This document shows positions 1 through 5,340 of a stretch of 5,340 nucleotides of DNA, piece by piece. Location of the stretch: positions 1 to 5,340 of the forward strand of contig BAAFSQ010000482.1 in NCBI GenBank assembly GCA_054661495.1, read 5' to 3'. The position numbers were made by a program, and so were the translations under genes. Position 1 is the stretch's first letter; every line of letters begins with the position of its first letter. Below the pieces are notes generated by a model. It was not told where the DNA came from. It saw nothing but the letters and a program-made list of their open reading frames with translations, and searched no databases. The DNA comes from Zygophlyctis sp. KS116. Lineage: Eukaryota; Fungi; Chytridiomycota.

Positions 1-8
1 AAAAAAAA
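1..8 (+). repeat. 5' A8 run (possible poly-A target site/TSD, or tail of an upstream tandem copy)
   Basis: aaaaaaaa at the window start, mirrored by A7 at the window end. Confidence 0.5.
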
Positions 9-26
9 CAACTTTAAGGCGCGATA

Positions 27-3000
27 ATGGCTAAATTAGTATCACGTATTTCTTTCTGGTTCTTAAACAATATTACAAATGCTAACAAAATGTTAAACAA
101 ATCGACATCAATAAACATGCACACCTATGAGATCACATTTGATCTCCTTGACCATGAGCTCTCATCTGATCTCACTCGAAATAAAAAGGCTTATAATGAC
201 CTTAATCGCTTTTATAGGATCAGACATGATCGTATCGCATTTTTGAAGATCCAAGATGATCTTGATACTACTACGAACGTTTATAATAACGTTATTCGAC
301 ATTTAGATATCTTTAAAGATATATTGTTTAAAGAAATCTTTCGAGATTTAGAGACTAAAAAGAGGGCACCTAGTGGCCTGATATATATTACACATAGAAG
401 GGTGATCACCTTCGTAATATGTAGAAAAAACAATAATCTGAATTATGCGAAACATAATTTATCTTATAGAAAAATATATTTAGAAAATCGTTTAGACAAT
501 CATATACACGGCAGTCCACTACAACTTACAGAACCATATTCCAATCATATTATTCATTATAAATTAAAGATAGAAATAATAGACACAAATATAAGGATCC
601 ATTACGTCACAGAAATGATCATAACTCGTCATCAGAATGTGGCTACGCGTCAAAAATTTACTTCTGAAATGGCACAAGGAAAAGAGAATTTCCCTGAGTT
701 CACTGAGGAAGAGTTAAAGGAATTCGGAGCTTTAACAGATATAAACGAGGCTACTTCCTTCCCACCAGAAATAGTAAAGAAAATTTGTCAAACTGTCAAT
801 GTTGCTGTTAGTATAAAACGCAAGCGCAAAGACGAGGATAGTGAAACAGAGCACAAGAAAATGAATCTTAATCAAGAACACTCAAACAAGCAGTTAAATC
901 ATGTTCCTCGAAAGACAATCAACGTCAACAGATTATACCTGGCCTCAATTGATCCTAAATTTGAAGACAAAGTTAGCGACAAAATTCAGGAGAATTTTAA
1001 AAATCAAATTCGAAGTAATTCTTTTTACCATTCCATCGCATGTATCGAGAGAGCAATTTATGATGATGAGAATACCAAATACACTCACCTTGAAACAGTA
1101 TCTGTAATCAGTTGGAAACAGTTTAATGATGCAAAAAAAATAATCACTATTAATGTTGATTCAGTAAAATTTAATCATCAACCTATCAAGGATAATACTT
1201 TAAAAGAATATATTGGCCAAATAATAATTCCTTTGCGCAATATAGATACAAATGATATAAAAACGATCCTAGAAAATGATAAATTAATGAATCAAACGAT
1301 AGAAAAATGGTACCAAACAAAATTCTACAAATATCTTCAATACGCAATATTAGAAAATGAAGATTCAAAAGTTTTATATATTACTTTTCACTACACGTTC
1401 CAGCAATGGTCGAAGATTTTTGATAAAGACAAATGGGTTAAAACAAAGAATATACTTAGAATCACGCCAAAAATACACTTCTCTGGTATTATCATCAGAG
1501 GTTATATCGAAAATACTCATATCGAAGCTATTTCAACTGGCGGATATGATATTAGAAAATCGTTTGAACAATATAAAAAACCACTGACGGTATATATAAT
1601 AGATCCTAACCATATCAGGATAAACCAGTATCTAAAAGTTCAGAAGAAAACGATCAAATCATGGAAACTGAAAAATAATAATAAAATGTATCTGAGCTTT
1701 TTACTCGGTAACCATGGAGCACATATGTTAAATGGAAACACAGACAACATGCAAATTGATACTCCACTTACCACACAAGAATCCTTTAAAATACATTACT
1801 TAAATATAAGAGGAATGAATATAAATAAACTTGAAATAATCAATAAATACATGGACAATAATCCAAAAACCATCCTTTGCGTAGCTGAGACATGGTTCAT
1901 CAAACATGAAGAAGTTCAAAAAAACAAATATTTTTTCAGCAGTAGCTTAAAACCAATATTAAAAGAAAAAGGGAGAAGACATGGTGGAGGATTATCAATC
2001 TTTGTTAGTAAAGATTTAAAAAACCACATTAAAATATCAAATCAACAACCAAATTATATAGAAACAAGTATATTAGGATCCAAACTCATCTTTGTCTATT
2101 TCAAGCCCAGTATGGGATCAGTAGAAATTAAATCTGAACTAGATAGAATTCATTACAAGAAACCTGATCTTCTTATCGGTGACTTCAATATAAACTTTAA
2201 ATTATTAAATAGCAATATACACAAACAAAATGCAGTATTGGATTATTGCAATCCAAGACAACTAAACTTGTGTGAATACAATTCAAATGATAATAACAAG
2301 TGGGACTTCTGCTTCACTACAAATAACATTAAATATCAATCAATCACATACACACGAAAAAGTAATTTTGTCAAAACCATTAAAAAGAATACAACTGAAA
2401 CAGAAATCGATCAAATAGAAATCAATGAGGAATACACGAATACAAATGATAAAGCTATCAAAACCGATCACGGGATCATAACTCTCAAGAATGTAAGATT
2501 TAAAACAACAACAGACAAAGAAGAACTCAATGACACAACCTATGAATCATACAATATTTGGAAATTACAGAATCCCACAATACGTATAAAGTTTATTAAA
2601 GAATATGAAAAAAACACAGATAATATACAAGGAATAAAAAATAGACTAGAAAATGCACAAACACCCTCTACACGACAGCAAATAATTGATGAATTCAACA
2701 ACTTTATAAATAATGCAATCCATCGTACATGCTACAATATTTTAGGAAAATCAAGATACAGAAACAAAAAAAACCCAAAAAGAAATCTACTTAAAAGACT
2801 TCAAAATTCTAATTCTGTCAGTAACACCAATCATATAATAAAATTATGGAAAAATGATAGAAATCCTATCGAACTTAAAGGAACAATTGACGAGGCAAAA
2901 AGCTATTACCAAAACTTATACAAGATAAACCAAGATAATGACATCATGGATATAGATGAAAAAGAAATTAACAATAAACGAGATCCTGAAACTAACATAC

Positions 3001-5258
3001 ATACTAATAATATTATTACTTCTCAACCAACAGCCTATAAAATATATAGTTTAATTAAAAAATACGACAGTTCAAAAGCGGCAGGACCAGAGAAAATCCC
3101 AGTTATCATTCTTAATAGACTTAAAGAATCAAAAACATTCTTAATTCATCTATCAGACTTATTTTACTATTGTTTAAAATACGAAATGAGCCCATTACAA
3201 TGGAATGAATCATTAATCTCAATTATCCCAAAAAATAATAAAAATGACTTTACAATTAATAACTCTAGAGGAATAGCACTTACCGCTGTTTTTAGACGCA
3301 TTTACGAAAAGATAGTGTTAGAAATAACACAACTAGAATCAATAAAAGATGGTTTTAAATTACATCCAAACCAACAAGGTTTCATCAAAAAAACCGGCAC
3401 AATACCCAATGCAATCATGGTACACGATAGCTTAAAATTCGGACGAAAAATTAAAATCTTCATAGACCTTAAGGCAGCATATGATAGAACAAACATAAAT
3501 CTAATATTAAAATATATGGAACAGAGACAAATACCCACCAAAATCATAAACGTTATCAAAAATCTATTTTCAAATTGTTCAAGTCGAGTATTATTTAATA
3601 ACGAAACCAGTGACACTTTCCAAAGAGAAACAGGCATCTTCCAAGGATCTATCTTAGCACCACTATTATTTAATATTTTTATAGACTCACTAGCAACCGA
3701 TCTACAAAAAGAAAGTGATTTCATACATCAAGACAATAAACAAATCCTACAAGAACAATCCGAACATAATCCCAGTAACGAAATTAGAAACAAAGTCAAA
3801 AACAGAGAATATGAAAAATGCATTAATGCAGACTGTACACATACGCTAAAACACCATGCAAATCTTCCAAATGATCATTTCATGTGCCCGATTCCACATT
3901 GCCATTACGTAGCAAGAATAAAAGGTTGTATTACAGCCCATATTAAAAAAAATCATAATAGTAATCAAGTAAATAAAGAATATTACAAACTAATGCCACA
4001 TTTCCTTTTCTTCGCAGACGATATTATTATCAACAGCACAAACGAAAACGAAGCACAAAGACTATTAAATATTATAGGAAACTGGTGTCAAGCAAACGGC
4101 ATGTCCCCAGGCTTCAACAAATGTAATTATATTAGCGATGAAGACCATGAACTAAAATTATTAAACGAAAACTTGGCACGCACAGAAACATACAAATATT
4201 TAGGTCTACCAATTAAACATGAAGGAATAGACTTCCGTACATATCTCCAAAATAAACATACGAAAACAAGAATCGAATTTGAAAAAATTAAAGTCAGTGG
4301 AAACTACCATAAGTCATATCAGCACAAAATCACTGTATTAAAATCACATGTACTATCACATCTAGAATACGCAATGGCAGTTATAGGACTGCTCACAGAA
4401 AAAGAAAGGAAAGAATTAACAAATGAAATTAAAAACATAGATATACTCATAAACCAAAGTCGTCGTTGGGCATGTAATATACCACTAAATGTAATACTAA
4501 ACAGTTGGATGACAAACATTTGGTCTTATTCAGACCTCCTCAACTACAGACAAGCCGCACTACAAGAACAAATATCAAATTTACCAGAAACAAACCCAAT
4601 CAGATCCTTAATCGAAAATACAAATATCATACCAGACAACATAAAAAAAGAATTACTATCACTTAGAACTACAAAATCTACAATATATAAGAAATTTATT
4701 GATGAAAGAAATACAAACAACCAAAAGTTAACTTTAGGACGCTACATCAATCACACCAAAAAACAATCGGTATCAATAAAACACACTGTATGCTATACAT
4801 TCCCATCAAAGAAAAATCATAAATCCAATTCTGATATAATTTTCTCATGCAAAGATCCAAAAATTCAAAAGAACGCAATATGCTGGAGACAGAGAATTGT
4901 ATATACACAATCCAAAGCAATTCATGTAGATAAACATCATAAATATAAATGCAAACATTGCGCCAAAGAATTTTCTATTGGACATGTGAAAGAATGCAAA
5001 TTAATCACTGAAGGTAAAAATAAGAACCCGAAATTGTGGCAAGCTTTCGTTAATGAAAGCAACCAATTTGAAAAGGATTATCCAGAAGCTAAAAACTACA
5101 CATTCTTAGACTTCTTGTTAAATAATCGCCATTTCAAATTATTTCAAAAACTCTATCTTATGGTCAATCATAACCTGCTTCAGAAGAGGTATCCTCAACC
5201 TTCAGAAGATAAATCATCTCCCCGGGCAGAGGACTCACAGGAGCTAAGGATGGAATAA
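27..5258 (+). CDS. Non-LTR retrotransposon polyprotein (N-terminal unknown/ORF1-like region, APE endonuclease, reverse transcriptase with inserted C2H2 finger, CCHC knuckle), 1743 aa
   Basis: Uninterrupted 5.2-kb ORF in AT-rich DNA. An in-frame TAA at 15-17 precedes the ATG, which has a strong Kozak context (A at -3, G at +4: ataATGG). Stop is TAA 5256-5258. APE and RT catalytic motifs are intact. Confidence 0.95.
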   Translation: MAKLVSRISFWFLNNITNANKMLNKSTSINMHTYEITFDLLDHELSSDLTRNKKAYNDLNRFYRIRHDRIAFLKIQDDLDTTTNVYNNVIRHLDIFKDILFKEIFRDLETKKRAPSGLIYITHRRVITFVICRKNNNLNYAKHNLSYRKIYLENRLDNHIHGSPLQLTEPYSNHIIHYKLKIEIIDTNIRIHYVTEMIITRHQNVATRQKFTSEMAQGKENFPEFTEEELKEFGALTDINEATSFPPEIVKKICQTVNVAVSIKRKRKDEDSETEHKKMNLNQEHSNKQLNHVPRKTINVNRLYLASIDPKFEDKVSDKIQENFKNQIRSNSFYHSIACIERAIYDDENTKYTHLETVSVISWKQFNDAKKIITINVDSVKFNHQPIKDNTLKEYIGQIIIPLRNIDTNDIKTILENDKLMNQTIEKWYQTKFYKYLQYAILENEDSKVLYITFHYTFQQWSKIFDKDKWVKTKNILRITPKIHFSGIIIRGYIENTHIEAISTGGYDIRKSFEQYKKPLTVYIIDPNHIRINQYLKVQKKTIKSWKLKNNNKMYLSFLLGNHGAHMLNGNTDNMQIDTPLTTQESFKIHYLNIRGMNINKLEIINKYMDNNPKTILCVAETWFIKHEEVQKNKYFFSSSLKPILKEKGRRHGGGLSIFVSKDLKNHIKISNQQPNYIETSILGSKLIFVYFKPSMGSVEIKSELDRIHYKKPDLLIGDFNINFKLLNSNIHKQNAVLDYCNPRQLNLCEYNSNDNNKWDFCFTTNNIKYQSITYTRKSNFVKTIKKNTTETEIDQIEINEEYTNTNDKAIKTDHGIITLKNVRFKTTTDKEELNDTTYESYNIWKLQNPTIRIKFIKEYEKNTDNIQGIKNRLENAQTPSTRQQIIDEFNNFINNAIHRTCYNILGKSRYRNKKNPKRNLLKRLQNSNSVSNTNHIIKLWKNDRNPIELKGTIDEAKSYYQNLYKINQDNDIMDIDEKEINNKRDPETNIHTNNIITSQPTAYKIYSLIKKYDSSKAAGPEKIPVIILNRLKESKTFLIHLSDLFYYCLKYEMSPLQWNESLISIIPKNNKNDFTINNSRGIALTAVFRRIYEKIVLEITQLESIKDGFKLHPNQQGFIKKTGTIPNAIMVHDSLKFGRKIKIFIDLKAAYDRTNINLILKYMEQRQIPTKIINVIKNLFSNCSSRVLFNNETSDTFQRETGIFQGSILAPLLFNIFIDSLATDLQKESDFIHQDNKQILQEQSEHNPSNEIRNKVKNREYEKCINADCTHTLKHHANLPNDHFMCPIPHCHYVARIKGCITAHIKKNHNSNQVNKEYYKLMPHFLFFADDIIINSTNENEAQRLLNIIGNWCQANGMSPGFNKCNYISDEDHELKLLNENLARTETYKYLGLPIKHEGIDFRTYLQNKHTKTRIEFEKIKVSGNYHKSYQHKITVLKSHVLSHLEYAMAVIGLLTEKERKELTNEIKNIDILINQSRRWACNIPLNVILNSWMTNIWSYSDLLNYRQAALQEQISNLPETNPIRSLIENTNIIPDNIKKELLSLRTTKSTIYKKFIDERNTNNQKLTLGRYINHTKKQSVSIKHTVCYTFPSKKNHKSNSDIIFSCKDPKIQKNAICWRQRIVYTQSKAIHVDKHHKYKCKHCAKEFSIGHVKECKLITEGKNKNPKLWQAFVNESNQFEKDYPEAKNYTFLDFLLNNRHFKLFQKLYLMVNHNLLQKRYPQPSEDKSSPRAEDSQELRME
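816..830 (+). other. Candidate nuclear localisation signal KRKRK (aa 264-268)
   Basis: Basic cluster KRKRK, followed 8 residues later by KK, within a charged, probably disordered stretch. Confidence 0.5.
1710..1739 (+). other. NxxxHxxNGN motif (NHGAHMLNGN, aa 562-571), candidate polyprotein processing site
   Basis: Reads MYLSFLLG-NHGAHMLNGN-TD and ends 16 aa before the first APE strand (KIHYLN). Function is inferred from recalled similarity to a viral motif. Confidence 0.5.
1785..2490 (+). other. APE-like (exonuclease/endonuclease/phosphatase family) endonuclease domain
   Basis: Motifs in the expected order: YLNIRG (1797-1814), CVAETW (E621, 1887), GGGLSIFV (1983), VYFKP (2094), IGDFN (2175-2189), WDFCF (D760, 2304), TDH (2463-2471, equivalent to SDH). 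Confidence 0.92.
3075..4215 (+). other. Non-LTR-type reverse transcriptase domain (motifs 0-7)
   Basis: KAAGPEKIP (motif 0, 3075), W..S.I.IIPK (3201-3233), SRGIAL (equivalent to YRPISL, 3264), QQGF (3372), FIDLKAAYD (3459-3485), GIFQGSILAPLLFNIFID (3633-3686), FADD (4011-4022), GMSPGFNKC (4098-4124), YKYLG (4191-4205). Confidence 0.96.
3879..3956 (+). other. Classical C2H2 zinc finger inserted within the RT domain
   Basis: FMCPIPHCHYVARIKGCITAHIKKNH = F-x-C-x4-C-x12-H-x4-H (C1287, C1292, H1305, H1310), with a hydrophobic Ile three residues before the first His as in the C2H2 consensus. Confidence 0.85.
4950..4997 (+). other. C-terminal CCHC zinc knuckle
   Basis: CKHCAKEFSIGHVKEC = C-x2-C-x7-H-x3-C, in the usual post-RT position for non-LTR ORF2 proteins. 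Confidence 0.8.
5178..5209 (+). repeat. 10-bp direct repeat CTTCAGAAGA x2
   Basis: Exact copies at 5178-5187 and 5200-5209, each preceded by AAC (directly, or with CTG between). Confidence 0.75.
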
Positions 5259-5292
5259 TGGATAGAGACCATCGGCATTCAATATAATGTCT

Positions 5293-5328
5293 CGGAATTT
5301 AAATTTATTAAATAAATATAATTTTCCG
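5293..5328 (+). other. Imperfect 3' UTR stem-loop
   Basis: CGGAA (5293-5297) pairs with TTCCG (5324-5328). Inner ATTTAT (5303-5308) pairs with ATAAAT (5312-5317). Confidence 0.5.
5311..5316 (+). promoter_or_regulatory. Polyadenylation signal AATAAA
   Basis: Canonical hexamer ending 17 nt before the terminal A run, with an overlapping ATTAAA at 5307-5312. Chance occurrence in AT-rich DNA is possible. Confidence 0.6.
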
Positions 5329-5333
5329 TTGTT

Positions 5334-5340
5334 AAAAAAA
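5334..5340 (+). repeat. 3' poly(A) tail / A-rich target site
   Basis: A7 at the window end, 75 nt after the stop codon. Confidence 0.6.

What the first reader, a model, noticed from the sequence alone, without database searches (positions are those of the whole stretch)
1686..1745. NxxxHxxNGN motif at the ORF1/ORF2-equivalent junction: candidate non-2A polyprotein separation signal
Seen: a basic stretch and a hydrophobic run (MYLSFLLG) followed by NHGAHMLNGN, ending just before the APE domain. Separation after N571 would yield a 571-aa N-terminal protein and a 1172-aa APE-RT-CCHC protein, a typical ORF2 size. Known: some LINEs (trypanosome L1Tc/ingi and several animal L2/CR1-group elements) carry 2A StopGo peptides (DxExNPGP) upstream of APE; no such peptide is present here. 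Recalled and needing verification: an N(K/R)xxHxxNGN motif occurs in polyproteins of IMNV-like/toti-like dsRNA viruses near the capsid processing site. Inference: this LINE expresses ORF1- and ORF2-like products from one ORF through a virus-shared self-cleavage (His/Asn chemistry) or ribosomal-skipping motif, an expression strategy I do not know to be described for retrotransposons.
Basis: partly seen in the sequence, partly recalled or inferred. Interest (0 to 1): 0.82.

Follow-up and report, generated by a model that had tools for sequence, protein, structure and literature searches.

The report
Virus-type NGN separator in a LINE
A jumping gene (LINE) that encodes everything in one long protein carries, 15 residues before its endonuclease domain, a short conserved peptide that RNA viruses use to cut their polyproteins. 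This suggests a second virus-shared way, besides 2A, for such elements to make two proteins from one gene.

Summary
The window is one 1743-aa ORF of an AT-rich APE-type non-LTR retrotransposon. NHGAHMLNGN is aa 562-571 (nt 1710-1739), 15 residues before the APE domain.

PMC7968656 describes NKxMHxxNGN as the cleavage motif of IMNV and Omono River virus. Cutting occurs after the last N, and a second viral copy reads NHVMHALNGN.

- **Spread in viruses:** Hits lie in polyproteins of toti-, picorna-, dicistro-, tombus- and flavi-like viruses, often two to four per protein.
- **Match to the LINE:** a viral subclass, S-[WYF]-[LM]-L-[TGS]-N-x-G-[MA]-H-x-x-N-G-N-[TIM], matches the LINE block SFLLGNHGAHMLNGNT at each of its specified positions. 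Nothing else in the ORF resembles these viruses.
- **Conservation:** the 16-residue block SFLLGNHGAHMLNGNT is identical in a relative that is only 37% identical overall. Within its first 15 codons there are 7 synonymous and 0 replacement changes.
- **Module boundary:** homology between relatives starts exactly at this junction.
- **A different device in a relative:** P0013 has a predicted ubiquitin-like domain ending LLGG at the same place.

Most likely the block releases a 68-kDa N-terminal protein from the 138-kDa APE-RT protein. Cleavage in the LINE, and its chemistry, remain untested.

The parts
27..5258 (+). Single ORF of 1743 aa (stop included) of an APE-type non-LTR retrotransposon
   Evidence: RVT_1 E=4e-26; APE relatives
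27..1685 (+). N-terminal region, aa 1-553: orphan, basic (pI about 9.4), ORF1-equivalent by position only
   Evidence: 0 stops here against 47 and 66 in the other two frames; P(open by chance) about 6e-21. No hit in 1.84 billion proteins, Pfam or PDB. AF2 pLDDT 31.
813..845 (+). Charged patch IKRKRKDEDSE (aa 263-273) between two halves of the N-terminal region; candidate nuclear localisation signal or linker
   Evidence: Read directly from the sequence; function inferred
1686..1739 (+).
1695..1739 (+). Conserved core SFLLGNHGAHMLNGN (aa 557-571). It is invariant in L001 and has L to V at one position in L002. It fits the viral G(+3) subclass of the NGN motif.
1710..1739 (+). Ten-residue motif N-H-G-A-H-M-L-N-G-N (aa 562-571), equivalent to the viral cleavage motif
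1737..1742 (+). Predicted separation point, N571 | T572
   Evidence: By analogy with OmRV N788|P789 and N243|I244. T is the second commonest residue after the viral motif. Not tested in the LINE.
1740..1784 (+). Variable linker, aa 572-586, between motif and APE; prone to insertions and deletions among relatives
   Evidence: Alignment A1: P0009 is 11 residues shorter than the window here and P0010 two residues longer (13 and 2 gap columns)
1785..2486 (+). Apurinic/apyrimidinic-type endonuclease (APE) domain, aa 587-820
   Evidence: 152 HMMER hits, all to this part; Exo_endo_phos weak, E=0.026; hallmark motifs
3078..4214 (+). Reverse transcriptase, aa about 1018-1396
   Evidence: PF00078 E=4e-26; motifs located
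3819..3956 (+). Cys/His-rich insertion inside RT between motif B and FADD (aa 1265-1310); shared with P0013
4950..4997 (+). C-terminal CX2CX7HX3C knuckle (aa 1642-1657), shared with P0001 and P0013
5259..5340 (+). Short 3' untranslated region with AATAAA-type signals and a terminal A run

Best explanation
The window is a full-length, single-ORF, APE-type LINE. Between a fast-evolving, lineage-specific N-terminal protein (aa 1-553) and the conserved APE-RT-CCHC enzyme sits a roughly 17-residue module (S557-T572). This module is a member of the 'NGN' cleavage-motif family of eukaryotic RNA-virus polyproteins (N-x-x-[MAQV]-H-x-x-N-G-N, cut after the last N).

Shown:
- The module is present and is under strong purifying selection at the peptide level.
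- It sits on a module boundary.
- It is the only part of the ORF shared with viruses.

Inferred:
- During or just after translation the chain is separated between N571 and T572. This gives a 68-kDa basic N-terminal protein ending in ...NGN and a 138-kDa APE-RT protein starting TDNMQ.... The element thus gets ORF1-like and ORF2-like products from one ORF, as 2A does in L1Tc/ingi and in CR1/L2/Rex1 elements.
- Mechanism. All conserved residues lie on the N-terminal side of the cut. The residue after the cut is free to vary. Viral copies work in unrelated polyproteins and can sit only 15-40 residues apart. The unit is therefore a short, self-contained, cis-acting peptide.
- I rank the mechanisms as follows: a nascent-chain event at the ribosome (StopGo-like but proline-independent) about equal with Asn-driven self-cleavage (succinimide formation at N571, helped by H566), and a ubiquitous host protease third.
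For: - **Motif and literature:** cleavage after NGN in IMNV and OmRV, with a second viral copy NHVMHALNGN.
- **Spread in viruses:** at least 120 IMG/VR contigs carry the back-translated motif, against 16 for a codon-order-reversed control. Nearly all copies lie in ORFs of 300-2900 aa, and 154 distinct copies were found, with up to 4 per polyprotein. Host viruses include OmRV itself (L003) and picorna-, dicistro-, tombus/noda- and flavi-like genomes.
- **Position 4:** A at position 4, as in the LINE, occurs in 7 viral copies.
- **Extended match:** the 13-member subclass with G at +3 has the consensus S-[WYF]-[LM]-L-[TGS]-N-K-G-[MA]-H-x-x-N-G-N-[TIM], and the LINE fits each of its specified positions (position 2 as the minority H seen in L064). 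L064 is 67% identical over 21 aa and L089 65% over 20 aa, with nothing else shared. The post hoc regex expectation is 7e-8.
- **Profile score:** the viral-motif profile scores the window at 15.8 bits and P0009/P0010 at about 20 bits. The 155 other LINE proteins score 2.3 or less, and shuffles 9.8 or less.
- **Conservation:** 16 of 16 residues are identical in a 37%-identical relative, with 7 synonymous and 0 non-synonymous codon differences.
- **Module boundary:** homology of L001, L002 and P0013 to the window begins at aa 545, 548 and 567.
- **Relative with another device:** P0013 has a predicted ubiquitin-fold domain ending LLGG, aligned within one residue of the NGN cut. This is independent support that the junction is a processing site.
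- **Precedent:** 2A sits immediately upstream of APE in single-ORF LINEs.
Against: - No experiment shows cleavage in this or any LINE.
- Only three sequences carry the junction, and two of them are degenerate or fragmentary copies.
- The mechanism of the viral motif is itself unknown. One paper simply attributes the processing to 'endogenous cell proteases'.
- Other single-ORF relatives (P0068, P0111, P0134, P0118, P0093, P0137) have a long N-terminal region fused to APE with no recognisable separator. Separation is therefore not obligatory in this group.
- Position 4 is A rather than the usual M.
- The N-terminal region has no detectable RNA-binding or other ORF1 domain.
- The LLG just before the motif could instead be the tail of a decayed ubiquitin-like domain.
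Confidence: 0.62

Rival explanations
1. The block is conserved for a reason other than separation, for example an N-terminal extension of the endonuclease, a docking or localisation peptide, or a regulatory degron. Its likeness to the viral motif would then be convergence.
For: Conservation alone does not show cleavage. Other single-ORF relatives lack any separator. Only three sequences are available.
Against: The block lies outside the APE fold: about 150 APE proteins start 15 or more residues downstream. It is followed by an indel-prone linker. The 16-17-residue match to a viral peptide whose only known role is marking a cleavage site is hard to get by convergence on another function.
Confidence: 0.17
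2. The junction is a ubiquitin-like processing site. A Ubl domain ends in ...LLG and a host deubiquitinase-type protease cuts there, as predicted for P0013 (LLGG). The NHGAHMLNGN stretch is secondary.
For: The P0013 model is a beta-grasp fold, with ubiquitin/SUMO as all top PDB hits and LLGG at its end. The P0013 Ubl aligns with P0009 aa 23-78 at z=4.8, reached by 2 of 1000 shuffles.
Against: The window has LLGN, not GG. Its upstream sequence shows no significant similarity to the Ubl (z=0.7-1.3), and only about 43 residues separate the candidate first strand from LLG. Pfam finds no ubiquitin family in any of the three. This reading does not explain the invariant ten residues after LLG or their match to viruses.
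Confidence: 0.07
3. The APE-RT protein is made by internal initiation at M554. A Met lies 1-3 residues before the block in all three copies. The block would then be the N-terminal leader of an ORF2-type protein, with or without later removal at NGN, as with 2A at the start of the L1Tc ORF.
For: M554 is present in the window and L002, and a Met directly precedes SFLLG in L001. In L002 the homology begins about 20 nt upstream of that ATG, 225 nt after a host gene.
Against: The Met is not at the same aligned position in L001. L002 is a degenerate copy with stops, so its 5' end may be a truncation. The window and L001 are open in frame far upstream. Viral copies need no Met.
Confidence: 0.1
4. Chance occurrence of an Asn-rich pattern in an Asn-rich protein.
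For: The protein is 10.5% Asn.
Against: Expectation is 0.0018 per protein for the bare motif and about 7e-8 with the subclass flanks. The block is invariant under synonymous change in diverged relatives and is placed exactly at the domain junction.
Confidence: 0.01

Closest known systems
'Cleavage motif' (CM) NKxMHxxNGN of infectious myonecrosis virus and Omono River virus (toti-like dsRNA viruses; PMC7968656)
   Same: The same ten-residue pattern, with H at position 2 as in OmRV CM-2 (7 of 10 identical to NHVMHALNGN). It lies in a long ORF at the boundary between two proteins. The residue after the motif (T, or I in L002) is among the commonest viral ones.
   Different: The host is a retrotransposon, not an RNA virus. 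Position 4 is A instead of M, a minority state in viruses. Cleavage is not shown here. The LINE copy belongs to a subclass (hydrophobic-L-L-[TGS] before the motif, G at +3) that I found in picorna-, dicistro-, tombus- and flavi-like contigs and in L119, whose virus group is unassigned (PLA2-like domain only), rather than in OmRV itself.
2A / StopGo peptides (D(V/I)ExNPGP) in L1Tc/ingi and in CR1, L2, Rex1 and Crack LINEs (PMC3708506, PMC3894237)
   Same: A short virus-shared peptide placed immediately upstream of APE in a single-ORF LINE. All conserved residues lie before the break. It is portable between unrelated polyproteins and occurs in multiple copies in some viruses. In L012/L013 an NPGP 2A sits 4 residues before an NGN motif.
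   Different: There is no NPGP. The residue after the break is variable rather than an obligatory Pro, so a 2A-type mechanism cannot apply as such. The mechanism is unknown.
Ubiquitin-fusion processing (natural Ub-ribosomal protein and polyubiquitin precursors cut after GG by deubiquitinases; established knowledge)
   Same: The relative P0013 has a predicted ubiquitin-fold domain ending LLGG about 10 residues before APE, aligned within one residue of the NGN cut. It would serve the same purpose of two proteins from one ORF.
   Different: The window has LLGN and no demonstrable Ubl fold. The P0013 model comes from a single sequence (pLDDT 68) and has no sequence-level family hit.
Asn-cyclisation self-cleavage (intein C-terminal HN, FlhB/EscU NPTH, reovirus mu1 N42/P43, nodavirus/tetravirus capsid Asn-Ala/Phe; recalled from general knowledge)
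   Same: The cut is after Asn, with a conserved His nearby. OmRV CM-1 is cut at Asn-Pro.
   Different: Those systems need a folded domain around the site. The NGN unit works in roughly 15-residue tandem spacing and shows no similarity to those families. Not tested.

Membership tests
Viral NGN cleavage motif (CM; IMNV/OmRV type) | Core pattern N-x-x-x-H-x-x-N-G-N in frame in a long ORF | tested here: met
   aa 562-571; unique in six frames
Viral NGN cleavage motif (CM; IMNV/OmRV type) | K, H or Q at position 2 | tested here: met
   H, as in OmRV CM-2 and L064. Viral counts: K73, Q12, H10.
Viral NGN cleavage motif (CM; IMNV/OmRV type) | Met at position 4 (published motif NKxMH) | tested here: not met
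   The LINE has Ala. However, among 51 further viral copies not selected for M, position 4 is M, Q, A, V, T, S, I or C, with A in 7 (L005, L031, L039, L069 twice, L089, L121). M is therefore typical but not defining.
Viral NGN cleavage motif (CM; IMNV/OmRV type) | Scores as a member against a profile of viral copies | tested here: met
   15.8 bits at aa 557-574 (E=6.6e-5 in 158 sequences); P0009 20.4, P0010 20.6; other LINE proteins 2.3 or less; 5000 shuffles 9.8 or less
Viral NGN cleavage motif (CM; IMNV/OmRV type) | Sits at a boundary between separately functioning proteins | tested here: met
   15 residues before APE. Homology with L001, L002 and P0013 starts here. In L025 and L050 the motif lies about 100 aa before the coat domain.
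Viral NGN cleavage motif (CM; IMNV/OmRV type) | Chain is broken after the last Asn | not testable with these tools
   Needs translation assays or proteomics. Shown only for OmRV and IMNV.
2A / StopGo peptide | C-terminal D(V/I)ExNPG|P | tested here: not met
   No NPGP or D-x-E-x-NPG in the ORF
2A / StopGo peptide | [quoted passage not shown] | tested here: met
   Position as described for L1Tc, ingi and CR1-17_BF. This is a resemblance in use, not membership.
APE-type non-LTR retrotransposon | APE domain followed by RT in one ORF | tested here: met
   152 APE hits; RVT_1 E=4e-26; 30% identity over 1179 alignment columns to the full-length relative P0013
APE-type non-LTR retrotransposon | 3' poly(A)/A-rich tail and target-site duplication | tested here: inconclusive
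   The window ends in an A run after AATAAA-like signals. The flanks are too short to see a duplication.
Ubiquitin-like-GG fusion junction | Beta-grasp fold ending in GG directly before the downstream protein | tested here: inconclusive
   Met for the relative P0013. For the window: LLGN, no significant similarity to the P0013 Ubl, an unusable AF2 model, and no structure jobs left.

The most novel reading that the evidence does not exclude
The NGN peptide is a second, proline-independent class of autonomous protein-separation module, distinct from 2A. It is used by many unrelated eukaryotic RNA viruses and has been captured by, or shared with, a LINE. In this LINE group the ORF1/APE junction is a swappable 'separator slot', filled by an NGN peptide in one lineage and by a ubiquitin-like-GG domain in another.
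Probability: 0.4. Interest if true: 0.9.

Novelty: new variant of a known kind. Interest (0 to 1): 0.82.

Why it matters
How LINEs with one ORF obtain separate RNA-binding and enzymatic proteins is an open question. So far 2A is the only known answer, and a review states that APE-LINE proteins are otherwise not processed.

- **For LINE biology:** a second, unrelated virus-type separator at the same place, plus a ubiquitin-like-GG domain at that place in a relative, would show that the junction is a general processing point. It would also show that short separator peptides move between RNA viruses and retrotransposons.
- **For virology:** the IMNV/OmRV motif has been discussed in only one paper of the searchable library. 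It turns out to be common, multi-copy and spread over at least five RNA-virus lineages, which makes its unknown mechanism worth solving.
- **As a tool:** a roughly 17-residue separator that does not leave or need a proline could be useful for co-expression.

Tried and rejected
- **Exact-protein lookup of the ORF:** not on record.
- **Word-based protein searches:**
  - The whole ORF gave only 8 distant APE-RT hits.
  - Region 540-600 against long proteins gave none.
  - Alignment A1 gave only P0009 and P0031.
- **JGI metagenome scans:**
  - Block patterns gave 161 pattern hits but no LINE relative.
  - P0015 gave one 5'-truncated copy, L123, that starts just after the motif and so is uninformative.
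  - The JGI contig holding P0031 and P0015, with a 206-aa gene upstream, has no DNA available.
- **AlphaFold of aa 1-600 without an alignment:** pLDDT 31, unusable, so nothing is concluded about the N-terminal fold or a Ubl in the window.
- **Family and structure-sequence searches:**
- a quick Smith-Waterman comparison in a script gave no significant score.
- **Viral origin of the N-terminal region:** rejected. There is no similarity to 389 viral ORFs outside aa 552-576 and none in 1.84 billion proteins.
- **Nucleotide-level conservation (RNA element):** rejected, because 7 of 15 codons differ synonymously.
- **Host organism:** not identified. The gene beside L002 is a eukaryote-type uridine phosphorylase.
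- **Literature on the mechanism of the viral motif:** none found.
- **Scope of the motif profile:** it covers 24 columns of a short peptide and was used only for scoring. No gene or genome consensus was built.
- **Operators' rules:** no contig was taken for human, and no spliced model, toxin gene or broken virus gene was involved.
Full report
**1. What is in the window**

The window holds one ORF, nt 27-5258, of 1743 aa on the + strand. The DNA is 27-35% G+C with a strong A excess on the coding strand.

The domains, in order:
- **RT:** Pfam finds RVT_1 at E=4e-26.
- **APE:** the endonuclease is too diverged for Pfam (Exo_endo_phos, E=0.026). However, a full HMMER search of aa 1-830 against 1.84 billion proteins gave 152 hits, all to aa about 585-830. 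Most were roughly 1000-aa APE-RT proteins whose own residues 2-10 align to query 582-590. APE therefore starts at about aa 586-587, and its hallmark motifs are located.
- **C-terminus:** a CX2CX7HX3C knuckle (aa 1642-1657), shared with P0001 and P0013.
- **N-terminus:** aa 1-543 hit nothing in that search, in Pfam or in PDB sequences. The region is nevertheless certainly coding: it has 0 stops against 47 and 66 in the other two frames, and P(open by chance) is about 6e-21.

The element is a single-ORF APE-type non-LTR retrotransposon with an orphan, basic 553-aa N-terminal region.

**2. The observation**

Nt 1686-1745 encode aa 554-573, M-Y-L-S-F-L-L-G then N-H-G-A-H-M-L-N-G-N then T-D.
- The motif occurs once in six frames. 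No 2A signature exists.
- Its chance expectation in this Asn-rich protein is 0.0018.
- Separation after N571 would give products of 67.9 and 137.7 kDa.

**3. The recalled viral motif is real**

PMC7968656 states that the capsid-protein N-termini of IMNV and Omono River virus arise by cleavage after a conserved NKxMHxxNGN. OmRV also has a second copy, NHVMHALNGN (residues 234-243). The cryo-EM chains start at Pro789 and Ile244, directly after the two motifs. The window motif matches the second copy at 7 of 10 positions. No paper in the library gives a mechanism; one legend speaks of 'endogenous cell proteases'. Only this one paper in the library writes out the NKxMHxxNGN motif.

**4. The motif is widespread in RNA viruses**

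The same codons in reverse order gave 16 hits, mostly on large DNA-virus contigs.

*Context.* The real hits are almost all inside ORFs of 300-2900 aa on contigs of 1-12 kb. L003 is 7611 nt, the length the paper gives for OmRV-AK4. It carries exactly the two published motifs, followed by I and P.

*Variation.* Within the fetched polyproteins there are 154 distinct H-x-x-N-G-N sites.
- Almost all of them (148 of 154) have N at position 1.
- Position 4 is usually M but also Q, A, V, T, S, I or C.
- The residue after the motif is I, T, M, P and others.

*Copy number and spacing.* Many polyproteins carry 2-4 copies. Some are only 15-40 residues apart (L089, L012, L031, L039, L034). In L012/L013 an NPGP 2A lies four residues before an NGN motif.

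*Carriers.* They include a picorna-like genome (L089: Rhv, helicase, RdRP_1) and a dicistro-like one (L106). There are also two genomes with a tombus/noda-type S-domain coat, where the motif lies about 100 aa upstream of it (L025, L050), and one with a flavi/tombus-type RdRp (L064).

A short unit that works in unrelated polyproteins, including viruses with no protease, and in tandem looks like a portable, self-contained module. This is the same kind of distribution as 2A.

**5. The LINE block is a member of this family, over more than the ten residues**

- **Profile score.** A 24-column profile of 139 non-redundant viral copies scores the window ORF at aa 557-574 with 15.8 bits, and the two relatives with about 20 bits. 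The other 155 LINE-type proteins fetched score 2.3 bits or less, and 5000 shuffles of the ORF reach at most 9.8.
- **Subclass match.** The 13 viral copies with G at +3 form a subclass with its own upstream signature: S at -5, W/Y/F at -4, L/M at -3 and -2, and T/G/S at -1. The other copies have A-K-L-[HW] there. The LINE reads S-F-L-L-G, then N-H-G-A-H-M-L-N-G-N, then T-D. It fits each specified position of the subclass, with the minority H at position 2.
- **Nearest viral copies.** L064 and L089 are 67% and 65% identical to the LINE over 20-21 residues. Nothing else in the 1743-aa ORF resembles any of 389 viral ORFs.
- **Regex test.** A regex for the subclass finds only the window, P0009, P0010 and six viral copies. 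Its expectation in the window ORF is about 7e-8, though the pattern was defined post hoc.

**6. Conservation in homologous elements**

Only two other sequences cover the junction.

- **L001/P0009** (ENA metagenome contig) is 37% identical to the window over aa 545-915, yet S-F-L-L-G-N-H-G-A-H-M-L-N-G-N-T is 16 of 16 identical.
- **L002/P0010** is a degenerate copy. It has one L to V change and I instead of T after the motif.
- **Codons.** Within the first 15 codons of the block, window and L001 differ at 7 codons, all synonymously. Selection therefore acts on the peptide, not on an RNA or DNA element.
- **Linker.** The linker between motif and APE differs in length: P0009 is 11 residues shorter than the window and P0010 two residues longer.

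**7. The junction is a module boundary, and a relative fills it differently**

Similarity of L001 and L002 to the window begins at aa 545 and 548. L001 has an unrelated in-frame open region upstream.

The full-length relative P0013 (1890 aa; L140, 5782 nt) is 30% identical to the window from aa 567 to 1709. It includes the same Cys/His insertion in RT, but its 714-aa N-terminal region is unrelated.

Just before its APE, P0013 has a segment that AlphaFold folds, from the single sequence, into a beta-grasp (pLDDT 68). Every top PDB match is ubiquitin or SUMO (TM about 0.70 on the target, probability 1.0). The fold ends in L-L-G-G at residue 718, followed by a disordered linker. BLASTP aligns G718 with G570 of the window, so the expected cut after GG is one residue from the NGN cut.

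Ubiquitin-GG fusions are the classical cellular way to release two proteins from one ORF. Finding one at this position in a relative is independent support that the junction is a processing site.

The P0013 Ubl also aligns with P0009 aa 23-78 (z=4.8; reached by 2 of 1000 shuffles; controls about 0). It does not align significantly with the window. L001 may therefore have both devices, and the L-L-G of the block may descend from a Ubl tail. This is unresolved.

**8. Mechanism**

Shown: membership in the motif family, purifying selection, placement at the junction, and no shared flanks with viruses.

Inferred: the chain is separated at N571|T572. The features bearing on how are these:
- All conserved positions lie on the N-terminal side of the cut.
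- The residue after the cut is free, so classical 2A chemistry, which needs Pro, is excluded.
- The unit is about 15-17 residues.
- It works in unrelated polyproteins.

These features fit a nascent-chain event at the ribosome, or an Asn-driven self-cleavage in which the N571 side chain attacks its own carbonyl with H566 as helper. If the segment is helical, N562, H566 and N569 fall on one face. A ubiquitous host protease is the third option. I cannot separate these by computation.

**9. Arguments against**

- No cleavage data exist for any LINE.
- Only three junction sequences are available.
- Several GC-rich single-ORF relatives fuse a long N-terminal region to APE with no visible separator.
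- The N-terminal region has no recognisable ORF1 domain.
- The structure prediction of the window's N-terminus failed.

**10. Comparison and novelty**

The block works like 2A in L1Tc/ingi and CR1/L2/Rex1 LINEs, which sits immediately upstream of APE in single-ORF elements. It is not a 2A. It is a member, by sequence, of the IMNV/OmRV cleavage-motif family. I found no report of that motif in retrotransposons, nor of a Ubl-GG junction in a LINE.

I rate it a new variant of a known kind: a virus-type separator peptide in a single-ORF LINE. Interest is high, because the peptide class is itself barely studied and proves to be widespread.

Noticed in passing
L140 (Logan SRR28411040 contig, ORF 33-5705 = P0013), protein residues about 630-718: A full-length single-ORF LINE related to the window carries a predicted ubiquitin-fold domain ending LLGG about 10 residues before its APE domain. 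AF2 gives pLDDT 68, and all top Foldseek PDB hits are ubiquitin or SUMO. I found no report of such a junction in LINEs.
   Followed up: partly
IMG/VR loci L003-L122: The IMNV/OmRV 'cleavage motif' is far more widespread than the one paper suggests. At least 120 contigs carry it, with 154 distinct copies and up to 4 per polyprotein, in toti-, picorna-, dicistro-, tombus/noda- and flavi-like genomes. A reversed-codon control gave 16 hits.
   Followed up: partly
L012 nt about 700-765 and L013 (same sequence): A 2A-type G-I-E-P-N-P-G-P is followed four residues later by an NGN motif (NKEMHAQNGN). Two different separator peptides therefore sit back to back. Several other copies share the G-P-T prefix before the motif.
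   Followed up: no
window 3819-3956 (aa 1265-1310): A Cys/His-rich insertion, zinc-finger-like by eye, lies inside the reverse transcriptase between motif B and the FADD motif. P0013 shares it at the same place. No Pfam family matches (zf_CopZ, E=0.33).
   Followed up: partly
L089 ORF 584-9283, protein residues 2612-2708: A picorna-like polyprotein ends with a diacylglycerol-kinase catalytic domain (DAGK_cat, 29.7 bits, above the curated cut-off of 23.6). This is an unusual passenger for such a virus.
   Followed up: no
L002 nt 35-607 and 833-1759: A degenerate copy of the LINE, with stops and frame breaks, begins about 225 nt downstream of a eukaryote-type uridine phosphorylase gene (best PDB match 6k5g, E=3e-26). 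Its homology to the window starts only about 20 nt before the Met of the block.
   Followed up: partly
L123 nt 1-125 and about 1612-1735; nt 1770-1830: This JGI contig repeats about 120 nt of non-element sequence directly before a 5'-truncated LINE copy. It also has a small tandem duplication (V-I-N-I-R-G-M-N twice) at the start of the APE.
   Followed up: no
L119 ORF 2570-6805 (- strand), protein residues 455-506: A polyprotein with two NGN motifs carries a phospholipase-A2-like domain (Phospholip_A2_4, E=4.6e-7).
   Followed up: no
window 1-26 and 5259-5340: The 5' leader before the ATG is only 26 nt and starts with an A run. The 3' end has AATAAA-like signals and ends in an A run. The flanks are too short to look for a target-site duplication.
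   Followed up: no

Follow-up and report, generated by a model that had tools for sequence, protein, structure and literature searches.

A predicted zinc finger module inserted within the reverse transcriptase palm of a Zygophlyctis LINE

The window analysed in this study is the whole stretch of 5,340 nt that makes up positions 1-5,340, forward strand, of Zygophlyctis sp. KS116 contig BAAFSQ010000482.1 (GCA_054661495.1). It carries a single intact ORF, open throughout, of a LINE (Table 1). Judged by its sequence, which combines an APE endonuclease and a non-LTR reverse transcriptase (RT) with an A-rich 3′ end and no LTRs, the element is an APE-type non-LTR retrotransposon. The window's APE region alone found no match in a PDB sequence search, and Pfam PF03372 reached only E 0.07 against the window alone, although the relative P0201 has PF03372. 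A profile was needed: built from the region, it matched L1 endonuclease structures over the whole domain (E 3e-10 to 6e-9), with 2v0s, 8sp5 and 1vyb at E 3e-10 to 2e-9. Its catalytic residues occupy invariant alignment columns, the endonuclease is closest to L1 EN, and the only named matches of the element were vertebrate L1 (E 1e-4). No similarity was seen between the N-terminal 590 aa and either the N-terminus of the relative P0056 or the ORF1 that the P0199 element encodes separately.

Table 1. Features of the LINE in the window, with the evidence used to place them
Feature	Position (nt)	Strand	Basis
1743-aa ORF, comprising an N-terminal part of unrecognised type, an APE endonuclease, the insert-bearing RT and a C-terminal CCHC	27..5258	+	
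APE-like endonuclease, catalytic N593, E621, D719/N721, D814-H815	1797..2477	+	invariant alignment columns, profile match
RT fingers and palm through motif B (motif A 3459-3485, motif B 3639-3686)	3075..3686	+	
Insert start, predicted "stalk": acidic extension of motif-B helix, aa 1221-1246	3687..3764	+	AF2, clade alignment
Variable polar linker	3765..3875	+	pLDDT ~52-65
Predicted C2H2-type zinc finger, ligands C1287, C1292, H1305, H1310	3876..3956	+	pattern, conservation, AF2
Return linker from finger to motif-C strand	3957..4010	+	alignment, AF2
RT motif C (FADD), motifs D and E, thumb	4011..4646	+	alignment, AF2
C-terminal CCHC zinc knuckle, typical of LINE ORF2 proteins	4950..4997	+	pattern

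The RT contains all seven non-LTR motifs, and in an alignment of 148 sequences it retains every near-invariant column (motif A D..D, QG, ADD, K and YLG). The closest solved RTs are those of R2 and L1 ORF2p, whether compared by sequence (E ~1e-15) or by fold (E 1e-17 and 3e-16). The Pfam RVT_1 match (E 1e-25) falls into two stretches with the insert between them. Motif B, F-Q-G-S...F-N-I-F-I-D, spans aa 1205-1220, and its last residue, D1220, is separated by 108 aa (nt 3687-4010) from F1329, the first residue of FADD. The initial annotation had described about 109 aa between intact, in-frame RT motifs at this place, against a usual LINE spacer of about 20-35 aa, and the observation holds: counted from the motif-B LF to the xADD, the spacer is 113 aa in the window, while about 180 of the 198 relatives measured have 19-31 aa, the library relatives among them being the best 150 of 78,000 matches.

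In principle, such an insert could be an unspliced intron, a private insertion in a dead copy or an assembly chimera, and the fact that the contig is a collapsed repeat in a short-read assembly favours such an artefact. However, the insert is in frame and free of stops. It is also carried by two decayed copies in the same genome, C891 and C510, and by at least ten proteins of other samples, so it is not private to one copy, as the initial annotation had allowed it might be. Contigs of three independent metagenomes, from lake, freshwater and estuary samples, run through it (for example 3426-4590 with 13 differences and 3663-4243 with 0 differences), and no joint that omits it was seen. The codon-level purifying selection described below shows that the insert is translated. 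Taken as a whole, an artefact has a negligible probability, and intron, private insertion and assembly error were each ruled out by the copies, the metagenome contigs and the codon constraint. The element was not found in the RNA runs searched. The copy C891 has a stop.

The coordinates and pattern of the finger noted at first reading proved exact: C1287-x4-C1292-x12-H1305-x4-H1310 lies at nt 3885-3956. The classical C2H2 spacing, C-x2-4-C-x12-H-x3-5-H, is satisfied by the window, and the relatives show C-x2-C-x12-H-x4-6-H/C. A CCH[HC] pattern appeared in 0.6% of whole-ORF shuffles. A stronger argument for a finger than this rate is conservation at one site, since all relatives that carry the insert have CCH[HC] at the same site, and just one of 201 proteins has a clear finger anywhere else, at its N-terminus. 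The hydrophobic core of C2H2 fingers has an aromatic residue ahead of Cys1, a Phe following Cys2 and a Leu three positions before His1; of this core, F1285 and I1302 are present in the window, where the central Phe position is Ala with a Val beside it; a Phe at that position occurs only in P0002 and P0003. The Pfam zf-C2H2 models gave no match in the window's insert, for which zf_CopZ was the only match (E 0.39), and the fingers of relatives matched Pfam C2H2 families at E 4e-5 to 1e-3, all under the gathering scores. An ESM Atlas feature search with the insert returned weak leads, including some C2H2, zf-met and jaz clusters, under the useful recognition level. The linker holds a subfamily-specific C-x4-C plus His pair at 3816-3857, a candidate second metal site whose Cys pair is common only to C891, P0057 and P0072. 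The finger is a real module, in frame, within the working-looking RT of an APE-type element.

About ten metagenome proteins from four subfamilies, at 35-60% RT identity, carry the insert, among them P0001-3, P0056, P0057, P0060, P0062, P0064 and P0072. The Cys, Cys and His ligands are invariant in 10 sequences of these four subfamilies and the fourth ligand is His or Cys, with Cys in most subfamilies, so the conservation of ligands that the initial annotation had proposed to check is there. The opening of the insert, L-Q-K-E-x-D, is common to the whole 10-member clade. The insert is thus a conserved feature of a small group of chytrid-type freshwater LINEs. Its length ranges from 64 to 103 aa, and the sequence outside the ligands varies widely. 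An environmental variant that is 99% identical differs in the finger at I1298V and I1302V only. In a tree built without the insert columns, the carriers together with P0004 and P0059 formed one clade (SH-aLRT 100), and a tree that constrained eight carriers to one clade scored 9.5 lnL units above the free tree (p-AU 0.71). Because the carriers fit one clade without the insert columns, a single gain is plausible, and the insert was probably gained once. A search of the genome for a host paralogue of the finger found none, the TE copies being the sole matches. P0004 and P0059, which lie in or beside the clade, have an intact-looking ORF with a 35-aa spacer and no finger, and the finger of P0200 has suffered a deletion of 4 aa, so the finger is not indispensable.

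The insert could alternatively be a tolerated passenger: a small self-folding zinc module sitting in a permissive surface loop, adding no activity and kept only because its misfolding would harm the RT. The intact appearance of the two finger-less proteins, the deletion in P0200 and the freedom of insert length and non-ligand sequence all speak for such a passenger, as does the rate of non-synonymous change, which is about 1.6-2 times higher in the insert than in the RT flanks. In deeper pairs, pN was 0.30-0.39 and pS 0.7-0.87 in the insert, with pN of 0.18-0.22 in the RT flanks; as dS is saturated in most pairs, selection was read from pN versus pS and from one close pair, P0057 and P0200, in whose insert dN is 0.005 and dS 0.21. 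These values indicate that the insert is under purifying selection that is weaker than that on the RT core. Against a passenger, dN/dS in the insert stays far under 1 and reaches 0.02 for the closest pair, and the four ligand positions, the 12-residue spacing and a K/R-G-x-hydrophobic-T-x-H core are kept at 35-40% RT identity. A functionless insert of 65-100 aa would also be expected to be lost often from a compact retroelement. We regard the passenger explanation as unlikely, although it keeps some weight.

AlphaFold modelling, which the initial annotation had suggested as a check, gave a confident RT (pLDDT 90.9 for RT plus insert). In the AF2 model the motif-B helix is continuous over aa 1211-1246 (model residues 182-217), about 25 residues beyond its normal end. 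The linker after this stalk is flexible and of low confidence. The finger is predicted to adopt a beta-beta-alpha fold, with strands at aa 1285-1286 and 1295-1296 and a helix at 1299-1310 (pLDDT 77-79), and a model of the insert only repeated this fold. Foldseek (E 0.1-2) and VIA (Z up to 3.0) searches with the insert-only model returned top lists that consisted mostly of classical C2H2 fingers at non-significant scores. The finger had been described as lying next to the active site, yet in the model the insert leaves the motif-B helix at its far end, which faces away from the catalytic aspartates, so the adjacency appears to be one of sequence only. From this exit point we infer a tethered module situated at the palm's back or edge and tens of angstroms from the catalytic site, a placement that rests on general RT topology and on the secondary structure of a model whose linker is of low confidence.

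At its ends the window's contig shares 77-nt overlaps with three other contigs, beyond which the flanks differ and the A tails are short. The 3′ end consists of 7-9 A followed by two different flanks (C60 and C304), and run X3 shows a third flank as a loose end. In that run, word depth was 1057-1837 for the element versus 57-77 for diverged copies. The intact ORF, the differing flanks with A tails and the high word depth point to an element that has been active recently. Positions -1, +2, +3 and +6 of the finger, which read bases in classical fingers, are I, G, C and A. Since these positions are small, non-polar and variable and at least three different 3′ flanks exist, sequence-specific targeting by the finger is unlikely.

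The explanation that we tentatively prefer, although it falls somewhat short of an even chance, is a lineage-specific insertion in the palm whose finger serves as an accessory and largely sequence-independent contact with nucleic acid. The motif-B helix would be prolonged into the short acidic stalk, followed by the flexible linker and then by a single zinc-stabilised beta-beta-alpha finger of the C2H2 or C2HC type (zinc binding is predicted), after which the chain would go back to the strand bearing the catalytic FADD. During target-primed reverse transcription the finger would touch either target DNA passing round the back of the enzyme or the template RNA, and this contact would stabilise the complex rather than select a specific site. 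A stronger version, in which the finger is a working clamp in the RT palm, held on its helical stalk at the back and gripping target DNA or template, is rather doubtful. Precedents by analogy can be found in other LINEs. For example, insertion 6a of R2Bm, an RT-internal segment located between motifs 6 and 7, contributes to the binding of upstream target DNA (PMC10499050), which indicates that RT-internal insertions can act as nucleic-acid contacts. In R2 the upstream target DNA wraps a positively charged back face, and the same has been proposed for ORF2p (PMC10830420). The C-terminal double C2H2 finger of Trypanosoma cruzi L1Tc, C2-L1Tc, has demonstrated nucleic-acid binding and chaperone activity (PMC2805920).

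The charge of the module is consistent with such a contact in some carriers, as the finger plus return linker is mildly basic (net charge +5 in the window, +7 in P0056 and +6 in P0060). However, the fingers of P0002 and P0003 are barely basic and the whole insert, with its acidic stalk, is about neutral (-2 to +5). The small or non-polar base-reading positions would suit non-specific binding but equally no binding, and the dispensable finger and the sub-threshold Pfam C2H2 matches also count against the nucleic-acid contact. The finger could instead contact protein, docking onto another part of the same polyprotein, such as the APE domain, the ORF1-like N-terminal part or the C-terminal domain, or onto a second copy of the protein or a host factor. 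In most subfamilies the fourth ligand is Cys, giving C2HC; protein-binding fingers with this variant are known, and certain variant C2HC classical fingers, like the C2H2 finger of EEA1, act as protein-contact modules. This alternative is further favoured by the acidic stalk, by the presence of EEA1-Rab5 (3mjh), a protein-binding C2H2 finger, among the weak structural matches, and by base-reading positions that are Gly, small or non-polar while Thr at helix position +5 and Lys/Asn at +9 are conserved. On the other hand, no result points to a partner, the N-terminal regions that could provide one are not conserved among carriers, and the flexible AF2 linker and moderate confidence of the finger are as for an undocked module. 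Overall, we consider a protein-contact role quite improbable.

Telomerase has a large functional insertion in its RT core, the IFD/TRAP between motifs A and B′, without a zinc finger and with telomerase-specific functions; it illustrates that an RT core can accommodate inserted modules and put them to use. Human L1 ORF2p has the non-LTR-specific RT insertions 0, 2a, 3a and 6a (PMC10830420), which resemble the present insert in being lineage-specific segments between conserved LINE RT motifs. However, none of these named insertions lies between motifs 4 (B) and 5 (C), and each is a loop or helix belonging to the RT fold rather than a separate folded domain, whereas the present insert is predicted to form a metal-binding domain of its own, carried on a stalk. 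C2-L1Tc is likewise C2H2-type and encoded by an APE-type LINE, but it consists of two fingers with basic flanks outside the RT, whereas the present finger is single and in the RT, with no sequence relationship shown. L1Tc also qualifies the view in the initial annotation that C2H2 fingers of non-LTR elements as a rule are N-terminal in RLE-type elements (PMC2805920). The N-terminal C2H2 finger or fingers of R2 and other RLE elements share the classical beta-beta-alpha fold, and that of R2Bm binds target DNA, unusually via the minor groove (PMC10499050); these elements have sequence-specific targets, in contrast to the APE-type element described here with its RT-internal finger and dispersed insertions. 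The CCHC knuckle of LINE ORF2, which the present element also has, is another zinc module contacting target DNA, but its ligand spacing and fold class are different, it follows the thumb and wrist, and it is ancestral to LINEs. In agreement with the initial annotation, which knew of no APE element with a finger inside the RT core, our literature search turned up neither a published account of a finger placed between RT motifs 4 and 5 nor a described clade of such layout, in a search that fell short of most subscription papers and Repbase reports and is not proof of absence.

Structures of LINE RTs have been solved, and the enzymes are now being engineered into tools for gene insertion. The loop from the motif-B helix to the catalytic hairpin takes a module of 65-100 aa in elements that stay active and thus constitutes a permissive site validated by nature. 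Should the finger contact nucleic acid, it would represent a new way for APE-type elements to acquire binding functions. If it is indeed a clamp, this would be the first natural LINE RT with an autonomous DNA- or RNA-binding domain gained inside the catalytic core, and a natural blueprint for equipping retrotransposon-based gene-writing enzymes with programmable binding domains at this loop. Several related LINE families of the same genome, on contigs C590, C454, C385, C380, C471 and C602, lack the insert and provide a built-in control for the contribution of the finger.

The initial annotation placed a finger pattern between two motifs of the reverse transcriptase (RT), and its positions and spacing were confirmed to the exact base. 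From the end of motif B at D1220 (nt 3686) to the start of the FADD motif at F1329 (nt 4011) there are 108 intervening residues, which include C1287-x4-C1292-x12-H1305-x4-H1310. The spacer from the LF of motif B to xADD measures 113 aa in the window; of 198 relatives gathered by two database searches, almost all have 19-31 aa. Since 0.6% of shuffles of the ORF give a comparable Cys/His pattern, the pattern by itself is suggestive and not decisive. An AlphaFold2 model of aa 1030-1540, made with a 148-sequence alignment, is confident for the RT (mean pLDDT 90.9, pTM 0.85) and has the motif-B helix unbroken over aa 1211-1246. The linker after the helix is low-confidence (pLDDT about 52-65), the finger (pLDDT 77-79) is predicted as a classical beta-beta-alpha unit (strands at aa 1285-1286 and 1295-1296, helix at 1299-1310), and the chain returns to the FADD strand at pLDDT 95. 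The same fold was reproduced when the insert was modelled alone, and nearly all Foldseek matches of that model were classical C2H2 fingers (CTCF, ZFAT, ZFY, ZNF692, TFIIIA), with local rmsd of 1.2-2.5 A over about 30 residues and E values of only 0.1-2; an independent structural aligner returned the same families with Z up to 3.0. Matches to the Pfam C2H2 profiles were below threshold only. On the basis of ligand spacing and predicted fold, the finger is a classical one of C2H2 type (C2HC in most relatives) with a putative zinc site. A second Cys pair precedes it, K-C-x4-C followed by a His and then by D-H-F immediately before the finger; this pair, where AlphaFold2 confidence is low, is kept only in the window's subfamily (the own-genome copy C891, P0057 and P0072) and may be a second metal site.

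The insert is not private to this copy. In the same genome, C891, which is 58% identical over the region, carries it as C-x2-C-x12-H-x4-H with one TAA within the finger, and the more decayed copy C510 retains its second half; in at least eight other LINE families of this genome (about 40% identical) the flanks match with few residues between them and no insert. Proteins with the insert, all from metagenome or single-genome data and falling into four subfamilies, were recovered by a word-indexed search and by a profile search run exhaustively over 1.84 billion representatives. The finger ends in H-x4-H in the window's own subfamily (P0057, P0072, P0200), in H-x5-6-C in P0056, P0060/P0201, P0062 and P0064, in H-x5-C-H in P0001, and in H-x4-C in P0002/P0199 and P0003. 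Across 10 aligned sequences neither cysteine varies, nor does the first histidine, and the fourth ligand position holds only His or Cys, so the concern in the initial annotation that the ligands might not be conserved is not borne out, nor is its concern that siblings might lack the insert. Among 201 collected proteins the pattern lies 50-72 residues past motif B in every carrier, and a clear finger occurs elsewhere only once, at an N-terminus. A contig from metagenome run X4 spans 3426-4590 with 13 differences from the window, one from run X5 spans 3663-4243 with 0 differences, and no joints skipping the insert were present in four metagenome runs. These independent contigs crossing the insert, together with the lack of a skipping joint, exclude an intron, an insertion private to one copy and a chimeric assembly.

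In a maximum-likelihood tree built from 76 RT cores after exclusion of the insert columns, eight carriers form one clade (100% SH-aLRT) with P0004 and P0059, which lack the finger and have a spacer of 35 aa; an L-Q-K-E-x-D extension directly after motif B is common to all ten. Constraining the eight carriers to one clade improved the log-likelihood by 9.5 units over a quick free search (p-AU 0.71). The clade support and the constrained tree together fit two histories: one gain, with P0004/P0059 as the sister lineage, or one gain and a later loss. Codon comparisons show the insert to be translated and constrained: the closest pair, P0057 and P0200, has dN 0.005 and dS 0.21 there, and in deeper pairs the non-synonymous difference is 0.30-0.39 against a synonymous one of 0.7-0.87, the flanking RT having 0.18-0.22 non-synonymous. 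In an environmental variant of 99% identity, I1298V and I1302V are the sole finger changes; its listed changes overall are 19 synonymous and 21 non-synonymous. Judged from these sequences, the constraint is not absolute: P0200, from a different metagenome, has lost 4 finger residues in frame, which leaves C-x2-C-x8-H in a frame otherwise open over 1029 aa, and P0004 looks intact with no finger. Weighed between this tolerance and the codon-level constraint, the reading of the finger as a tolerated passenger is unlikely.

The earlier description of the insert as next to the active site holds in sequence only. The motif-B helix of right-hand RTs invariably starts by the nucleotide pocket and leads off beneath the palm sheet, usually ending after about 15 residues, and the strand after it returns to the catalytic hairpin. 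With this general topology and the helix extension of about 25 residues in the model, the insert would come out on the back of the palm or at its edge, far from the catalytic aspartates.

The LINE RT insertions catalogued in the structural literature are 0, 2a, 3a and 6a (PMC10830420); no listed insertion falls between motifs 4 and 5 or forms an autonomous zinc domain, and the present insert differs in its position and in its predicted nature. Unlike this finger inside the RT, the C2H2 fingers of R2 are N-terminal and those of L1Tc C-terminal; the initial annotation was thus too narrow in assigning such fingers to RLE elements, as L1Tc is of APE type. Neither a description of an intra-RT finger nor a described clade bearing one, of which the annotation likewise knew none, was found in full-text literature of incomplete coverage, which means "not found" and not "absent". 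We rate the element as a LINE RT with a conserved domain insertion that is new within that coverage.

A nucleic-acid role for the finger is plausible by analogy, since insertion 6a, itself within the RT, contributes to the binding of upstream target DNA when R2 initiates (PMC10499050) and the fingers of L1Tc are a nucleic-acid chaperone (PMC2805920). The finger and return linker are mildly basic in several subfamilies. In the window the base-reading helix positions are I, G, C and A; relatives chiefly have Ser, Gly or small residues there. These residues and the mutually unrelated flanks of element insertions both count against sequence-specific reading. A finger that contacts protein is an unlikely rival reading. 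Our best reading, held tentatively, is that the finger would make an accessory, non-specific nucleic-acid contact, and that this contact would stabilise the TPRT complex.

The window is the entire contig C482 of a 12.7 Mb assembly of 1175 contigs, and its single open frame encodes 1743 aa in four parts. The N-terminal part had no family match; P0056 has the same single-ORF layout but an unrelated N-terminus, and the P0199 element has a separate 485-aa ORF1 of unrelated sequence that overlaps ORF2 by 17 nt. The catalytic APE residues are invariant in the alignment with relatives, and the APE alignment profile matched human L1 endonuclease structures (E 3e-10 to 6e-9). About 30 additional APE residues between the W-D and D-H motifs are absent from 11/11 aligned relatives. 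The best solved relatives of the RT, by sequence and by fold, are R2 and L1 ORF2p.

Features of the element in window coordinates
Feature	Position	Strand	Remarks
Open reading frame	27-5258	+	
N-terminal part	27-1796	+	about 590 residues, in-frame fusion to APE domain
APE-like endonuclease	after N-terminal part		catalytic N593, E621, D719/N721, D814-H815
Additional APE residues	2352-2441		aa 776-805
Non-LTR reverse transcriptase	after APE		Pfam RVT_1, E 1e-25
Second Cys pair	3816-3857		candidate metal site
Finger in RT insert	3885-3956		putative zinc site
CCHC knuckle	C-terminal		last part of protein

The final 77 nt of the contig are common to two other contigs, which diverge in sequence after 7-9 A, and the initial 77 nt to a third. 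Ends common to contigs with different flanks mean that the contig is a multi-copy repeat collapsed into one sequence, inserted at no fewer than two or three sites, and so suggest recent activity of this LINE. In run X3 the element unitigs have a word depth of 1057-1837, and two unitigs of diverged copies have 57 and 77; if these two are single-copy, there may be some 15-25 nearly identical copies. At one 5' junction (contig C229, 1-140) the element's first 61 nt are in tandem duplicate after an A run. The public runs with the sequence are all freshwater, lake or estuary metagenomes, and on one metagenome contig a sibling element is adjoined by DRC10 (flagellar) and nucleoporin genes. Window 1941-3018 is matched at 85% identity by a fragment at C385:5091-6097 of the same genome, on a contig also bearing a LINE of an insert-less family, which suggests nested or clustered LINE insertions.
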